This document shows positions 1 to 64,000 of a DNA stretch of 64,000 bases, piece after piece. A program made the translations under genes and the position numbers. Source of the DNA: an uncultured Pelagibacteraceae bacterium. Lineage in GTDB: Bacteria > Pseudomonadota > Alphaproteobacteria > Pelagibacterales > Pelagibacteraceae. The stretch lies in NCBI GenBank assembly GCA_902519375.1, contig CABYJS010000003.1, positions 12,837 to 76,836 on the forward strand, given 5' to 3'. Below the pieces are notes generated by a model. That model did not search any database. It had not been told where the DNA came from and saw only the letters and a list, made by a program, of their open reading frames with translations. How positions within the stretch are numbered: the stretch's first letter is position 1; each line of letters begins with the position of its first letter.

Positions 1-1004
1 TTTTTTAACTTATTTAGTAATACGATTGATAACGAGTCCCTAGTGTCGTCCGTTTCGCCTTTAAAAGTTAAACCTAATAAGCCAATTTTTTTCGACTTAT
101 AACTGTTAAACTTTTTTAATTTATCGATTATTAAGTTTGGAATATTCTCGTTCACCTTCATTGCAGCAGAACCTAGAGAAAAAGAATTTTTTGTAAAATA
201 TTTTAGCTGCATTGTGTCTTTCACAAGACATGGCCCAGCTGTAAAACCTGCATTAGTTAAATTTAAATTTCTAGCATAGCCGTCCTGCATTATATTTCTT
301 ACTCTTTTAAAATCTAAATTATTTAAATGACAGATTGTATATAGTTGGTTTGCTATGGCAAAATTTATATAACGATTTGCATTTGAATATAATTTAATTA
401 ATTCAGCCTCTAAAATCGAAGTTTTAATTATTTTTTTTGAAATTTTTAAAAATAATTTTTTTGAACTTTCAAATGCACTCTTCTTTTCACAAGCTAAAAT
501 TTGTGGTAACTTTGGTAATTCAATGAGAGATTTACTTTGGACTATGCGCTCTGGACCATAAACAAGGTTACTATTTTTGTTTTTAAGAATTTTTTTTATT
601 TTTTGATTTGTTCCAGGCAACACAGAACTTCTAACAACTAGAATTTGGTTTTTGTTAATTCTATTTTTTAGTTTCTTTATTAATCCGTAAAAACCAACAA
701 GATCTGGTTTTAATTTTTTATCTATAGGTGTACCTATACAAATTATTATATATTTACTTTTAGATATATTACTTAAGTCATTTTCATAAAAAAATAATTT
801 TTTCTTATTAGCTTTTTGTAATAATTTTTTAGCTCCGATCTCTAAAAAAGGCATCTTATTTTCTTCAATATTTTTTAGAGCTTTTTTGTTTTTATCAATA
901 AGATGAATCTTGAAATTCTTTGATGCAAAAGCAAGTCCTAAAGGCAAACCAACATGACCCGCTCCTCCAATTATACTAATATGATTACTTGTTTGATTAT
1001 TCAT
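1..1004 (-). CDS. UDP-glucose/GDP-mannose dehydrogenase family nucleotide-sugar dehydrogenase (WecC-like); 3' end outside the window
   Basis: Manual translation from ATG at 1004: MNNQTSNHISIIGGAGHVGLPLGLAF (Rossmann motif), then ICIGTP, VRSSVLPGT, GPERI, AELIKL, GFTAGPCLVKD, GLTFKGETDDTRDS. Absent from the ORF track because it runs off the edge. Confidence 0.85.
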   Translation of the reverse strand, partial: MNNQTSNHISIIGGAGHVGLPLGLAFASKNFKIHLIDKNKKALKNIEENKMPFLEIGAKKLLQKANKKKLFFYENDLSNISKSKYIIICIGTPIDKKLKPDLVGFYGLIKKLKNRINKNQILVVRSSVLPGTNQKIKKILKNKNSNLVYGPERIVQSKSLIELPKLPQILACEKKSAFESSKKLFLKISKKIIKTSILEAELIKLYSNANRYINFAIANQLYTICHLNNLDFKRVRNIMQDGYARNLNLTNAGFTAGPCLVKDTMQLKYFTKNSFSLGSAAMKVNENIPNLIIDKLKKFNSYKSKKIGLLGLTFKGETDDTRDSLSIVLLNKLK

Positions 1005-1074
1005 TAATATCTTAATTATAGTAGATATATTTTGATACAATATTAGAAAAAAAATGTAAAATATATTTTATCAC

Positions 1075-2874
1075 ATGATTAGAAATTTGTTTTGTACTCT
1101 ATTAATTTTTTTTATTGTAATTTTATCATTATATAACTGGGACGTAATTAACTTAACCTACGAGGAAACAACTATAATAAGTGAATATTTTGATAATAAA
1201 TATAATCACAAAAATGATTTATTGAGATATCTGGTATTTATATCATTACCATTAATATCTTACTTTTTAGTTAAGTCGATTAATATTTCTCAAAACTATC
1301 AATTTTTGAAAAGTAGAATATTAGACAAAGAAATAAAATTTATTAATACTAATAACCTCTTAAATATTCTAACAATTTTTTTTATCACTTTTACCATACT
1401 AGAATTTCTGTCGATAAATTTTCCAATGAATAAAATTGATATTTTTCATGAAGGCCAACAAATGAGCTCAGCTTTTAAATATTTAAAAGATCAAAGTTTA
1501 TGGTCAGGCTCTTATGTAACAGTAGGAATATTTTATGAGACAATATCATCAAATTTAATATGGAAATTTTTAGATCAATTAAGTATTGGATCAACAAGAT
1601 ATTTAAATTTAATTTATATCTTAATCTTAAAATTAATTTTAGTTGTAATCTTTTATCAAATTACAATTTTGTCAAAATTAAAAGAGTCGCTTCAACTTTT
1701 TTTTTACTTTTTGCTTAACTTTAGTGGCTTTCAACTAATAAATTATACTGGTGGTGTAGATAATCTTATTTGGAGAGAAATCTTTCCTTTATTAACTTTG
1801 TTAATTTTTCTTCAGATATTTATCAAACCTAATTTAAAAAATTATCTAGTGATTTTTTCTGGTCCAATAAGCGCCTTATCTATTTTCTGGAGTGTGGATA
1901 GAGGAATTGTTTGTAACCTGATGTTGATTTTTCTAATAGGTTATTTGCTTATTAATAAAAATTTTAAATCTTTTTTAAATTTATTATTTTCAATAATTTT
2001 CACCTGGATAATATTTTATTTTTATTTAGGAAATGAATTTCAATATTTTCTTGAAAATACAACTTCAGTATTAAATGAGATGAATATTATAGGAGGAATA
2101 ATACATCCTTTGCCTTTTTCTGATGAACCAAATTCAGCTAGGGCGACTAAAACTTTACTTCTAATTTCAATATCAACAATTTTTTCATTGGAATTATTTT
2201 TTTTTCAGAAAATAAAAATAGAAAATAAATTTATTTTTGCATTGATAGTAATTTCTATATTTTCATTTTTAAGTTATGGATATGCCATTGGGAGAAGTGA
2301 CGGCCCTCACATTAAATCCTCTTTCGGTTTTGTGCAAATTTTTTATTCAATAATTATTATATATTTCTTTTTAACGTATCTAAATAGATTTAGTGTTTTT
2401 TCCAAAATTTTATCTCATAAAAAAAAGATATTTTCGTTGATTATAATTTTATCAATACTAAATTTTAATTTAAATACTCAGAATATTTTAAATTTTAGTG
2501 AACGTCTAAATAAATATACAAAATTGGAAGATAATTTTTTTTTAAATGAAAAAGAAATAAGTTTTGTAAGTAATGCAAAAAAAATAGTTGAAAAATATGA
2601 GTGTGTTCAACTTTTTACCAATGATGTTATGTTATTATATCTATTAAGAAAACCAAGCTGTTCAATTTTTTATTTTACAATTACTGTTGGGTCTAAGAAA
2701 AATCAAATGAAACTTAATAAATTTATGTCCAATGCTCAGATAGTCATTTCAGACACCTATGAAAATGAATTTTCACCAAGTTATAGATTGAAATATACAA
2801 ATAAATATATTCAAGATAATTATGAAAATATTTACGAAGAAGATGTTTGGGTTATTAAAAAAAAAATTTATTAG
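1075..2874 (+). CDS. Polytopic membrane protein, probable GT-C-fold glycosyltransferase
   Basis: 599 aa with many TM segments, an acidic loop motif DIFHEG after the N-terminal helices, a soluble C-terminal domain, and glycan-gene context. Confidence 0.5.
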   Translation: MIRNLFCTLLIFFIVILSLYNWDVINLTYEETTIISEYFDNKYNHKNDLLRYLVFISLPLISYFLVKSINISQNYQFLKSRILDKEIKFINTNNLLNILTIFFITFTILEFLSINFPMNKIDIFHEGQQMSSAFKYLKDQSLWSGSYVTVGIFYETISSNLIWKFLDQLSIGSTRYLNLIYILILKLILVVIFYQITILSKLKESLQLFFYFLLNFSGFQLINYTGGVDNLIWREIFPLLTLLIFLQIFIKPNLKNYLVIFSGPISALSIFWSVDRGIVCNLMLIFLIGYLLINKNFKSFLNLLFSIIFTWIIFYFYLGNEFQYFLENTTSVLNEMNIIGGIIHPLPFSDEPNSARATKTLLLISISTIFSLELFFFQKIKIENKFIFALIVISIFSFLSYGYAIGRSDGPHIKSSFGFVQIFYSIIIIYFFLTYLNRFSVFSKILSHKKKIFSLIIILSILNFNLNTQNILNFSERLNKYTKLEDNFFLNEKEISFVSNAKKIVEKYECVQLFTNDVMLLYLLRKPSCSIFYFTITVGSKKNQMKLNKFMSNAQIVISDTYENEFSPSYRLKYTNKYIQDNYENIYEEDVWVIKKKIY

Positions 2875-2876
2875 AT

Positions 2877-3881
2877 CTAATCCAATAGCTCTTTCATTTC
2901 AATTCTAATTTGATTTGAAATTTTAATCCTTTTTTTGCTATTTACTCTATTTCTTGCATATTTGTTTTGTCCGGGATACATAATTTCTTTGACTCCTTTA
3001 ACCTTTGGTAGCTTCTTAATTTTTATGAAATTATATCTAACTCTACTATTAAAATTTTTCACAAATAAATTATTTTTGAATACAATAAATAAATGCCCTA
3101 CATTTTGTGGCCCAGAAAAATCATCAAAAGGGTCTTTTACTTCACCTGCATGACTGCTTCCTGTTAAAACCCCACTTAATATATCGACCATCCATGCCAA
3201 TCCTGATCCCCTATATCCAGCGATCGGCAATTGAACACCCTCTAGAGCCTTGTTTGGGTTAATTGTAGGTTTTCCGGATTTATCTAACGCAACACCTTTT
3301 GGAATTTTTGTGTTTGTTTTGGACGCAAATCTAATTTTTCCTCTATTGATCACTGACATTGATGTATCTAAAATAAATGGCACTTTTGAACCAGATGGAG
3401 TTCCGAAACATATTGGGTTTGTTCCAAATAAACTTTTTCGTGCTCCGTGGGGTGCAATAGCAGGGGGCGCATTTGTATATATCATTGCAATCAAATTTTT
3501 TTTAACAGCTTGCTCTGCGTAATAACCAGACAAACCATAATGGTTACTATTTTTTACAGCGACCATTCCAATTCCAGTTTTTTTTGCATTTTTTATTGCC
3601 CTTTTAATTGCTAAATCTGCAGCAACAAAACCTATACTATTATTCGCGTCTATATGTGAAATAGATTCTGATAATTTTTTTATACTTATTTTAGGTTTTG
3701 GATTAATTAATTTTCTTTTTATTCTTTCACAGTACATTTTAAGTCTTGAAAGACCGTGTCCATAAGCTCCAACTAATTCAGCATTGATTATTGCTTCAGC
3801 GCATATTTTTGAATGTAACAAAGATAAATTATGTTTTCGTAAAATTTTAATTATTGTATTTTTTAACTCTTTATTTTTCAT
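2877..3881 (-). CDS. Ldh_2 family oxidoreductase (ComC-like L-sulfolactate/malate/lactate dehydrogenase)
   Basis: GHGLSRL, NSNHYG, GTNPI and GYRGSGLAWMVDIL motifs. Confidence 0.8.
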   Translation of the reverse strand: MKNKELKNTIIKILRKHNLSLLHSKICAEAIINAELVGAYGHGLSRLKMYCERIKRKLINPKPKISIKKLSESISHIDANNSIGFVAADLAIKRAIKNAKKTGIGMVAVKNSNHYGLSGYYAEQAVKKNLIAMIYTNAPPAIAPHGARKSLFGTNPICFGTPSGSKVPFILDTSMSVINRGKIRFASKTNTKIPKGVALDKSGKPTINPNKALEGVQLPIAGYRGSGLAWMVDILSGVLTGSSHAGEVKDPFDDFSGPQNVGHLFIVFKNNLFVKNFNSRVRYNFIKIKKLPKVKGVKEIMYPGQNKYARNRVNSKKRIKISNQIRIEMKELLD

Positions 3882-3965
3882 TCGTTAATCACATTATTTA
3901 TATTGATAGTTGGGATTACTCAATATAATAAGTAACTTTATTCACTCATTAAATAAATTAGAACA

Positions 3966-4760
3966 ATGTTTTTACCAAATAAATTTAAACCCACAAAACA
4001 AAAGAAATTTGATTTACGAAATTCAAGAGAAAAATTTTTTAAAAGAAAATCTAAAAATCTTGAATTCCTCTTAAACAAAAGATTTAATTGGATGAAAAGA
4101 TATCTAAAAAAGAAAAATTATATTATTGAATTAGGATCTGGGAATGGTCTTTTTAAAGAGGTTCTTAAGAATAAGAAAATTATGTTATCTGATATTGAAG
4201 TTTATAAATGGATTGACTTAAAAATTGATATGAATAATTTTAAATTAGACAAAAAATTCCAAAAAAAAGTTGATGTTTTTGTAATAAATCATGCGTTACA
4301 TCATTGTGCTTATCCCGCAAAACTTCTTAAAGAATTAAGTAAATATCTCAAAAAAGGAGGTTTAATACTTATAAATGACCCTGAAATTTCATTTTTTTTT
4401 AAATTCTTTTTATATCTTTTGAATCATGAAGGTTGGTCAATGGATAGTAAAGTCTTTAATCTCAAAAAACCATTATTCAATCCAAAAAATCCTTGGTTTT
4501 CAGATAATGCAATTGCATACCATCTTTTCAACAAAGAAAAAAAGTTTATTAAATTTTTTCCCGAATATAGGATTGAAAAAAATGTTTTAAATGAATTTTC
4601 TATTTTTCTTAATTCTGGTGGCGTTGTCTCAGATAGTTTTTTTATTCCTTTGACTAATTTTTTTCTCAAAGTAATTGACTGTTTTGATAATATTTTAATA
4701 TCTTTTTTCCCAAAAGTTTTTGCATTGAACAGAAGAGTTGTTTTAAAAAAGATTAAGTAA
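3966..4760 (+). CDS. Class I SAM-dependent methyltransferase
   Basis: IIELGSGNG motif I, HALHH, LKKGGLILINDP. Confidence 0.8.
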   Translation: MFLPNKFKPTKQKKFDLRNSREKFFKRKSKNLEFLLNKRFNWMKRYLKKKNYIIELGSGNGLFKEVLKNKKIMLSDIEVYKWIDLKIDMNNFKLDKKFQKKVDVFVINHALHHCAYPAKLLKELSKYLKKGGLILINDPEISFFFKFFLYLLNHEGWSMDSKVFNLKKPLFNPKNPWFSDNAIAYHLFNKEKKFIKFFPEYRIEKNVLNEFSIFLNSGGVVSDSFFIPLTNFFLKVIDCFDNILISFFPKVFALNRRVVLKKIK

Positions 4761-4761
4761 A

Positions 4762-6312
4762 TTAAAAACATTTACTTATATTATATACATCTAATATTTT
4801 TGTTCTTTTTTCTTTTGAAAAACATTGATTTTGGAATATTGTTTCCACTATTTTATCATCTCCTGCTAGTGGTTTAATAACAAAAATTTTTTTTATATTT
4901 TTTTTATTAATTTTTTCTAAAAAAAATTCTTTATAATAATCAAATAACCTATGATCTTTTGTTGGATATACATGATAGTAATACCAATACTTACTAGGGG
5001 AATTGTCATTAATTCCTAAAATTACTGAAATAAACTGATAATCTGTAATAATTGATATATTTTGTTTTTCTTTTTTGATTATTTCAATAACTTCTTTTAA
5101 CTTTTCAATTTCTTCTATTGGACTCGTTTTATTGTTAAATGTAATCCACTTGAGTGGGTATAATTTTTTATCTATTAAACTTGCTTCTATCTTTAATTTT
5201 ATATCATTCTTTGTTAAATCCATAAAATTTCTACTCACAATATATTTATTGAGATAATACAATGAAACTAAGATGGTAAGTATGATTATTAAACTATCTT
5301 TTTTTAGATTTTTTATCTTTAGAAAAGAATGTGAAATCCCTGCATATATAGGAATTAAAAAAAATATAAAATTTCCATTTATTGTCATTAATTGATGAGA
5401 TATGAAAGCATAACTAGAAAGAATTAGAGACCCAAAATATATAAATCTATTATCTGAAAAAAATTCTTTTTTAATTATTAAATTGATTAGCTGAATGTAT
5501 AGAGGAAGGAGAGATATATGTAGCCATTTATGTTTCAAGAAAATTCTCTTATAATCAAATGGAAAGAGAAAATTTTCAAATCTATTTTCTCCAATTGATA
5601 AAGGATAGTCTATATATTGTTTATAAAAATCTATGAATCGTATTTCATAAAGATTAAAGATTAAATATATCAATAAAACTATTACTAGAGTTTCTAATAA
5701 TAAAATGATCGTTTTCTTGAAAAAAAAATTTTTGAATAAAAAAATAATATAGAAGACTCCTATTATCAAAAAGATATATGAAGTAGGAGATTGTTTTGTA
5801 AAGAAAGAGCAAAAAAATAATACTGGTAAAAAATACCATAAATTTGTTTTTATTTTTTTTATTGAAACAATAAAAATAAGAATTGAAATTATTGATAGTA
5901 TTGCTGCATGATGATCCACATAGGGAGTCCCCGCGCTAGGATATGCTAGAATAACAGTCAACACTGAATAGATAAATGAATAATTTCTAGGAAGATCAAA
6001 GTTAATTAAACTATAGTAAACGACTAATCCAAGAACAGCATTCATTATTGAAGCATGAAGAACGTAGGCTGTCCAGTTTACTCCCAAAATTTTAAATAAA
6101 ATTGCTTGAATAACATCTATAAATGGACCAGTTATAGTCCAATAGTCTTTAAAAGGATAAACACCATTGAGCATTTCATAAGAAGAATTAAAAGGAAAAA
6201 AACTATCTATTGGAAAAATTCCTATATTTCCAAAATACTGATTAACAGCAATGGAAATAACAATGATAAATATAAGATTAATTATATGGATTTTTTGCGT
6301 TTTGGTAATCAT
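4762..6312 (-). CDS. Polytopic membrane protein, probable GT-C-fold glycosyltransferase
   Basis: N-terminal TM helix, then PIDSF...G.YPFKDYW loop, SFFTKQ motif, about 10 further TM segments and a C-terminal soluble domain. Confidence 0.5.
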   Translation of the reverse strand: MITKTQKIHIINLIFIIVISIAVNQYFGNIGIFPIDSFFPFNSSYEMLNGVYPFKDYWTITGPFIDVIQAILFKILGVNWTAYVLHASIMNAVLGLVVYYSLINFDLPRNYSFIYSVLTVILAYPSAGTPYVDHHAAILSIISILIFIVSIKKIKTNLWYFLPVLFFCSFFTKQSPTSYIFLIIGVFYIIFLFKNFFFKKTIILLLETLVIVLLIYLIFNLYEIRFIDFYKQYIDYPLSIGENRFENFLFPFDYKRIFLKHKWLHISLLPLYIQLINLIIKKEFFSDNRFIYFGSLILSSYAFISHQLMTINGNFIFFLIPIYAGISHSFLKIKNLKKDSLIIILTILVSLYYLNKYIVSRNFMDLTKNDIKLKIEASLIDKKLYPLKWITFNNKTSPIEEIEKLKEVIEIIKKEKQNISIITDYQFISVILGINDNSPSKYWYYYHVYPTKDHRLFDYYKEFFLEKINKKNIKKIFVIKPLAGDDKIVETIFQNQCFSKEKRTKILDVYNISKCF

Positions 6313-6341
6313 TTTGTAAAAAGTGATTGGTAATAATCTTT

Positions 6342-8267
6342 TTATCCTTTACCTCTCCAGGGGATAGTTTTATCAATTATCTTTCTTAAAGTAATATCAA
6401 ATAAAAGACCAAGCATTCCCATTATAAAGATTGTTATCCATATCACCTCATATTGAAAATATTTTTTAGCAACGTTTTCAACAAATCCTATTCCAGTAGT
6501 TCCAGCTAAAAATTCAGCCGCAACTAATGTTCCCCAGCACATTCCCACTGCTACTCTTATTCCCGTAAGAATTTCTGGTAATGAATTGGGAAATATAACA
6601 TATCTAAGTATTTGTTTTTTAGATGCACCAAGTGAGTGAGCAGCGTGAATTTTAGAAAGTTGCGTTCCTGAGGCCCCAGCTCTTGCTGATATTATCATAA
6701 TAGATAATGAGACCATAAATAATAAAAATACTTTACCTGTATTATCTATTCCTAAAACTGAAATAATTAGTGGCGCCCATGCAAGAGGTGGTACAGGTCT
6801 ATATAGTTCTATTAAAGGATCAAAAAAACCTTTTGCAAATCTATTAAGCCCCATAAACAAACCTAGTGGAACGCCTATAAGTATACCAAAAACTAACCCA
6901 AGAAAAACTCTAAGAAAAGAATCCCAGATATGTCCATAAGGGACTGGTATTTTTAGTAATTTAAAATCACCCGTTACAATCTTTAGAACTGCACCTTTAA
7001 AGTTTTGTTTAACAACTCCTTCTTTAGTATGAACAGGATATTCACCTGGCAAAATATCTGCTATCCAATCAGGTAAAATAAAGCCAATTATTTTACTTAT
7101 ATCCACCATATCAATCCAAAGAAGAGGAATATCTTTATACCCAACACTTGGATTTGACATTAACACAAATTTATTAAAAGTATCTGATGGTTTTGGAAGC
7201 CATCTACCAGATCCTTGTTCTGAGCAACTTGGACCGCTAGCAACGATTGTTCCAGCAGGAAATAAAAAAATATCGATAAATCTTAAGCCACCTTGGGCTT
7301 TCATTTGAGCAATATCAAATTTTATAATAGCATTTTGCATTCCATCCAATACATTTGGTGGATATATACTTGCAAATTCTATTCTTCTAGCAATTTTAAC
7401 AATATTTTTAGCATATGTAGAAGCTATTTCTTCACTATCGCTTAAGTCATTTCTGTAAGCTTTAATTTCATTTTTGATTTTTTTTATTTTATCTTTAAAT
7501 TGTGAATTATGATTTCGTATTTTAAAAAATTCATCACTTATCAAGTTTAATTCTTGAGCAGCAGCATGAAATTTTAAACCTCTATCTGTTGCAGGAATAA
7601 GAGGTACTTCAATTGTGTTTTCAATTGAACCAGTCCCAGCATTTACTTTCGTAATACCCCAACCACCTTCCTCATTTACAGCTTTAAGTCTTTCATTTAG
7701 CTCTTCTTCTGTTTCAAATGGATAGTCTGGTTTTTGAAAATTTTCTGTTAAAAGATTAATTTTACCCGTAATATCATTTAATTTTTGTCTTGTTTCACTT
7801 TCAAGTAAATCATCATTGGTCAATAAAGGAATTAATTGATTAGTCTTACTTAAAAAACCAATAAGTATAGATTTTTGTTGGTTGCTGAGATCAGTAGAAC
7901 TTTGTATTTCTTTTGAAATTATTTTAAGATTTCTATTTTCTTGCTTGATTTGAGAGGTACTTTTTAATTCTCTTTGTTCTATAGGAAATTGATATTTTAA
8001 CCCAAGTAAAGAGTCATTTACTTTTGCTACTTGGCAAAGTTCGTTTGCAGATTTTGGATAAAAACCTTTGGCAATATCCCAAGAATAATAAAGCCAAACT
8101 AAAAGAAGAAAACTACTCCCAACAATAACCCAATGTGTACCACCTAGTGCCCTTTCTGGATTTCCAAAAACTGCATCAACTTTTTCAGTTCTAATCAAAC
8201 GTCTTCCATAAAGAATACAACCAATTACTGCGACAAATATTAAGAACGTAATAATTTGAGTAAGCAT
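6342..8267 (-). CDS. tauC: Taurine-type ABC transporter permease with a large N-terminal/periplasmic extension
   Basis: C-terminal TauC/SsuC domain (RPVPPLAWAPL, AAHSLGAS EAA-like loop); in operon with tauAB. Confidence 0.85.
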   Translation of the reverse strand: MLTQIITFLIFVAVIGCILYGRRLIRTEKVDAVFGNPERALGGTHWVIVGSSFLLLVWLYYSWDIAKGFYPKSANELCQVAKVNDSLLGLKYQFPIEQRELKSTSQIKQENRNLKIISKEIQSSTDLSNQQKSILIGFLSKTNQLIPLLTNDDLLESETRQKLNDITGKINLLTENFQKPDYPFETEEELNERLKAVNEEGGWGITKVNAGTGSIENTIEVPLIPATDRGLKFHAAAQELNLISDEFFKIRNHNSQFKDKIKKIKNEIKAYRNDLSDSEEIASTYAKNIVKIARRIEFASIYPPNVLDGMQNAIIKFDIAQMKAQGGLRFIDIFLFPAGTIVASGPSCSEQGSGRWLPKPSDTFNKFVLMSNPSVGYKDIPLLWIDMVDISKIIGFILPDWIADILPGEYPVHTKEGVVKQNFKGAVLKIVTGDFKLLKIPVPYGHIWDSFLRVFLGLVFGILIGVPLGLFMGLNRFAKGFFDPLIELYRPVPPLAWAPLIISVLGIDNTGKVFLLFMVSLSIMIISARAGASGTQLSKIHAAHSLGASKKQILRYVIFPNSLPEILTGIRVAVGMCWGTLVAAEFLAGTTGIGFVENVAKKYFQYEVIWITIFIMGMLGLLFDITLRKIIDKTIPWRGKG

Positions 8268-9065
8268 TTAGATATCTTTCCCCATTATTTCTTCTTCCAT
8301 ATTCCAAATCATCTCCAATATTTCCTCTCTTTTTGTCGAAAAATCTTTATCCTTTTTAATTTCTCTTAAATCTGTTTTAAGCCCCATAGAGGCAAATGGC
8401 AGGTTATATTCTTTATGTATACGTCCTGGTCGAGGAGCCATTACATAAAGTCTTTCACCAAGTAATAATGCCTCTTCAACTGAGTGAGTGATTAAAATAA
8501 TTGTTTTTCCTGTTTCTTTCCAAATTTTCAAAACTAAAGATTGCATTTTTTCTCTAGTTAACGCATCAAGGGCTCCTAATGGTTCATCCATTAATATTAA
8601 ATCAGGATCGTTAATAAGACATCTTGCCAAAGCAACTCTTTGCTGCATTCCTCCAGACAATTGATAAGTAGGAGTATTACCAAATCCTTTTAATCCAACT
8701 ATTTCTAGCCATTCATTAACTTTTTTTTGAGTTTTAATCGGATCTTCTTTTTTCATTCTTAATCCAAAATTCACATTCTCAGCTACAGTTAGCCATTCAA
8801 ATAAAGCTCCTTGTTGAAACACCATACCTCTCTCAACACCAGGTCCATCAATTTCTTTGTCGTTTAAAGTAATATTTCCAGATGTTGGTCTAATAAAACC
8901 TGCAGTAATATTTAATAAGGTTGTCTTTCCACATCCTGATGGACCAAGAACTGTTAAAAGTTCTCCTTTTTTTAAAGTAAAATTTAAATCTTTAAGGGCA
9001 TGAACGGTTTCTCCTTTTGGAGTTTTAAAAATCATATTAAGATTTTGTGAAATTAGATCGCTCAT
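8268..9065 (-). CDS. tauB: Taurine-type ABC transporter ATP-binding protein
   Basis: GPSGCGKTT, LSGGMQQR, MDEPLGALD. Confidence 0.9.
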   Translation of the reverse strand: MSDLISQNLNMIFKTPKGETVHALKDLNFTLKKGELLTVLGPSGCGKTTLLNITAGFIRPTSGNITLNDKEIDGPGVERGMVFQQGALFEWLTVAENVNFGLRMKKEDPIKTQKKVNEWLEIVGLKGFGNTPTYQLSGGMQQRVALARCLINDPDLILMDEPLGALDALTREKMQSLVLKIWKETGKTIILITHSVEEALLLGERLYVMAPRPGRIHKEYNLPFASMGLKTDLREIKKDKDFSTKREEILEMIWNMEEEIMGKDI

Positions 9066-9096
9066 AAAATGACTTTATATTAAAATTCTTGAAAAA

Positions 9097-9132
9097 AAAT
9101 AGGCACCAATTCAATAAAATTGGCGCCTATTT
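9097..9132 (-). terminator. Stem-loop with U-tract between tauA and tauB
   Basis: Minus strand reads aaataggcgccaatt-ttattg-aattggtgcctattt followed by a T run. Confidence 0.75.
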
Positions 9133-9152
9133 AAATTTTAGATACCTTTAAA

Positions 9153-10094
9153 TTATAAAGGTAAGAAACTAGTATCTACGTTTCCTCTTGGTGTTCCCAT
9201 ACCTTTTAGGAATGCATCAAGATTTCCTTTAGTCATAGATTGTTTAGTTTCTTCAGGTGTTAAGAATTTGAAACCACTTAAAGTTTCTTTCATATCACCA
9301 ACTTTCATTTCTGAAGCTTTTGCCATAACATTCATGTTGCTTTTACCAGCTTTGTATCTAGCATTTGCTTCATGAGTTACTTCGATAAAAGTTCTAAGCA
9401 TACCTGGATTTTCCTTCATAAACTTTGTAGTTACTGAAGTAATATCTATTCCAAGAATTCCTGCTTTTCTAGCTTCATCAACTGTAAGTAATCTAGATCC
9501 AACTGCAACAGCAGCTTTAATAGAATTACCTCCAAATAAACATGCCATTACAACATCACCACTAACTAGCGCAGCAGCTCCCTCTTCAGGGTCCATTTGA
9601 ATGATATCCATTTTTTTTCTATCTGCTCCAACAACTTTCATACTTTCATCAAAAACGTATTCAGCCATTGTTCCAAGTGGTACAGCAACTTTTTTACCTT
9701 CTAATTCAGTCGCATTTGCTTTTGTGATTCCTGAAGCATTAGAAGTAACACATGTTGTTCCTCCCATTCCATATTCCATAGCAATATCTACCAATTTGAT
9801 AGGCGCTTTAGATTTCACTGCATTAATGAAAGGCACTAAACCTTGTGAATAAGAAATATCAATGTCACCTGCTAACATAGCATCAGTCATTGCTCCACCA
9901 TTTGTGAAGTTTGTCCATTTAACTGGTACACCAAGTGCTTTAGCGAATGCTTTTTTTTGCATATCCTCTAAATTTGGACTTGGCCATTCTAGAAAGTAAG
10001 CAACTCTAACTTCATTTGCAGCCGAATTAGCAGCTGAAATACTTAAATTAAGAGCCACAAAACATCCTAAAAGAAAACTAATTATTTTTTTCAT
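9153..10094 (-). CDS. tauA: Taurine/sulfonate ABC transporter substrate-binding protein
   Basis: Signal peptide, VRVAYFLEWPSP, GDIDISYSQG; SD-like AAAGAGGAA upstream. Confidence 0.85.
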   Translation of the reverse strand: MKKIISFLLGCFVALNLSISAANSAANEVRVAYFLEWPSPNLEDMQKKAFAKALGVPVKWTNFTNGGAMTDAMLAGDIDISYSQGLVPFINAVKSKAPIKLVDIAMEYGMGGTTCVTSNASGITKANATELEGKKVAVPLGTMAEYVFDESMKVVGADRKKMDIIQMDPEEGAAALVSGDVVMACLFGGNSIKAAVAVGSRLLTVDEARKAGILGIDITSVTTKFMKENPGMLRTFIEVTHEANARYKAGKSNMNVMAKASEMKVGDMKETLSGFKFLTPEETKQSMTKGNLDAFLKGMGTPRGNVDTSFLPL

Positions 10095-10308
10095 TTATTC
10101 CTCTTTGTTAATTTAATTAAATTACACTTATTTAAATTCAATTTTGGATAGAAGTAAAACAAATTATATAACTAAGCTGCGTTGCAAAAATTTCAATTGT
10201 ACAATTATTAGTTGTAATGTATGATTAGGTCAAAATGAGTTTTAAGAAATTTCTAGTAAACAAGCGAATTTAGTCTATGAATAAAAAATACATAATTTTA
10301 ATTAAAAT

Positions 10309-11655
10309 ATGAGCTCCGAAAATAGAACAAATATACCGAATTCTTTAAATGAGCATTGGATGCCGTTTACATCTAATAAAGATTTTAAAAAAAATCCAAG
10401 ATTAATTACAGAAGCAAAAGGTGTTTATTTAAAAACTCACCATGGTAAAACTCAAATTGATGCTAGCTCAGGATTATTTTGTAATCCGCTTGGTCATGGC
10501 AGAAAAGAAATAACAGAAGCAGTTACTAAACAATTAGACACTTTAGATTACGCTCAGCCTTTCCAGCAAGGTTTCGGTGGGTCATTTGAATTGGCAACAA
10601 GAATTGCAAAGCACACTCCAGGTGATTTAAATAAAATTTTTTATACAATTTGTGGTTCAACTGCTGTTGAGACTGCACTTAAGATTGCAATAGCTTACCA
10701 TAGATCAAAAGGTAAAGCAGAAAGATTTAGATTTGTGGGAAGAGAAAGAGGTTATCATGGAATGAACATTGGTTGTATCTCAGTTGGAGGAATGATTAAT
10801 AATGTAAAAACTTTTGCAAGTGTTCTTATGCCAGGGGTTCAACACATGAGACACACTCATTTACCTGAACATAAGTTTGTTAGTGGTCAACCTGAAACAG
10901 GTGGTGATCTCGCAGATGATTTGGAAAGAATAGCTATAAATTTCGGTCCAGAAAATATTGCAGCATGTATAGTTGAGCCAATTGCTGGATCTACAGGAAC
11001 GTTAGTTCCACCCAAAGGCTATTTGCAAAAATTACGAGACATATGTGACAAACATGGAATACTTTTAATTTTTGATGAAGTAATTACTGGGTGGGGAAGA
11101 ACTGGATCTACATTTGCAAGTATAGAGTATGGCGTTACACCTGATATTATGACAATGGCTAAAGCTACAACAAACGGTGTCGTTCCAATGGGTGTAGTTG
11201 CTTGTAAAGATGAAATATATGACTCTGTTATGGACGCATCTCCAATGGGATCAGTAGAATTATTTCATGGATATACTTATTCTGGAATTCCAGTCGCTGT
11301 TGCGGCAGCACTAGCTGTTCAAGATATTTTTGAGAAAGACGATATTTTTAATAGAGCAAAAAATTTAGCTCCGTACTTTCAAAAAGGCTTATTTTCACTT
11401 CAAGATTTAGAGTCTGTAGAAAATATAAGAGGTTATGGAATGATGGGTGGTATTGATATGAAATTAAATACAAAACCAGGTAAAGCAGGTTATGAAACTT
11501 TTAAATACTGCTATGAAGCAGGGGTAAATTTTAAAGCTACAGGTGATTGTTTAATAATTGCTCCACAATTTATTTGTGAAGAAAAACATATTGATGAAAT
11601 TATTGATAAATTGAGAACTGGTATCACTAACTATCAAAAAAATCAAAAGAACTAG
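10309..11655 (+). CDS. Class III PLP omega-amino acid:pyruvate aminotransferase (beta-alanine/taurine type)
   Basis: HWMPFT, EPIAGSTG, FDEVITGWGR, TMAK (PLP lysine), FHGYTYSG. Confidence 0.9.
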   Translation: MSSENRTNIPNSLNEHWMPFTSNKDFKKNPRLITEAKGVYLKTHHGKTQIDASSGLFCNPLGHGRKEITEAVTKQLDTLDYAQPFQQGFGGSFELATRIAKHTPGDLNKIFYTICGSTAVETALKIAIAYHRSKGKAERFRFVGRERGYHGMNIGCISVGGMINNVKTFASVLMPGVQHMRHTHLPEHKFVSGQPETGGDLADDLERIAINFGPENIAACIVEPIAGSTGTLVPPKGYLQKLRDICDKHGILLIFDEVITGWGRTGSTFASIEYGVTPDIMTMAKATTNGVVPMGVVACKDEIYDSVMDASPMGSVELFHGYTYSGIPVAVAAALAVQDIFEKDDIFNRAKNLAPYFQKGLFSLQDLESVENIRGYGMMGGIDMKLNTKPGKAGYETFKYCYEAGVNFKATGDCLIIAPQFICEEKHIDEIIDKLRTGITNYQKNQKN

Positions 11656-11691
11656 TTAGTCTATATTTAATATCTATAATTAATACAGAGA

Positions 11692-12810
11692 GTGATAATG
11701 CGGATAGGCGTACCTAAGGAAATAAAACCACAAGAGAACAGAATAGGTTTAACACCTGAGAGTGTTAAGACACTAGTTTCGGAAGGCCATGAAGTTTTAA
11801 TTGAAAATAACGGTGGATTTGAAGCCGGATTTGAAAATGATCAATATATTAAAGCTGGCGCAAAGATTGTTAATAAAGCATCAGACATTTTTAATGATGC
11901 CGAAATAATTGTTAAAGTAAAAGAACCTCAAAAAGTTGAGGTTGAAATGATTAGAGAAAATCAAATTATTTATACTTATCTTCACTTAGCTGCTGCAAAA
12001 GAATTAACAGAGGGATTAATCAAATCAAAAAGTATTAATATAGCCTATGAAACTGTAACAGACGATAATGGTAGACTCCCATTACTTGCGCCCATGAGCG
12101 CTGTTGCAGGCAGAATGTCAGTCCAGGCTGGAGCACATTGTTTAGAAAAAAATCAAAAAGGCAGAGGAGTTTTATTAGGAGGAGCACCAGGAGGCGAGCC
12201 TGCAAATGTATTAATTCTAGGAGGTGGAGTAGTAGGGGAGAATGCAGCAGTGATAGCAACCGGTATGCAGGCGAAAGTTCATATCGTTGATAGATCCGAA
12301 GCAAGATTAAAACAATTAGTTCAAATTTTTGGCGATAAAATTATTCCAGAACAAAGTGACAAGATAGATTTAAACAAATTAGTTGCAGAAGCAGATTTAA
12401 TTGTTGGTGGAGTTTTAATTCCTGGTGCAGAGGCACCAAAATTAGTAACCAAAGACATGCTTAAATTAATGAAAAGAGGATCAGTAATTGTTGATGTTGC
12501 AATAGATCAAGGAGGATGTGTCGAAACCAGTAAACCAACAACTCATGGAGATCCAACATACATAGTTGATGATGTCGTTCATTATTGTGTAGCAAATATG
12601 CCAGGTGGAGTTCCAAGAACTTCAACTTTTGCTTTAAATAAAGCAACACTTCCTTATTTGGTAAAATTAGCAAATAAAGGTTATCAGAAGGCTTTAAGTG
12701 AAGATAAAAACTTTTTAGCAGGACTAAATGTATATAAAGGACAAGTAACTTACAGAGCTGTTGCGGATGTTTTTGGTCATGAATTTGTTGACCCTACATC
12801 AGTATTTTAA
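11692..12810 (+). CDS. ald: Alanine dehydrogenase (start may be the ATG at 11698)
   Basis: [47 protein letters not shown]. Confidence 0.95.
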
Positions 12811-13814
12811 TGGTAATAGTTTAGATACCATTTTATAAATTTTTTAATTCCAATTTTATAATTAGTTTTTGGGTTATAACCTGTAATTCTCTTTAACAAA
12901 GAGCTATCAGATAAAGTTGAATGAACATCTCCTTTTTGCATAGGCATGTAATTTTTTTTAATCTTTTTACCTAATTCTTTCTCTAAAGTATTGATGAAAT
13001 CAAGCAAATATACTTTTTTCGTATTTCCAATATTTAAAACTCTAAAAGGTGCTACAGAGGACAGACTATCATTTTTAAATTTTTTTTTAGAATTTAGAGA
13101 AGGAGCTTTATTTAGTAATTTATAAATCCCGTCTATAATATCATCAATATAAGTATAATCTCTATACATCTTACCTCTATTAAATATGTCAATTTTTTTA
13201 CTTTTTAAAATATTTTTTGTAAATTTAAAGTAAGCCATATCAGGTCTTCCGTAAGGACCATAAACTGTAAAAAATCTAAGCATCGTAATAGGAAGCTTCC
13301 ATAAACTTGAGTACGAGTGGGCTAGACTCTCAGTAGATTTTTTTGTTGCAGCATAAAAGCTAATTTGGTGATCTGTTTTATCTATTTCTTGAAAAGGAAT
13401 TTTTTTGTTAGCACCATAAACCGATGAGCTTGATCCAATAATTAAATGCTTAACTCTAATCTTATTAGCAATTTTTATTATATTAAAAGTTCCAAATATG
13501 TTTGAATTCAAATAAACATCTGGATTTACTATACTATACCTAACCCCAGCTTGTGCAGCTAAATGAATTATAATCGAAGGTTTGAATTTTAATACTGACT
13601 GATTGAGTAATTTTTGGTTTTCGAGCAAACCTTTTGTAAAAGAAAAATTTTTAAATTTTTTTAAAATATTTAGCCTATTTTTTTTTAAGCGAGAATCATA
13701 ATAATTATTCATAGAGTCAAATCCATGAACCTTAATTCCTTTATTTAAAAACTTTTTTGCAGCATGAAATCCAATAAATCCAGCAGCACCAGTAATATAT
13801 ATTTTAGATTTCAT
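12807..13814 (-). CDS. NAD-dependent nucleotide-sugar epimerase (UDP-glucuronate 4-epimerase type)
   Basis: TGAAGFIG, HLAAQAGVRYS, YAATKK, RFFTVYGPYGRPDMA. Confidence 0.9.
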   Translation of the reverse strand: MKSKIYITGAAGFIGFHAAKKFLNKGIKVHGFDSMNNYYDSRLKKNRLNILKKFKNFSFTKGLLENQKLLNQSVLKFKPSIIIHLAAQAGVRYSIVNPDVYLNSNIFGTFNIIKIANKIRVKHLIIGSSSSVYGANKKIPFQEIDKTDHQISFYAATKKSTESLAHSYSSLWKLPITMLRFFTVYGPYGRPDMAYFKFTKNILKSKKIDIFNRGKMYRDYTYIDDIIDGIYKLLNKAPSLNSKKKFKNDSLSSVAPFRVLNIGNTKKVYLLDFINTLEKELGKKIKKNYMPMQKGDVHSTLSDSSLLKRITGYNPKTNYKIGIKKFIKWYLNYYH

Positions 13815-13843
13815 TTTATATTCATATTTAATATAACATCATT

Positions 13844-16288
13844 GTGAATAAAGAAATTCCAAAAAGTACAAAAGTTGTTGTAATTGGTGGTGGAGTAGTA
13901 GGGTGCTCTGTTGCTTATCATTTAGCTAAATTTGGCTTGAAAGATACAATTCTTTTAGAAAGAGATCAGTTAACATCAGGAACTACATGGCATGCAGCAG
14001 GATTAGTTAGTCAATTAGGTCCAACAGCTGCAATAACTAAGATAAGAAAATATACACTGGATTTATATAAAAAACTTGAAAGGGAAGTTGATCATTCTGC
14101 GGGCTTAAGATTAAACGGAGCTCTTTCAATTGCTCAAAATAAAGGAAGGTGGCAAGAACTTCAAAGACAAGCAACTACTGCACAACTTTATGATGTTGAT
14201 GTAAAAATTTTAGATAAAAATCAAATTAAAAAAGATTATCCAATAATTAATACCGATGAAGTCATTGGTGGAATTTTAATGCCTGGAGATGGTGCCGCTG
14301 ATCCATCAGGTGTTACTCACATGTTAGCTAAAGCTGCAAGAAAAGAGGGAGCACAAATTTTTGAAAAATCTCCTGTAGATGAAATTTTAACTAAGAATGG
14401 AAAAATCTCAGGAGTAAAAGTTAACGGCCAAGAAATTGAATGTGAATATATTGTTTTAGCCTCTGGAATGTGGTCAAGACAAATTGGAGAAAAGGCAGGC
14501 GTTAGTATTCCACTTTATCCTGCTGAACACTTTTATATTATTACTGAACCAATAGAAAATTTGTCTAAAACTTTACCCGTAATTAGAGATTTTGATAACC
14601 GTACTTATATCAAAGAGGACGCTGGAAAAATATTAGTTGGTATTTTTGAAGGAAATTCAATTCCTGCTTGGAACAAGACTAACAAAGTACCTGAAGATTT
14701 TTCTTTTGGTGAATTTCAAGAAAATTTTGAACATTTTGAACCTTATTTAGCATCAGCTATAAAAAGATTTCCTGTTTTAGAAACCGCAGGTATAAGAAAA
14801 TTCTTTTCAGGACCAGAGTCTTTTACTCCAGATACAAATACCTTATTAGGAGAAGTACCAGAAATAAAAAACTTTTTTGTATGCTGTGGATTAAATAGCA
14901 TTGGCATAGGGAGTGGAGGAGGTGTTGGTAAAGTTACAGCTGAATGGTTGACGACTGGTCATATCAACGAAGATATTTTTAGCTACGATATAAAAAGATT
15001 TCAAAAATTTCATTCAGAATTGGGTTTTATTAAAAAAAGAATTACAGAGACCTTAGGAGATTTGTATGGAATGCATTGGCCTTTTAAACAGCATAAAACC
15101 TCTAGAAATATTAAAACTTTACCTCACCATGATAATCTAAAAAGTTTTGGTGCATGTTTTGGTGTTTCAGGTGGCTATGAAAGACCTATGTGGTTTGCTT
15201 TGGATGGGGAAAAAGCTGAATACGAATATAGTTATAATTATCAGAGTTGGTATCCATCTGCTGAATATGAGACAAATAATACAATTAAAAATGTTGGTTT
15301 GTTTGACTTAACTCCTTTTTCTAAGTTTGAAATAAAATCAGATAAAGCACATCAAGAATTACAGAAAATTTGTACTGCAAACATTAAAAATGAAACTGGT
15401 AAATGTGTTTATACACATATGTTAAATTCTGATGGTGGAATAGAGACAGACCTAACAGTTATATGTGTTGATAAAAATCATTTTAGAATAATAAGTTCTG
15501 CAGCAACAAGAGAGAGAGATAAATTTCATATTAAGAAACATCTTTCTAAAGACATTGAATTAAAAGATATTACAGATGATTTGTGTGTATTTGGTTTGTT
15601 TGGTCCAAAAAGTAGAAATTTACTTAAAACTTTAAGTGAAGATAATTTTGAAAATGATCAGTTTAGATTCGGATTTGCAAAGTTTATTACAATTGATGGG
15701 ATTAAAATCTGGGCACAAAGATTATCTTATGTGGGTGAATTAGGCTTCGAGCTATATGTAGATCTTAAAGACGCAAAAAGAATATATGAATTAATTATAG
15801 AAAAAGGTAAAGATTTTAATCTTTCTAATTGTGGAATGCATGCAATGGATATTATGCGAATGGAAAGTGGATTTTTACATTGGGGACATGATATTTCCCC
15901 TGAAGAAAACCAGTATCAAGCAGGCTTAGCTTTTACTATTAGCAATAAAAAAGATGTAGATTTTATAGGTAAACAAGCTCTTGAAAAAATTAAACAAGAT
16001 AAAGTTAAAACTAGATTTTCAATGTTTACTTTAAAAGAAAGTGAACCAGGAAAACCATTATTACTCCATGATGAACCAATTTATGAAGGTGAAAAAATTA
16101 TAGGAAGATCTACATCAGGTAATTATTCATTTAATTTTAAAAAGAATTTAGTCTTTGGATATATCAACAATGATTTTTCTAATGAAGAACTTCAAAATAA
16201 AAACCTATTTATTGAGGTAGAAAAAAAGAAATATCCTATCTCTATTCAATCTGAGCCGCTAAAACGAACAGATTTTAAAAATCTTTAA
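13844..16288 (+). CDS. GcvT-family FAD-dependent oxidoreductase (sarcosine/dimethylglycine dehydrogenase-like)
   Basis: GGGVVG, SGTTWHAAG, GPESFTPD, and a C-terminal THF-binding GcvT domain (SYVGELGFEL). Confidence 0.9.
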   Translation: MNKEIPKSTKVVVIGGGVVGCSVAYHLAKFGLKDTILLERDQLTSGTTWHAAGLVSQLGPTAAITKIRKYTLDLYKKLEREVDHSAGLRLNGALSIAQNKGRWQELQRQATTAQLYDVDVKILDKNQIKKDYPIINTDEVIGGILMPGDGAADPSGVTHMLAKAARKEGAQIFEKSPVDEILTKNGKISGVKVNGQEIECEYIVLASGMWSRQIGEKAGVSIPLYPAEHFYIITEPIENLSKTLPVIRDFDNRTYIKEDAGKILVGIFEGNSIPAWNKTNKVPEDFSFGEFQENFEHFEPYLASAIKRFPVLETAGIRKFFSGPESFTPDTNTLLGEVPEIKNFFVCCGLNSIGIGSGGGVGKVTAEWLTTGHINEDIFSYDIKRFQKFHSELGFIKKRITETLGDLYGMHWPFKQHKTSRNIKTLPHHDNLKSFGACFGVSGGYERPMWFALDGEKAEYEYSYNYQSWYPSAEYETNNTIKNVGLFDLTPFSKFEIKSDKAHQELQKICTANIKNETGKCVYTHMLNSDGGIETDLTVICVDKNHFRIISSAATRERDKFHIKKHLSKDIELKDITDDLCVFGLFGPKSRNLLKTLSEDNFENDQFRFGFAKFITIDGIKIWAQRLSYVGELGFELYVDLKDAKRIYELIIEKGKDFNLSNCGMHAMDIMRMESGFLHWGHDISPEENQYQAGLAFTISNKKDVDFIGKQALEKIKQDKVKTRFSMFTLKESEPGKPLLLHDEPIYEGEKIIGRSTSGNYSFNFKKNLVFGYINNDFSNEELQNKNLFIEVEKKKYPISIQSEPLKRTDFKNL

Positions 16289-17140
16289 TCAAGTTTGTCT
16301 TCTTAAAATAAAAACAAAAATTACTGAAGTTACCATCATGATTAATGCATAAGCGGCAGTTGGAACCATATATATCATATCATTACCAAATAATTGTATT
16401 CCCACAAAAACTGCCAAAGTTCCATTTTGGAGACCAGCCTCTAAAGATATACATCTTCTTTGAGCAACCCCAGTTGCAAAAAATTTAGCAATATAAAAAG
16501 CTACAATCATCATTGTAACATTTAAAGTAAAAGCAATCATTCCAGCTTTTTCTAAAAACATAACTATGCTATCCCATTCCTCGATATAAATAGCAATAAA
16601 AACAATGCTGAATAAACCAATGGATATTTTATTGATAATTTTCATATTATTTACAATAAAATTATCTGCAAGTTTTCTAATAATCATTCCAATCAATACT
16701 GGAACAGTTACAACCAAAAACATTTTTAAAGATATACTGAGCATAGAAACCTCTTTTTTGACATATGTAATGTCAAATAATTCTATTGATAAAAAAACTA
16801 TATAAGGAACAGACACTATACTAATTAAACTAGTAATTGCTGTTAAAGATATGGAAAGTGCAACATCTCCATTTGCAAATTTTGTAAGTACATTTGAAGT
16901 TACACCACCGGGTGCTGCAGCTATTAACATTACACCTAATGCTAACTCAATTGGAGTTTGTAAAATAATTATTAAAAAATATGCAATAATAGGAAGCAAT
17001 ACCAACTGACAAATTAATCCAATAAAAAATTCTTTAGGATTTTGAACTACTCTAGTAAAATCTTGAACTGTTAAAGACGCACCTAGTCCCAGCATTATTA
17101 ATGCTAAAGCTATTGGCGCTATTGTTGTTACTATTCCCAT
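16289..17140 (-). CDS. Bile acid:sodium symporter (BASS) family transporter
   Basis: PGGVTSN, GDVALS, EAGLQNGTLA. Confidence 0.9.
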   Translation of the reverse strand: MGIVTTIAPIALALIMLGLGASLTVQDFTRVVQNPKEFFIGLICQLVLLPIIAYFLIIILQTPIELALGVMLIAAAPGGVTSNVLTKFANGDVALSISLTAITSLISIVSVPYIVFLSIELFDITYVKKEVSMLSISLKMFLVVTVPVLIGMIIRKLADNFIVNNMKIINKISIGLFSIVFIAIYIEEWDSIVMFLEKAGMIAFTLNVTMMIVAFYIAKFFATGVAQRRCISLEAGLQNGTLAVFVGIQLFGNDMIYMVPTAAYALIMMVTSVIFVFILRRQT

Positions 17141-17205
17141 TTCCCTCTAAATGAAATTGATAATTTGTGATCAATATATTTAAATTTTTTAAAAAAAAAA
17201 GAATT

Positions 17206-18225
17206 TTATGAAATAGTCAATAGATTAAGAACTTTTCTAATGAATTTAGCTTTATTTTTAAAAATTGACTTTTGATACGGAAGAATTTTTTCAGTAGTGA
17301 TATCTGTTAAAATATATTGTTTTTTTTCATTTAATTTTAAGTAATCATTTTTTAATAAAAACTTACATTTTCTAATAACTGTTGCTCGAGGTATTCCAGT
17401 CATATCAGAAACAGACATTGCACTAACACCGTTACTTCTAGCTTGTTCACCAAATATTATTGACTCATTATATTTATTATAATCACCCTTAGACATTTCT
17501 TTATAATAATTTATGTAATCAAGGCTTTGATTGGAACCGTTTCTTTTATTTAAAGCTGTTTTATAATTAAAAGCTTGGTTCATACAAACTGTTCCCCAAA
17601 CATGAAATGTTGTTAAGTCTTCAAACATCTCATGGTATCCAATAATCATTGGAATTTGCATTCTATAAAACCATCTCCAGGTTATAGAGAAATTTTTCTT
17701 TAACACATTTTCAATTATTTTTGCTTCAAGTTTTTTAGAGAAAAGTTTTTCTTTGTTAAGTATTTCTGAAATTTTTAAAATATAGCCAGCTGTATATTTC
17801 ATTTGATTTTCAGGCTTGATAAAAGTAAATGATCTACGATCAATTATAATTTGTTTTTTCTGTCTTTTAAGAACGCCTAATTTTTCAAGTTCTAAAACTT
17901 TCCTTCTTACAGTTTCTTTTGGTAATTGAAGTTTTTCACATAACTCTGTGATACTAAATTTATCTATTTGGAGGAAATTTTTCGAATAAAATTGCTCATA
18001 CGATAATTTAATATTCATCTGATCATAAAATTGTAAAGTTTTTTCAACCAGTGAAATGATAATCATATATTTATAGTGATCCTTGAAAGCTTGATAAACT
18101 GCATTGATCCATTTCCATTGATGATTGATCCAATCATTTCCCAATTGATCATAGTTGGCCATCATATTATCGTAAACCTGTTCATCGTTCAGGACCTTGG
18201 AGAAATCTATTTGTTGAATAGCCAT
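17206..18225 (-). CDS. Hypothetical protein with two winged-HTH-like repeats, probable DNA-binding regulator (likely start MAIQQ at 18225; track start 18270)
   Basis: SITELCEKLQLPKETVRRKVLEL and SAMSVSDMTGIPRATVIRKCKFL. Confidence 0.65.
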   Translation of the reverse strand: MAIQQIDFSKVLNDEQVYDNMMANYDQLGNDWINHQWKWINAVYQAFKDHYKYMIIISLVEKTLQFYDQMNIKLSYEQFYSKNFLQIDKFSITELCEKLQLPKETVRRKVLELEKLGVLKRQKKQIIIDRRSFTFIKPENQMKYTAGYILKISEILNKEKLFSKKLEAKIIENVLKKNFSITWRWFYRMQIPMIIGYHEMFEDLTTFHVWGTVCMNQAFNYKTALNKRNGSNQSLDYINYYKEMSKGDYNKYNESIIFGEQARSNGVSAMSVSDMTGIPRATVIRKCKFLLKNDYLKLNEKKQYILTDITTEKILPYQKSIFKNKAKFIRKVLNLLTIS

Positions 18226-18338
18226 AACTTTTAAAAAAAGGATTTGAAACCCAATATGGACATATGTCAATGAAATAAAGACCCAGTTTGAACTTTTACT
18301 AAATTGTTTCGATAACTATTTCATGTTTAAAATTAACC

Positions 18339-18566
18339 ATGAGCAATAAAGGCTTTGCAGATACTGAAACTAACATCGAGACCCCAAACGATATTGGTGA
18401 AGCTGAAAAGCCTTTAAAAAATGGCACCAAGTCAGGCAGAGTTGATATAAATGTTTTAAAATCAAAGCTTCAAAAAATTGAGAGTGCGGAATTTAAGAGG
18501 AATGTAACTGTACTTGGAGTTTTAGTCTTATTGTTAGCGAGTCTTGGAATTTATCTTTCATTATGA
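18339..18566 (+). CDS. Small tail-anchored membrane protein
   Basis: 75 aa, DINVL motif, C-terminal hydrophobic helix. Confidence 0.65.
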   Translation: MSNKGFADTETNIETPNDIGEAEKPLKNGTKSGRVDINVLKSKLQKIESAEFKRNVTVLGVLVLLLASLGIYLSL

Positions 18567-18606
18567 TTTTGTTGTTAAATAATTATTTTAATGGTTTAAT
18601 TAAATT

Positions 18607-18813
18607 ATGAAAAGTTTAGCAACAGACTTAAAAAAAAAATTTACAGAAAAATACTCTGAAAAACCTACTAATAACAACTCAACTAAAAGTACTGATATAA
18701 ATATTTTGTTAAACAGAGTAAAAATAAATCAAAAAAGGGAGTCAAGAAAGAAACTATATTTTTCAGCAGCTGCTTCAGCGGGTCTTTTTTTATTTGGCCT
18801 TGTGATTTTTTAA
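18607..18813 (+). CDS. Small tail-anchored membrane protein, paralog-like to the upstream ORF
   Basis: 68 aa, DINIL motif, C-terminal hydrophobic helix. Confidence 0.65.
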   Translation: MKSLATDLKKKFTEKYSEKPTNNNSTKSTDINILLNRVKINQKRESRKKLYFSAAASAGLFLFGLVIF

Positions 18814-18911
18814 AAATCTATAATTTTCCCAATTTATTCAATATTTTAGATCAACTTAATTTAAGACAGAAAAAATGTAATACTATATGTTAGTAGCTAA
18901 TATAGTTAATA

Positions 18912-19883
18912 ATGATTAATTGGGGTATTATTGGTTTTGGTAATATGGGAAGACAATACGAAAATTGTTTTCGTAAAGAATCATCTATATTTAATTTAGT
19001 TGGTATAGCCAGTAAATCGAAAAAAAAAATAAAAAATACAAATAGAGAAGTTAAATTTTTTGATACTTATGAGGATTTGATAAAATCTAGTTTAATAGAT
19101 GCTATATATGTCTCAACGTTAAATAATAGTCACAAAAATTTAGTTTATTTAGCTAACTTGCATGATAAAAAAATTTTGTGTGAAAAACCTCTGGGTATGA
19201 ATTTAAGTGAGGTTGAAGAATTATTCAATTTGCTTAAAAATAAAAAAGATAACTTTATTGAAGCAATTGCTTATAGATCACATCCACAAACTGAAGCTCT
19301 TTTGCAATTATTAGGTGATAAAGAGATTGGAGAAATAAAAAAGATAGAGTCAAGTTTTGGATTTAAAGTAAAAAAAATTAGAAAAAACTCTAGATTATTT
19401 AATAAAAAATTGGGCGGAGGTGCTATTTTAGATTTAGGATGTTATCCTTTAAGTTTTTTTAATCTTCTAAAAGGAAATAAAAAGATGGAAATAGTGAAGT
19501 CTAATTTTAATTTATGTGAAACAAATGTTGATATTGATGGAGAAATAATTTTAGATATTGATAATAATATTGAAGCTGTTGGAAAAGTAAGTCTTAGAGA
19601 GAATCTAGATAACACATGTAAAATTTATTGTGATAATGTTCAAATTACTTTACGAGAGCCTTGGCTACCAACTAATAAAAGTTTCATAGAGGTAGAAACT
19701 AAAAGTCGATATTACAAAAAGATAATTAGTTCAAACAAAAGTGTTTATGAAAACCAATTAGAGGCAAGTTCAATTTTTTTTTCAAAAAACGATAAAAGAT
19801 CAAACCTGTTGGTAAATATTGATGAGTCACTTGAACTTTCAAAAATGATAGAAATATGGAAAAATGGTAATAACAAAAATTGA
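18912..19883 (+). CDS. Gfo/Idh/MocA family oxidoreductase
   Basis: WGIIGFGNMG, LCEKP, GGGAILDLGCYP. Confidence 0.9.
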   Translation: MINWGIIGFGNMGRQYENCFRKESSIFNLVGIASKSKKKIKNTNREVKFFDTYEDLIKSSLIDAIYVSTLNNSHKNLVYLANLHDKKILCEKPLGMNLSEVEELFNLLKNKKDNFIEAIAYRSHPQTEALLQLLGDKEIGEIKKIESSFGFKVKKIRKNSRLFNKKLGGGAILDLGCYPLSFFNLLKGNKKMEIVKSNFNLCETNVDIDGEIILDIDNNIEAVGKVSLRENLDNTCKIYCDNVQITLREPWLPTNKSFIEVETKSRYYKKIISSNKSVYENQLEASSIFFSKNDKRSNLLVNIDESLELSKMIEIWKNGNNKN

Positions 19884-19921
19884 AATTTTAAAAAAAAGGA
19901 TTATAACTCATAATATCTTAT

Positions 19922-19998
19922 GGCGGGGTAGCTCAGTTGGTTAGAGCGCGGGACTCATAAGCCCGAGGTCAGTGGTTCGATCCCACTTCCCGCTACCA
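19922..19998 (+). tRNA. tRNA-Met (CAT), elongator type
   Basis: 77-nt cloverleaf GGCGGGG...CTCATAA...GGTTCGATCC...TCCCGCTACCA with encoded CCA; G1 rather than the initiator C1:A72. Confidence 0.9.
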
Positions 19999-20002
19999 TA
20001 AT

Positions 20003-21019
20003 TTATTTTTTTAACCCTAATCTCTTAAAAATATCTTTTTTATTTAATGAAGAATAATAATTTTGATTATTAAGATACCAATCAAATGTCTTTTTTAATC
20101 CATCTGTAAAATTAGTTTTTGGTTTCCATTTAAGTTGTTTAATAACCTTATTGCTATTCAAAGCATACCTTACATCATGACCTGGCCTATCTTTTACAAA
20201 TTCTATTTTAACACTTTGACCAAGCTTTAATTTTGTTTTCCCTATTTTTATTAAATTTTTACATATTTCTAAATTTATTAAATTTTTATTAGAGCCAATA
20301 TTATAAAATTCACCTATTTTACCTTTTAGAAACACTTTGAGTAACGCCTCACAGTGATCTTCAACATAAATCCACTCTCTAGAGTTTTTACCTTTGCCGT
20401 AAATAGGCAATTTCTTATTTGAAATTATATTGTGAATTAATTTTGGAATTAATTTTTCTGGGTGCTGTTTAGGACCATAATTATTTGAACAATTAGTTAC
20501 CATTGCTGGTAAATTATAGGTTCTAATGTATGAAGCTACTAAATGATCAGAAGATGCTTTAGAAGCAGCATAAGGTGAACTTGGATTATAAGGATATTTT
20601 TCATTTGTCCTTCCTTTTAGAATATCCCCGTAAACTTCATCAGTTGATATGTGAATTAATTTTGACCTATATTTTTTTGAATAATCTTTAAAATATTCAA
20701 GTAAATTATAAACTCCCACAATATTACTTTGAACAAAACTTTTTGGGTCATCGATCGACCTATCAACATGTGTTTCTGCTGCTAAATTAAATATTCCTAC
20801 TGGTTTATATTTATAAATAATTTTTTTAAATTTTTTATTATTTATGTCACATTTAATAAATTTATAATTTTTGGATTTTTTAAATTCTTTAGTGTTATAA
20901 AAATTGGAGGAATAGGTTATTTTATCAATATTTATAACAAAATATTTTTTTTTAATTAATAATCCAATTAAGTTACTTCCAATAAAGCCTAACCCACCAG
21001 TAACTATAACTTTTTTCAT
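20003..21019 (-). CDS. rfbB: dTDP-glucose 4,6-dehydratase
   Basis: AAETHVDRSI, HISTDEVYG, PSSPYAASKA, NCSNNYGP, DRPGHDVRYA. Confidence 0.95.
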   Translation of the reverse strand: MKKVIVTGGLGFIGSNLIGLLIKKKYFVINIDKITYSSNFYNTKEFKKSKNYKFIKCDINNKKFKKIIYKYKPVGIFNLAAETHVDRSIDDPKSFVQSNIVGVYNLLEYFKDYSKKYRSKLIHISTDEVYGDILKGRTNEKYPYNPSSPYAASKASSDHLVASYIRTYNLPAMVTNCSNNYGPKQHPEKLIPKLIHNIISNKKLPIYGKGKNSREWIYVEDHCEALLKVFLKGKIGEFYNIGSNKNLINLEICKNLIKIGKTKLKLGQSVKIEFVKDRPGHDVRYALNSNKVIKQLKWKPKTNFTDGLKKTFDWYLNNQNYYSSLNKKDIFKRLGLKK

Positions 21020-21028
21020 AATATTTTA

Positions 21029-21556
21029 TTAATGACCTGGAAATTCAATTAAATTTTCTACCTTATAACCATTTTTTATTAAATTATCACATCCTTTTAA
21101 ATCATAAAGATTTATCACAAATAAAAAAGCTGAGACTTTCCCACCTGAAAGTTCAATCAATTTAGCAGCCGCTTCAGCAGTTCCTCCAGTAGCTATTAAA
21201 TCATCAATTACTAAAACAGTTTCATTTTTCTGAATTGAGTCTTTGTGAACTTCTATAGTTGCGGTCCCATACTCTAATTCAAAGTCAACTGAATGAACAT
21301 CAGCTGGTAACTTATTTTTTTTTCTTAACATTATAAATGGTTTTTTTAAAATATAAGAAACAGCAGAGGCAAATACAAAACCTCTTGATTCTATAGCGGC
21401 TATTTTATCAAATTTAAATTTTTTCGATTTTTCTACAATTTGATCTATAGTTTCCTTAAAGGCTTTTTCATCTTTAATCAAAGTAGTGATATCTCTAAAT
21501 AGTATCCCTTTTTTTGGATAATCTGGGATAGATCTAATAAAATCTTTTAAATTCAT
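21029..21556 (-). CDS. apt: Adenine phosphoribosyltransferase
   Basis: IPDYPKKGILFRDIT, LEYG, VIDDLIATGGT. Confidence 0.95.
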   Translation of the reverse strand: MNLKDFIRSIPDYPKKGILFRDITTLIKDEKAFKETIDQIVEKSKKFKFDKIAAIESRGFVFASAVSYILKKPFIMLRKKNKLPADVHSVDFELEYGTATIEVHKDSIQKNETVLVIDDLIATGGTAEAAAKLIELSGGKVSAFLFVINLYDLKGCDNLIKNGYKVENLIEFPGH

Positions 21557-21597
21557 AATAGTGATTTATAAACCTATAAATAAATTAATTTTTTAAC

Positions 21598-22470
21598 ATG
21601 ACAATAAATAAATTAGCAATCATAGGTGGTAGTGGTCTTTATGATGTTGAAGAGTTCAAAAATAGAGAATTATTGGATTTAAACACACCTTGGGGAAAAC
21701 CTTCTGATCAAATATTAAAAACCAATTATAATGATAAAGAAGTTTATTTTCTACCTCGCCATGGAAGGGGTCATTTTATTTCTCCATCAAAAATAAACTT
21801 TAGAGCAAATATTGATGCTCTTAAACAATTAGGAGTAACAGATATTGTATCGGTTTCTGCAGTTGGTTCTTTAAAAGAAGATTTGCCACCAGGGAAATTT
21901 GTAATTGTAGATCAATTTATAGACCGAACATTTGCAAGAGAAAAAACATTTTTTGACGATGAGATTGTTGCTCATGTTTCTATGGCACATCCGACATCTA
22001 ATGGTTTGATGAATGCTTGTGAAGAAGCAATTAAAAAAGAAAAAATTGAATATCAAAGAAATGGGACATATGTGGTTATGGAAGGTCCTCAATTCTCAAC
22101 TCTTGCAGAATCAAATTTATATAGATCATGGAAAGCAGATGTAATCGGTATGACAAATATGCCTGAAGCAAAATTAGCTAGAGAAGCAGAAATTCGTTAT
22201 GCATCTGTATCGATGGTTACTGATTATGATTGTTGGCATCCAGATCACGAAAATGTTGATGTTCAACAGGTGGTAAAAGTTTTATTAGGTAATGCTGCCA
22301 AAGCAAAGAATATGATTAAAAATTTAATAGAAAATTTTGAAAAATACGTTGACCCTAATGATCCAACTAATAATTGTTTAGATGTGGCTATTATTACTGC
22401 TCCAGAAAAAAGAACAAAAAAAACAATTGATAAACTCAAAACTATAGCTGGACGTGTTTTAAAAAGATGA
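21598..22470 (+). CDS. mtnP: S-methyl-5'-thioadenosine phosphorylase
   Basis: IIGGSGLY, RHGRGH, EGPQFSTLAES, GMTNMPEA, VTDYDCW. Confidence 0.95.
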   Translation: MTINKLAIIGGSGLYDVEEFKNRELLDLNTPWGKPSDQILKTNYNDKEVYFLPRHGRGHFISPSKINFRANIDALKQLGVTDIVSVSAVGSLKEDLPPGKFVIVDQFIDRTFAREKTFFDDEIVAHVSMAHPTSNGLMNACEEAIKKEKIEYQRNGTYVVMEGPQFSTLAESNLYRSWKADVIGMTNMPEAKLAREAEIRYASVSMVTDYDCWHPDHENVDVQQVVKVLLGNAAKAKNMIKNLIENFEKYVDPNDPTNNCLDVAIITAPEKRTKKTIDKLKTIAGRVLKR

Positions 22471-23180
22471 AAAAATTTTTATTTATTATTATTACAACCT
22501 TTATTATTTGCAGTGTTGCATTAGCAAAAAAAAATTTTTCAAGGGGTTATTTTTTTGCTTTAATTGATGATAATGGCTCAACTGGGTTTGTCTTAAGATA
22601 TCATAATGAAAAAAATCCAAATAAATTTGAAATTATTCTTCCTAAAAACTCCCCACCAATAATTTCAGATTATAATTCTAAATATGGTGTTTTGGGTGGA
22701 AAAAGAAAAAAAAAACACAAAGGTATAGATTTTTATCAAAAACCAGGAGAAAAAATTTTAGCAGCAGCTGATGGTAAAGTTTATGGATTAAAGAATAAAG
22801 ATAAATGTGTTGGAAATCAATTTGCAATTTATTTTGGAAAATCTCCGGAGGGAACTAGGCTTTATGCAACACATATGCATGTTGGAAAAATACACGTCAA
22901 AAAAGGTGATGTTGTAAAAAGAGGTCAACACGTTGCTGATAGTGGAAATTTAGTGAAAACTAGATGTGGTGGGGGAATGGAGCATCTTCATTTTCATATG
23001 TCAAAAAGAAAAGGTTCAAATCCTAATTCTTGGGGTACTTGGCGATTTTTAGGAGAACCTAGTGGATGGATTAACCCCCACAAGTATTGGACAAGAGGTG
23101 TTGGAAAACCAGAATGTTTTGTAGAGGGTAGAAAATACCCCGATGGTCTTCTTACATTGCCAGTGGAATGTAAAAATTAA
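22467..23180 (+). CDS. Secreted M23 family metallopeptidase
   Basis: Signal peptide, HKGID (HxxxD), HLH (HxH). Confidence 0.85.
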   Translation: MKKFLFIIITTFIICSVALAKKNFSRGYFFALIDDNGSTGFVLRYHNEKNPNKFEIILPKNSPPIISDYNSKYGVLGGKRKKKHKGIDFYQKPGEKILAAADGKVYGLKNKDKCVGNQFAIYFGKSPEGTRLYATHMHVGKIHVKKGDVVKRGQHVADSGNLVKTRCGGGMEHLHFHMSKRKGSNPNSWGTWRFLGEPSGWINPHKYWTRGVGKPECFVEGRKYPDGLLTLPVECKN

Positions 23181-23183
23181 ATT

Positions 23184-24254
23184 ATGATAATTGAGGGAAA
23201 AGAATACCGTACAATTTGGTTTGAAAATAATGTTGTAAAAATTATTGATCAAACAAAACTTCCACATCAATTTATAATTAAAGACTTAAAAACAGTAAAT
23301 GATGCGATAAACGCCATTAAAGTAATGGAAGTGAGAGGTGCACCTTTAATAGGAGCTACAGCAGCTTATGGATTAGTTTTAGCTATTATAGAAAATAATG
23401 ATCAATCGTTTTTAAAAAAATCTGCAGAAAATTTAATAAGTTCAAGACCAACTGCAATAAATCTCAAGTGGGCTGTTGATAGAATGATGAATAAATTGTC
23501 AGGTGTTAATAGTGAAAAAATTTTTGAAATAGCACTTAATGAAGCAAAAGAAATTTGTGAGGAAGATATTAAATTTTGTTTAAATATTGGATTAAATGGA
23601 CTTAAAATTATAGAAGAAATTTACAATAAAAAAAAAGATACAGTTAATATTTTAACTCATTGTAATGCAGGTTGGCTTGCGACAATAAATTGGGGGACTG
23701 CAACTTCACCAATATATCATGCACACAAAAAAGGTATTCCAGTTCATGTTTGGGCTGATGAAACAAGACCAAGAAACCAAGGAGCCAATTTAACTTCATA
23801 TGAGTTAAATGAAGAAGGAATTAAAAATACAATTATTGCAGACAATACAGGTGGAATTTTGATGCAAAGAGGTGAAGTTGATATGTGTATTGTTGGGACA
23901 GACAGAACTTTATCTAATGGAGATGTGTGTAATAAAGTTGGAACCTATCTTAAAGCGTTAGCAGCAAATGATAATAATGTTCCATTTTATGTAGCTTTAC
24001 CAAGTTCTACAATTGATTGGAGTATTAAAGATCATAAAGATATTCCAATTGAAGAGAGAAATTCACATGAATTATCTCATGTGGAAGGTTTAGATGAAAA
24101 AGGAAATATAAAGAAAATACAAATATATCCAAAAAAAAGTAAATCGAAGAACTTAGCTTTTGATGTAACACCTGCAAAATATGTTACAGGATTAATTACT
24201 GAGAAAGGTGTATGTGAAGCATCAGAAAAAGGACTAAAAGAATTATTCAAATGA
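23184..24254 (+). CDS. mtnA: S-methyl-5-thioribose-1-phosphate isomerase
   Basis: VRGAPLIG, SRPTAINL, THCNAGWLA, ETRPRNQG, NKVGTY, AFDVTP. Confidence 0.95.
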   Translation: MIIEGKEYRTIWFENNVVKIIDQTKLPHQFIIKDLKTVNDAINAIKVMEVRGAPLIGATAAYGLVLAIIENNDQSFLKKSAENLISSRPTAINLKWAVDRMMNKLSGVNSEKIFEIALNEAKEICEEDIKFCLNIGLNGLKIIEEIYNKKKDTVNILTHCNAGWLATINWGTATSPIYHAHKKGIPVHVWADETRPRNQGANLTSYELNEEGIKNTIIADNTGGILMQRGEVDMCIVGTDRTLSNGDVCNKVGTYLKALAANDNNVPFYVALPSSTIDWSIKDHKDIPIEERNSHELSHVEGLDEKGNIKKIQIYPKKSKSKNLAFDVTPAKYVTGLITEKGVCEASEKGLKELFK

Positions 24255-24904
24255 AGAATCTAGATCAAAGAAATCAAATTATTGAATATTCATTAAAATT
24301 AAACTCTACAAATCTTTCACCTCTTAGATCTGGTAACATATCTTTGAGAGGAAAAGAAGATAACAAAGAGGGATACTTAATTACTCCATCAGGAAAAAAA
24401 TATGAAACACTAAAACCTGAAGATATTGTTTTTATGGGTTTAAATGAAGAAAAAAAAAATGATTCAGCCAATAAACCTTCATCAGAGTGGAGATTTCACA
24501 GAGATATTTATCTAAATAAAAAAGAAGCACATGCTATCGTTCATGCCCATTCTCCACACGCAACAGCTGTTTCTTCACACGGAAAAACTATACCACCATT
24601 TCATTATATGATTGCTCTTGCAGGAGGAGATGACATTAAATGTGCTGAATACGCTACTTTTGGAACTGAAGAATTATCTAACAATGTTATTAAAGCTTTA
24701 GAAAATAGATCTGCATGTTTAATGTCTAATCACGGTCAGGTTGCTTTTGGTAAAAATTTAGAGGATGCATTTGAACTTGCACAAGAGATAGAAAACATTT
24801 GTCATCAATACACTATTGCTCTAAAATTAGGGCAACCTAAGATTCTTTCATTTGAAGAAATGAAAAAAGTTTTAGACAAGGCTAAGAATTATAAAAAAGG
24901 GTAA
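24251..24904 (+). CDS. Class II aldolase (FucA/Ald2-type, putative 5-methylthioribulose-1-P/5-deoxyribulose-1-P aldolase)
   Basis: SGNIS, PSSEWRFH, HAHS, FHYMIALAGG, YATFGT, NHG. Confidence 0.85.
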   Translation: MKNLDQRNQIIEYSLKLNSTNLSPLRSGNISLRGKEDNKEGYLITPSGKKYETLKPEDIVFMGLNEEKKNDSANKPSSEWRFHRDIYLNKKEAHAIVHAHSPHATAVSSHGKTIPPFHYMIALAGGDDIKCAEYATFGTEELSNNVIKALENRSACLMSNHGQVAFGKNLEDAFELAQEIENICHQYTIALKLGQPKILSFEEMKKVLDKAKNYKKG

Positions 24905-24905
24905 G

Positions 24906-25946
24906 ATGATTAAAGTCGGGGAGCATATTACTTTAGATATTATAGGTACTACAAAAGAGTACGAACCTTCAGTCTATGAAAGAGTTATACATAAAATAGC
25001 TGAAGCAGCTAATGTAACTATTTTAAACATCTCCAAGTATAAATTTGAACCTCAAGGATTTACTATTTTAGCATTATTAGCTGAAAGTCATATCAGCTTT
25101 CATACTTTTCCTGAAAAGGGAATAATAAGTTTTGATTTTTTTACTTGTGGTAAAATAAGCCCATCTGTTGCAATCGATATTGTTAAAAATGAATTTGAAC
25201 ACAAAAGAATAGTTAAAAAAGAATTTAATAGAGATACCAGATCTCTTTATCATGATATTTATAGCTCACCTGGTTTACAAAAATCATATGTTGTAAATGA
25301 GGTTTTAGAAGATTTTAAATCTAAAGTTGGTCAACATATTGAAATTTTAGAATTAGAACAATTTGGAAAGTCTTTATTTATTGATGGTGAAATACAAGTA
25401 GCGGCATCTGATGAACATTTATATAGCTCAACTTTTGTTGGAGCTAGCTTAAAATTAAATAAAAAAAATGAAAGAGCAGCAATCATTGGAGGTGGTGATG
25501 GTGGTGTCGCAAGAGAATGTATTTCAAAAAAGTTTAATTTTATAGATTGGTACGAACTTGATCCAGAAGTTGTGGAAGTTTGCAATAAACATTTAGGTGA
25601 TATAGGAAAAAAAGCTACAGAAAAAAATTCAGTTAAATGTGTATGGGGCGATGCTTTTGAAAGTATCAAAACTGTAAACGAAGATACATATGATCATATT
25701 TTTATAGATTTGAATGATGACCAGTTTTGTATAGATCTTGCTGCTAAAAATATGGACTTCTTAGTTAGAATACTTAAACCTAAAGGAGTAATTACTGCAC
25801 AGGTTGGTAGCCAGGATAAAAAACCTCATCAAGTTGAAAATTGGTTAAATGTATTTCACCATCACTTTGGAAATACTAAGTTGTCGAGAATATATGTACC
25901 AAGTTTTGATTGTTCCTGGAATTTTTCTTCTTCAATAAATCATTAA
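24906..25946 (+). CDS. speD-speE: S-adenosylmethionine decarboxylase-spermidine synthase (SpeD-SpeE) fusion
   Basis: N-terminal F.PQG...LAESHISFHTFPE...DFFTCG (pyruvoyl ES site); C-terminal LFIDGEIQ and IIGGGDGG aminopropyltransferase motifs. Confidence 0.85.
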   Translation: MIKVGEHITLDIIGTTKEYEPSVYERVIHKIAEAANVTILNISKYKFEPQGFTILALLAESHISFHTFPEKGIISFDFFTCGKISPSVAIDIVKNEFEHKRIVKKEFNRDTRSLYHDIYSSPGLQKSYVVNEVLEDFKSKVGQHIEILELEQFGKSLFIDGEIQVAASDEHLYSSTFVGASLKLNKKNERAAIIGGGDGGVARECISKKFNFIDWYELDPEVVEVCNKHLGDIGKKATEKNSVKCVWGDAFESIKTVNEDTYDHIFIDLNDDQFCIDLAAKNMDFLVRILKPKGVITAQVGSQDKKPHQVENWLNVFHHHFGNTKLSRIYVPSFDCSWNFSSSINH

Positions 25947-25970
25947 TCTTTAACAGATCAAATAAAAAAA

Positions 25971-26360
25971 TTAATAATTTGTATATTCTTTTATTTCTTT
26001 AATTTTTGAATTCGTTAAATTATTAATTTCAAGTTTTATTTTAGCTCTATCATCATTTAAAAAATGAACTTCCCTTGAGAGTTTAATAAATTTTTCATCA
26101 AATTTCTTCTTTTTTTCACATAGTCTTTTGTTATCTTCTATAACCCAAAGTTTTAAATTTACTTCTTTTAGTGACTTATAAAGTTCATCAAGTTTATCAC
26201 TTAATTTTATAATATTTTTAAGTTGATTTTTTAATATTGAATACTCATCTTTAATAAATCTTAATTTTTCAGGATCTTTAATTTTTTCTTGTTTAATTTC
26301 TAAAATTGAAATTTTATCTAAAAGCTCACCAACTGAAACTTCAATTATAATTTTATTCAT
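25971..26360 (-). CDS. DUF6165-like protein
   Basis: VSVGELLDKISILEIK, LWVIED, NDDRAKIK...EIKEY. Confidence 0.7.
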   Translation of the reverse strand: MNKIIIEVSVGELLDKISILEIKQEKIKDPEKLRFIKDEYSILKNQLKNIIKLSDKLDELYKSLKEVNLKLWVIEDNKRLCEKKKKFDEKFIKLSREVHFLNDDRAKIKLEINNLTNSKIKEIKEYTNY

Positions 26361-26392
26361 AAAATTTAATACTGTGTTATCTTGTTATAAAT

Positions 26393-27334
26393 ATGTCTAA
26401 CATTTTAATTATCAAACACGGCTCATTAGGAGATATAGCTCAAGCTAGTGGTGCAATTCAAGACATATCTGAAAATTATAAGGATGATCAAATTTATTTG
26501 CTTACCACAAAACCTTTTTTAGAATTATTCAAGAAAAATCCTTTTATTCATGATGTAATTTTAGATAAACGATTACCTAAATATAATTTAATTTATTTAT
26601 ATTTTTTAATGCGAGAATTAAAGAAACATAAATTTATTAAAGTTTTTGACTTACAAAATTCATCTAGAACTAAATTTTATAAGAATATTCTTTTTCCAAA
26701 AGCAAATCATGAAATCTGGTCAAGCTCATATACAACATTACCAATTGATACAGATAAAGATAAGTTTGACAAAAAATCAGTGCTTGAAAGATTTGATCAT
26801 CAGCTAAAAAAATCTAATTTGAATACTAAAAATACATTAAAACCAAATTTTAGTTGGGTTACTACAGAAATAAAAAAGATAAAAGATAAATTTAGTTTAG
26901 AAAAATATATTTTATTATTTCCTTTTTGCTCACCACATCTGACTTTAAAAAAATGGCCTTATTATAATGATTTAATAAAATTAATTACTGATAAATTTGG
27001 TGATGAATATAAGATTGTAATTGCACCAGGACCAAATGAAATTAATGAAAGTATAAATATAAATGCATTAGCTTTATTAGATGATGGCAAAGCTTTAGAC
27101 ATTTCACAACTAACATCAATAATAAAAGAAAGTTCTTTTGTTGTGGCAAATGATACAGGTCCGGCACATATTGCAGCACATGTTGGCGCTAAGGGTTTGA
27201 CACTATTTGGAAAACACACAACAGCCTATAAAGTAAATATCGAAAGAGAAAACTTTAAAGCTATACAAGTTGAAGATTTAAATAATTTAAGTGCAGAAAA
27301 AGTTTTTGAAAGATTGGTTAAATCTTTATCCTAA
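26393..27334 (+). CDS. Glycosyltransferase family 9 (heptosyltransferase-like)
   Basis: HGSLGD, DLQNS, KKWP, NDTGPAHIAA. Confidence 0.9.
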   Translation: MSNILIIKHGSLGDIAQASGAIQDISENYKDDQIYLLTTKPFLELFKKNPFIHDVILDKRLPKYNLIYLYFLMRELKKHKFIKVFDLQNSSRTKFYKNILFPKANHEIWSSSYTTLPIDTDKDKFDKKSVLERFDHQLKKSNLNTKNTLKPNFSWVTTEIKKIKDKFSLEKYILLFPFCSPHLTLKKWPYYNDLIKLITDKFGDEYKIVIAPGPNEINESININALALLDDGKALDISQLTSIIKESSFVVANDTGPAHIAAHVGAKGLTLFGKHTTAYKVNIERENFKAIQVEDLNNLSAEKVFERLVKSLS

Positions 27335-28413
27335 TTAAGAATTTTCTTATAATCTTCAATTATTTTGTGCCATTGGAACTTTGATACAAATTCTTTAGCA
27401 TTTTTTCCAAGTTCAATATATTTTTTATTTTCAATCATTAAATTTAAAGATGAATAAATATCCTCAAGATTATTTCCATCACAAATAATTCCAGTTTTAT
27501 CATGTTTAATTGCATCAGATGCTCCTCCATCTTTACCTCCAAGAGACGGAACGCTGTATTGAGCAGCCTCTACGTATGATATTCCAAATCCTTCAACAGA
27601 AGTTTTACTAATAATTGAAGGCATAACAAAAATATTTGATTTAGCTATTAAAGCATTTTTTAAGTTTTCAGTAATTTCTTTAAAAAACATTACCTGCGAA
27701 CTTAGATTGAGCTCTTGCACTAATTTCTTTAAATTTTCTTCTTCTTCACCATGACCAATACAAATATAAACAATATCAGGATATTGTTGTTTTAAATTTC
27801 TTAAAGCCATAATTATTTTTTCATGATTTTTTCTTTTATCGTATCTCGAAACAGTTATTAATCTAGGTGATTTAATTTTAAGTAAACTTTCAACCTTTTC
27901 TAATGATTTTTTATCTAATTCTTTAACAGTATTAACTCCAGGGTTAATAACTTTAATTTTGTTTTTATCTATTCCATTATCAATCGCTAAATTTTTCGTA
28001 AACTCTGAATTAGCAATCACTTTTTCAGTTTTATTCAAAACTTTATTAATTCTTTTGTTAATTGAACTCCCTTTAGAATGATTGATTTCTTTACCATGGA
28101 TCAAGCAATATTTCTTCTTATCTGTTTTGATTAATTCTAGACTTTTCCAATGATCAGCAATAATTCCTTTCACTTTATTTTCTTTCAAAAATTCATTAAT
28201 TAATTGAGCTTTTCTTATTTTTCTTAAAAATTTTATTCCTCCAACTCTTTCAATAGAAAAGTTTTCTTTTTGATCAAATTCTTTATGATTTTCTTGGTAA
28301 TCAGCAAAAACTTTAATCATAAAGTTTTTAGACATCTCTTTTGTTAGTCCCCACATTAAACTTTGCATACCACCTACTTCTGGTGGAAAAGATCTAGTTA
28401 CTATTAGATACAT
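27331..28413 (-). CDS. Glycosyltransferase family 4
   Basis: FPPEVGGMQ, EGFGISYVEA. Confidence 0.9.
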   Translation of the reverse strand: MYLIVTRSFPPEVGGMQSLMWGLTKEMSKNFMIKVFADYQENHKEFDQKENFSIERVGGIKFLRKIRKAQLINEFLKENKVKGIIADHWKSLELIKTDKKKYCLIHGKEINHSKGSSINKRINKVLNKTEKVIANSEFTKNLAIDNGIDKNKIKVINPGVNTVKELDKKSLEKVESLLKIKSPRLITVSRYDKRKNHEKIIMALRNLKQQYPDIVYICIGHGEEEENLKKLVQELNLSSQVMFFKEITENLKNALIAKSNIFVMPSIISKTSVEGFGISYVEAAQYSVPSLGGKDGGASDAIKHDKTGIICDGNNLEDIYSSLNLMIENKKYIELGKNAKEFVSKFQWHKIIEDYKKILN

Positions 28414-28416
28414 TAA

Positions 28417-28968
28417 TTATTGTTTCCACTTAATACCACAACCAGCACTTGGTATTTGACTTTCAGGTCCTTTTCCTATTTCAGCTATTTGCCTCATTGC
28501 TTTGAGTAAATCGCTATCTCCACTTCTAACAGGAATTAAGTTTTTCAATTCTCTTAATCTACCTCTGTATTGAAGTTCAAGATTTTTATTATAGCCAAAA
28601 AAATCAGGTGTACACACTGCATCATAAATTTTTGCTGTTTCTTGGGTTTCATCATTTAGATAAGGAAAACTAAATTTATTTTTTTTGGCAAATTCAATCA
28701 TGTTATCAAAAGAGTCTTCTGGATAATTTTCAGCATCGTTTGCACATATAGCAACAGAATTAATTCCAATTTTTTTTAATTCATTGCAGTCTTCTACAAT
28801 ATCTTTAGTAACTGCTTTAACATAAGGGCAATGATTACAAATAAACATAATCAAAGTTCCATTTTCACCTTTGACATCATTTAAGGATAATATTTTATTA
28901 TCAGTAGATTTTAATTCAAAGTTATAAGCTTTTTGACCAAAATCACATATTGGAGTTTGTATGGGCAT
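28417..28968 (-). CDS. Thioredoxin-fold AhpC/TSA-like protein
   Basis: FICNHCPYV, AVCTPDFF, PSAGCGIKWK. Confidence 0.9.
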   Translation of the reverse strand: MPIQTPICDFGQKAYNFELKSTDNKILSLNDVKGENGTLIMFICNHCPYVKAVTKDIVEDCNELKKIGINSVAICANDAENYPEDSFDNMIEFAKKNKFSFPYLNDETQETAKIYDAVCTPDFFGYNKNLELQYRGRLRELKNLIPVRSGDSDLLKAMRQIAEIGKGPESQIPSAGCGIKWKQ

Positions 28969-28988
28969 AATGTAATAATATATAAATT

Positions 28989-29501
28989 ATGTTTTACGAT
29001 TTAAAAGATAAAAAACCAAAAAACTCTGGCGAAAATTGGGTAGCGCCTAATGCAACCATAATAGGTGATGTTACCTTAGAGAAAAACTCAAGTATTTGGT
29101 TTAATGCTACATTAAGGGGGGATATAGAAAATATTCATATAGGTGAGGGTTCAAACGTCCAAGATGGAAGTGTTCTGCATACTGACCCAGGCTATCCAAT
29201 TAAAGTTGGAAAAGATGTAACCATAGGTCATATGGTTATGCTTCATGGCTGTACGATAGGGGATAATAGTTTAATTGGAATTGGTGCTGTAATTTTAAAT
29301 AATGCTAAAATTGGAAAAAATTGTATTATAGGTGCAAAAGCTTTAATTACTGAAAATAAGGAAATACCAGACAACTCTTTAGTGATTGGTTCACCTGGAA
29401 AGGTGGTTAGAGAAGTCTCTGAGGAAGAAAAAAAAGCAGTTTTTGAAAATACCAAACATTATCAAGATAACTGGAAAAGATATTCAAAATCTATATTCTA
29501 A
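28989..29501 (+). CDS. Gamma-class carbonic anhydrase family protein
   Basis: Hexapeptide repeats, [22 protein letters not shown]. Confidence 0.9.
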
Positions 29502-29506
29502 TTATT

Positions 29507-29947
29507 ATGCCAACTTACACTGTAACAAATTCAAATTTTAACTTATCCTCAAAACAACAAAAGAATTTAGCTGAGGGAATAACTAAAGTTCACAATGTAG
29601 TTACAGGGGCTAATACTTATTTTGCACAAGTTATATTTAATAAAACTAAAAAAAATAATCATTTTATGGGAGGTAAAAAAGTAAAAGAACCATCCATGTT
29701 TTTATTGGGTCAAATTAGAGCTGGACGATCAAAAGAAGTAAAAGACAAATTAATTTCAGATTTAAAAGATGTGATGGTAAAAAATTCCAAATTAGATGAA
29801 ACCCAAATTTGGGTTTACATAAATGATCTTCCACCATCTCAGATGATTGAATATGGAGCGGTTTTACCAGAATCAGGTAAAGAGAGCGAGTGGTTTACAA
29901 ACTTATCACCGAAACTTAAGAAAAAACTCTCTGCAATTGAAAATTAG
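29507..29947 (+). CDS. Tautomerase superfamily, cis-CaaD/Cg10062-like
   Basis: After Met removal: P1, H28, R70, R73, Y103, E114; C-terminal EYG..LP..G.E..WF. Confidence 0.85.
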   Translation: MPTYTVTNSNFNLSSKQQKNLAEGITKVHNVVTGANTYFAQVIFNKTKKNNHFMGGKKVKEPSMFLLGQIRAGRSKEVKDKLISDLKDVMVKNSKLDETQIWVYINDLPPSQMIEYGAVLPESGKESEWFTNLSPKLKKKLSAIEN

Positions 29948-29948
29948 T

Positions 29949-30548
29949 TTAAGGAACTAACCAAGTTTCTTTTTTAGTTTCTAAATCAAACCGAGCTCTA
30001 CGATGGCCTTTAGCTGCAAGATAAAGCCACTCAATTAATTTTATTTTACATTGAATTACTGTAAAATTTTTATAACCTTCTTCACTTTGCTCCATAGTAT
30101 ATTCAAAATTGTCTAATTCAGGTTTTAATCCAGATGTTGGTGATGCAGATTCTGAACCCGGGCCATTATCAACTAAATAACATTTTCTACTAATATGCTG
30201 AGTTTTTGACCAAGATTCTTTTGTAATTTCATTGTTGTGATTTATTACACATTCAATTTTTAATCTGACTTGTATCTTTTCGTCTTTATCATAAAAAAGC
30301 ATCGCTGCTTTTGGATTTTTTTTTAGTTTCTCAATCTTGTCTGATCTTATATCGCTGTGAAATTGAACTGTATTATTTAGTTGATCTGATTTTCTTAGAA
30401 CAACAATTCTTCCATCAAAATCAGATTGGTCACCACAAATGAAAGTGGGTATTCTAAATTGTGATGCTCTATTGGTTATTGCATCATCTAGCATAAGCCA
30501 GACCTTCTTCTTTATCTCATTAAAATCTTCGTAGTATGCTGGTTGCAT
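29949..30548 (-). CDS. Pyridoxamine 5'-phosphate oxidase-like FMN-binding protein
   Basis: RIVVLR, FHSDIRSDK, LFYD, EWLYLAAKGHRRARF. Confidence 0.85.
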   Translation of the reverse strand: MQPAYYEDFNEIKKKVWLMLDDAITNRASQFRIPTFICGDQSDFDGRIVVLRKSDQLNNTVQFHSDIRSDKIEKLKKNPKAAMLFYDKDEKIQVRLKIECVINHNNEITKESWSKTQHISRKCYLVDNGPGSESASPTSGLKPELDNFEYTMEQSEEGYKNFTVIQCKIKLIEWLYLAAKGHRRARFDLETKKETWLVP

Positions 30549-30554
30549 ACGAGG

Positions 30555-31424
30555 CTACTTTCTAAATCTTTTAATTAAACTTGATGTATCCCATCGATTT
30601 CCACCCAGACCTTGAACTTCACCATAATATTTATCAACAAGTTCAGTTACAGGTAACAAAGAACCGTTATTTTTTGCTTCATCCATTGCAATCTTTAAAT
30701 CTTTTCTCATCCAATCAACAGCAAAACCAAAATCAAATTTGTCATCAATCATGGTTTTATATCTATTTTCCATCTGCCAAGATTGAGCTGCGCCTTTTGA
30801 AATTACCTCTATAACATCTTCCATATTTAATCCTGCTTTTATTCCAAAATTGATAGCTTCAGACAAACCCTGAACCAATCCTGCAATACAAATCTGATTA
30901 ACCATTTTAGCTAACTGTCCATTACCAGGACCACCAAGTAATTTCATTTTTTTACTGTAACAATCTATTTTATCTTTCGCTTTGTCAAAGTCAGCTTGAT
31001 CTCCACCAATCATAACAGTAAGTGCGCCATTTTCTGCACCAGCTTGTCCACCAGATACAGGAGCATCTAAAGAACCAAAACTGTGTTTTTTTGAATATTC
31101 ATAAATTTCTCTAGCAATCGTTGCAGAAGCAGTAGTGTTATCAATGTAAACAGATCCTTTTTTAATTGTTTTAAAAACACCATTGTCACCAAATGTTACT
31201 TCTCTTAAATCGTTATCATTTCCTACACATGTAAAAATATATTCAGCATCTTTTGCTGCTTCAGCTGGTGTTTCAGCCATTTTACCTTTGTATTCTTTAA
31301 TCCATTTCTCTGCTTTAGATTTAGTTCTATTAAAAACAGTTACATTGTGTCCGGCTTTTGATATATAACCAGCCATTGGGTAGCCCATAACCCCAAGACC
31401 TATGAAAGCAACATTACAAGTCAT
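30555..31424 (-). CDS. 3-hydroxyisobutyrate dehydrogenase-like beta-hydroxyacid dehydrogenase
   Basis: FIGLGVMGYPMA, DAPVSGG, KMVNQ, WMRKDL. Confidence 0.9.
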   Translation of the reverse strand: MTCNVAFIGLGVMGYPMAGYISKAGHNVTVFNRTKSKAEKWIKEYKGKMAETPAEAAKDAEYIFTCVGNDNDLREVTFGDNGVFKTIKKGSVYIDNTTASATIAREIYEYSKKHSFGSLDAPVSGGQAGAENGALTVMIGGDQADFDKAKDKIDCYSKKMKLLGGPGNGQLAKMVNQICIAGLVQGLSEAINFGIKAGLNMEDVIEVISKGAAQSWQMENRYKTMIDDKFDFGFAVDWMRKDLKIAMDEAKNNGSLLPVTELVDKYYGEVQGLGGNRWDTSSLIKRFRK

Positions 31425-31433
31425 AATTTTTTT

Positions 31434-32642
31434 ATGTTTAAGAGTTTAAGTTTAAAAGTAATTATATTTGGATTTATATTTACATTTTTTTCAAGTTTTG
31501 GACAGAGTTTTTTTCTTGGCTTATTTAATTCGAGCATACGTGACACCCTTTCTATCACACAGGGACAATTTGGATCAATTTATGCCTCAGCAACTTTATT
31601 AAGTAGTGTTCTTTTAATTTGGGTGGGTAAAAAAATTGATGATATTAATATATTTAAGTTTGCATTTTTTGTAACTCTACTTCTCTCTTTCTCATGCTTT
31701 TTCTTTTCTAAGATATCATCTATTGGATTTTTATTTGTTGCTATATTTCTTATGAGATTTTCAGGTCAAGGTATGATGTCTCACACTGCAACTACTACTA
31801 TTTCTAGATACTTTACAAAATCTAGAGGAAAAGCATTAAGCACAAGTTGGTTTGGTCTTTCCAGCGCAGAATTTATCCTACCAGTCTTAATAGTATATTT
31901 ATTAACGATTATAAGTTGGCAAAATATTTGGATGTCAGTTTCAATTTTAGTTTTAATATTTTTACCAATGGCTTCTTTTGTTTTAATCAAAAATTTAAAT
32001 TTTGATTCAAGAGAAGAAATAAAAGAAAATGATCATAAAGAAAAAGATATTTTTCAGTGGAAAAGAATTGAAGTTTTAAAAGATTATAGATTTTATATTA
32101 TTTGTTTAAACATGTTGGCCATGCCATGGATTGCCACTGGGGTATTCGTATATCAATCCTTCATTTTAGAGTCTAAAGGTTGGGGAACTTTTGTTATTGC
32201 TCAATCATTCATGATTTACTCAATTTTATCAGTAGTAACTTTATTAATTTCCGGTTTTTTAATTGATAGGTTTACTAGCAGAAAGTTGCTTATTTTTATG
32301 AATATTCCTTTGATGACGTCTTCCTTAGTCTTAATTTTTTTTGACACATCTATAACCGCATTTATATTTTTGGGTTTAATAGGTATTTCAAATGGACTAG
32401 CTAACGTTCTGGGGTCTTCTACATGGGCTGAGATTTATGGGGTGAAATATATTGGATCAATTAAAGCTCTTTCTACAGCATTAATGGTTTTTTCTACTGC
32501 ATTTGGAACAGCTCTATTTGGTCTTCTAATTGATCAAGGATTTTCTATCGAGCAGATAGCATTTGTATCTTTTATTTATATCTTAATTTCTATTATCCTT
32601 CTCTTTTTTGTGAGAAATAAGCTAAATCCCAAATATATTTAA
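31434..32642 (+). CDS. MFS transporter
   Basis: About 12 TM segments, SSFGQSFF, GFLIDRF, WAEIYG. Confidence 0.85.
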   Translation: MFKSLSLKVIIFGFIFTFFSSFGQSFFLGLFNSSIRDTLSITQGQFGSIYASATLLSSVLLIWVGKKIDDINIFKFAFFVTLLLSFSCFFFSKISSIGFLFVAIFLMRFSGQGMMSHTATTTISRYFTKSRGKALSTSWFGLSSAEFILPVLIVYLLTIISWQNIWMSVSILVLIFLPMASFVLIKNLNFDSREEIKENDHKEKDIFQWKRIEVLKDYRFYIICLNMLAMPWIATGVFVYQSFILESKGWGTFVIAQSFMIYSILSVVTLLISGFLIDRFTSRKLLIFMNIPLMTSSLVLIFFDTSITAFIFLGLIGISNGLANVLGSSTWAEIYGVKYIGSIKALSTALMVFSTAFGTALFGLLIDQGFSIEQIAFVSFIYILISIILLFFVRNKLNPKYI

Positions 32643-32650
32643 AAATCTCC

Positions 32651-32685
32651 TTGATTTTTAAAACTTCAATGTGTAGATACTCCGC
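32651..32685 (+). promoter_or_regulatory. Putative sigma70 promoter giving a leaderless rpoZ mRNA
   Basis: TTGATT-17 bp-TAGATA-6 bp-ATG, with no SD. Confidence 0.5.
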
Positions 32686-33222
32686 ATGGCTAGAGTAACA
32701 GTAGAAGATTGCATAGATAAAGTAGATAGTCCCTACGAATTAGTTTTGGTTGCAAAAGAAAGAGCAACACAACTTAACGCAGGATTAGAGCCAACTTTAG
32801 AAAAAGATAACGATAAAAATACAGTCATCTCATTAAGAGAAATTGCTGAAGAAAACATTAAAGTTTCTGATTTAACAGATAGCGCAATATATAAACTTAG
32901 AAAACATGTAGAACAAGTAGAAGATGGTACTGATGATGATGAAGAAGTGGGTGATGATTTTGAAAGCATGTATAAAGGTGAAATTTCTAAAAGTGGCGCT
33001 CCAATACTACCTTCAAAAAGAGCAAGAAAATCTCCAGAAAAAATTCAAGTTTCAAAAGAAGATTTAGCAGAACTATCTGAGACAGCTAAACCGGATATAG
33101 AAAATTCAGATGGTGATGAAACAGGTACAGATGAGGGAGATCTTTCTTTAGAACAAGTATCAGAAGCTGAGGAACAGACAACCGAAACTAATTCTGATGA
33201 TAACGAACCAAACAACAGCTAA
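32686..33222 (+). CDS. rpoZ: RNA polymerase omega subunit with an acidic C-terminal tail
   Basis: MARVTVEDC...[11 protein letters not shown]...[12 protein letters not shown]. Confidence 0.95.
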
Positions 33223-34361
33223 CTAAATTCTTTTAATATTTTTTCCCTGTGTTCATCTAAGTCAGGAATATCACCTCGTACCTTTTCATCTTTATAAGAG
33301 GACATTTTGATTGGATTACCTGCTAATTTAAAATCACCTATAACTTTATGATAAGCTTTAACAATCATATTTCGAGATTCAACTTGAGGATTTTCAACTG
33401 CTTCTTTAATATTAAATATTGGTCCACAAGGAATTTTTTCTTTTTCCATAGATTTAACCCATTCATCAGTATTTTTTGTAGATAACTTATTCTCAAGAAT
33501 TTTTTTTAGTTCGTCTATATTTATTGCTCTTGAGGAATTGTCTAAAAATTTTGAATCCTTAGCTAATTCTGAAATATTTAAAAGATTACAAAGTTTTTCA
33601 AATAATTTATCGTTACCTGCAGCAATTATAATATGACTATCTCTAGTTTTAAAAGCTTCAAAAGGTGCAATTGATGGATGACGAGAACCCATAGGTTTGG
33701 GGATTTCATTTTTTGAAAGATAACGTGCTATAGCGTTCTCTAAAATTGCTATTTGACAATCAAGCATAGAGACATCAATGTACATTCCTTTGCCGGTCTT
33801 TTGTCTATCGTATAGAGCAGCATTAATACCAATTGTAGTAAATAATCCTGCAGTAATATCTCCTATAGAAGTTCCAACTCTTGTTGGTTCAGAATTAGGT
33901 TGACCAGTTACACTCATTAAACCTCCCATACCTTGAACAACCATGTCATATGCAGGTAATTCTTTTAAAGGACCAGTTTGTCCAAAACCAGAGGCTGATG
34001 CATAAATTAATTTTGGATATTTTTTACAAACATCTTTCCAACCGTATCCCCATCTTTCGAGGGTTCCAGGTTTAAAATTTTCTACTAATATGTCTGCTTT
34101 AGATAAAATTTTATCAAAAATTTTTTTATCATCAGTATTTTTTAAATTAAGTGCAATACTTTCCTTACCTCTATTTAAAGACATAAAATAAGCAGAATAA
34201 TCTTTAATAAATGGTCCAAATTTTCTAGAGTCATCACCAATTTCTGGTGCCTCCACTTTAATAACTCTTGCACCTAAATCAGACAATACCATAGTACAGT
34301 AGGGTCCTACCAATACTCTCGTTAAATCAATAACTAGTAGGTTTTTTAAAGGTCCATCCAT
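33219..34361 (-). CDS. Class III (CaiB/BaiF) CoA-transferase, YfdE/UctC-like
   Basis: GP....[32 protein letters not shown] (catalytic Asp), [19 protein letters not shown]. Confidence 0.9.
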
Positions 34362-34393
34362 AATTTAAGCTTTAATAAATTCTTTTTGTCGAC

Positions 34394-34422
34394 TTGACTC
34401 TTATTAATAAGTTCATTTTAAT
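34394..34422 (+). promoter_or_regulatory. Putative sigma70 promoter of the TRAP operon, with a palindrome in the spacer
   Basis: TTGACT-17 bp-TTTAAT; the spacer contains CTTATTAATAAG (34400-34411). Confidence 0.55.
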
Positions 34423-34457
34423 TGAATTATTAAAAATAACAATAGAGGGAAATAATA

Positions 34458-35468
34458 ATGTTAAAAAAAATATCTTTATACTTAACTTCATTAGTTTTTG
34501 TTTTCACAACTATTGGTTCTGCTTTTGCTATAACATTAAAAGCTAGTCACCAATGGCCTGGAACTCCAAGGGCTGATGGATCATTTGACCCACGACACGA
34601 AATGGTTCAAATTATTGCTGACGAAGTAAAAAAAGCAAATGTTGGAATAGATGTAAGAATTTATCCAGCTAAATCATTATATAAACCAAAAGAACAGTGG
34701 AAACCAATGACAACTGGTCAGTTGGATATTTCTGCATTCCCATTAGCATATGCATCAAAGTTCCATCCTGAGTTTGACGCAACGTTAATGCCGGGAACTG
34801 TAAAAAACCACAAACACGCACTAAGATTTAATAAAGGTCCTATGATGACTGAAATTAAAAACATAATTAATAGCGCTGGTGTTGTAGTTTTATCTGATGC
34901 TTGGTTAGGTGGTGGTTTTGCTTCAAAAACAAAATGTATCAAAAATCCTAGCGATGCAAAAGGACAAGTAATGAGAGCTGCTGGTAAAGCATTTAATCAA
35001 ATGTTAGAAGCAGCAGGAGCGGGTATTCAAAGTATGCCATCATCTGAAATTTATACTGGTTTACAAACTGGTGTATTAACAGGTGCGAACACGAGCTCAG
35101 GTAGTTTTGTTAGTTACAAAATATATGAGCAAGTTTCATGTGCAACTCCTCCAGGAAAATTTGGTTTATGGTTTATGTATGAGCCAATTCTTATGTCTAA
35201 AAAGTCTTTTGATGCTTTAAATTCTAAGCAACAAAAAGCTTTAATGAAAGCTGGAAAAGTTGCTGAAAAGTACATGACAGCACAAGTAGAAAACTTAGAT
35301 AAAAAGTTTGAAGACGCTTATAAAGCGGCTGGTGTTAAGTTAGTGTATATGAATGCAAAAGATCATGCTGCTTGGGTAGAGATTGCTAAGAAATCTTCAC
35401 ACAAGGCGTTTGCTGATAAAGTGCCAGGTGGCGATAAGCTAATGGAAATGGCTTTAGCAGTTAAATAA
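34458..35468 (+). CDS. dctP: TRAP substrate-binding protein (malonate MatP-like by recall)
   Basis: Signal peptide, LKASHQWPG, MRAAG (conserved Arg), SEIYTGLQTGVL, WFMYEP. Confidence 0.85.
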   Translation: MLKKISLYLTSLVFVFTTIGSAFAITLKASHQWPGTPRADGSFDPRHEMVQIIADEVKKANVGIDVRIYPAKSLYKPKEQWKPMTTGQLDISAFPLAYASKFHPEFDATLMPGTVKNHKHALRFNKGPMMTEIKNIINSAGVVVLSDAWLGGGFASKTKCIKNPSDAKGQVMRAAGKAFNQMLEAAGAGIQSMPSSEIYTGLQTGVLTGANTSSGSFVSYKIYEQVSCATPPGKFGLWFMYEPILMSKKSFDALNSKQQKALMKAGKVAEKYMTAQVENLDKKFEDAYKAAGVKLVYMNAKDHAAWVEIAKKSSHKAFADKVPGGDKLMEMALAVK

Positions 35469-35482
35469 AATAATATATAAAG

Positions 35483-35518
35483 AACCCCTATTTATTCTTT
35501 TTAAGTAGGGGTTTTTTT
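35483..35518 (+). terminator. Stem-loop with U-tract after dctP
   Basis: aacccctattta...taagtaggggtt followed by a T run that ends at the dctQ start codon. Confidence 0.7.
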
Positions 35519-36013
35519 ATGAAAAATAAATATCTTAAATTTTGCGATTATGTTGCAAAAGCATGTGGTGCTTTCGCAGTTTCAGCTTTACTCCTATCAA
35601 TTTTAGTTATCGTAGAGCTTGTATTTGAAAGATATTTTTTTCAAAGAGCAATTACTTGGCAAACAGAACTTGTGACAATGCTTTTAGTTGCCTCTACTTT
35701 TATTGGCAGTGCATACGTGCTTAGTGAAAAAGCTCATGTAAGTATGGAATGGATATATGATTTTTTATCAAAAAAAAATGTAGTGAGGTTAAAAATTTTT
35801 ACATCTCTTTTAAGTTTGTTATTTTTTTTGATTTTATTTTATTTTGGATTTATTATGGTAGAAGAGGCTTTTACTAAAAATTATTCAACTGGAACAGTCT
35901 GGGATCCACCATTGTGGATACCTTATTCTTCAATGATGTTAGGAGCTGTATTAATGATATTACAATATATAGCTGAAATTATAAAATTAATTGATGAAAA
36001 GGATTTGAATTAA
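35519..36013 (+). CDS. dctQ: TRAP small permease
   Basis: 4 TM segments, W..E, HVSME, PPLWIPY. Confidence 0.9.
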   Translation: MKNKYLKFCDYVAKACGAFAVSALLLSILVIVELVFERYFFQRAITWQTELVTMLLVASTFIGSAYVLSEKAHVSMEWIYDFLSKKNVVRLKIFTSLLSLLFFLILFYFGFIMVEEAFTKNYSTGTVWDPPLWIPYSSMMLGAVLMILQYIAEIIKLIDEKDLN

Positions 36014-37344
36014 TGGATCCATTAATAATAGCTTTAATAGTAGCTGTTTTTACTTTAATAGTTCTTTTTTCAGGAATACCGATCGCTTTTGGTTTAAGTT
36101 TTGTATCAATAGTTCTTTTAGTATCATTTGAAGGATTTCAAATGTTGGATGTTTTTGCAGAAACATTTTATGCTGGACTAAATTCATTTGTTTTACTTTC
36201 AATACCAATGTTTATTTTAATGGGGATGGCGGTAGCCAATTCTCCTGCTGGAAAAGATTTATATACTGGTTTAGACAGATGGCTCTGGAGAGTCCCAGGA
36301 GGTTTAGTTATTTCTAATATAGGTGCTTGTTCAATTTTTGCCGCATTGAGTGGATCTAGTCCTGCTACATGTGCTGCAATTGGAACTATGGGAATACCCG
36401 AAATGAGAAAAAGAGGATATTCTGATCAAATAGCTACTGGAACCATTGCTGCAGGAGGCACGTTAGGAGTTTTAATTCCACCTAGTATTGTTTTAATTGT
36501 TTATGGTATTGCAACCGGCACATCAATCGGGAGATTGTTTTTATGTGGTCTTATTCCTGGATTTATGTTGGCAGGAATGTTTGCTATATGGGCTCTTATA
36601 CATAGTTATTTTATTGATAAAGATTCTGCAAAGGCTTTGAAAAATAGAACACCTCCTACTTTAAAAGAAAAACTTGAGGTATTACCAAGAATTTTACCTT
36701 TCCTAGCGATTATAGTTGGTGTCCTTTATGTTTTATATGGAGGGGTCGCTACACCATCAGAGGCATCAGGTGTAGGTGCATTTTTAGTTTTTGTTCTAAT
36801 CGCTGTTGTTTACAAAATTTATCAGCCAAAGAAAATTTGGAATATTGTTAAAGTTTCAATGAAGGAAAGTGTAATGATAATGTTTATTATTGCTGCCTCT
36901 TATCTTTTTGCATTCACTCTTTCACAACTTTACGTCACTCAGTCTTTAGCGCAAAGCATGGTAGAATTAAGTTCCAATAAATGGGTTGTATTTATCTTAA
37001 TAAATATATTCCTTTTAATAGCTGGATTCTTTTTACCGCCAGTAGCTGTTATTGTAATGACTTCAGCAATATTATTACCTGTTATAACACAGTTAGGATT
37101 TGATCCTTACTGGTTTGCAATTGTATTTACTATTAATATGGAGATAGGATTAATAACTCCACCCGTTGGATTAAATCTTTATATCATTAAAGGAATTACC
37201 CCAGATGTTAGTTTGTCAGAAATTTTAAAAGGATCTATTCCATTTATGATAATAATGGCTTTAGCTATATTAATCTTATGTATTTTTCCTGAAATAGTGA
37301 CATGGCTACCTGACAAAATAATGGGTAAACCTCTTGGATACTAA
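36013..37344 (+). CDS. dctM: TRAP large permease
   Basis: SGSSPATCAAIG, GGTLGVLIPPS, TPSEAS, GLITPPVG. Confidence 0.95.
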   Translation: MDPLIIALIVAVFTLIVLFSGIPIAFGLSFVSIVLLVSFEGFQMLDVFAETFYAGLNSFVLLSIPMFILMGMAVANSPAGKDLYTGLDRWLWRVPGGLVISNIGACSIFAALSGSSPATCAAIGTMGIPEMRKRGYSDQIATGTIAAGGTLGVLIPPSIVLIVYGIATGTSIGRLFLCGLIPGFMLAGMFAIWALIHSYFIDKDSAKALKNRTPPTLKEKLEVLPRILPFLAIIVGVLYVLYGGVATPSEASGVGAFLVFVLIAVVYKIYQPKKIWNIVKVSMKESVMIMFIIAASYLFAFTLSQLYVTQSLAQSMVELSSNKWVVFILINIFLLIAGFFLPPVAVIVMTSAILLPVITQLGFDPYWFAIVFTINMEIGLITPPVGLNLYIIKGITPDVSLSEILKGSIPFMIIMALAILILCIFPEIVTWLPDKIMGKPLGY

Positions 37345-38338
37345 AAAAAATATCAACAGAAAAGTTTCAGTTGCTCCAATGATGGATTGCACTGATAGAC
37401 ATGATCGTTTTTTTTTACGATTGATGAGCAAGAGTGTGATGCTCTATTCCGAGATGGTAGCTACTAAATCAGCTATTTATGGAGACAGAAAAAAAATTTT
37501 ATCTTACAGTCCTGAAGAAAAACCTTTAGCCCTTCAAGTAGGAGGGTCCGATAAAGATGAACTAGCTGAAGTTGCTAAAATTGCAGATGAAATGGGATAT
37601 GATGAAATTAATATCAATTTAGGCTGTCCTAGTAAAAAGGTTCAAAAAAACATGTTTGGTGCATGCTTAATGAAAGAACCAGACTTAGTAGCTGAGTGTA
37701 TAAATTCAATGGTTAATGCTTGTAAAATTCCTGTAACAGCTAAAACAAGAATAGGATTTGATGATACTGAAGAATTTGAATATCTAAATAATTTTATAAA
37801 CAAAATGAAAGATGCTGGAGCTAAAACTTTTATTTTACACGCTAGAAAAGCAATTTTAACTGGTTTATCTCCGAAACAAAATCTTAATATTCCTAAATTA
37901 AATTACAGCATGGTTTATGAAATAAAAAAAGAAAACCCTGATTTAGAAATTATTATAAATGGAGGTATTACGAAAATTGGAGAGATTAATAATCATTTGA
38001 ATTTTTGTGATGGTGTTATGATAGGACGATCAATATATCAAAATCCATATTCTTTGGTCGAAATTGAAAAAGAAATATTTGATAATAAAGATAATCCCTC
38101 CAGAGAAAAAGTTGTTGAAAAACTTTTAGAATATCTAGATAAAGAGGTTAAGCTCGGAACTAAAGTTAATCACATAATGAGACATACAGTAGGGCTATAT
38201 CACGGACAAGTGGGCTCGAAACAGTGGAAAAGATATTTAAGTGACAATATGATGGCTAGGGACTCTGATTTTCAAAAGGCCAAACACATAATGACTATTG
38301 TTCAAAATAATGAAAAGGCAAATCAAGCTACTTCTTAA
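37334..38338 (+). CDS. dusA: tRNA dihydrouridine(20/20a) synthase
   Basis: VAPMMDCTDRH, NLGCPS, FGACLM, HARKA..GLSPKQN, INGG. Confidence 0.9.
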   Translation: MDTKKNINRKVSVAPMMDCTDRHDRFFLRLMSKSVMLYSEMVATKSAIYGDRKKILSYSPEEKPLALQVGGSDKDELAEVAKIADEMGYDEININLGCPSKKVQKNMFGACLMKEPDLVAECINSMVNACKIPVTAKTRIGFDDTEEFEYLNNFINKMKDAGAKTFILHARKAILTGLSPKQNLNIPKLNYSMVYEIKKENPDLEIIINGGITKIGEINNHLNFCDGVMIGRSIYQNPYSLVEIEKEIFDNKDNPSREKVVEKLLEYLDKEVKLGTKVNHIMRHTVGLYHGQVGSKQWKRYLSDNMMARDSDFQKAKHIMTIVQNNEKANQATS

Positions 38339-39174
38339 TGGAAATAATAAATTCAGGTGAATTAATTAATTTACTAGCAGTATTAGCTGTTGCAGCAGCA
38401 GTAGCTGGCTTTATGGCTGGACTTCTAGGTGTAGGAGGGGGAATAATAATGGTACCAGCTCTTTATTACGCTTTTACAGTTTTAGATTTTGATATTGTAA
38501 CACGTATGCATTTATCTGTTGGAACTTCCCTAGCAATAATTATTCCGACATCAATAATCTCAACTAAAACTCATATGGAATATGATGCGGTAGATTTTAA
38601 AATGGTAAAGTCATTTGGTATTTTTATTCTATTAGGAGTAATTGCTGGAACTTTTTTAGCTGTAAACTTAAAAACACCTGCTTTAGTTTTATTTTTTTCA
38701 GTATTTGCATTTATTGTAGGATTATTTTTCATTTTTGTTAGAGAAAAACTTATGGAAAATCCAAAAAAAATATCTGATCTAATTAAAAATATTTCTGGAG
38801 TTATAATTGGTTTCATTTCTGTCCCACTTGGAATAGGAGGTGGTTCATTAATGGTTCCATTCATGAGAACTTTTGGTTACGACATAAGAAAATCTATAGG
38901 CACGGCAGCTGCTGTAGGCTTTTTGATAGCTCTAAGTGGAACAATCACAATGATAACAGGTGGGAAAATAATCGATAACGTTAATACTCCTTATAGCGTT
39001 GGGTATATAAATTTACTGGGTTTTATTGTATTTGTTCCTGTGACGATGATTATGGCTAGAATTGGCGCCAAAGCAGTGTATAAAATTAACAAAAAATTAT
39101 TAAGTAAGATTTTTGGAACTTTTCTTATTTTAGTTTCTATAAGATCTTTTTTTGAATATTTATCAATTAATTAA
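38338..39174 (+). CDS. TauE/SafE (TSUP) family permease
   Basis: GLLGVGGGIIMVP and GIGGGSLMVP repeats, GTSLA. Confidence 0.9.
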   Translation: MEIINSGELINLLAVLAVAAAVAGFMAGLLGVGGGIIMVPALYYAFTVLDFDIVTRMHLSVGTSLAIIIPTSIISTKTHMEYDAVDFKMVKSFGIFILLGVIAGTFLAVNLKTPALVLFFSVFAFIVGLFFIFVREKLMENPKKISDLIKNISGVIIGFISVPLGIGGGSLMVPFMRTFGYDIRKSIGTAAAVGFLIALSGTITMITGGKIIDNVNTPYSVGYINLLGFIVFVPVTMIMARIGAKAVYKINKKLLSKIFGTFLILVSIRSFFEYLSIN

Positions 39175-39183
39175 TAATTAAGA

Positions 39184-40518
39184 TTGTTGCTTAATAGGGG
39201 TGCTTTTGTGTTTAACTTAAAGGAAATTATATCTTCAATTGCTGACGTAGGCCAAAAACTATTCAAAAAAAGCGTAGTCAAGAAAAATGACTTAGAGTCA
39301 ATAATCTCACTATGTGATGATTTAATTTCAAACAAAGGAGCAGCATTTGGGATTACTGTAGCAAGAGATATTACCGATTTATATCAAACATTAAGCCATG
39401 AAAAAAAATTATTATTCTTTAAAAAAATTAATGAAAGGTTTAAACCTAATCATTCAAAGGTTTCTGAGGCTATAAATCTCTATAAAACAGAAGAAAATGA
39501 TAAAAACCTTTTCAAGCTATTCATTACCGCAGAGGGTCAAAGAAGGGAATTATTTAGAAGAATGAATATGTCTCCTAATGGAATTTCAACAATTGTTTCA
39601 TTGAGAGAAGATCTTCTTAAAATTTTAAATGAAAATAGAGAATTAAAACCATTAGATAATGATTTAAGAGAGTTGTTTAAATCTTGGTTTAATCCTGGGT
39701 TTCTAAAACTTGCAAAGATTACTTGGGATACTAAAGCTGCAGTTTTAGAAAAAATCATTCAGTACGAAAGAGTACATAAAATAAAAGATATGAACGAACT
39801 TAAAAGAAGACTTGGAGAGGATAGAAGATTTTTTTCTTATTTTCATCCTGCATTAGAGGATGAACCAATAATATTTGTTCAAGTAGCACTTACAAACGGT
39901 TTAGGAAAATCTATTCAAGAAATAATGAAGCCTAGAACTGAAGGAGAAAAAAAATATGATACTGCTACCTTTTATTCAATAAGTAATTGTCAAGAAGGTC
40001 TTTCTAGAGTAACGCTTGGAAACTTCTTAATTAAAAGAGTTGTTTATGAAATTCAGGAAGAGTTACCTAATATTAAAAACTTCGGTACACTTTCTCCAAT
40101 CCCAGGATTTAGAGACTGGTTTACAACATTGGATGAAAGTATTATCAAGAATATTTTGGGTAAAATACCTTATACAAATATTTCATTTTTAAAAAACTCG
40201 AATTTAAAAATAGGTGATGGAAGAATTGTATCTAATAAGAATGCTATAATTAAATTGGTTGCTCATTACTTAATAAACGAAAAAAATAAAAAAAATCTTC
40301 CAATTAACGATGTTTGTAGATTTCATTTAGGAAATGGTGCAATAGTTGATGATATTATTATTAATGCGAATGTTTCAGAGGTTGGTTTTAATAGGTCTTT
40401 TGGAGTTATGGTAAATTACCTATATGAATTAAAGAATATCGAAAAAAACCATGAAGATTATATAAACAATAAAAAAATTATTGTTTCTGATAAACTAAAA
40501 AAACTAATACAATTTTAA
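39184..40518 (+). CDS. Malonyl-CoA decarboxylase (start possibly the GTG at 39208)
   Basis: SWFNPGFL, YERVH, FFSYFHPA..DEPIIFVQVAL, FYSISNCQ.GL, GNFLIKRV, TLSPIPGF, FHLGNGA, SFGVMVNYLY. Confidence 0.9.
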   Translation: MLLNRGAFVFNLKEIISSIADVGQKLFKKSVVKKNDLESIISLCDDLISNKGAAFGITVARDITDLYQTLSHEKKLLFFKKINERFKPNHSKVSEAINLYKTEENDKNLFKLFITAEGQRRELFRRMNMSPNGISTIVSLREDLLKILNENRELKPLDNDLRELFKSWFNPGFLKLAKITWDTKAAVLEKIIQYERVHKIKDMNELKRRLGEDRRFFSYFHPALEDEPIIFVQVALTNGLGKSIQEIMKPRTEGEKKYDTATFYSISNCQEGLSRVTLGNFLIKRVVYEIQEELPNIKNFGTLSPIPGFRDWFTTLDESIIKNILGKIPYTNISFLKNSNLKIGDGRIVSNKNAIIKLVAHYLINEKNKKNLPINDVCRFHLGNGAIVDDIIINANVSEVGFNRSFGVMVNYLYELKNIEKNHEDYINNKKIIVSDKLKKLIQF

Positions 40519-40721
40519 TTATTATTAGTACCCCATTTAATTTTGTTCCAAATTCTTTCATGAAAATAATAAAAGAAAAGTGGAATAATTGAACCTAAAC
40601 CTAATGCCCCTGCAACTTTAAATGAACCAGTAAATATATAGCCAAATAACATCCAATATATAAAAATTAAGAATCTCCAAGAGAATGTTTTCGCAACTGA
40701 TCTAATTTTTTTATCTGACAA
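40515..40721 (-). CDS. DUF2061-like small membrane protein (TTG start)
   Basis: RSVAKTFSWR...YYFHERIWNKIKWG. Confidence 0.75.
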   Translation of the reverse strand: MSDKKIRSVAKTFSWRFLIFIYWMLFGYIFTGSFKVAGALGLGSIIPLFFYYFHERIWNKIKWGTNNN

Positions 40722-40741
40722 AAAAAAATTCTATTTAAGGG

Positions 40742-40815
40742 TTGGGGTGGTTTCAGTCTCCCTCTACCACCCTAAAAAGATAATAAGTGATTCTCAATAA
40801 AACATAAATCGCTTA
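40742..40815. ncRNA. Candidate structured RNA (two hairpins)
   Basis: Locally GC-rich. Stem 40742-40751/40766-40775 with loop ttcagtctccctct, and stem 40784-40792/40807-40815. The G-U wobbles work on the + strand. Confidence 0.45.
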
Positions 40816-40853
40816 ATAATTGAAAAATGAGTTGTTGATAAATATGAAAAAAT

Positions 40854-41174
40854 TTACGGCAGGGGTTCTGGTTCTACAACTTCAGATACTTCAATATTTT
40901 TGATTTTCAAAGTGATAAGAATTGAAGAATCTTCTAAATCATCATGGAATTTCTTTATCAAATTAGTTTTCATTTTTGAAAAATTTTCTTTTTTAACTTT
41001 TAAATTTTTTTTTATGTTTTCTAAAGCTTTATTAGAACTATAAGATAAAGATGTTTGATAAATACTTCCAGACTTAACCCCAGTAATAACAGGGCCCAAA
41101 AGAGCTGTTCCAGGATTAGCTGAACAATTAAGAACTAAAAAGAATAATAATAACAAATAAAAGTTTCTGATCAT
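40854..41174 (-). CDS. Putative lipoprotein (likely start MIRNF at 41174)
   Basis: Hydrophobic signal ending in the lipobox-like LVLNC; C-terminal EVVEPEPLP. Confidence 0.6.
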   Translation of the reverse strand: MIRNFYLLLLFFLVLNCSANPGTALLGPVITGVKSGSIYQTSLSYSSNKALENIKKNLKVKKENFSKMKTNLIKKFHDDLEDSSILITLKIKNIEVSEVVEPEPLP

Positions 41175-41373
41175 AGATATGTGACACATCTATATGATTC
41201 TTAATTAATACAAATTGTTTTTTTATTCTTTTACAAAAATCAATTACACGTTTAAATTGAAATATTTTTTAGATAAAAATTTAACTCAATATTACTCAAT
41301 AAAAAAAATTTTTTAACCCAAATTTAACACTCTAAATGTATTAAAAAATCAATTTCTATTTTAACTTTTTGCA

Positions 41374-42480
41374 ATGAAAAAAAATAAGAAAAAAATTAAT
41401 TCTAAAATTATCGAAAATATAATTTCTATTCCTAAAGATTTAAATTTATCTCCTATTAAAGTTTTTTCTAATACCAAAAAAAAGGTAAAAAACTTTTATA
41501 GTGAATTTAAGAAGGTTCGTGAAAGAGAAAAAATCAAATCAGAAAAAAGGGAAAAAGTTGAAAAAAAAAGACAAGAACTTCAAGAGCGTAAAAGAGTCAA
41601 AAAAGAAAAGTTAGACAAATTGCGTGAAGAAAAGCGTAAAATTTTGGCCCAACAAAAAATGATCACAGAAAATGAGAAACAAATTAGAAAAAATGAAGAA
41701 AAAAGAAAAAAAATAGATACGAAAAGATTAATGATTGAACAACAAAAGATTAAAGATGCTGAGGCTAAAAAAATAAGAGAGGACGCTCGTTTGCTCAGGG
41801 AAGAAGAACTTAGAATGAAGATGGCAGAAAGAAAAAGAATTAGAGAGGAAAAAATAAAGATTAAAGAAGAACAAATAAGATTAAAAGAAAATGAAAAACA
41901 AAAAATTAGAGAAGAAAAAGAGAAAGAGAGAATAGAAAAAAATAGAATTTTAGAGATTGAAAAACAAAAAAGGTTAGATGAAGAACAAAGGATAAGAGAA
42001 GCTTCAAGAAAATTAAAATATGAGGAGGAAAGACTAAGAGAAACAGAGAATAGATTAAGAAACCTAGAAATAGAACGAAAACAAGATATTGAGAGACAAT
42101 TGCTAAAAGAACAAGCAGAGCAAAGAGAAAAAGAAGAAGAACTTAGACTAAAGGAAGAAAAGATTAAAGCTGAGGAACGAGATAAAGTATTAAGAGAAAA
42201 AGAGGAATTTCAAAGACAAGAAGAAGAGAGACGTGAAGAAGAAAAAAGAAAAAAAATTGAAGAGGAAAATCAAATTGCTTTAAGAGAAGAAATTGAAAAT
42301 AAAAAAAGAATAGAAGAGGAGAATAACAGAATTAAAGAATGGGAGAAGAAGTTTGATGAAGAACAAAGAAAAAAAGAAGATGAATTGATTAAAAGATTTT
42401 ACAGTCAAGATTCTGATCTTCATCCCGATAAAAATAATACTAATGAAGATAACAATAATGATGAAAATAAATCTAGTTAA
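41374..42480 (+). CDS. E/K/R-rich coiled-coil or single-alpha-helix protein
   Basis: About 290 residues dominated by E, K and R, with no Pro or Gly in that stretch. Confidence 0.7.
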   Translation: MKKNKKKINSKIIENIISIPKDLNLSPIKVFSNTKKKVKNFYSEFKKVREREKIKSEKREKVEKKRQELQERKRVKKEKLDKLREEKRKILAQQKMITENEKQIRKNEEKRKKIDTKRLMIEQQKIKDAEAKKIREDARLLREEELRMKMAERKRIREEKIKIKEEQIRLKENEKQKIREEKEKERIEKNRILEIEKQKRLDEEQRIREASRKLKYEEERLRETENRLRNLEIERKQDIERQLLKEQAEQREKEEELRLKEEKIKAEERDKVLREKEEFQRQEEERREEEKRKKIEEENQIALREEIENKKRIEEENNRIKEWEKKFDEEQRKKEDELIKRFYSQDSDLHPDKNNTNEDNNNDENKSS

Positions 42481-43253
42481 TTTATTATTGCTTTAACAGA
42501 ACCTAATTTTTCAATATATCCTTTATAAATACCTTTCCCTTTTATAGGTACAACTCCCACTGTAGAACCAGTGAAAACCCAAAAATTTTTGTCAATATTA
42601 ATTTTATCTTTCTTAAGTTTATTAAGAACAAACCTTAATGAATTTAGAGGATTTATATAAACAGAATTTGTATTTCCATCAACATTTAGATTAATTTTTT
42701 TGTTACTTATATTTGTTCTCAAATTACCAATATTTATCTTTTTGTATTTTTTTTTATTTCCTAAAAGGAATTTTACATTTGCACCAAAGTCACTACATAA
42801 ATCTCCAAAAGATGTTATTCCCTTTTTTCTTTGTCTATAACCCACAACTTCAATACAAGTTGCCATATTTAAGATATGTCTAGAAATATTTTTCATTGTT
42901 ACTAAACCCTTTGATGTAAAGAAAGTTTTTTTAACTTGATAGCAAACTTCAAGTTCAATACCTAAAGTTGATTTATTTATCTTTACTTTTTTTCCACTTT
43001 TTAAAATATTTTTTTTATAAACAGATGCATAAAAAGGTTCTTTTTCATTTAATTTCTTTATTAAAGGAATACCCGTTCCTGCTGCTTTAAAACCTATTAT
43101 TGGTAGTTTGATTTTACTTTCACAAAGTTTTCTGAATTTTTCGGCCTCAATAAGTTTTTTTGAAAATTTTCTTGGTATTGGAGTGATAATCTTATTTTTT
43201 AAAAAAGCATTTACCAGGTTGTCAGCAGTTTTTTCGATTAATGTTTTTCTCAT
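42477..43253 (-). CDS. Fumarylacetoacetate hydrolase superfamily (2-keto-4-pentenoate hydratase-like)
   Basis: GFKAAGT, IELEV, CIEVV, SDFGAN, NPLNSL, VFTGS. Confidence 0.75.
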   Translation of the reverse strand: MRKTLIEKTADNLVNAFLKNKIITPIPRKFSKKLIEAEKFRKLCESKIKLPIIGFKAAGTGIPLIKKLNEKEPFYASVYKKNILKSGKKVKINKSTLGIELEVCYQVKKTFFTSKGLVTMKNISRHILNMATCIEVVGYRQRKKGITSFGDLCSDFGANVKFLLGNKKKYKKINIGNLRTNISNKKINLNVDGNTNSVYINPLNSLRFVLNKLKKDKINIDKNFWVFTGSTVGVVPIKGKGIYKGYIEKLGSVKAIIN

Positions 43254-43259
43254 ATAAAG

Positions 43260-44015
43260 TTAATAAGGTAAAAAAATAAAGTTTGTAAACAATTTCATAT
43301 TCTTTAATTCTGATGTTTTTTTTAAATTATTTTCATCATAAAAATAAGAGTTATATCCAAGCCCATTTATATAATCAATTGAATGATGGATATTTTTTTT
43401 TGAATGCCGCTCTTCAATTTCTACTAATAAAACAGGCTTATTCTTTTTAATAAACAATTTTCCACCCTCAATTACCTCAATTTCATGACCCTCTACATCT
43501 ATTTTCATAAAAGAAATTTCATTATCAAAATTGAAATCATCAATCTTTTTTAGGGTAATTTCAAATTTTTCATAATTTTGAAAGTTATTCAGTTCATGTA
43601 CCGTTGCTCGACCCATTAAATAATGTTCTTCATAATTTTCTTTGTTCATTTTTTTATCTCTAATTGGAATTCTTAAATTTGAAACCTTATTTTCATTACT
43701 TAAAGCAAAATTATACAAGTCAATATTATTTGAGATCTTTTTTAAATTTTTATTTATATATTTAAAAATTAGTGGATTTGGTTCAAATGAATGAACTTTT
43801 TTAGAATACTTTGACATTTCATAAGAATAAACACCTCTATATACTCCAACGTCAATACTGTCAGTACCTGGTTTGATAAATCTTTTTAGTAAGTCTATTT
43901 CATTTTCATCTTTATTCTTAATCGATCTTTCTAATCTTCTTTTTAACAAAACAGGTTCAGGTAAAAAAAATTTTTTTAAAAAAAACTCAATTTCTTTGTG
44001 AAATTTAAATCTCAT
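43260..44015 (-). CDS. FkbM family methyltransferase (likely start MRFKF at 44015; track start 44060)
   Basis: IDVGVYRG, SFEPNP, MKIDVEGHEIEV. Confidence 0.9.
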   Translation of the reverse strand: MRFKFHKEIEFFLKKFFLPEPVLLKRRLERSIKNKDENEIDLLKRFIKPGTDSIDVGVYRGVYSYEMSKYSKKVHSFEPNPLIFKYINKNLKKISNNIDLYNFALSNENKVSNLRIPIRDKKMNKENYEEHYLMGRATVHELNNFQNYEKFEITLKKIDDFNFDNEISFMKIDVEGHEIEVIEGGKLFIKKNKPVLLVEIEERHSKKNIHHSIDYINGLGYNSYFYDENNLKKTSELKNMKLFTNFIFLPY

Positions 44016-44821
44016 TAATTTATCAATATAGACATAGGATCTAATCTTGTTTGAAACCAATTGACTCTAAAATCTAAATGAGGACCTGTCGATCTTCCTG
44101 TAGATCCAACTGTACCGATGATATCTCCTTGTAAAACTTCATCACCCACTCGAACATTGAGTTTATCTAGATGTGAATATATTGTAGAGATGCCATGACC
44201 GTGATCCATTATTATTGTTCCCCCTGTATAATATAGGTCTGGTTCTGCCATTGTAACGATACCTGATGCAGATGACTTGATCTCAGTGCCTTGATTTGCT
44301 GCGATGTCTATACCGTAATGTGGCCACCTGGGTTTACCGTTTAAAATTCTTTGGCTACCATAAACTCCACTTATAATACCTTCAACAGGCATTATGAATT
44401 TATTTTTGAAAAAAGGAAGGTCTGAATTTATTTGTCTAGCTTTTCCAATTTTGATATTTTCATCTTTAATTCTCTTATACACAGATTCTGGCGGAGTTAC
44501 TTTGTTTTGTGGAAGACCATTTATTCTTTGTATATTATATTCTCTTTTGAATACTTTTTTTGTAATGAGTTCTTTTTTTCCATTTATAAGCTTTACTATA
44601 CTTACATCAAGTTTTCTGTCACGATCTAATCCAAAAACAAAATAACCATCTTTAGATACTTTAACTTTTTTTTTATCAATTAAAATTTTGGCAGAAGGAT
44701 CTGTTAAGCCAACTATATAATGACCTTGTAAAAATTTACCTTTGAATTCAATTGAATTTGCTAACGAAGAAGAAAAAAAAATTAAGAATGATAAAATCTT
44801 GATTATTATTTTGCAGTCCAT
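44015..44821 (-). CDS. M23 family metallopeptidase
   Basis: HYGIDIA, DHGHG, YSHL, GSTGRSTGPHLDF. Confidence 0.9.
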   Translation of the reverse strand: MDCKIIIKILSFLIFFSSSLANSIEFKGKFLQGHYIVGLTDPSAKILIDKKKVKVSKDGYFVFGLDRDRKLDVSIVKLINGKKELITKKVFKREYNIQRINGLPQNKVTPPESVYKRIKDENIKIGKARQINSDLPFFKNKFIMPVEGIISGVYGSQRILNGKPRWPHYGIDIAANQGTEIKSSASGIVTMAEPDLYYTGGTIIMDHGHGISTIYSHLDKLNVRVGDEVLQGDIIGTVGSTGRSTGPHLDFRVNWFQTRLDPMSILIN

Positions 44822-45573
44822 CCACCATCTACCAATAATGAAGTTCCAGTGATTATTGAAGCTGCTTCAGAAGCTAAAAAAACTGCAGCAGTAGCTACGT
44901 CTGATAGTTCTGCAAACCTACCAAGTGGTATATTGCCCAAAACTTCTTTTTTAAACTTTTTACTTTTTAAAAATTTTTTAGTCATAGGTGTCACAACGAA
45001 TGTAGGACATACAGTATTTACTCGTATGTTGTATTTTGCAAGGTCTATAGACATTCCTTTAGTAAGACCCTCTAGGCCAAATTTTGTCATATTATATACA
45101 CTCCTAATAGGTCCACCTACATGACCCATTTGTGAAGACATGTTCACTATGGAGCCACCAATTTTTTTACGGTTTTTTGTTTTTATCATTTTAAGAGCGC
45201 ATAATTGAGCAAGATTAAAAGTTGCCATTGAGTTGATCTTAACCAAATACTCCATATCTTTAGTTTTAACTTTTGTAAAATGCTCAGGAATATTATTTCC
45301 TGCGTTATTGATTAAAATATCTATTTTTGATTGTTTGTTTATTATCTCTTTAATTTCATTATAATTAGTAATGTCACAGACGTAAGATTTACATTTTGAC
45401 CTAAGTTTTCTAATTTTTTTTGAAACTTCATCTAAGTCTTTTTTAGTCCTACTGATTATTATAAGATTTGCGCCCGCCTCGGCTAATGCAATTGCACAGG
45501 CTCTTCCTATACCTTTGCCAGCACCTGTTACAACTGCGTTTTTATTTTTAAGATTATAATTTTTTAAGAACAT
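44806..45573 (-). CDS. SDR oxidoreductase, HpsO-like
   Basis: TGAGKGIG, NMSSQMGHVGG, YNMTK, VCPTF, LLVDGGWTA. Confidence 0.8.
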   Translation of the reverse strand: MFLKNYNLKNKNAVVTGAGKGIGRACAIALAEAGANLIIISRTKKDLDEVSKKIRKLRSKCKSYVCDITNYNEIKEIINKQSKIDILINNAGNNIPEHFTKVKTKDMEYLVKINSMATFNLAQLCALKMIKTKNRKKIGGSIVNMSSQMGHVGGPIRSVYNMTKFGLEGLTKGMSIDLAKYNIRVNTVCPTFVVTPMTKKFLKSKKFKKEVLGNIPLGRFAELSDVATAAVFLASEAASIITGTSLLVDGGWTAK

Positions 45574-46166
45574 TATAAAAATAATATTTTAATATCTGTG
45601 TAAATCAACTCAATAGCGACAATCAAAATAGCAAATAAACCAGCCCATGCTATCCATTTGTATTTTTTGATCCAATTCGAAATTAAAGTTGCTGCAGTAG
45701 CCATAAGTATAATAGATAAAACTAAGCCAAATACTAATAAACCGTAGTGGTTGCCAGCAGCTCCAGCAACTCCCAAAACGTTATCTAAACTCATTGTAAA
45801 ATCAGCTAATAAAATAGTCCAAATAGCTTTTAAAAAACTTGAGTTATCAACCTTAATGTTGTCCTCGTGATCAGTACCTTTAATGACATCTACATAAAGT
45901 TTGTAGACTATATAAAGAAGTAGTAATCCACCTAATAATCTTAGACCAGTAAATTGTAATAAATATGCTGTAAATAAAGTTAAAATTATTCTTAATATTA
46001 CTGCCCCGCTAATACCCCAAAAAATAATTTTTTTTCTTTGTTCTAAAGGAAACTTAGATGCAACCATTCCAATAATAATTGCATTGTCTCCAGCCAAAAC
46101 TAGATCAATTAAAATGATTTGAGTTAAAATAGTTAATTGTTCAGGAGAAAATAAATCAATTGGCAT
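45573..46166 (-). CDS. TerC/YjbE family membrane protein
   Basis: IDLVLAGDNAIII, ADFTMSLDNVLGVAG. Confidence 0.9.
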   Translation of the reverse strand: MPIDLFSPEQLTILTQIILIDLVLAGDNAIIIGMVASKFPLEQRKKIIFWGISGAVILRIILTLFTAYLLQFTGLRLLGGLLLLYIVYKLYVDVIKGTDHEDNIKVDNSSFLKAIWTILLADFTMSLDNVLGVAGAAGNHYGLLVFGLVLSIILMATAATLISNWIKKYKWIAWAGLFAILIVAIELIYTDIKILFL

Positions 46167-47760
46167 TACTTCCTAGTATCATATCTGCGCCTTTTTCCGC
46201 AATCATTATTGTGGGTGCATTAGTGTTACCAGATGTGATATTAGGCATTATAGATGCATCTATAACTCTTAAATTTTGTAAACCATGAACTTTAAGCTCA
46301 TCATTAACTACAGAATTTTCATCGTTTCCCATTTTACAAGTGCCAACAGGATGAAAAATGGTTTGAGTAAATTTACTTCCTTCTTGAACAAGTTCTTCAT
46401 CTGATTGAAAACTAGACCCAGGTCTAAGCTCCTCAGGATTATATTTTTTAAATGTTTCGGTATTGAACACAATATCTCTTACCAGTCTTAATCCATCAGC
46501 AGCTACTTTTCTATCATCATCAGTTGATAAATAGTTCATTTTTATTTTTGGTTTTTCTCTACTATCGCTACTAATTATATTAATTTCTCCTCTACTTGTT
46601 GGTCTTATGTTTGCAACCGTTGGAGTAAATGCATGAAAATCATGTAGTGCAGCACCCCCAAGCTTATCAGTGCTTATAGGCTGAACATGAAATTGTAAAT
46701 TTGGAGTATCTCTTGATGTGTCACTTTTTGCAAATAAACAAAGCTGACTTGCACCCATTGTCATTGGTCCAGACCTATTAAATATAAACTCTAAACCAAT
46801 CAATAAATTTCCAAATAAACTATTTATCTTTTTATTTAGTGATTTAATGTTTTTAACTTTATAAACAGGTCTAAACATTAAATGGTCCTGCAAATTTTGG
46901 CCAACGCCTTTTAAATCTTTAATTGTTTTGATTCCTAACTTTGATAATTTATCAACATTTCCTACACCGGATGTTTGTAAGATTTGAGTAGACCCAATAG
47001 ACCCAGCACTTAATAAAATTTCTTTATTTGCACTGACTACATTGGTCTCATTGCCTTTCCAAAAAGATACACTAACAGCCTTAGTTCCATCAAAGTTTAT
47101 TTTTTCTACATGACAATTTGTTTCAATCTTTAAATTTTTTCTTTTTTTAATTGGATTTAAATATCCGACAGCAGCACTACATCTTAGACCGTTTCTTTCA
47201 GTAACTTGAAAATAACCACAACCAAAATTATCTCCTTTATTAAAATCATCAATTTTTGGAATTCCTTTCTCTTGAGCTGCATCCATAAATCTTTCCAATA
47301 GATCTAACTTAATTCTTGGATCAGATACTGACAAAGGACCATCATCACCATGGAAATCACTTTTACCTCTTTCTTGATTTTCTGATTTAATAAAATATGG
47401 GAGAACATCTTTCCAACTCCATCCTTTATTGCCCAATTGACGCCAAATATTATAGTCTTGTTCTTGACCTCTAATATATAAAAGTCCATTAATAGATGAA
47501 CTTCCTCCTAAAGTTTTTCCTCTTGGATATGGAATAGATCTATTTGCCATAGTATCATCTGGCTCTGTTTTATAACACCAATCAACTTCAGGATTATGCA
47601 TTGTTTTATAATAGCCAACTGGTATATGAATCCACGGATTACTATCTTTACCTCCTGCTTCTATTAATAAAATTTTATTATCAGGATTTTCTGAAAGTCT
47701 ATTAGCTAGAACACATCCAGCTGAACCTGCTCCAATAATTATGTAATCAAAATTTTCCAT
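46156..47760 (-). CDS. GMC-family flavoprotein oxidoreductase (choline/alcohol dehydrogenase-like)
   Basis: GAGSAGCVLANRL, PRGKTLGGSSSING, VGQNLQDH, FHPVGTCKMG, SGNTNAPTIMIAEK. Confidence 0.9.
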   Translation of the reverse strand: MENFDYIIIGAGSAGCVLANRLSENPDNKILLIEAGGKDSNPWIHIPVGYYKTMHNPEVDWCYKTEPDDTMANRSIPYPRGKTLGGSSSINGLLYIRGQEQDYNIWRQLGNKGWSWKDVLPYFIKSENQERGKSDFHGDDGPLSVSDPRIKLDLLERFMDAAQEKGIPKIDDFNKGDNFGCGYFQVTERNGLRCSAAVGYLNPIKKRKNLKIETNCHVEKINFDGTKAVSVSFWKGNETNVVSANKEILLSAGSIGSTQILQTSGVGNVDKLSKLGIKTIKDLKGVGQNLQDHLMFRPVYKVKNIKSLNKKINSLFGNLLIGLEFIFNRSGPMTMGASQLCLFAKSDTSRDTPNLQFHVQPISTDKLGGAALHDFHAFTPTVANIRPTSRGEINIISSDSREKPKIKMNYLSTDDDRKVAADGLRLVRDIVFNTETFKKYNPEELRPGSSFQSDEELVQEGSKFTQTIFHPVGTCKMGNDENSVVNDELKVHGLQNLRVIDASIMPNITSGNTNAPTIMIAEKGADMILGSNAN

Positions 47761-47894
47761 TTCAAGTTGAATTAGTTTTTTTTATCACCAATTATTTATT
47801 GCTTTTATACTCATATTTATCAATTGTCACTTGTGTCTCCTTTATTTTTCTGGTTGTATGCTTTCGTTATAATTAACTAACTAGAGGAAAAATA

Positions 47895-48986
47895 ATGAAA
47901 AAAATCATTTCAATGTTATTTGCAACAGTTCTAGTACTTGGATTTGCTTCTAGTGCTAATGCAAAAACACTTAAATGTCAGACTGTTCTTAACACCAAAG
48001 CTGATGAAGTTAAGATGTTAAAGGACTTTACTGACACTGTAACAACTCTTACTGATGGATCATTAAAATTTGAAATTTTACCAGCGGGTGCGGTTGTTGG
48101 AGTTAAAGAAACTCTTGATGCAGTTGATAAAGGATTGATTGACTGTGGATTCGCTTGGACTCACTATTGGTCAGGAGATCATCCTGCTGCTATGTTATTT
48201 GGTTCGCCAGTAGCTGGTGGTGGAGTTGGTATTGACAACTTAGCGTTCTTATCTTGGTTCCAATACGGTGGTGGTAAAGAATTATACGACCAACTTTGGA
48301 AAGAAATGGGAAGAGATATCAAAGGATTTATGCTTCAACCAGTTGGACCAGAAGCTTTGGGTTGGTTTCCGAAACCAATTAAAGATATGGCTGACTTTAG
48401 AAAATATAAATTCAGAACTCCTCCAGGGATTCCAGGACAAACTTATAAAGACATTGGTATAGCATCTGTTGCTATGGGTGGTGGAGATATTCTACCAGCT
48501 CTTGAAGCAGGAACTATTGATGCTGCTGAATGGTGTTGTCCAAAACCAGATATGGTATTTGGTTTCCAAAAAGTATTAAAGCACTATTACCTACAAGGTT
48601 TACACCAGGTAGTGGTAAATGCTGACTTTTATATTACTGGAAAAACTTACAAAGCTATGAGTGCTCATGAGAAGAAGTCTCTTGAAGTTGCAGCTAATGC
48701 TTCATTAGCAAAATCTTTAAGTTACAGAATCTATGAAAATGGAAAAGCTTTACAAACATTAACTACTAAACATGGGGTAATATTAGAAGATACTCCATCT
48801 GACTACTTCGTAGAATATATGGCAGCTGCAAAAGCTACATTGAACAAAAATGCTGAGAAAAATAAATTTTTCAAAAAGGTATATGATTCAATGAAAGAAT
48901 TTGCTGATGTTGCTGTTCCTTTCTGGAGTGGTGCTCAAATGTCTAATGCGAAGCTAGGAATGGCTCACGCAGCAACATTAAAGTAA
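47895..48986 (+). CDS. dctP: TRAP substrate-binding protein (TakP/monocarboxylate-like clade)
   Basis: Signal peptide, PAGAVVG, HYWSG, FRTPPG, LEAGTIDAAEW; SD TAGAGGAA. Confidence 0.9.
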   Translation: MKKIISMLFATVLVLGFASSANAKTLKCQTVLNTKADEVKMLKDFTDTVTTLTDGSLKFEILPAGAVVGVKETLDAVDKGLIDCGFAWTHYWSGDHPAAMLFGSPVAGGGVGIDNLAFLSWFQYGGGKELYDQLWKEMGRDIKGFMLQPVGPEALGWFPKPIKDMADFRKYKFRTPPGIPGQTYKDIGIASVAMGGGDILPALEAGTIDAAEWCCPKPDMVFGFQKVLKHYYLQGLHQVVVNADFYITGKTYKAMSAHEKKSLEVAANASLAKSLSYRIYENGKALQTLTTKHGVILEDTPSDYFVEYMAAAKATLNKNAEKNKFFKKVYDSMKEFADVAVPFWSGAQMSNAKLGMAHAATLK

Positions 48987-49008
48987 TCAGTAATTAATAT
49001 AAATTCAC

Positions 49009-49043
49009 TTAGAGCGGACTTTTGAGTCCGCTCTAATTTTTTT
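49009..49043 (+). terminator. Perfect 12-bp stem-loop with U-tract after dctP
   Basis: ttagagcggact-tttg-agtccgctctaa-ttttttt. Confidence 0.85.
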
Positions 49044-49054
49044 AACTAAATTTT

Positions 49055-49669
49055 ATGACAGAAGAACCATCTAAATTAGATATACCAGATGAAATGTTAG
49101 CCGAAAGGCGAGGTGGTTTAAAGAAAATGCCAGACGATATGCCATCATGGATGGTATCAACTATTATTAAAATAGATAAATTTAGTAAGCAGGTTGGAAA
49201 CGTAGTTTGTTGGATATTAATACCTTTAATATTTGCAATGACTTATGAAGTACTTGCTAGAAAATTTTTTTTAGCTCCTACAATTTGGGCATACGATATA
49301 AGTAGATTTTTATATGGGGCCTTATTTATGCTGGGCGCTGGTTATGCGCTCTCTAGAGGAGTGCATATTAGAGCTGATTTTTTATATAGAAATTTTAAAA
49401 CCAAAACACAAGGCTTAATAGATTTTTGGTTGTATCTAATATTTTATTTTCCTGGATTGATTGTTTTTCTTTATATGACAATTGGGTTTGTAGGTGAGTC
49501 TATCCAAAGAGGTGAGAGAGGTATGGATACAACATGGATGCCCTATATGTGGCCTATTAAAACTTGTTTGTTAATTGGAATTATATTTTTACTTGTCCAA
49601 GGTATATCGGAGTTATTAAAAAGTTACTGGGCAGCAAAAAAAGGTGAGTGGCCAGGAGAAAATAAATGA
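49055..49669 (+). CDS. dctQ: TRAP small permease
   Basis: YEVLAR, PTIWAYD, HIRADFLY, QGISELLK. Confidence 0.9.
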   Translation: MTEEPSKLDIPDEMLAERRGGLKKMPDDMPSWMVSTIIKIDKFSKQVGNVVCWILIPLIFAMTYEVLARKFFLAPTIWAYDISRFLYGALFMLGAGYALSRGVHIRADFLYRNFKTKTQGLIDFWLYLIFYFPGLIVFLYMTIGFVGESIQRGERGMDTTWMPYMWPIKTCLLIGIIFLLVQGISELLKSYWAAKKGEWPGENK

Positions 49670-51000
49670 TTGCTGAATTCATGGATCCAGCAATTTTAGG
49701 TTTTATTCTAGTAGGAGTAATGTTATTTGCAATATTTGTTGGTTTTCCGATTTCATTCACTTTAATTTTTTTAGGTTTTGTCTTTGGTTATTTAGGTTTT
49801 GGTAAATTAGTTTTTTATTTAATGACCCTTCAGTTTTCAATGGTAATGACTGAACAAACCCTCGCAGCAGTCCCATTATTTGTGTTTATGGGAATTATGA
49901 TGGAGCAAGCAGGATTAATGGAAAGATTATTTTCAGCTTTTCAATTAATGTTAGCAAAAGTCAAAGGGTCTTTATATTATGCAGTTTTATTTGTTTCGGT
50001 AATTTTTGCAGCTGCAACAGGAATAGTAGGGGCGTCAGTTACTATTCTTGGAATTATGGCTGCAAAATCAATGAATAGATCAGGTTATGATGTAAGGCTT
50101 GCTGCGGGAACAATCACTGCAGGAGGAACTCTAGGAATTTTAATTCCACCAAGTATTATGTTGGTTGTCATGGGTCCTATTATGGAAATACCTGTAATCG
50201 ATTTATTCGCTGCAGCGATTTTTCCAGGCATTCTTTTGGCTACTTTATATGCAGCTTACACGACAATTAGATGCATGATAAATCCAAGCTTAGGTCCAGT
50301 TTTACCTGAAGATATGAGAGCAGCGAGCATGAAAGAAGTATGGATTGAGTTTTTTCTTGGATTAGTGCCGCCAGCAGCTTTAGTTTTTGCAGCATTAGGA
50401 AGTATTCTATTTGGTTTCGCAACCCCAACAGAAGCAGCAGGCTGTGGTGCTATGGGTGCTCTTTTATTATCTTTGGCTTATAAAAAATTAACTTTACCAA
50501 AACTTCAAGAAGCATTAGTTAAAACTTTAGAAATTACAGCTTTAATTATGGTTTTAGTTGCAGCATCAAATTTTTTTGGTGCAGTTTTTGCTAGATTAGG
50601 AACACCAACACTATTAACTGAATTTTTATTAGGTTTAGAAATGAATAAATACTTAGTTCTTGCAATGATAATGGTTATGATTTTCTTACTAGGATGGCCA
50701 CTAGAGTGGGTGCCGATAGTAATGATTATTATACCAATAATTTTACCACTAGTAGAAGCGTTAGGATTTAATTTAACATGGTTTGCGATACTTGTAGCAG
50801 TTAATCTACAAACCGCCTGGTTATCACCCCCCGTTGCACTTTCAGCATATTTTTTAAAAGGTGTGGTTCCTGAATGGGATCTTAAAGATATTTATTATGG
50901 AATGATGCAATTTATGGTCCTTCAGGTCATAGGTTTAATCTTAATAATTGTATTTCCTCAAATTGCACTTTGGTTGCCAACTCTCTTATATGGACAGTAA
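49666..51000 (+). CDS. dctM: TRAP large permease
   Basis: AATGIVGASV, GTLGILIPPS, ATPTEAA, QTAWLSPP. Confidence 0.95.
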   Translation: MIAEFMDPAILGFILVGVMLFAIFVGFPISFTLIFLGFVFGYLGFGKLVFYLMTLQFSMVMTEQTLAAVPLFVFMGIMMEQAGLMERLFSAFQLMLAKVKGSLYYAVLFVSVIFAAATGIVGASVTILGIMAAKSMNRSGYDVRLAAGTITAGGTLGILIPPSIMLVVMGPIMEIPVIDLFAAAIFPGILLATLYAAYTTIRCMINPSLGPVLPEDMRAASMKEVWIEFFLGLVPPAALVFAALGSILFGFATPTEAAGCGAMGALLLSLAYKKLTLPKLQEALVKTLEITALIMVLVAASNFFGAVFARLGTPTLLTEFLLGLEMNKYLVLAMIMVMIFLLGWPLEWVPIVMIIIPIILPLVEALGFNLTWFAILVAVNLQTAWLSPPVALSAYFLKGVVPEWDLKDIYYGMMQFMVLQVIGLILIIVFPQIALWLPTLLYGQ

Positions 51001-51025
51001 TAAATTTTAGTTTTATATTGTTTAG

Positions 51026-52483
51026 GTGAGTCAGCAAAAATCAAAAAAAACACTTATTAATTGGGATTTAGTCTCAGTTAATCCTAATGATAAAAATTGG
51101 AATTGGAAAGATTTGTTTTGTTTTTGGGGAGTTAATATTCAAAGTGTTATTGGGTTTTCTTTAATTACATCACTTTATGTAATTTATAATCTAAACACTT
51201 TTGTTGTATTTTTTGGATCAATTTTAGGATCATTATTAGTTTATTTTTTTTCTAACTGGATTGGTAAGCCTTCCCAAAAGTTTGGTTTACCTTTTATTGT
51301 TTTGTTAAGATCTTCATTAGGTATTCGTGGTGCAAAATATTTTGGTTTCTTAAGAGGTTTGGTTGGTATTTTTATGTTTGGTATTCAAACATATTTTTTA
51401 TCAAAGGCTTTTAGTTACTTAATAAGAATATTTATATTTTCTATTGAGCCTTCACTTTTAGATCAAGATATATTTCTAATATTTTTTTTAGGATTAAATA
51501 TTATTGATTGGGTATCAATTACTATAGCCATCATACTTCAAACAATTTTATTTAGCATGGGCATGAAATTTAATAAAAAATTAATAACTTTTTCTGCTCT
51601 AACAGTTTATTCAGGAATGCTTTTATTTTTCTTTTCAGTGCTTTTAAGTGATGTTAAATTTACGACTGAAATTTTTATAAATTCACTTACTCTTACAAAC
51701 TTTTTTGATAAGAATAACTTAATTCCTTTTATTACAGTTGCGGGTACTGTTTTTGCTTATTTTTCAATTATTATTTTAAGTTTTGGTGATTTTTCTCGAT
51801 ATGTAAAAGATGAAAAAGAATTAAAAAAAGGCAATATAAGTTTAGTTTTAAATTTATTTATATTTTCATTTTTTGCTTTGTTTATAGTTGTGGGAGCAGA
51901 CGGTTTTTTAAATGAGAATCCTGACAACCTTTCTAGAATATTTACAAATCCTACAGATATAATTGGATCTTTAAATAATTTACTTATAACCAGTTTAGCT
52001 TTAATTTTCATTATTATAGCCTCTTTATCAACTAACTTAATAGCTAATTTCATTCCTTCTCAATACACTTTAATTAATTTATTACCCTCATCTTTGTCTT
52101 TAAAAAGTTCTAGTTTTATTATTGCGATATTTGGTTTTATGGTCTCTATTTTTTGGTTAACTTTTTTAAGTCAAATAGGAATATTATCTTTTATAGATAC
52201 TTTTGCAGCTTTTTTTGGTCCATTTTTTGGAATAATGATTTTTGATTTTTATTTTATCAAAAAAGGAGATTTAATTAACAAAGACATTTATTCATTAGAG
52301 AGCAATGGAGCTTACTATTTTTCTGGCGGATGGCACATAAAGGGAGTTTATTCATTATTTTTAGGCTTTATCTTTTCAAGCTCAACAATTTGGAATAGTA
52401 ACCTAATGTTCTTACAGCCTTTTTCTTGGATAATTGGTGCAATTGTTGCAGGATTTACTTATTATCTCTTAGCAAAAGATTAA
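51026..52483 (+). CDS. NCS1 nucleobase:cation symporter family transporter
   Basis: GLPFIVLLRSSLG, FGIQT, GDFSRY, STNLIANF, YYFSGGW. Confidence 0.85.
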   Translation: MSQQKSKKTLINWDLVSVNPNDKNWNWKDLFCFWGVNIQSVIGFSLITSLYVIYNLNTFVVFFGSILGSLLVYFFSNWIGKPSQKFGLPFIVLLRSSLGIRGAKYFGFLRGLVGIFMFGIQTYFLSKAFSYLIRIFIFSIEPSLLDQDIFLIFFLGLNIIDWVSITIAIILQTILFSMGMKFNKKLITFSALTVYSGMLLFFFSVLLSDVKFTTEIFINSLTLTNFFDKNNLIPFITVAGTVFAYFSIIILSFGDFSRYVKDEKELKKGNISLVLNLFIFSFFALFIVVGADGFLNENPDNLSRIFTNPTDIIGSLNNLLITSLALIFIIIASLSTNLIANFIPSQYTLINLLPSSLSLKSSSFIIAIFGFMVSIFWLTFLSQIGILSFIDTFAAFFGPFFGIMIFDFYFIKKGDLINKDIYSLESNGAYYFSGGWHIKGVYSLFLGFIFSSSTIWNSNLMFLQPFSWIIGAIVAGFTYYLLAKD

Positions 52484-52487
52484 CTAA

Positions 52488-53240
52488 ATGAACAAAATTA
52501 AATTTGATTTAAATGACAGAACTGCTGTAATCACTGGTGGAGCTCAAGGTTTTGGACTTGATATTGCTAAAAGATTTCTAGATTCAGGTGCTAAAGTAAT
52601 AATTTGGGATATTGATCCTAAACTTATAAATGAAGTCTCTAAAGAAATAAATAATCCAAATTTAAGCTTAAGTATTGTTGATATATCAGATTACAAAGCA
52701 GTTGAGACTGCTGTTATAAATATTTTGAAAAATTCAAAAATTGATATTTTAATAAATAATGCAGGTATTACAGGACCAACAATGCCTTTATGGGAATATG
52801 ACATAGAAATGTGGAATAAAATAATAAAGATTAATCTTTCTGGCACCTTTAACTGTTGTAGAGCTATTGTACCAAGTATGATCAAGAATAATTATGGAAG
52901 AATAGTGAATGTTGCTTCAGTAGCAGGAAAAGATGGTAATGCCAATGCAAGTGCTTATAGTTCAGGAAAAGCTGGAGCAATCGGACTAACAAAATCCCTT
53001 GGAAAAGAGCTTGCTGACAAGAATATAGCTGTAAATGCTGTGACACCAGCCGGAGCTAAAACCAGAATTTTAGACCAAATGAGCAAAGAACATGTTCAAA
53101 GAATGCTTTCAAAAGTCCCAAGAGGAAGATTTTTAGAAGTTCATGAGTTTACTTCGTTGGTTTGTTGGCTTTCATCTGAGGAAAATACATTCTCAACTGC
53201 TGCAGTTTTTGATATCAGTGGTGGTCGTTCTACTTATTAA
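52488..53240 (+). CDS. SDR oxidoreductase (resembles 2-keto-3-deoxy sugar-acid dehydrogenases)
   Basis: TGGAQGFG, NNAGITGP, ASVAGKDGNANASAYSSGK, FDISGGRSTY. Confidence 0.85.
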   Translation: MNKIKFDLNDRTAVITGGAQGFGLDIAKRFLDSGAKVIIWDIDPKLINEVSKEINNPNLSLSIVDISDYKAVETAVINILKNSKIDILINNAGITGPTMPLWEYDIEMWNKIIKINLSGTFNCCRAIVPSMIKNNYGRIVNVASVAGKDGNANASAYSSGKAGAIGLTKSLGKELADKNIAVNAVTPAGAKTRILDQMSKEHVQRMLSKVPRGRFLEVHEFTSLVCWLSSEENTFSTAAVFDISGGRSTY

Positions 53241-53383
53241 CTTCGAGGTTTTTGCTCAACTATTTTAGTATTACTCACTTTTGCCCTACTTAATTTAATG
53301 TCATTAGACATTACGGGAGCAAAAATCATTATTGACCAATAAATCAAGAGTAAAAAAATTGAAATTGTCTTCATAAGGTTCAT
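53237..53383 (-). CDS. Small putative secreted/membrane peptide (48 aa)
   Basis: Manual translation MNLMKTISIFLLLIYWSIMIFAPVMSNDIKLSRAKVSNTKIVEQKPRS*; its stop overlaps the stop of the convergent SDR gene. Confidence 0.4.
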   Translation of the reverse strand: MNLMKTISIFLLLIYWSIMIFAPVMSNDIKLSRAKVSNTKIVEQKPRS

Positions 53384-53451
53384 TTAAAGTTAAATGTTGA
53401 TTTTTGGATGTTTAAATTTTGTCAAAATAATGTATTAACAATTTTTCATTT

Positions 53452-54102
53452 ATGAATTTTTTAATCAAATTTTTAATAACTTATCTAACAGTTATAACTG
53501 TCAGTTTTGCTGAGGAGACAAAGGTATTTGATTTTACTGAAAGAGAACTATCTAATCTAGAGGTCAGAAAGGTAAGAGGAGCAGACAATAAGACAATTTA
53601 TACAACAGGAGCGAATGAAAATGGAAACTTTTTAAAAGCTGTAGCTAATAACGCGGCCTCAGGATTGGGTAAAGAAATTAAAATTGATCTGGATAAGACA
53701 CCATTTATAAATATTACCTGGAAAATAGAGAAAAACTTAGTAGGAATAAAAGAAAACACTAAAAAAGGACACGATTTTGCAGCTAGGGTTTTTGTAATAA
53801 AAAAAACAGGCGCTACACCACTATCTAATAGAGCAATTAATTATGTCTTTTCAAGTAATAGCGATATTGGAAATAGTTGGCCAAGTCCCTACACTAAAAA
53901 ATCTATTGATAATGTGTTAGCTAGCACAAAAAATAATTTGAATGAATGGATTACAGTTAAAGCTAATGTAAAGGAAGACTTTAAAAGATTTCATGATCTT
54001 GATGTTAATGAATTAGATGGATTGGCTATAATGTCTGATACTGATAACTCAAAAATGAAATCAATAGCTTATTATCAAAATATATATTTTTCAGAGAAAT
54101 AG
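53452..54102 (+). CDS. DUF3047 domain exported protein
   Basis: Signal peptide, AASGL, WKIE, DFAARV, INYVFS, IMSDTDNS. Confidence 0.8.
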   Translation: MNFLIKFLITYLTVITVSFAEETKVFDFTERELSNLEVRKVRGADNKTIYTTGANENGNFLKAVANNAASGLGKEIKIDLDKTPFINITWKIEKNLVGIKENTKKGHDFAARVFVIKKTGATPLSNRAINYVFSSNSDIGNSWPSPYTKKSIDNVLASTKNNLNEWITVKANVKEDFKRFHDLDVNELDGLAIMSDTDNSKMKSIAYYQNIYFSEK

Positions 54103-54243
54103 TTATAATTTTAAATATTTTTTCAGAAAAACATTAAATAAAGCTAAAATAACCGCTACCAAAACATCTTGAATAGGACTTGCTTCTGGGTAACCAAAAT
54201 TCCATGCTGTCACCATTACAAACCAAATAACAAAAATATTCAT
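54103..54243 (-). CDS. Small two-TM membrane protein (46 aa)
   Basis: Manual translation MNIFVIWFVMVTAWNFGYPEASPIQDVLVAVILALFNVFLKKYLKL*; its stop abuts the convergent gene. Confidence 0.6.
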   Translation of the reverse strand: MNIFVIWFVMVTAWNFGYPEASPIQDVLVAVILALFNVFLKKYLKL

Positions 54244-54300
54244 TAGGATTATTATACCTTAGATTCTGTCAAATAATTAATTATTTGATATAATTATTTA

Positions 54301-54723
54301 ATGCATGAAAATTTTTTTCATAAATTAAAAGTTTATTACGAAGATACAGATTCTGGTGGCGTAGTATATTATGCCAATTATCTAAAATTTTTAGAAAGAG
54401 CTCGAACTGAAGCTTTATTTTCAATTGGATTTAGTAACAAAAAAGTTAAAGAACAATTTAATTCCCTTATAATAGTAAAATCTTGTAACATCGAATATAA
54501 AAAACCTACTTATTTGGAAGATGAATTAAATGTTAGATCTTTTGTAAAATCAATAACAAAAACTTCTTTTTTTATGAATCAAATAATCACAAAAAAAGAT
54601 GAAATAATTGTTGAAGCTAAAATTCATTTAGTTTTTGTCAATGACCAAGGTAAGCCAGTGAAAATACCTGATGAAATATACTCAAAATTTAAGCCTTATT
54701 TTTGTGATACAATTAAAATTTAG
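54301..54723 (+). CDS. ybgC: YbgC/FadM family acyl-CoA thioesterase
   Basis: VYYEDTDSGGVVYYANYLKFLERARTE. Confidence 0.9.
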   Translation: MHENFFHKLKVYYEDTDSGGVVYYANYLKFLERARTEALFSIGFSNKKVKEQFNSLIIVKSCNIEYKKPTYLEDELNVRSFVKSITKTSFFMNQIITKKDEIIVEAKIHLVFVNDQGKPVKIPDEIYSKFKPYFCDTIKI

Positions 54724-55393
54724 AAATATTTTTAGCTTTTCTAAATAATTTATTTATCATAGATGCAGTTATAACTTTAGTATTAACATTTCTTGGACTT
54801 GGATGGTAACTAGCAATTAATGTTTTACCATCAGGCAATAAATAGGTCTTACCATGTTTAAATTTAAATTTTTGTTTCATATCAAATTTTTCTTTATAAA
54901 TTTTATAACAATTATCAAAAGCTACTTTGCCAAGAGTGACTATGACTTTTAAATTTTCTAGATTTTCTAATTCATCAGCAAAATAATTTGAGCATCTTTT
55001 TAATTCATTATTCGATGGTTTGTCTCCAGGGGGTACACATTTAAGAATATTTGTTATATAAGTAGATTTTAATTTTAGATTGTCGTTAATTTTTTCTGAG
55101 AAATTTTGATTAGATATTTTAACTGAATTAAGACTCCTAAATAAAAAATTACCAGACTTATCCCCTGTAAAGGCTCTTCCAGTTCTAGTTCCACCGTGGG
55201 CTGCAGGTGCAAGTCCTAAAATCATTAATTTTGCTTTATGATCTCCAAAACCTGTAACTGGTTTTCCCCAATATTTTTCTTCTTTATTTTGTTTTCTTTT
55301 TTCAGTTGAAATTTTTTTAATAAAATTAATTAATCTTGGACATTTTTTACATTTAATGATTGTTTTATTAAGTTTTTTGAATTTATTATTCAT
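54713..55393 (-). CDS. Uracil-DNA glycosylase family 5 (UdgB-type, Fe-S)
   Basis: CKKCPRL, GLAPAAHGGTRTGRAFTGD, KCVPPGDKP, SYHPSPRNVNT. Confidence 0.9.
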   Translation of the reverse strand: MNNKFKKLNKTIIKCKKCPRLINFIKKISTEKRKQNKEEKYWGKPVTGFGDHKAKLMILGLAPAAHGGTRTGRAFTGDKSGNFLFRSLNSVKISNQNFSEKINDNLKLKSTYITNILKCVPPGDKPSNNELKRCSNYFADELENLENLKVIVTLGKVAFDNCYKIYKEKFDMKQKFKFKHGKTYLLPDGKTLIASYHPSPRNVNTKVITASMINKLFRKAKNISKF

Positions 55394-55395
55394 TA

Positions 55396-55953
55396 ATGAA
55401 ATTTATTAGTTTTTTATTTATTATTTTTATAACTTTCTCGTCAACGATTAAAGCGGATTCAATCAAAGATTTTAAAAAGGAACTTTTAGATGGAGGTAAG
55501 CTTATCTTTATTAGACACGCTTATGCACCAGGAGGTGGTGATCCAGACAATTTTAATATTAATGAGTGTAATACTCAAAGAAATCTAAGCGATCGAGGTA
55601 AAAAACAAGCAATCAAGATTAAAAATTTTTTCATAGAAAATCAAATTCAAAAATATGAAGTTTTTTCAAGTGAGTGGTGTCGATGTAAAGAGACAGCAAG
55701 TTTAGTTTTTGGCAAATTTGAAACTAAAAAATTTTTAAATTCTTTCTATAGTCCAAAATTTGAAAAAAATAAAAAAAAACAGATTAAAGATTTGAAAAAA
55801 TTTATTAAAAAATTTGACATTGATAAAAATATAATATTGGTAACTCATTATGTGGTAATATCTGAAGTTTTAGACTATGCTCCATCTTCTGGAGAAATTG
55901 TAATATCGGATAAAAGCTTTAAAAAAATTGGAAGTGTAAAGATAAATTATTAA
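55396..55953 (+). CDS. Exported histidine phosphatase family protein
   Basis: Signal peptide, IRHA, QRNL, SSEWCRCKETA, LVTH. Confidence 0.85.
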   Translation: MKFISFLFIIFITFSSTIKADSIKDFKKELLDGGKLIFIRHAYAPGGGDPDNFNINECNTQRNLSDRGKKQAIKIKNFFIENQIQKYEVFSSEWCRCKETASLVFGKFETKKFLNSFYSPKFEKNKKKQIKDLKKFIKKFDIDKNIILVTHYVVISEVLDYAPSSGEIVISDKSFKKIGSVKINY

Positions 55954-55959
55954 AATATT

Positions 55960-56085
55960 ATGTCATCAAAGCGAGCCATGAAACAAGCGCAAAAACAAGC
56001 TTATGCAAAACATAGAAGCAATATAACCAATAATAGATTTACTTCAAAAAAAAGAAATTTTAAAAAAAATAAGCAGAAAAATTAA
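55960..56085 (+). CDS. Small, very basic protein (41 aa)
   Basis: Manual translation MSSKRAMKQAQKQAYAKHRSNITNNRFTSKKRNFKKNKQKN*; fills the gap and its stop overlaps the convergent gene. Confidence 0.5.
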   Translation: MSSKRAMKQAQKQAYAKHRSNITNNRFTSKKRNFKKNKQKN

Positions 56086-56513
56086 CTTTCATTTTCGAAT
56101 ATTTCTATATCTTTGCATGTTGAAATTTTTGATATACCCTCTTCATTGTTTAAAACAGTTTTCATAAATATTTCTTTTTTTCCTTTTTCAAAATAGATCT
56201 GAGTATAAAATTGAGGATAACCATGCTTATGTGTTAGTATTTTATTATCCTCCTCATAAATATTTCTTACATATGAATTAGACTTTTTTATACTTAAATC
56301 AGTTCGTTTATATTTTTGAAAAGTTTTTTCTTTATAGATATAATTTCTAGTCATTATTAGTTCATTAAGATTTAAAACATACTCATTTTTTAAGAATTCA
56401 TCCTGTTTATCATCACACTTATTTAAAATAATTATCTCTGATTTTGCTATATCGGTTTGAAATATTAAAAAAAATATTAAAATTAAAAGATTATTAAATT
56501 TATTTTCTGTCAT
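56082..56513 (-). CDS. Hypothetical exported protein (likely start MTENK at 56513)
   Basis: N-terminal signal-like segment and two Cys residues. Confidence 0.6.
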   Translation of the reverse strand: MTENKFNNLLILIFFLIFQTDIAKSEIIILNKCDDKQDEFLKNEYVLNLNELIMTRNYIYKEKTFQKYKRTDLSIKKSNSYVRNIYEEDNKILTHKHGYPQFYTQIYFEKGKKEIFMKTVLNNEEGISKISTCKDIEIFENES

Positions 56514-56673
56514 TTTTATCTGCAAAAAACAATCCTACTAAAAAAAGAGCTGTCCAACCAAGGCCCAACAAAGCTTTAAATAAACTTGTATCTGCACTCC
56601 ATAAATTTAATACTAAAGCTCCAAAAACTAGACCAATTACAAAAATTATAATTACTTGAGTTGTTTTATGCAT
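56500..56673 (-). CDS. Small two-TM membrane protein (57 aa)
   Basis: Manual translation MHKTTQVIIIFVIGLVFGALVLNLWSADTSLFKALLGLGWTALFLVGLFFADKNDRK*; overlaps both neighbours in operon fashion. Confidence 0.65.
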   Translation of the reverse strand: MHKTTQVIIIFVIGLVFGALVLNLWSADTSLFKALLGLGWTALFLVGLFFADKNDRK

Positions 56674-57496
56674 TTTTAAATTTCTTATAATTTCTTATAA
56701 TTTTTTGTATTTCCTTATCAAATTTTATCTCTGGTTTAAAATTAAATTCTTTTTTAATTCTTTGTATATTTACTTTTGGTTCGTTGAAAATAATATTTGA
56801 ATTTTTATATAATACCTTGCAATTTGTAAACTTTTTAATTTTCTCAGAAATTAGGCCAATAGATATTTGTTTATCAGAAGCAACATTATAAATTTGATGT
56901 TTGGATTTATTTATAATTTTTAGTATTACATTAATTGCATCATTTACATTCAAATAATTTTTTTTTGAGTTTTTGTTAATAATTATACTAATTTTTCTTT
57001 TAGTAATTGATTGTCTTAATAATGTAGGTAATAGATATATTTGATTGCTAAAATAATGCCCAAAAACATTTGCAAGTCTTATTATCTTTATCTTAGGGTT
57101 GTTCATTTGTAAGCATAGACTTTCAGCAGCAAGTTTAAGTGATTTAAAATAAACTCCTTTTTCATTATGATTAAAAGTAATTTTATCAGTTTCTTTTGTT
57201 TTTGATGATTTTGAATAAACTCTGATACTAGACAGGTAAGTAAAAGTTTGAAATTTGTTATTAGTTAATATTTTGCTTAAAATTTCTAGATTAGCTATTA
57301 GTGCATTTTTGGGATTTTTTATACTTTCACTCGTACCAATACAATAAATTATATTACCCAGATTTTTATTAAATAAATACTTATTTTTCTTTGGAATAAA
57401 AATCTTTTCTTTTCTTTCCTTAAGAACTTTATATAAATTTGTTCCAAAAAATCCACTAGAACCAAATATTGTATATAAATTATTTTTTTTTTTCAC
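56666..57496 (-). CDS. NAD-dependent epimerase/dehydratase family protein
   Basis: FGSSGFFG, YLSSIRVY, IIRLANVFG, YNVAS. Confidence 0.75.
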   Translation of the reverse strand: MKKKNNLYTIFGSSGFFGTNLYKVLKERKEKIFIPKKNKYLFNKNLGNIIYCIGTSESIKNPKNALIANLEILSKILTNNKFQTFTYLSSIRVYSKSSKTKETDKITFNHNEKGVYFKSLKLAAESLCLQMNNPKIKIIRLANVFGHYFSNQIYLLPTLLRQSITKRKISIIINKNSKKNYLNVNDAINVILKIINKSKHQIYNVASDKQISIGLISEKIKKFTNCKVLYKNSNIIFNEPKVNIQRIKKEFNFKPEIKFDKEIQKIIRNYKKFKNA

Positions 57497-58329
57497 AACA
57501 AGGGTTTTCTGTTTAAAATTATAAATTTAACAAAAATTACTATACCAATTAAATAAGATATATTTTTTAGAGCTTCTTTAAACCTTAAAAATAAAAAATT
57601 GATTAAAATAAAAAAAAGGTTTTGAGTGAATTGTCTTAATAATTTAATAAGTCTAAATTTTTTATATTTATAATCATAAAGAAATTCTCCATACTTAAAA
57701 GATACACCCCTAATTAAATCAATTTTAAAACTATTTTTTGAAGACTGACTACTTTTATGAATAGCGAATGAATCTAAAGATTGGATCATTATATAATTAG
57801 ATTTATTAACTCTTGCCATTAAATCCTCATCATTCCAATATAAAAAAAAATTTTCATCAAAAAAACCAATTTCCCTTGTTTTTTTAACATCACAAAGCAT
57901 ACATGAGGCGTCAAGATATTCTTTTTTCATGTAATTTTGTTTAGTATCTTTATCACTTATACCTTCATCACTTTTTATAATAGGCCCTGCAAAGATGATA
58001 TCATCTCGTAATTTCATACAATTAACTAATTTTTTAATAGTTTGACCATTAATAGTGACATCTGGCTGGGTGAAAAGACAATATTTAGTTTTCACTTTTG
58101 AAAGCAATATATTACTAGATTTACTATTTCCCAAATTTTTCTTTGATGAGAAATATTCAAAATTAAACTTTAAAATATCATTTAGCCTTTTTTTTGAGTC
58201 ATATTCTTCTGATTGATTAAAGATCAAAACCTTAAAATTCTTATACTGATTAAGTAGCTGAATATTTTCAATTGGAGTTTTGTACAAAGTAATTATAATA
58301 CTTATATCTTCTTCAGTATTTTTTAACAT
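57493..58329 (-). CDS. Glycosyltransferase family 2
   Basis: IIITLYK, NLG, TQPD, GFFDENFFLYWNDEDL. Confidence 0.85.
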   Translation of the reverse strand: MLKNTEEDISIIITLYKTPIENIQLLNQYKNFKVLIFNQSEEYDSKKRLNDILKFNFEYFSSKKNLGNSKSSNILLSKVKTKYCLFTQPDVTINGQTIKKLVNCMKLRDDIIFAGPIIKSDEGISDKDTKQNYMKKEYLDASCMLCDVKKTREIGFFDENFFLYWNDEDLMARVNKSNYIMIQSLDSFAIHKSSQSSKNSFKIDLIRGVSFKYGEFLYDYKYKKFRLIKLLRQFTQNLFFILINFLFLRFKEALKNISYLIGIVIFVKFIILNRKPLL

Positions 58330-58578
58330 TTATTTTAATTGATCTTTTTTGTGTAATGAAATTCCATTTTTAATTTTATACTTATAAGATTCTTCAAAGC
58401 TTTCAAGTTACCAACCTTTTAGTCTTTTTTTAATTTTATCGATATTATCCATTTTCCACTTATCACTTGTTCTTTCTTCTTTCCAAATCTTTTTATCCTC
58501 ATTAGTTCTACCACATCCATAACAAAAACCAGTTACGGGATCTGTTTTACAAATACTTATACAAGGTGAAATAATCAT
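58330..58578 (-). pseudogene. DUF1289-family Cys-rich protein interrupted by an in-frame TAA at 58408-58410
   Basis: MIISPCISICKTDPVTGFCYGCGRT...RLKGW*LESFEESYKYKIKNGISLHKKDQLK*; the second stop abuts the ATG of the GT2 gene. Confidence 0.7.
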
Positions 58579-58667
58579 ATTTATTATTATAAGGGAAAAA
58601 TAATATAAATATCAATAATTGTCGTTGGACAAATAACATCAATCATATATAAAACGTTTAATTTTGT

Positions 58668-58752
58668 GGGGCGATGGCGGAATTGGTAGACGCGTCGGTC
58701 TTAGGAACCGATAGAGCAATCTGTGAAGGTTCGAGTCCTTTTCGCCCTACCA
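58668..58752 (+). tRNA. tRNA-Leu (TAG)
   Basis: 85 nt, GGGGCGA...TCGGT-CTTAGGA-ACCGA, long variable arm, GGTTCGAGTCC, TCGCCCT-A-CCA. Confidence 0.95.
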
Positions 58753-58760
58753 TTATTTTT

Positions 58761-60167
58761 ATGAAAGTAACTATAGAAAATAAAAAAGGTCTGAACAAAG
58801 ATGTAAAAGTATTTGTCGATAAAAAGACAATGGGTAATCATATAGATAAAAAGTATGAAGAAATAAAAGGAACTGTTAACCTCAAAGGTTTTAGACCAGG
58901 AAAAGTTCCTAAAGAGGTTTTAAAAAGACAGTTTGGAAAAACAGTTTTTAATGAGGTTTTAGAAAAAGTTTTAAAAGATACCTCAACTAGGGCCTTAGAA
59001 GAAAATAAAATAAAACCAGCTGGACAACCAAAATTAGATCTAAAAACTTATGGAGAAGATAAAGATTTAGAATACATCCTGTCTGTTACAGAACTTCCTA
59101 AGGTCGAGTTAAAATCTATCGAAAAGATTAAATTTGATGATTATAATGTTAAAATTGACAATAAAGAAACTGATAAAAGAATTCAAGATATAGCAAAAAA
59201 TCAACCAAACTTTAAAGATGCAACAAATGAAAGTAAAGCAAAGGAAAAAGATTTAGTTGTTTTTGATTATACAGCAACTGTAGATGATAAACCTTTCAAA
59301 GGTGGTGAGGGCAAGAATACTCAGTTAACATTAGGCAAAGACTTATTTTTAAAAGGTTTTGATAAACAATTAATCGGTGTTAAAAAAGGTGAGGACAAAG
59401 TAGTTGAAGCAGTACTGCCTGAGAATTTTCCTGAAAAAGATTTAATTAATAAAAAAGCAAAATTTAATTGTAAGATCATTAATATTAAAAATCCTGAAGA
59501 TGTAAAAATAGATGATGATTTTGCAAAAAACTTAGGTGCAAAAGATTTAAAGGATTTAAAAAAATTAATTTCAAAACAAATAAATGATGAATACAAGAAT
59601 TCTTTAGACAGATTAACAAAAAAGCAAATCATTAAAGAAATTGAAAAAGTTAAAGTTGATGAAATACCTGAAAATCTTATTGAAGATGAAATAAAAATTC
59701 TTTCTCAAGGAATGGGTGATGAAGATGCAAAAAAAAATAGAAAAAATTTTGAAGAGGTTGCTAAAAAAAGAATAAAGGTCGGTTTGGTTTTAAATGAATT
59801 TGGAGAAAAAAATCAAATTAAAGTTACCGAACAAGAATTACAAGCTGAAGTTCAAAAACAGATTAGAATGATGCCTGGGCAAGAAAAAATGGTTATGGAC
59901 TTTTATCAAAAAAATCCATCAGCAATATCGAGCTTGAGAGGTACAGTATACGAGGATAAAATTTTAAATTTAGTGAAAGAAAAAGCTCAATCGAATAAAA
60001 AAGAGATCTCAAAAGATGAGGCAGAAAAAATTTTAAAAGACTCTCAAAAACAAGAACTAGATGAATATAGAGTGACCAAGAAGACAGAAAAAAAACCTGA
60101 GAAAAAGCTCGAAACTAAAAAATCCTCCATTAAAAAAACTAAAATAAAAAAAGTTAGCAAAAAGTAA
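58761..60167 (+). CDS. tig: Trigger factor (true start MKVTIE at 58761)
   Basis: GFRPGKVP ribosome-binding motif and FKBP domain; the track's N-terminal extension is tRNA sequence. Confidence 0.95.
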
Positions 60168-60199
60168 TCTCAAGTTGTATAAGTAAAACGAATCAATTT

Positions 60200-60811
60200 A
60201 TGACAAATAAATTTTTTGAACAAATGAGTAATCTTGTACCTATGGTTGTTGAACAATCAAACAAAGGTGAAAGAGCCTATGATATTTATTCAAGACTTCT
60301 TAAGGAGAGAATTATTTTTTTAACTGGTCAAATTAATGACAACGTCGCATCATTAGTTACAGCTCAACTTCTTTTTTTAGAAGCCGAAGATCCAAAAAAA
60401 GAAATTTCTTTATATATAAATAGTCCAGGCGGCTTAGTAACTGCAGGTTTAGGTATCTATGATACTATGCAATATGTTAAACCAAATATTTCTACATTAT
60501 GTATTGGTCAAGCGGCTTCAATGGGATCTTTTTTATTATCTGCTGGGTCTAAAGGAAAAAGATTTTCTCTACCTAATTCTAGAATAATGGTTCATCAGCC
60601 TTCAGCTGGATTTCAAGGCCAAGCAACAGATATAGAAATACATGCTAAAGAAGTTTTGTCCTTAAAAAAAAGATTAAATGAAATATATTCTAAACATACA
60701 GGAAAATCAGTTGATGAAATTAAAGTTGCACTAGAGAGAGACAATTTTATGACCGCAGATATCGCAAAATCTTTTGGTTTAATAGATGAAGTGGTAGAAA
60801 ATAGATCCTAG
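60200..60811 (+). CDS. clpP: ATP-dependent Clp protease proteolytic subunit
   Basis: [32 protein letters not shown]. Confidence 0.98.
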
Positions 60812-60900
60812 AACACTATATATTGAAATATAAAGATTAGAAACTTGATTACAGGGAGTCATTTATAATAAAGTAATCATATTGATTCGTTTTAAAAATT

Positions 60901-62169
60901 ATGAACACAAATAATAAAAATATTCTTTATTGTTCTTTCTGTGGAAAGAGCCAACATGAGGTTCGAAAGCTAATAGCTGGTCCTACAGTATTTATATGTG
61001 ATGAGTGTGTAGAACTATGTATGGATATCATAAAAGAGGAAAGCAAAGATACATTTGTAAAACATCAAGATGGTCTTCCATCACCAAAAGAAATTTGTAA
61101 CGTTTTAGATGATTATGTAATTGGTCAAACTCATGCAAAAAAAGTTTTATCAGTAGCGGTTCATAATCACTATAAAAGGTTAAATTATGAAAATAAAACA
61201 AGTAAAAACGTCGAACTTGCAAAATCTAATATTCTATTAGTGGGTCCAACAGGTTGTGGAAAAACATTATTAGCACAAACTTTAGCTAGAATTTTAGATG
61301 TTCCATTTACGATGGCTGATGCAACTACTCTCACTGAAGCTGGATATGTAGGTGAAGATGTAGAAAACATTATATTAAAATTATTGCAAGCAGCAGATTA
61401 CAATGTTGAAAAAGCTCAAAGAGGAATTGTTTATATTGATGAAGTAGACAAGATAAGTAGAAAATCGGAAAATCCGTCAATCACAAGAGATGTGTCTGGT
61501 GAAGGAGTTCAACAAGCTTTATTAAAGATTATGGAAGGTACAGTTGCTAGTGTACCCCCACAAGGAGGTAGAAAACATCCTCAACAAGAATTTTTACAAG
61601 TCGACACTACTAATATTTTATTTATTTGTGGTGGTGCTTTTGCAGGACTTGATAAAATTATATCCCAAAGAGATAAAGGTACTTCCATAGGCTTTGGAGC
61701 TGACGTTAAAAATACACAAGATAAAAAAACTGGTGAGTGGATGAAAAGTTTGGAACCTGAAGATCTTTTGAGATATGGTTTGATTCCAGAGTTTATTGGA
61801 AGATTGCCAATGATTGCAACATTAGAGGATTTAGATGAGAAATCTTTAGTGAAAATTCTTCAAGAGCCAAAAAATTCACTTGTAAAACAATATCAAGAAT
61901 TATTTAAGTTAGATGGATCAAAACTTACTTTTAAAGATAATGCCCTGAAAGAAATAGCGCTTAAAGCTATTAGAAAAAAAACTGGAGCAAGGGGTTTAAG
62001 ATCCATTTTAGAGAATATATTACTCAAAACTATGTATGATCTTCCAAGTCAAGACAATATTGAAGAAGTAATTGTGGATGCGTCATCAGTGAAAGGACAA
62101 TCTCAACCAATAATAGTACATTCTAAAGCTGATAGTAAACCTAAATCAAGTAAGACCACAGCGGCTTAA
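60901..62169 (+). CDS. clpX: Clp protease ATP-binding subunit
   Basis: CSFCGK...CDEC zinc domain, [15 protein letters not shown] loop. Confidence 0.98.
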
Positions 62170-62230
62170 TAACATTAATAAAAGTGAAAAAGGTATTGCA
62201 AAATAAAATATAATATCCATATTCTACTAT

Positions 62231-64000
62231 ATGGACGTCAAAATTTCATTACCGTTGTTACCTCTAAGAGACATCGTTGTGTTTCCAAGCATGGTTATAC
62301 CTCTTTTTGTTGGAAGAGATAAATCTATATCTGCACTAAATGAAGTAATGAAAAAAGATAAAAAAATTATCCTAGTTACACAAAAAAATTCAGAAATAGA
62401 TGACCCAAAGAAAACTGATATATTTATGTATGGCTGTGAGGGAAATATATTACAATTATTAAAATTACCAGATGGAACTGTAAAAGTTTTGGTTGAAGGT
62501 ATTAAAAGAGTTAAAATTTTAGAATTTAAGGACAATGATAAATTTATTACTTGTGAATTTACACCCTCTAATGACGAATTGGTTGAAGGAGAGGATTTAT
62601 ATCCTTTGGCTGTTACTGCTGTTAGAAGACTAGAAAAACTAACCTCAATTAATAAGAAAATATCATCTGAAACTATAAACACTATAAAGCAATTGAAAGA
62701 TCCATCGCAAATTGCTGATAACATCGCTTCACATATAATTGCGACTATTTCAGAAAAACAACAAATCTTTGAGACATCAAACGTTAAAAAAAGATTGAAT
62801 TTAATAATTAAGATAATGGAAAATGAAACTAGTATTATAGGTGTTGAAAAAAGAATAAGAGGTAGAGTAAAGAATCAGATGGAAAAAACCCAAAGAGAAT
62901 ATTACTTAAACGAACAACTTAAAGCTATCCAAAAGGAGTTAGGTGAAATTGAGGATGGAAAAGACGAAAGTACGAGCCTTAATAAAGCTATTTTAAAAGC
63001 TAAAATGCCAAAAGAAGTTGAAAAAAAATGTTTACAGGAACTTAAAAAATTAAAAAATATGAGTCCAATGTCTGCAGAGGCTACAGTAGTTAGAAATTAT
63101 TTAGATTGGATGACAGAATTACCATGGAATAAAAAAAGTGAAGTTGACATTGATTTAACAAAAGCTTTAAATATTCTTGATAAAGATCACTTTGGATTAG
63201 AAAAAGTTAAAGATAGAATTATTGAATTTTTAGCGGTCCAAAAAAGAATGGAAAAAATTAAGGGACCAATTTTATGTTTGGTTGGACCTCCTGGAGTAGG
63301 CAAAACATCTTTAGGAAAATCTATTGCAAAAGCAACTAATAGAGAATTTGTTAGAATGTCGGTTGGTGGCATGAGAGATGAGGCAGAAATCAGAGGACAT
63401 AGACGAACCTATATTGGATCCTTACCAGGAAAAATAATCCAAATGATGAAAAAAGCTGGAACTAAAAATCCTTTAATCTTATTGGATGAAATTGATAAAA
63501 TTGGTAATGATTATAGAGGTGATCCGTCATCAGCTCTATTAGAGGCTCTAGATCCTGAGCAAAACACGACATTTAATGATCATTATCTAGAGGTTGATTA
63601 TGACTTATCGGATGTTATGTTTGTAACTACAGCAAACACTTTAAATATACTTCCACCCCTATTAGATAGAATGGAGGTTATTAGATTAGCTGGCTATACA
63701 GAGGACGAAAAAATAAATATAGCGAATAAATTTTTACTTCCCAAACAAATTAAGGATAATGGTGTAAAAGAAAATGAAATGAATTTAGAAAATGATATTA
63801 TCAAAGAAATAATCAGAAGTTATACTAAAGAGTCAGGTGTAAGGAACCTTGAAAGAGAAATATCAAAAGTTGCGAGAAAAGTTGTAAAAAAAGTTGTTGC
63901 AGGTGAGGAAAAAGAAGTAGTTGTTAATCATAAAAACCTATCAGATTTTTTAGGTATACCGAAATTTAAATCAGGTGAATTAGAATTAGAAAATAGAATT
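62231..64000 (+). CDS. lon: Lon protease, 3' end outside the window
   Basis: Manual translation MDVKISLPLLPLRDIVVFPSMVIPLFVGR..., QREYYLNEQ, GPPGVGKTS, DEAEIRGHRRTYIG, LDRMEVI. Confidence 0.95.
   Translation, partial: MDVKISLPLLPLRDIVVFPSMVIPLFVGRDKSISALNEVMKKDKKIILVTQKNSEIDDPKKTDIFMYGCEGNILQLLKLPDGTVKVLVEGIKRVKILEFKDNDKFITCEFTPSNDELVEGEDLYPLAVTAVRRLEKLTSINKKISSETINTIKQLKDPSQIADNIASHIIATISEKQQIFETSNVKKRLNLIIKIMENETSIIGVEKRIRGRVKNQMEKTQREYYLNEQLKAIQKELGEIEDGKDESTSLNKAILKAKMPKEVEKKCLQELKKLKNMSPMSAEATVVRNYLDWMTELPWNKKSEVDIDLTKALNILDKDHFGLEKVKDRIIEFLAVQKRMEKIKGPILCLVGPPGVGKTSLGKSIAKATNREFVRMSVGGMRDEAEIRGHRRTYIGSLPGKIIQMMKKAGTKNPLILLDEIDKIGNDYRGDPSSALLEALDPEQNTTFNDHYLEVDYDLSDVMFVTTANTLNILPPLLDRMEVIRLAGYTEDEKINIANKFLLPKQIKDNGVKENEMNLENDIIKEIIRSYTKESGVRNLEREISKVARKVVKKVVAGEEKEVVVNHKNLSDFLGIPKFKSGELELENRI

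Follow-up and report, generated by a model that had tools for sequence, protein, structure and literature searches.

A putative cis-CaaD/Cg10062-type hydratase gene carried as a solitary accessory trait by SAR11 bacteria

The window analysed here, a 64,000-nt stretch of DNA from an uncultured Pelagibacteraceae bacterium, carries a gene of the cis-CaaD/Cg10062 family, the product of which may act, with a slightly better than even probability in our estimation, as a cofactor-free, cis-CaaD/Cg10062-type Pro1 hydratase with a small 3-substituted acrylate or a 2-alkynoate/allenoate as its substrate, the gene being held as a solitary accessory trait. It is otherwise an ordinary uncharacterised member of its family, already annotated as 'tautomerase family protein'. 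What the cis-CaaD/Cg10062 family does in nature has been an open question since 2008; its sole efficient member acts on a compound formed when a synthetic nematicide is degraded. SAR11, the most abundant heterotroph of the ocean, discards almost everything that it does not need, and the family is enriched in it, occurring in 12-15% of the genomes of one genus and 62% of another, as compared to about 2.5% of the sampled Pseudomonadota. This enrichment, together with strong purifying selection, argues for some natural small unsaturated acid in seawater as the substrate. New here are the occurrence in a second genus, four insertion sites and a hot spot of insertion at an operon junction.

The gene, its active site and its fold

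The translation of the gene starts with MPTYTV (Met-Pro-Thr), and no in-frame ATG, GTG or TTG occurs upstream of this start after the preceding stop codon. Proline followed by threonine is a standard context for methionine aminopeptidase. In the solved homologues the chain begins at the proline which lies opposite residue 2 of the query (phmmer against PDB). With this proline numbered as 1, the codons of all six catalytic residues listed in the initial annotation (Pro1, His28, Arg70, Arg73, Tyr103 and Glu114) could be read directly from the sequence in the register given there, so that the set which accompanies Pro1 is complete in the SAR11 protein:

29507-29947, + strand: cis-CaaD-family (Tautomerase_3) gene, 146 aa (evidence: ORF, translation, PF14832, gapless PDB alignments, AlphaFold2 model, dN/dS)
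29510-29512, + strand: codon of Pro1
29591-29593, + strand: codon of His28, cac
29600-29626, + strand: active-site loop, mature residues 32-40 (T-G-A-N-T-Y-F-A-Q), invariant in 40 SAR11 copies
29717-29719, + strand: codon of Arg70, aga
29726-29728, + strand: codon of Arg73, cga
29816-29818, + strand: codon of Tyr103, tac
29849-29851, + strand: codon of Glu114, gaa

In the loop, T32 and G33 are the residues of cis-CaaD, and A34 is that of Cg10062 and of the family consensus 'TGAP'.

The assignment to the cis-CaaD/Cg10062 family, proposed initially from the letters of the sequence, is borne out by sequence comparison, Pfam and fold alike. The protein matches PF14832 (Tautomerase_3) with 45.1 bits against a cut-off of 25.7, residues 1-130 covering profile positions 1-134 of 138. 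Among PDB sequences, phmmer retrieved cis-CaaD (2flt, E 2.3e-24) and Cg10062 (3n4g, E 1.4e-24), with query residues 2-135 or 2-145 aligned without gaps to residues 1-134 or 1-144 of these proteins, and the cis-CaaD entry 9ng8 (T34A mutant) was likewise aligned without a gap. As the alignments to both enzymes are gapless, the shared numbering reflects homology without insertions or deletions rather than chance. The AlphaFold2 monomer model, built on 48 homologues, reached a pLDDT of 93.3 and has the secondary structure E-H-E / E-H-E followed by two C-terminal helices. A Foldseek search with this model gave TM scores of 0.90-0.94, rmsd of 1.3-1.7 A and 30-35% identity to 2flz, 3n4g and 7m58, and the top fold matches include, according to PDB titles, covalent Pro1 intermediates of acetylenecarboxylate hydration for both cis-CaaD and Cg10062.

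A scan of 1.84 billion cluster representatives returned just 532 relatives at E<=0.001. All six residues are present in 40 of the 73 representatives of 125-175 aa that start with Met-Pro, and in 38 of the 47 that also have an intact C-terminal half. The set is part of the family consensus (MPTYxV...H...TGAPxYFAQV...IRxGR...VWVYLxELP...MxEFGxVLP) and is the family norm, not a peculiarity of the SAR11 gene. In the protein database, 1765 clusters at 90% identity match; the nearest entries bear the name 'tautomerase family protein [Candidatus Pelagibacter sp.]' and are for the most part of marine metagenomic origin.

Distribution, selection and expression

In its own genus (g1, Pelagibacter) the gene was found in 46 of 301 genomes (one per species), and in 8 of the 56 that are of high quality. 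An order-wide sample contained it in 25 of 200 genomes of the same genus and in 13 of 21 (62%) of the sister genus g8, at 53-59% identity; there were no carriers in the nine other genera of this sample (0 of 60 in the sister family). In the high-quality sample of Pseudomonadota, the family occurs in 10 of 393 genomes (~2.5%). The best 80 loci related to the gene, as found with a query of 10 sequences, all belong to single-cell genomes of Pelagibacteraceae, and none of the single-contig (probably cultured) genomes among those listed carried the gene. The gene is accessory in SAR11, yet it is far commoner there than across the phylum. Carriage by phages was also considered: among 2.9 million viral contigs no close relative was found, the single match being 37% identical and located on a contig of 4.9 kb, and a phage-borne auxiliary gene was rejected on the grounds that no pelagiphage carries it in this set.

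Forty genomic copies are under purifying selection, with a median dN/dS of 0.10 at a dS of about 1.2. Sixty-three residues are invariant in these copies, among them all six of the catalytic set and the complete loop 32-40, and 45 of the 46 copies in the genus are intact. In the remaining one, in genome G174 (L046:3965-4443), a single frameshift within an A-rich run interrupts the reading frame near residue 77; the cause is either an assembly error in the homopolymer or recent pseudogene formation. Retention in a streamlined genome, which the initial annotation took as a sign of a natural substrate, has to be restated for an accessory gene that is not part of the core, although the low dN/dS supports a real function in the carriers.

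In two independent studies, RNA libraries yielded assembled contigs that overlap the gene in part. One of them matches it over 154 nt with 0 differences, and contig X3 (29474-29583) spans the 5 nt that separate it from the upstream gene. In RNA runs X1 and X10 some stretches of the gene are without contigs, which is uninformative for expression. These contigs, which may be carried-over DNA, are a weak hint that the gene is transcribed and is co-transcribed with the upstream gene.

A quick maximum-likelihood tree with SH-aLRT support, built without cis-CaaD and Cg10062 themselves, places all SAR11 copies together, with the type of the window nested among the copies of the second slot described below; this topology would fit one acquisition of the gene followed by relocation. 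The sister branch of the SAR11 copies includes a Polynucleobacter-type protein that starts with Met-Ala and thus has no Pro1. The closest relatives outside SAR11 (L244:3995-4435 and L246:3992-4432, both on the - strand, and P0133) come from genomes of ~2 Mb with 43% GC and Polynucleobacter-type names. They start with Met-Ala-Thr-Tyr, so that Pro1 is missing from an otherwise preserved family signature, and adjoin an ArsC/LMW-phosphatase-like gene.

Variable slots and neighbouring genes

The following features of the window surround the gene or mark other sites of interest:

21598-22470: mtnP (part of 21598-24254)
22467-23180: M23-like gene, 237 aa, an insert in the mtnP|mtnA junction of this window
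23184-24254: mtnA (part of 21598-24254)
28989-29501, + strand: core gamma-carbonic-anhydrase-like hexapeptide-repeat gene (Hexapep; 181.8 bits with the gamma-CA model, under its cut-off of 250)
29949-30548, - strand: core PNPOx-like flavoprotein gene (PF12766), with the same neighbours in 5 of 5 tautomerase-less genomes
30555-31424, - strand: core beta-hydroxyacid dehydrogenase gene, HIBADH / tartronate-semialdehyde-reductase-like (PF03446 and PF14833)

The stop codon of the hexapeptide gene lies 5 nt before the start of the tautomerase gene on the same strand, and the PNPOx-like gene is convergent with it, 1 nt from its stop codon; these two genes are the flanks of a variable slot. In 24 of the 31 carriers of this type (80-100% identity), the tautomerase gene follows the hexapeptide gene immediately and on the same strand; the latter probably supplies its transcription. 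Other cargo accompanying the tautomerase gene in this first slot comprises dienelactone-hydrolase-like, DUF1330, MhpD/NahK-like, methyltransferase and aldehyde dehydrogenase genes, and in other genomes the slot holds a GMC oxidoreductase, a methyltransferase, a membrane protein, a hydrolase, DUF1330 or an MhpD-like gene. Copies of the second type (63-74% identity) have the Fe(III) ABC transporter on one side and an SSS symporter on the other. A third position, used in 19 of 29 loci of the sister genus g8, is the mtnP|mtnA interval of an apt<>mtnP-mtnA-aldolase-speD/E operon, with the gene on the same strand as mtnP and mtnA, and two further g8 genomes carry it at a fourth site. The gene is solitary and occupies at least four variable slots. 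Seven loci of distant relatives in other Pseudomonadota had heterogeneous neighbours, with no conserved context among them.

The junction between mtnP and mtnA (loci L167-L226) is a recurrent site of single-cargo insertion in two SAR11 genera. The two genes are adjacent, without the tautomerase gene, in 8 of the 29 g8 loci, while in genus g1 unrelated inserts occupy the junction in 11 of 29 loci and nothing does in the other 18; besides the M23-like gene of this window, the 10 other g1 inserts encode proteins of 220-336 aa. Because the inserts in g1 are varied and unrelated, the junction looks like an insertion hot spot.

Some of the cargo and flanking genes deserve a description of their own. 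The MFS transporter, HIBADH-like dehydrogenase and PNPOx-like genes (window positions 29949-32642) form a trio, a conserved core module the order of which is strictly the same in all genomes of the genus that were examined; its three proteins all score under the curated NCBIfam cut-offs. In four genomes (L030:2055-3437, + strand; L002, L027 and L033) the slot also holds, next to the tautomerase gene, the gene of an aldehyde dehydrogenase whose N-terminus is extended by a long lysine-rich stretch (MVNxLKKTxKKKKKL...). The MhpD-like protein of 260 aa (L032:1968-2747, + strand; L031:389-1171, - strand) has no Pfam match at E<=0.001 and is related to 2-keto-4-pentenoate hydratase / 4-oxalocrotonate decarboxylase (1sv6 and 5d2i, E 1e-11 to 1e-9). 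Its gene is accessory, being present in 20 of 301 genomes of the genus, and SAR11 is not known for aromatic meta-cleavage.

Several candidate partners were rejected. The SSS symporter, divergent from the tautomerase gene in the second slot, is itself core, and its presence in the genome of the window and in 3 of 4 tautomerase-negative genomes makes the association positional. The MhpD/NahK-like gene is co-directional with the tautomerase gene in two loci, but its overlap with the 46 carriers amounts to 2 genomes, where ~3 are expected by chance. The aldehyde dehydrogenase adjoins the tautomerase gene in just 4 of 31 loci. The Rut-pathway intermediate 3-aminoacrylate was dismissed as a substrate, as no RutA was found in five carriers.

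Possible function and comparison with characterised relatives

The enzyme is probably cytoplasmic and homotrimeric. By analogy with the solved relatives, Met1 would be removed and the secondary amine of Pro1 would serve as the general acid, while Arg70, Arg73 and His28 might hold and polarise the carboxylate of a small unsaturated acid of three or four carbon atoms. Glu114 and Tyr103, the latter from the neighbouring subunit, may activate water for conjugate addition at C3, and the adduct of a cis-3-substituted acrylate with a leaving group, of a 2-alkynoate or of an allenoate would then collapse or tautomerise to a beta-oxo acid. The product might be malonate semialdehyde, or acetaldehyde and CO2 in the case of Cg10062-like decarboxylation. 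A malonate/methylmalonate-semialdehyde dehydrogenase above the TIGR01722 cut-off is encoded in the genome of the window and in three other g1 carriers, and for this reason malonate semialdehyde could be assimilated in them; in a carrier from the sister genus (G409, 98% complete) no MmsA was found above the cut-off. As to its expression, the gene appears to have been inserted without a promoter behind or inside core transcription units, so as to borrow their transcription, with no dedicated partner genes.

Other readings of the same data may be considered. It is in our view unlikely that the main activity of the protein is keto-enol tautomerisation of an alpha-keto acid, as in the phenylpyruvate and 2-hydroxymuconate tautomerases. 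Such a function would agree with the automatic IMG name of the homologues ('phenylpyruvate tautomerase PptA'), with weak matches to 4-OT/DmpI models, all of which are far under the cut-offs, and with the general renown of the superfamily for tautomerisation, which cis-CaaD-type enzymes show as a low promiscuous activity (PMC5818174). However, the water-activating pair of Tyr103 and Glu114 and the carboxylate clamp of His28, Arg70 and Arg73 are specific to cis-CaaD-type chemistry and are invariant, tautomerase activity was lost along the path from 4-OT to cis-CaaD together with the equivalent of Arg39 of 4-OT (PMC5818174), and in the genome of the window no meta-cleavage-pathway gene lies beside the tautomerase gene and the MhpD/NahK-like gene was not found. 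It seems extremely improbable that the gene is a decaying or neutral hitch-hiker without a current function: its patchy distribution and the frameshifted copy in G174 would be expected in this case, but the reading is already contradicted by the selection analysis, with a dN/dS of 0.10, 63 invariant residues including the catalytic set, 45 of 46 copies intact and presence in 62% of the sister genus.

Two further explanations draw on gene order. The beta-hydroxyacid dehydrogenase two genes away had been suggested initially to act on the product, and, if it reduced malonate semialdehyde to 3-hydroxypropionate, the two genes would form a functional module; they are indeed close together in the window, and the dehydrogenase family has members acting on C3 semialdehydes. 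This dehydrogenase, though, is encoded on the opposite strand and does not reach any of the curated NCBIfam cut-offs, its best score being 225 bits with the tartronate semialdehyde reductase model, which requires 340.75. The trio to which it belongs is intact and syntenic in five of five high-quality genomes without the tautomerase gene, where the gap between the trio and the hexapeptide gene holds other, unrelated cargo or the neighbours are different, and tautomerase copies at three other positions have no trio beside them. The link is positional only, and the module, largely refuted by synteny, is very unlikely. Only a little less doubtful is participation in the operon for salvage of MTA and 5'-deoxyadenosine (mtnP-mtnA-class II aldolase-speD/E), where the enzyme could act on a sulfur-containing or enolic by-product. 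In its favour is the co-directional placement between mtnP and mtnA in most of the g8 loci and the presence of the gene in 13 of 21 g8 genomes. Against it are the g8 loci that have no tautomerase gene, the behaviour of the g1 junction as an insertion hot spot, filled with unrelated inserts or empty, and the position of the g1 copies elsewhere. None of the intermediates of the DHAP shunt is known to be an alpha,beta-unsaturated carboxylate.

For the Pro1 hydratase that we favour, the algal haloacrylates named in the initial annotation can legitimately be considered as candidate substrates. Haloacrylic acid production is cited for the macroalga Asparagopsis (PMC10919026), which is the sole producer named in the literature examined; an abundant source of 3-haloacrylates or propiolate in the open ocean is not described there, and a coastal macroalgal product contrasts with carriers that are open-ocean SAR11. 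A more adventurous proposal, to which we give a low probability, is that the substrate is a natural, non-xenobiotic compound of marine organosulfur/C3 cycling, for example a (Z)-3-substituted acrylate with a non-halide leaving group, such as the candidate 3-(methylthio)acrylate, which would yield methanethiol and malonate semialdehyde. The placement between mtnP and mtnA in g8 would then be functional and not just a convenient insertion site. If true, a Cg10062-like enzyme would for the first time have a physiological role, and the turnover of sulfur and carbon in the ocean would gain a new step. Genomic context gives no pathway. The SAR11 clade is a reasonable target of substrate screening for the natural substrate of the family.

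The SAR11 protein is just 30-35% identical to any characterised member. Its fold is shared with several members of the family. Ps01740 ('Linker 1' of Pseudomonas sp. UW4, 5UIF) superposes with a TMt of 0.93 and has the equivalents of His28, Arg70, Arg73 and Glu114, but carries Ala at the position of Tyr103 and has no cis-CaaD activity (PMC5818174), whereas the set of the SAR11 protein is complete. N1 (7M58; E 1.2e-22, TM 0.92, 31% identity), an uncharacterised 'linker' node of the cis-CaaD family (PMC5818174), belongs to a different clade.

With cis-CaaD, the SAR11 protein shares the length class and the fold of two beta-alpha-beta units (TM 0.91, rmsd 1.5 A, 35% identity), as well as Pro1, His28, Arg70, Arg73, Tyr103, Glu114, the Thr32-Gly33 pair of the 32-38 loop, and Pro120. 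Thr34, located on this active-site-closing loop in cis-CaaD sensu stricto and singled out as one of its key residues (PMC11641302), departs from the Ala of the family consensus. In SAR11 the position is an invariant Ala34, the same exchange as in the engineered mutant T34A (9ng8). At position 117 cis-CaaD and Cg10062 both have Arg, whereas the SAR11 protein has Ala and the sister genus Glu. The host of cis-CaaD is a soil degrader of the nematicide 1,3-dichloropropene, while the SAR11 gene has no dehalogenation pathway around it: its neighbours are unrelated core genes in place of the haloalkene-catabolic context of cis-CaaD sensu stricto, and no MSAD-type (Tautomerase_2) or other tautomerase-superfamily gene was found in the genome of the window (G000, 75% complete).

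The best overall superposition was obtained with Cg10062 ('CgX' of Corynebacterium glutamicum; 3N4G, 7MS0), with a TM of 0.94 and rmsd of 1.3 A at ~31% identity, the alignment being gapless over 144 residues including the C-terminal helix. The PTYT N-terminus, the six residues and Ala34 are the same in both proteins, but the loop 32-38 reads A-H-A-P-K-Y-L in Cg10062 and T-G-A-N-T-Y-F in SAR11, and position 120 is Met in the former and Pro in the latter. According to PDB entries, Cg10062 hydrates acetylenecarboxylate via covalent Pro1 intermediates. Despite its complete active site it is an inefficient cis-CaaD which is not isomer-specific, a homologue of unknown function that, like the SAR11 gene, is without a known physiological role or pathway context (PMC5818174), in agreement with the remark of the initial annotation that the natural substrates of the family are unclear. 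A complete residue set is thus no guarantee of efficient dehalogenation, and, as this set is common in the family and Cg10062 with all six residues is a poor dehalogenase, the six residues define the family and the type of chemistry but not the substrate. Beyond them, the SAR11 protein reads as a mosaic, being cis-CaaD-like at some positions and Cg10062-like at others.

Follow-up and report, generated by a model that had tools for sequence, protein, structure and literature searches.

How might a bacterium activate malonate when no malonyl-CoA synthetase (MatB) is found in its genome? The question is raised by a locus in a 64 000-nucleotide stretch of DNA (the window, to which all coordinates refer) from an uncultured bacterium of the Pelagibacteraceae, where genes for a TRAP transporter, a CoA-transferase and a malonyl-CoA decarboxylase (MCD) lie together. 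A first-pass annotation had proposed that these form an ATP-independent malonate module, with a cycle analogous to that of Frc and Oxc. Based on comparisons of sequence and gene content, we put a probability of about 0.7 on the reading that the locus encodes a module for the uptake and catabolism of malonate, with a class III CoA-transferase standing in for MatB.

Organization of the locus

Profile matches placed all seven genes as first described, with the transferase divergent from a dctP-dctQ-dctM-dusA-tauE-MCD run. The transferase, a member of the G[A/S]RHP subfamily and a candidate malonate CoA-transferase, is encoded on the minus strand (33219–34361; PF02515, 406 bits), and a divergent intergenic region of 96 bp (34362–34457, assigned to neither strand and read off the sequence) separates it from dctP. 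The plus strand carries dctP (34458–35468; PF03480), which encodes a MatP-type TRAP substrate-binding protein (SBP) and probable malonate binder, dctQ/matQ for the small permease (35519–36013; PF04290; syntenic with the DctQ gene of mat operons) and dctM/matM for the large permease (36013–37344; PF06808, 317 bits; TIGR00786 above cut-off). These are followed on the same strand by dusA, encoding a tRNA dihydrouridine synthase (37334–38338; NF008774, 457 bits, cut-off 269), by a gene for a TauE/SafE-family membrane protein (38338–39174; PF01925) and by the gene for an MCD of the MatA/MLYCD family with the domains MCD_N and MCD (39184–40518; PF17408, 90.5 bits; PF05292, 293 bits). The plus-strand run is tight, its genes overlapping by 1, 11 and 1 nt and leaving a gap of 9 nt. 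Operon structure was deduced solely from this packing, because promoter and terminator scans of the locus gave results at chance level in AT-rich DNA; no promoter is claimed. No AMP-binding enzyme and no acyl-CoA synthetase was found in the window, the five of this genome all being encoded on other contigs.

DusA and TauE are probably bystanders, DusA being probably co-transcribed with its neighbours. In a set of 80 unbiased alphaproteobacterial MCD loci, sampled at the class level, each occurred near MCD only once (1/80). Elsewhere in SAR11, dusA and tauE lie downstream of MCD (dusA in genera g2, g3 and g4), and tauE stays beside dusA with or without MCD, transferase or TRAP genes. The suggestion that TauE might move a product of the pathway was found to be unsupported, and we rejected a role as product exporter on the grounds that TauE has no association with MCD outside SAR11 and follows MCD in other SAR11 genera.

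A MatPQM-type transporter

The TRAP system of the window is closely related to that of Sinorhizobium meliloti pSymA, which has been reported to be a malonate transporter (PMC12799670). The SBP is 57% identical to the pSymA DctP (MatP), as anticipated from its resemblance to malonate-linked DctPs, and DctM is 55% identical to its pSymA counterpart; the annotated gene order there is GntR | dctP-dctQ-(dctM)-malonyl-CoA decarboxylase-malonyl-CoA synthase. Five of the 80 MCD loci combined dctPQM-MCD with MatB, and their SBPs and DctMs were 36–66% and 46–64% identical to those of the window. The upper values both came from a single locus (L093), in which MatB is divergent from dctPQM-MCD, the position that the transferase holds in SAR11. 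On these sequence relationships the window TRAP is orthologous to MatPQM, and malonate is, by orthology, probably the ligand of the SBP. The closest solved relative of the SBP is Rfer_1840 (4mco/4mev, 197 bits), which also scored Z 36.6 in a fold search made with an alignment-based model (pLDDT 88.9; 37.7 for a single-sequence AlphaFold model). The ligand of the Rfer_1840 structures is reportedly malonate.

The likeness to the matPQMAB operon of S. meliloti and Rhizobium (MatPQM, MatA, MatB and GntR) extends beyond the transporter. The MCD is of the same family, with 38% identity to the S. meliloti MCD, and the rhizobial dctPQM-MCD order recurs in SAR11 genera g2, g3 and g4, where the arrangement is CoA-transferase | dctPQM-MCD-dusA and MCD directly follows dctM. 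In contrast to the rhizobial operon, SAR11 has neither MatB nor the GntR regulator and carries a class III CoA-transferase in the divergent upstream position, while the genus represented by the window has dusA and tauE inserted between dctM and MCD.

Malonyl-CoA decarboxylase and the absence of MatB

The window MCD matched the bacterial MCD structure 4ksf over residues 12–440 (307 bits); with full-length MCD_N and MCD domains and this similarity to a solved bacterial enzyme, it is by sequence a decarboxylase of the MatA/MLYCD family. Using NF005702 at ≥558 bits as the criterion for MatB, we found none in the source genome (74.7% complete), in which the best match to the profile (E 1.4e-61) was far below the cut-off and none of the five AMP-binding enzymes is MatB. 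Since this genome is only 75% complete, the wider family carries the weight here, and MatB was above the cut-off in 0 of 141 sampled genomes, which are mostly 92–100% complete (many closed) and include 49 others with the same module and MCD. In the sister family, 50 of 60 genomes had MatB by the same profile. 

The CoA-transferase

The transferase aligned to PF02515 over its full length (positions 1–366 of 366), and the Asp of its TSIGD motif aligned with the catalytic Asp173 of Escherichia coli YfdE (TSLAD) in a HMMER alignment to 4hl6, so that by sequence it is a member of the class III (CaiB/BaiF) CoA-transferase superfamily. It is 44% identical to YfdE over 378 residues, and the YfdE motifs recognized earlier (PAYD, RVGTS, RHP..APF, GNDKLF, GNPIK and the C-terminal LD.H...I..EFS) are all present in the same alignment. 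The resemblance is end to end, as had been proposed, but it falls short of equivalence. The best NCBIfam match is the YfdE equivalog NF008511, at 418.1 bits against a cut-off of 522, and the active-site loop reads GSRH, in which the His is kept and YfdE Asn231 is replaced by Ser. This GSRH loop is common to all SAR11 orthologues examined. The GNxH loop (YfdE Gly230-Asn231-x-His233) is the proposed specificity determinant (PMC3720670). Because of the low equivalog score and the GSRH in place of GNxH, the sequence evidence is that the window transferase is not a YfdE orthologue; a quick tree with SH-aLRT branch support only placed YfdE outside the alphaproteobacterial transferases on a long branch.

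Comparison with the acetyl-CoA:oxalate CoA-transferases YfdE of E. coli and UctC of Acetobacter aceti (PDB 4hl6; PMC3720670) reveals a shared class III fold, with both the catalytic Asp and the active-site-loop His retained, and YfdE, too, pairs with a decarboxylase of its acyl-CoA product (Oxc). The window enzyme differs, besides its score and loop, in its genomic context: oxc, frc and yfdV were absent beside all 42 homologue loci screened (the 40 closest transferase homologues plus L061 and L062), and no protein of the genome was above the cut-off of the Oxc profile (best 124 bits, cut-off 739). We rejected the reading of the transferase as an oxalate enzyme, given a genome without oxc, a sub-threshold equivalog score and a loop other than GNxH. 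The putative malonate-type transferases are now commonly annotated as 'CoA:oxalate CoA-transferase'.

Fusion and adjacency of transferase and MCD

The strongest evidence for a malonate role of the transferase comes from protein fusions. Its subfamily is joined to MCD_N+MCD in 69 protein clusters of ~900 aa, with the domains in the order CoA-transferase-MCD in 68 and reversed in one, and the window transferase is 53–60% identical to the transferase domain of these clusters. At the position of YfdE Asn231, the MCD-fused transferases have Ala (64), Ser (2) or another residue (3) and never Asn, whereas Asn is kept in all three transferases (of GNRH type) that are fused to an Oxc-like TPP enzyme. 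Taken with the GSRH loop and the YfdE score of the window enzyme, this pattern indicates that the transferase is most likely a malonate CoA-transferase (the orphan EC 2.8.3.3) rather than an oxalate enzyme.

Unfused transferase and MCD genes adjoin each other in two further alphaproteobacterial families (G479/G326 and G241/G415). Such adjacency was found in only 4 of 94 genomes (two genera); most subfamily members in Alphaproteobacteria have no MCD nearby, and the genes that commonly flank them, a penicillin-amidase-family gene, hemB and fumC, form a synteny that is uninformative. G479 and G326 encode a true MatB elsewhere in the genome besides the CoA-transferase-MCD pair, which shows that MatB is not in every case displaced by the transferase. 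Orphan MCDs are frequent, 62 of the 80 MCD loci having neither MatB nor a transferase nearby.

Distribution of the module within SAR11

Within the family, the transferase and SBP genes occurred together in ~71 genomes and were both missing from ~66; two genomes had the transferase only, in at least one of which the gene lies at a contig edge, and one had the SBP only. The two genes were adjacent and divergent in every genome in which they were assembled together. Within SAR11 the transferase and TRAP genes come and go as a unit, and the transferase was present in 49 of 52 MCD-positive family genomes. Among the Pelagibacter genomes sampled, about one in two has the module. These counts come from related genomes and are not independent observations, and adjacency inside SAR11 is weak evidence by itself, because gene order in SAR11 is conserved generally.

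MCD is dispensable to the module: ~23 module-bearing SAR11 genomes, about a third of the carriers, lack it. Conversely, two genomes (G134 and G144) have kept MCD and have no transferase, no TRAP system and no MatB. A further genome (G140), in which both SBP and MCD are broken, was left out as evidence for joint decay, as dusA and tauE are broken likewise, which suggests assembly errors.

Proposed malonate cycle and alternatives

In the cycle that we propose, the MatPQM-type TRAP system would bring malonate into the cell, and the divergently encoded transferase would transfer the CoA of a donor thioester onto malonate, yielding malonyl-CoA, which MCD would convert to acetyl-CoA and CO2. The donor would most simply be acetyl-CoA, as in EC 2.8.3.3, with succinyl-CoA as the alternative. 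With acetyl-CoA, decarboxylation would regenerate the donor and the net reaction would be malonate to acetate and CO2, the acetate being re-activated by the acetyl-CoA synthetase of the genome; with succinyl-CoA, each malonate would give one additional acetyl-CoA at the cost of one thioester. In genomes without MCD, malonyl-CoA could enter fatty-acid synthesis directly. The description of the module as ATP-independent applies to decarboxylation to acetate alone; were acetyl-CoA the donor, re-activating the acetate would take as much ATP as MatB does. The idea of transport, CoA transfer and decarboxylation as a Frc/Oxc-like cycle fares better, backed by the orthology with MatPQM, the absence of MatB, co-inheritance, recurrent adjacency and fusion, although MCD has proved dispensable and the part given to TauE has to be dropped. 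As in the Frc/Oxc cycle and the ACP-based malonate decarboxylase (MdcA transferase, MdcD/E decarboxylase; PMC5534430), a thioester would be passed to a dicarboxylate and decarboxylation would restore the donor; unlike these systems, the proposed cycle would run on free CoA esters, its class III transferase and MatA-type MCD being unrelated proteins, and would need neither an acyl-carrier subunit nor a TPP enzyme.

Several of these observations could be read differently. If the transferase acted on another acid, whether oxalate, as YfdE does, or some other short dicarboxylate, its place beside a malonate TRAP system would be uncoupled conserved synteny, and MCD would draw its malonyl-CoA from acetyl-CoA carboxylase or from some other activating enzyme. 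Such a view would accommodate YfdE as the best curated match, the many subfamily members remote from MCD, the common orphan MCDs and the two SAR11 genomes that keep MCD alone, but we regard it as unlikely: the transferase is under the YfdE cut-off and lacks the Asn of GNxH, oxc is missing from both the genome and the screened homologue loci, synteny cannot account for 69 MCD fusions in both domain orders, and transferase and TRAP genes come and go as a single block.

Rather less likely still is that the system handles a substituted malonate (methylmalonate or ethylmalonate), or that the transferase runs in reverse and frees malonate from malonyl-CoA. Class III transferases are reversible, EC 2.8.3.3 is given in the direction malonyl-CoA to malonate (PMC8307300) and malonate was assigned to the SBP by orthology; yet that orthology, of SBP and permease alike, is to matPQMAB, in which MatB and MatA act on malonate, and an importer paired with a decarboxylase points to catabolism. 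That a MatB lies in the unassembled quarter of the genome, which would make the transferase irrelevant to malonate, is conceivable for an assembly of this completeness but highly improbable, and we rejected it given the absence of MatB from all 141 sampled genomes of the family, including the 49 others with the module and MCD.

Returning to the malonate CoA-transferase reading, we lean, with less assurance than for the module itself, towards a broader proposal, namely that the G[A/S]RHP subfamily is the missing gene of EC 2.8.3.3, that with MatA-type MCD it would provide a soluble two-enzyme cycle in roughly half of the sampled Pelagibacter and in many other Alphaproteobacteria, sometimes as one fused protein, and that Ala or Ser in place of the GNxH Asn may switch specificity from oxalate to malonate. 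The Pseudomonas activity behind the EC number was reportedly ascribed later to the Mdc complex. The entry itself goes back to older biochemical work on Pseudomonas and lacks a KEGG gene (PMC8307300), and our literature search found no paper assigning a class III transferase to EC 2.8.3.3.

Implications for SAR11

If the assignment is true, the orphan EC 2.8.3.3 would gain a gene, the residue at the position of YfdE Asn231 would serve as a simple marker to tell oxalate-type from malonate-type transferases, and a MatB-free route from malonate to malonyl-CoA would become available for engineering. SAR11 is the most abundant heterotroph of the surface ocean, and its use of small organic acids is still being worked out. 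A binding-protein survey covering strain HTCC1062 only does not, in the available part of its text, mention malonate (PMC11485210), and in a population-genomic study of offshore Pelagibacteraceae malonyl-CoA decarboxylase figures among the genes that are under strong selection and differ in their distribution (PMC12636525). The occurrence of the module in about one in two genomes sampled from the genus points to malonate as a substrate for SAR11.

Gene content and layout of the locus

Using ORF listing and Pfam/NCBIfam scans, we recovered the gene list that the first-pass annotation had given for 33219-40518. A full-length class III CoA-transferase on the minus strand (33219-34361) is separated by a 96-bp gap from a plus-strand run of dctP (34458-35468), dctQ (35519-36013), dctM (36013-37344), dusA (37334-38338), a TauE/SafE-family gene (38338-39174) and malonyl-CoA decarboxylase (MCD) with both MCD domains (39184-40518). 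Genes of this run overlap by 1–11 nt or are spaced by 9 nt, a tight packing that fits a single transcript; consensus promoter and terminator scans of the window stayed at chance level in 30% GC DNA. The source assembly is of SAR11 type (873 kb, 74.7% complete), with the window on contig 3. A cis-CaaD-like tautomerase gene at 29507-29947 varies among close relatives, being present in loci L051 and L058 and absent from the corresponding site of L041, L049, L050 and L059.

A MatPQM-type transporter without MatB

The closest solved relative of the TRAP substrate-binding protein (SBP, DctP) is Rfer_1840 of Rhodoferax ferrireducens (4mco/4mev; 197 bits, all other TRAP SBPs ≤70), and the SBP model (pLDDT 88.9) matches that structure with a Z of 36.6 and 35% identity. 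The ligand in 4mco/4mev we take to be malonate. Operon context is better evidence for a role in malonate uptake than this structural match. As anticipated, the SBP resembles malonate-linked DctPs, sharing 57% identity with a Sinorhizobium meliloti pSymA protein encoded in the order GntR | dctP-dctQ-(dctM)-MCD-malonyl-CoA synthase; this locus is the matPQMAB operon, the TRAP system of which is reported to be an efficient malonate transporter (PMC12799670). Judged by sequence, the window's TRAP system is a MatPQM-type, candidate malonate importer. We also pulled 80 MCD loci from the matches in an evenly drawn set of 331 alphaproteobacterial genomes. MatB, the ATP-dependent malonyl-CoA synthetase, adjoined MCD in 10 of the 80, five of them being dctPQM-MCD loci with MatB (SBPs 36–66% and DctM 46–64% identical to the window's). 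In one locus, L093, MatB is divergent from dctPQM-MCD, an architecture like that of SAR11 with MatB in the position that the transferase holds there.

The window lacks an acyl-CoA synthetase, as first noted: all five AMP-binding enzymes of its genome lie on other contigs and are Acs/PrpE-like or generic acyl-CoA synthetases. A genome-wide search for matB with model NF005702 retrieved nothing above the cut-off or approaching it (best 74 bits versus 558). The incompleteness of this genome matters little, because among 201 genomes sampled across the order (141 of the window's family, 60 of a sister family) the cut-off was passed in none of the 141, which are mostly 92–100% complete. All 50 genomes that passed it belong to the sister family (for example, L037-L040), where true MatB occurs in 50/60 genomes, and MCD and MatP-type SBP in 0/60 each; malonyl-CoA synthetase works there without the remainder of the mat operon. 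At L043:3868-6394 (genome G065), an AMP-binding acyl-CoA synthetase and an ApbA/PanE-like reductase adjoin MCD; with 284 bits, the synthetase falls short of the MatB cut-off of 558, and the transferase-TRAP module is present in the same genome.

Linkage of the module within SAR11

Transferase orthologues in SAR11 are 72–92% identical to the window's. Among the 141 family genomes, transferase and SBP are both present in ~71 and both absent from ~66; two genomes have the transferase alone, in at least one case at a contig edge, and a single genome has the SBP alone. Wherever assembled together, the two genes are adjacent and divergent. In G134 and G144 the site is empty, with rpoZ followed directly by dusA, so the transferase and dctPQM behave as a single four-gene insertion/deletion block. 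MCD is found in 52 family genomes, 49 of which have the transferase, and in three other genera the order is transferase | dctPQM-MCD-dusA; there MCD directly follows the permease gene, as in rhizobial mat operons, so the MCD-TRAP link outlasts a change in gene order. The expected three-part co-occurrence thus stood for transferase and SBP, where it is near-perfect, but not for MCD, which is absent from ~23 module-bearing genomes, including the window's nearest relatives by SBP identity (97%). Since MCD also occurs alone in G134 and G144, the core is transferase plus TRAP, with MCD a frequent extra. In MCD-less genomes, malonyl-CoA could pass straight into fatty-acid synthesis.

The closed genomes G134 (L047) and G144 (L048) read rpoZ-dusA-tauE-like-MCD and lack transferase, TRAP and MatB, so that their MCD is an orphan. 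In another closed genome, G140 (L057), SBP, MCD, dusA and tauE appear split or truncated while transferase and dctM are intact, a pattern that may reflect either decay of the module or an assembly prone to frameshifts.

DusA is a housekeeping tRNA-modifying enzyme, and TauE remains beside dusA in SAR11 with or without MCD, transferase or TRAP. Each lies near MCD in only 1 of the 80 class-level loci. The earlier suggestion that TauE moves a product therefore fell away, and we treat both as bystanders, co-transcribed by chance in the window's genus. Four genomes of this genus carry a ~10 kb block between tauE and MCD (L042:3325-13405 in G011; also in L044, L045 and L046). It encodes another TRAP system, whose SBP is 24% identical, and a class III CoA-transferase paralogue with a GSAHP loop (42% identical), together with an enoyl-CoA hydratase, a 967-aa FAD-oxidase/Fe-S/CCG protein, an MR/MLE-family enzyme and a class V aminotransferase. 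The block looks like a further, putative CoA-transferase-dependent organic-acid island.

Identity of the transferase

The transferase had been called YfdE-like after the E. coli acetyl-CoA:oxalate CoA-transferase, and it does align end to end with YfdE (371 bits, 44% identity) and keeps the catalytic Asp; however, it misses the YfdE equivalog cut-off (418 versus 522 bits) and has GSRH where YfdE has the GNxH loop, a proposed specificity determinant (PMC3720670). No oxalyl-CoA decarboxylase was found in the window's genome (74.7% complete). Of 328 alphaproteobacterial genomes outside SAR11, 94 encode homologues at 45–61% identity, mostly one per genome, nearly all those examined having a G[A/S]RHPS loop; in a quick tree they largely track taxonomy, with YfdE outside on a long branch. 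None of the 42 homologue loci screened had oxc, frc or yfdV nearby, and the usual neighbours (a penicillin-amidase-family gene, hemB, fumC and hydrolases) were uninformative. Two more families, represented by G479/G326 and G241/G415, have the transferase adjoining MCD; a true MatB is encoded elsewhere in G479 and G326, so the transferase is not always a MatB replacement. Class-level tallies include an unpublished genome, G439, positive for MCD and transferase, on which 108/331, 97/331 and the genome-level overlap of 48/94 partly rest; G439 entered the analysis through these counts alone.

A search for longer relatives retrieved 69 clusters of ~900 aa joining CoA_transf_3 to MCD_N and MCD, whose transferase domain shares 53–60% identity with the window's across 99% of its length, closer than YfdE is. 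Pfam scans found both domain orders, CoAT-MCD in P0130, P0135 and P0151 and MCD-CoAT in P0150. Three other clusters (P0212, P0214 and P0217; ~990 aa) fuse a GNRHP, YfdE-type transferase, which shares 47–48% identity with the window's and is nearer to YfdE, to a TPP enzyme with 62–64% identity to E. coli Oxc, thereby mirroring the oxalate pair in one polypeptide. At the position of YfdE Asn231, the Oxc-fused forms have Asn in 3/3, whereas the MCD-fused forms have Ala in 64, Ser in 2, Glu, Gly and Val in 1 each and Asn in 0, counts that overstate independence because the fused clusters are related. The window's Ser places its transferase with the MCD partners. Even so, two domain orders and so clean a residue split would be difficult to account for if this subfamily did not provide MCD with its substrate.

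Further fusions of the subfamily, in P0138, P0143, P0145 and P0149 (~700 aa) and P0128 and P0129 (~785 aa), have a PALP-family enzyme (PF00291) or a class I/II aminotransferase (PF00155) as partner; their transferases carry GSRHP/GTRHP loops and are 54–58% identical. A penicillin-amidase-family gene adjoins the transferase at 16 of the 42 loci from Alphaproteobacteria. The roles of the subfamily may therefore extend past malonate.

Proposed pathway

If its donor is acetyl-CoA, like that of YfdE, the transferase would convert acetyl-CoA and malonate to acetate and malonyl-CoA, a reaction (EC 2.8.3.3) with no gene in KEGG (PMC8307300), and MCD would then yield acetyl-CoA and CO2, closing the cycle. 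The original description of the module as ATP-independent would hold for net malonate decarboxylation but overstates the gain, since assimilating the released acetate would require Acs, which is present in the window's genome, at a cost equal to that of MatB. A succinyl-CoA donor would be cheaper than MatB, gaining one acetyl-CoA per thioester spent. The fusions favour, without proving, acetyl-CoA recycling. We found no description in the literature of this arrangement, nor of a class III transferase assigned to malonate. Together, our analyses point to the SAR11 module being a variant form of the established mat pathway in which MatB has apparently been displaced non-orthologously, rather than a new kind of system.

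What the first reader, a model, noticed from the sequence alone, without database searches (positions are those of the whole stretch)
40742..40815. Candidate small RNA with an exposed loop complementary to transporter ribosome-binding sites
Seen: a conspicuously GC-rich intergenic patch. Hairpin 1 is ttggggtggt/accaccctaa (10 bp) with a 14-nt loop ttcagtctccctct; hairpin 2 is taagtgatt/aatcgctta. Each stem has one G-U pair that works only on the + strand, antisense to both flanking genes, and neither is directly followed by a U-tract, so this is not a simple terminator. TCCCTCTA (40759-40766) is the exact complement of TAGAGGGA in the RBS of dctP (34443-34450) and of the BASS transporter (minus strand, 17142-17149), and partly matches the tauA and second dctP RBSs. 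Known: alphaproteobacterial AbcR and cuckoo sRNAs repress transporter mRNAs through anti-SD loops. Inference: a SAR11 analogue. Alternatively, it is a minus-strand leader element for the TTG-starting DUF2061 gene.
Basis: partly seen in the sequence, partly recalled or inferred. Interest (0 to 1): 0.7.

Follow-up and report, generated by a model that had tools for sequence, protein, structure and literature searches.

The report
SAR11 sRNA-1 hairpin shared with pelagiphages
The flagged GC-rich patch is this genome's copy of a catalogued but uncharacterised SAR11 small RNA ('sRNA-1'). It is read from the strand opposite to the one proposed, and its invariant hairpin tip also occurs in the viruses that infect SAR11.

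Summary
The hairpin at 40742-40775 is real. It is not a plus-strand anti-Shine-Dalgarno sRNA. It is the window's copy of the 'sRNA-1' motif of Stav et al. 2019 (PMC6429828; the HIMB5 copy coincides with my model hit), which is absent from Rfam 15.

- **Distribution.** It is single-copy and found in 90/107 Pelagibacter genomes and 9/9 genomes of a second genus.
- **Structure.** The outer stem covaries and the loop core GGGAGACU is invariant.
- **Strand.** Four things put the RNA on the window's minus strand: a U-run after the hairpin (96/149 against 0-4/149 on the plus strand); fixed-spacing promoter-like boxes upstream; G-U pairs in the second genus; and sense-oriented copies in phages.
- **Promoter.** The invariant GAATC box matches the GcrA/CcrM methylation-site consensus and sits in a -35/-10 spacer.
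- **Other claims.** The RBS complementarity is at chance level (3 matches against 1.42 expected).

New here: loop positions 3 and 12 covary, which gives an inner mini-helix capped by a GAGA tetraloop. The same module occurs in cultured pelagiphages (HTVC027P, 031P, 201P, 022P) and in 239 IMG/VR contigs, usually 10-20 nt upstream of a start codon. The function is unknown. The published partner, PBC-3, does not compensate changes in the sRNA loop.

The parts
40803..40824 (-). Conserved 'box A' (TTCAAY TAWW AAGYG type) with a weak -35-like TTnAnA at its 3' edge. It is conserved as primary sequence.
   Evidence: Position weight matrix of 147 unique relatives anchored on GAATC: positions -31 to -15 are strongly conserved, at a fixed 31 nt from GAATC. 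No covariation with downstream bases.
40788..40794 (-). Invariant A-GAATC-R box. It is a GANTC (CcrM) site, and on the opposite strand it reads Y-GATTC-T, which fits the GcrA consensus YGAKTCK.
   Evidence: GAATC is 147/147, the preceding A 140/147, and the following purine 146/147. Consensus and position rule come from PMC4647560 and PMC9976885. GcrA and a CcrM-type methyltransferase are encoded in the genomes searched.
40780..40785 (-). -10-like hexamer TATTAT (family pattern TAnnnT), 3 nt after GAATC. The predicted start of transcription is about 40771-40775.
   Evidence: T and A are 147/147 and the sixth T 116/147. Some relatives have a perfect TATAAT here. Inference only: no transcript data.
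40745..40772 (-). Hairpin P2 of sRNA-1: a 7-bp outer stem (8 bp in most relatives) enclosing the 14-nt loop 40752-40765.
   Evidence: Covariation: 95.9% of cells paired, 5 of 8 pairs changed on both sides, 0/500 shuffles reach the score, and slid controls collapse. Further compensated stems occur in HTCC1062, in genus g8 and as 27 stem types in phages.
40754..40763 (-). Apical module: a 3-bp mini-helix (N3.N12, G.U, G-C) capped by the GNRA tetraloop GAGA (40757-40760).
   Evidence: GGGAGACU is invariant in 149/149 host copies. RNAalifold predicts the G.U and G-C pairs. Positions 3 and 12 covary: A/G 52, C/U 66, G/C 4, C/C 4, A/A 3.
40720..40744 (-). Pyrimidine-rich tail ending in U9 (40720-40728). 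It corresponds to the U-run that directly follows the hairpin in most relatives.
   Evidence: A U-run of at least 6 of 9 sits right after the stem in 96/149 relatives, against 0-4/149 on the other strand. In this clade a C-rich insert separates the stem from the U-run.
40515..40721 (-). DUF2061 membrane-protein gene. Its TTG start overlaps the end of the U-run, so it is probably expressed by read-through from the sRNA-1 promoter.
   Evidence: Pfam PF09834, E = 5.5e-13. The same arrangement occurs in 40 of 155 unique loci, often as U-run followed directly by ATG. Genome G312 has the order element-lipoprotein-element-DUF2061.

Best explanation
The patch is the window's copy of the SAR11 'sRNA-1' gene. 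This is a single-copy, stand-alone transcription unit on the minus strand.

**Shown here.**
- A block of fixed geometry lies upstream: box A, then 31 nt to an invariant GAATC, then 3 nt to TAnnnT.
- A hairpin follows. Its outer stem covaries freely. Its apex, an inner 3-bp helix capped by a GAGA tetraloop with two A's on the 3' side, is invariant from Pelagibacter to a second genus.
- A U-rich tail follows the hairpin.

**Inferred.**
- The block is a sigma-70 promoter. Its spacer carries a CcrM-methylated, GcrA-type site, so transcription is tied to the replication and cell cycle.
- Transcription starts at or just before the hairpin. The product is a very short RNA of roughly 40-65 nt.
- In this window part of the transcription reads through into DUF2061.
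- The RNA works through its exposed, Shine-Dalgarno-like purine apex as a recognition module. It either pairs with a CU-rich loop, or is bound by a conserved host factor. The published pairing candidate is the PBC-3 leader of a cytochrome c biogenesis gene, with a 10-nt match in this genome.
- Pelagiphages of at least two lineages carry the same module just upstream of primase or tail genes. This implies that whatever recognises the apex belongs to the host and is exploited by the phages.
For: **Identity.**
- My covariance model hits HIMB5 at 401480-401566 on the minus strand.
- That lies inside NC_018643.1/401637-401488, listed as 'sRNA-1, Short RNA, 1038 representatives'. The listing gives the same neighbours (PGM, TauE, HIT, tRNA), the same GAAUCA and the same loop sequence GAGGGAG.

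**Distribution.**
- One copy per genome. The strict pattern matches 183/274 genomes of the genus, against 1 match for the reversed-pattern control.
- The model finds it in 90/107 genomes of g1, 9/9 of g8 and 1/1 of g10. It finds none in 13 genomes of four other genera of the family, and none in 20 of the sister family.

**Structure.**

**Strand.**

**Promoter-like block and GcrA-type box.**

**Independence from neighbours.** 103 of 155 unique loci have a convergent gene downstream, and 17 have a divergent gene upstream.

**PBC-3.**
- The CU-rich loop core CUCCCUCU is conserved in 23 genomes.
- G000 has a perfect 10-nt complement to the window's loop.

**Phages.**
Against: - There is no transcript evidence of any kind. 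The Red Sea start-site table has no entry at the HTCC7211 locus, but that file was cut when stored.
- The window's own -35 is poor, and the consensus scan reports no promoter or terminator here.
- 36% of copies lack a U-run next to the stem.
- Stav et al. draw a second hairpin (P1) upstream and treat GAAUCA as RNA. That implies an earlier start than I infer.
- PBC-3 does not compensate sRNA loop changes. The GU-type and HTCC1062-type loops face an unchanged CUCCCUCU.
- BLAST did not find PBC-3 in genus g8, which does have the sRNA.
- No other conserved locus of 10 nt or more complementary to the loop exists in five genomes, four of them 99-100% complete and one 94%.
- No candidate binding protein has been identified.
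Confidence: 0.55

Rival explanations
1. The RNA is a protein- or ribosome-binding decoy rather than a base-pairing sRNA. In this reading the invariant GNRA-capped apex with its flanking A's is a docking site for a conserved SAR11 factor. That factor could be an RNA-binding regulator, a ribosomal protein or the 30S subunit. The chromosomal RNA titrates the factor, and the phage copies recruit or sequester it next to their start codons.
For: - The apex is invariant while both the outer stem and the putative RNA partner fail to co-vary with it.
- The 3/12 covariation is internal to the loop.
- Phage copies lie a median of 19 nt upstream of a start codon, and 222 of 239 lack a U-run.
- The loop repeats 10 consecutive bases, plus UGAAG, of the cell's own 23S rRNA L1-stalk region.
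Against: - No candidate protein is known.
- Hfq, CsrA and ProQ were not found in 5 genomes.
- The similarity to 23S does not share the same pairing register.
- A single hairpin is a weak sponge.
Confidence: 0.25
2. The element is a cis-acting leader or attenuator. In this reading it is mainly the promoter plus 5' leader of the small co-oriented genes that follow it, which here is DUF2061. The hairpin and U-run act as an attenuator that sets read-through.
For: - In the window the U-run overlaps the DUF2061 start codon.
- 40 of 155 unique loci have DUF2061 downstream and 2 have the lipoprotein gene.
- Genome G312 has one copy in front of each of the two genes.
Against: - About two thirds of loci have a convergent gene right after the hairpin and nothing to regulate.
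- The element is conserved where DUF2061 is absent, including in genus g8.
- The frequency of the U-run is the same with and without DUF2061.
Confidence: 0.1
3. The element is an ordinary intrinsic terminator of the upstream lipoprotein or phosphoglucomutase gene and has no function of its own.
For: - A co-oriented gene lies upstream in 86 of 155 loci (PGM 68, lipoprotein 18).
- A U-run follows the stem in 64% of copies.
- In some T7-like pelagiphages the hairpin lies after the capsid gene, where T7 has its T-phi terminator (the T7 map is from my own knowledge).
Against: - Terminator loops are not conserved, yet here 8-12 loop bases are invariant in 149 host copies, across three genera, and in phages.
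- A 14-nt loop is atypical for a terminator.
- Conserved fixed-spacing boxes sit upstream.
- 17 loci have a divergent gene upstream.
- 222 of 239 phage copies have no U-run.
Confidence: 0.05
4. One reading: a plus-strand sRNA whose CU-rich loop represses transporter mRNAs by pairing with their ribosome-binding sites, in the manner of AbcR or cuckoo RNAs.
For: - The plus-strand fold of this window scores better (z = -2.28).
- The loop complement occurs at two ribosome-binding sites in the window.
- Other SAR11 hairpin RNAs, such as the rhtB motif, do have CU-rich loops.
Against: - There is no U-run or other terminator on the plus strand (0-4 of 149).
- There is no conserved promoter on that side, because the flanks vary.
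- G-U pairs in g8 and in the core stem favour the minus strand.
- Phage copies are sense-oriented with the purine loop.
- The 8-mer matches are at chance level.
- A 12-nt match in hemC is not conserved at synonymous sites.
- No Rfam family matches.
Confidence: 0.02
5. The element acts at the DNA level. In this reading it is a single-stranded DNA hairpin used as a priming, replication or recombination site, present once per replicon.
For: - There is one copy per host genome and, as far as seen, one per phage genome.
- In two unrelated phage groups it lies just upstream of the primase gene.
- The neighbouring genes are variable, as at an insertion hot spot.
Against: - The cumulative GC skew shows no switch at the site.
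- It lies 41-47% of the chromosome away from dnaA, at neither pole.
- There is no dif-like or att-like arm conservation, because the arms covary instead of being conserved.
- The strong strand bias relative to transcription in phages fits RNA better.
Confidence: 0.03

Closest known systems
sRNA-1 motif (Stav et al. 2019, BMC Microbiol 19:66, PMC6429828; Additional files 1 and 3)
   Same: It is the same locus in HIMB5 and has the same strand, the same flanking genes, the same conserved GAAUCA and the same loop sequence GAGGGAG. The window's copy is a member of this motif.
   Different: - The paper draws two hairpins and proposes pairing with PBC-3.
- Here the upstream hairpin has no covariation.
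- GAATC reads better as a promoter-spacer methylation site.
- PBC-3 does not compensate loop changes.
- The phage copies, the GNRA apex, the second genus and the HTCC1062 copy are not mentioned in the text that I could read.
rhtB motif of Pelagibacter (Meyer et al. 2009, PMC2704228)
   Same: It is a single hairpin with a conserved loop, followed by poly-U in about half of its copies, and it is restricted to the same genus (242/274).
   Different: The sequence differs, the loop is CU-rich and the locus is different. The two loops could form about 10 pairs with one bulge (-15.5 kcal/mol). However, genus g8 has sRNA-1 and no rhtB motif.
AbcR1/AbcR2 and cuckoo (alpha-r15-type) sRNAs of Rhizobiales
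   Same: They are small alphaproteobacterial RNAs that act through an exposed hairpin loop related to the Shine-Dalgarno interaction.
   Different: Their loops are CU-rich anti-SD sequences and they depend on Hfq (from my own knowledge). Here the loop is the SD-like strand. No Hfq was found and no Rfam family matches.
GcrA/CcrM-dependent promoters of Caulobacter, for example PcsM with GAATC at -22 to -18 (PMC4647560, PMC9976885)
   Same: A GANTC site matching YGAKTCK lies in the -35/-10 spacer, centred about 19 nt before the inferred start. GcrA and a CcrM-type methyltransferase are encoded.
   Different: Nothing has been tested in SAR11. The gap from the site to the -10 element is 3 nt here and 5 nt in PcsM. 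The start site is inferred, not mapped.
Lambdoid boxB (nut) hairpins and other loop-recognised phage RNA operators
   Same: They are short hairpins with a freely covarying stem and an invariant GNRA-type apex. They are present in phage transcripts and read by a protein (from my own knowledge).
   Different: No N-like protein or boxA partner was identified. The apex here is a true GAGA tetraloop on a 3-bp helix with an internal loop. The host also carries a promoter-driven copy of its own.

Membership tests
sRNA-1 motif (Stav et al. 2019) | Homology to the type locus NC_018643.1/401637-401488 (HIMB5), on the same strand | tested here: met
   Model R1, built from relatives of the window, hits G013 (1,343,202 bp) at 401480-401566 on the minus strand with E = 2.1e-15. 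It hits the window at 40743-40826 on the minus strand with 84.4 bits.
sRNA-1 motif (Stav et al. 2019) | Conserved GAAUCA, and GAGGGAG in the loop of the 3' hairpin | tested here: met
   GAATC is 147/147 and followed by a purine. The loop AGGGAGACU is 149/149. The window has GAATCA at 40788-40793 and GAGGGAG within the loop 40752-40765.
sRNA-1 motif (Stav et al. 2019) | Flanking genes: phosphoglucomutase, SulP or tRNA on one side, and HIT or TauE on the other, mostly pointing towards the spacer | tested here: met
   Neighbour census of 155 unique loci with Pfam assignments. In the window, extra genes (MCD, DUF2061, lipoprotein, an unknown gene) are inserted between TauE and PGM.
sRNA-1 motif (Stav et al. 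2019) | A conserved 5' hairpin (P1) | tested here: inconclusive
   RNAalifold does not predict it on 46 or on 16 sequences. The candidate pairing equals expectation under independence. The published drawing could not be viewed.
AbcR / cuckoo anti-SD sRNAs | Match to the Rfam covariance models | tested here: not met
   No family reaches its gathering score in the window. Only chance-level eukaryotic snoRNA or miRNA hits appear at E up to 10.
AbcR / cuckoo anti-SD sRNAs | A CU-rich anti-SD loop on the transcribed strand, with Hfq as partner | tested here: not met
   The inferred transcribed strand carries the purine loop. PF17209 (Hfq) was found in 0 of 5 genomes.
Intrinsic (Rho-independent) terminator | A GC-rich hairpin with a short loop, directly followed by a U-run | tested here: inconclusive
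   A U-run is adjacent in 96/149 relatives. The loop is 14 nt. In the window the U9 is 16 nt away and the consensus scan finds no terminator. 222 of 239 phage copies lack a U-run.
GcrA-activated, CcrM-methylated sigma-70 promoter | A YGAKTCK site centred at -20 +/- 1 (or -30 +/- 2) in the spacer | tested here: met
   The sequence Y-GATTC-T is invariant and lies 3 nt upstream of TAnnnT, so it is centred about -19 if the start is 7 nt after the hexamer. The position depends on an inferred start site.
GcrA-activated, CcrM-methylated sigma-70 promoter | N6-adenine methylation of the site and GcrA-dependent transcription | not testable with these tools
   Only the genes were found: PF07750 in 5/5 genomes and PF01555 in 5/5.
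CsrB/RsmZ-type protein sponge | A CsrA/RsmA partner and multiple GGA loops | tested here: not met
   PF02599 was found in 0 of 5 genomes. There is a single hairpin only.

The most novel reading that the evidence does not exclude
The invariant apex of sRNA-1 is a host-virus shared RNA recognition module. The apex consists of a GAGA tetraloop on a G-C / G.U / N.N mini-helix with a 3' AA.

- SAR11 makes it from a cell-cycle-linked (GcrA/CcrM-type) promoter as a tiny stand-alone RNA.
- Pelagiphages of at least two unrelated lineages have independently placed it 10-20 nt upstream of the start codons of primase or tail genes. These are the T7-like Pelagivirus group and the HTVC027P type.
- A still unknown conserved SAR11 factor, either a protein or the ribosome, reads it.
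- The chromosomal RNA and the phage copies compete for that factor during infection.
Probability: 0.3. Interest if true: 0.8.

Novelty: already known. Interest (0 to 1): 0.5.

Why it matters
SAR11 is the most abundant heterotroph in the ocean. It has very few regulators, and no Hfq, CsrA or ProQ was found in the genomes searched. sRNA-1 is the only base-pairing-type sRNA candidate that a systematic screen of HIMB5 reported, and its function is unknown.

Getting the strand right removes a false lead, namely repression of transporter mRNAs.

- **A testable promoter model.** It ties the RNA to DNA methylation and the cell cycle.
- **A defined structural module.** The apex is GNRA-capped and has internal covariation.
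- **Presence in cultured pelagiphages.** The same module occurs in phages whose hosts (HTCC1062, HTCC7211) can be grown, so infection experiments could reveal what reads it.

If the host and its phages do compete for one factor, this would be a rare documented case of RNA-level mimicry in a marine virus-host pair of global importance.

Tried and rejected
- **Rfam 15.** Searched at gathering score and at E up to 10. Nothing relevant.
- **Red Sea metatranscriptome start-site tables for HTCC7211.** No entry near 7657xx, but the file is truncated.
- **Exact-motif search of the paper library and of the Meyer 2009 supplements.** No hit. This is explained later: HTCC1062 carries a divergent loop, in an intergenic region that the paper lists without an RNA.
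- **hemC as a target.** There is a 12-nt match in G000, but it is rejected because synonymous sites vary freely in 50 relatives.
- **Genome-wide target scan for the minus-strand loop.** The best sites are antisense to genes or antisense to 23S rRNA. None is in a conserved 5' leader except PBC-3.
- **A second conserved locus complementary to the loop.** None in five genomes, four of them 99-100% complete and one 94%.
- **Kissing interaction with the rhtB-motif loop.** It is energetically possible. It is not favoured, because g8 has sRNA-1 without the rhtB motif.
- **PBC-3 covariation.** sRNA loop changes are not compensated.
- **Origin, terminus or dif site.** There is no GC-skew switch and the element lies 41-47% of the chromosome from dnaA.
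- **T7-type phage promoter reading of GGGAGAC.** Rejected because the 17 nt upstream are not conserved among phages.
- **Mini-ORF in the loop (ATG GAG GGA GAC TGA).** It is present only in one stem variant, so it is rejected.
- **Phage attachment site.** The arms covary instead of being conserved, and the site is not next to integrase genes.
- **BLASTN of the host element against cultured phages.** It finds nothing, because only the apex is shared.

Full report
**What is in the window.**
- The flagged bases lie in a 132-nt spacer (40722-40853) between two minus-strand genes. One is a lipoprotein-like ORF (40854-41189). The other is a 68-aa DUF2061 gene (40515-40721, TTG start).
- The 8-mer complementary to two ribosome-binding sites is real. 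It is not enriched: 3 matches against 1.42 expected, with 15 of 100 shuffles doing as well. The sites are ordinary GAGGG-type Shine-Dalgarno sequences.
- No Rfam family matches.

**Conservation.**
- The element is unique in its own genome, a 75% complete SAR11 assembly.
- It recurs once per genome in relatives. A strict pattern matches 183/274 genomes of the genus, against one match for the reversed pattern.
- Record titles identify the genus as Pelagibacter.
- A covariance model built from 67 diverse copies finds it in 90/107 genomes of the genus, 9/9 of a second genus (g8) and 1/1 of a third. It finds none in 13 genomes of four other genera of the family, and none in 20 genomes of the sister family.
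- Synteny is loose. The element sits between Dus-TauE on one side and phosphoglucomutase on the other. Variable small genes are inserted on either side: HIT, an unknown gene, MCD plus DUF2061, the lipoprotein, and a 368-aa unknown gene.
- One genome (G312) has two tandem copies, one ahead of the lipoprotein gene and one ahead of DUF2061.

**Structure.**
- Only hairpin 1 is supported. In 67 sequences, 95.9% of cells pair and 5 of 8 pairs change on both sides. No shuffle in 500 reaches the covariation score, and slid controls collapse.
- More compensated stems appear in HTCC1062 (GGUAG/CUACC) and in g8 (GGCAG/CUGCC).
- Loop bases 3-11 are invariant in 149 unique host copies.
Those bases are conserved as primary sequence.

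**Strand.**
- A U-run directly follows the hairpin on the window's minus strand in 96/149 copies, against 0-4/149 on the plus strand.
- Core-stem G-U pairs favour the minus strand 9 to 2. All g8 copies have a G-U pair that is valid only on that strand.
- The conserved boxes lie upstream on that strand, at fixed distances from each other and at a variable 30-33 nt from the loop.
- In phages, 217 of 239 copies lie sense to the flanking genes and carry the purine loop.
In it the outermost pair is A.C on the minus strand, which leaves a 7-bp stem.

**Upstream block.**
- With GAATC as the anchor: box A occupies -31 to -15. A-GAATC-R is invariant. T and A at +8/+9 are invariant, and T at +13 is present in 79% of copies. 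This is the signature of a TAnnnT -10 element.
- T-16, T-15, A-13 and A-11 give a TTnAnA -35 element with an 18-nt spacer.
- Read on the other strand, the invariant box is Y-GATTC-T. That fits YGAKTCK, the methylated site preferred by Caulobacter GcrA. In GcrA-activated promoters this site sits in the spacer, centred at -20 +/- 1.
- GcrA and a CcrM-type methyltransferase are encoded in every genome searched.
- This promoter reading is an inference. It places the start of transcription at the base of the hairpin, about 40771-40775.

**Identity with a published motif.**
- The HIMB5 copy (401480-401566, minus strand) lies inside NC_018643.1/401637-401488. Stav et al. 2019 list that interval as 'sRNA-1, Short RNA', with 1038 representatives. 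They give the same neighbours, the same GAAUCA and the same loop sequence GAGGGAG, and they propose pairing with their PBC-3 RNA.
- HTCC1062 has a divergent copy. It lies exactly in the GC-rich intergenic region 1142870-1143031, which Meyer et al. 2009 tabulated without assigning an RNA.
- I found no follow-up paper.
- The element is therefore already described as a candidate. Its function is open.

**Testing the PBC-3 idea.**
- The PBC-3 loop core CUCCCUCU is conserved in 23 genomes, and G000 has a perfect 10-nt complement to the window's loop.
- Loops starting AG go with ...CUCUAC, and loops starting GG go with ...CUCUGC. All four combinations would pair, so this correlation may be phylogenetic.
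- Where the sRNA loop changes at position 2 (G to U) or position 3 (A to C), PBC-3 stays the same. That cuts the duplex to 5-6 pairs.
- BLAST did not find PBC-3 in g8.
- The pairing is possible, but covariation does not support it.

**The apex.**
- Across host and phage copies, loop positions 3 and 12 covary: A/G 52, C/U 66, G/C 4, C/C 4, A/A 3.
- Together with the invariant G.U and G-C pairs that RNAalifold predicts, this defines a 3-bp inner helix capped by the GNRA tetraloop GAGA. A 2x2 internal loop separates it from the outer stem, and the 3' side of that loop is always AA.
- Invariance of this module alongside free variation of the outer stem is what one expects of a surface read by a macromolecule.

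**Phages.**
- None of those contigs has the GAATC box or SAR11 neighbours. They encode primase, helicase, major head and tail-tube proteins.
- The closest cultured relatives are pelagiphages.
- In HTVC027P the hairpin ends 10 nt before the primase start codon.
- In HTVC031P the exact motif lies between the capsid gene and the tail tubular protein A gene. HTVC168P and HTVC109P carry variants at the same place.
- In HTVC201P and HTVC022P the exact motif lies between the lysozyme and primase genes.
- Of 239 contigs, 231 have it in an intergenic position and only 17 have a U-run. The next start codon is a median of 19 nt away.
- Twenty-seven stem types are seen.
- In phages, then, it is not a terminator. 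It is an element just ahead of translation starts.

**What remains open.**
- No Hfq, CsrA or ProQ homologue was found in 5 genomes.
- No second complementary locus exists.
- An unexplained similarity was noticed. The cell's own 23S rRNA, in the L1-stalk region, contains the loop's first ten bases followed two bases later by UGAAG.
- I commit to a minus-strand, promoter-driven tiny RNA that acts through its purine apex. Base pairing to a CU-rich loop and binding by a host factor are the two live mechanisms. In this window it has a secondary role as the leader of DUF2061.

Noticed in passing
window 41190-41300 (minus strand), upstream of the lipoprotein-like gene 40854-41189: A second, degenerate promoter-like block. 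It has a box-A-like TTCAATTTAAACGTG, and about 55 nt later AAGAATCATATAG (GAATC, 3 nt, then TA) roughly 25 nt before the ATG. No hairpin follows it. It looks like a decayed copy of the sRNA-1 upstream block. In genome G312 a full copy sits at this position.
   Followed up: partly
G000 contig C11 about 3530-3550 (23S rRNA gene, sense strand): The 23S rRNA L1-stalk region (about E. coli 2107-2126) reads GGAGGGAGAC AU UGAAG. The sRNA-1 loop reads GGAGGGAGAC UGAAG in most relatives. It is not known whether this is mimicry or coincidence.
   Followed up: partly
L181 (G312:C12:3300-5900), copies at 1009-1093 and 1489-1573: A tandem duplication of the whole element, boxes plus hairpin. One copy precedes a 105-aa lipoprotein gene and the other precedes DUF2061. 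The arrangement is cassette-like.
   Followed up: partly
L205, L208, L210-L212 (genus g8 loci): In the second genus the element starts about 12 nt after the CCA end of a tRNA gene on the same strand. The gene is probably tRNA-Ser, judged by its acceptor stem. A conserved ATATCCA lies in between.
   Followed up: no
Genomes G066, G073, G077, G081, G087, G101, G125, G142, G169 and others, at about 11,760 on contig 1: One clade of Pelagibacter, which includes the genome I take to be HTCC1062, carries a second rhtB-motif-like copy ending in ...CCCTG, about 11 kb from dnaA. It is in addition to the canonical rhtB motif.
   Followed up: no
L218, L221, L250, L283, L292 and similar IMG/VR loci: In the primase-upstream phage type, a small second hairpin (UUUCYC - loop - GRGAAA) sits 3-6 nt before the sRNA-1-like hairpin, right after the stop codon of the preceding gene.
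   Followed up: no
L270, L274, L276, L279, L281, L312, L328 (IMG/VR): In one phage type the hairpin is antisense to all neighbouring genes. It is preceded by TATAAT-containing promoter-like sequence and followed by a U-run. This is a stand-alone small transcription unit like the host's.
   Followed up: no
G000 contig C1 about 12891 (minus strand): Another GAATC-N3-TATTTT arrangement lies just upstream of a gene with a strong AAGGAGG ribosome-binding site. This hints that GANTC-N3-TAnnnT may be a recurrent promoter design in SAR11.
   Followed up: no
L215 (G213:C2:51392-51675) and L207 (G206:C4:107532-107817): Extra, degenerate copies of the element lie a few kb from the intact one in two genomes. 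Their model scores are 39.8 and 53.6 bits.
   Followed up: no
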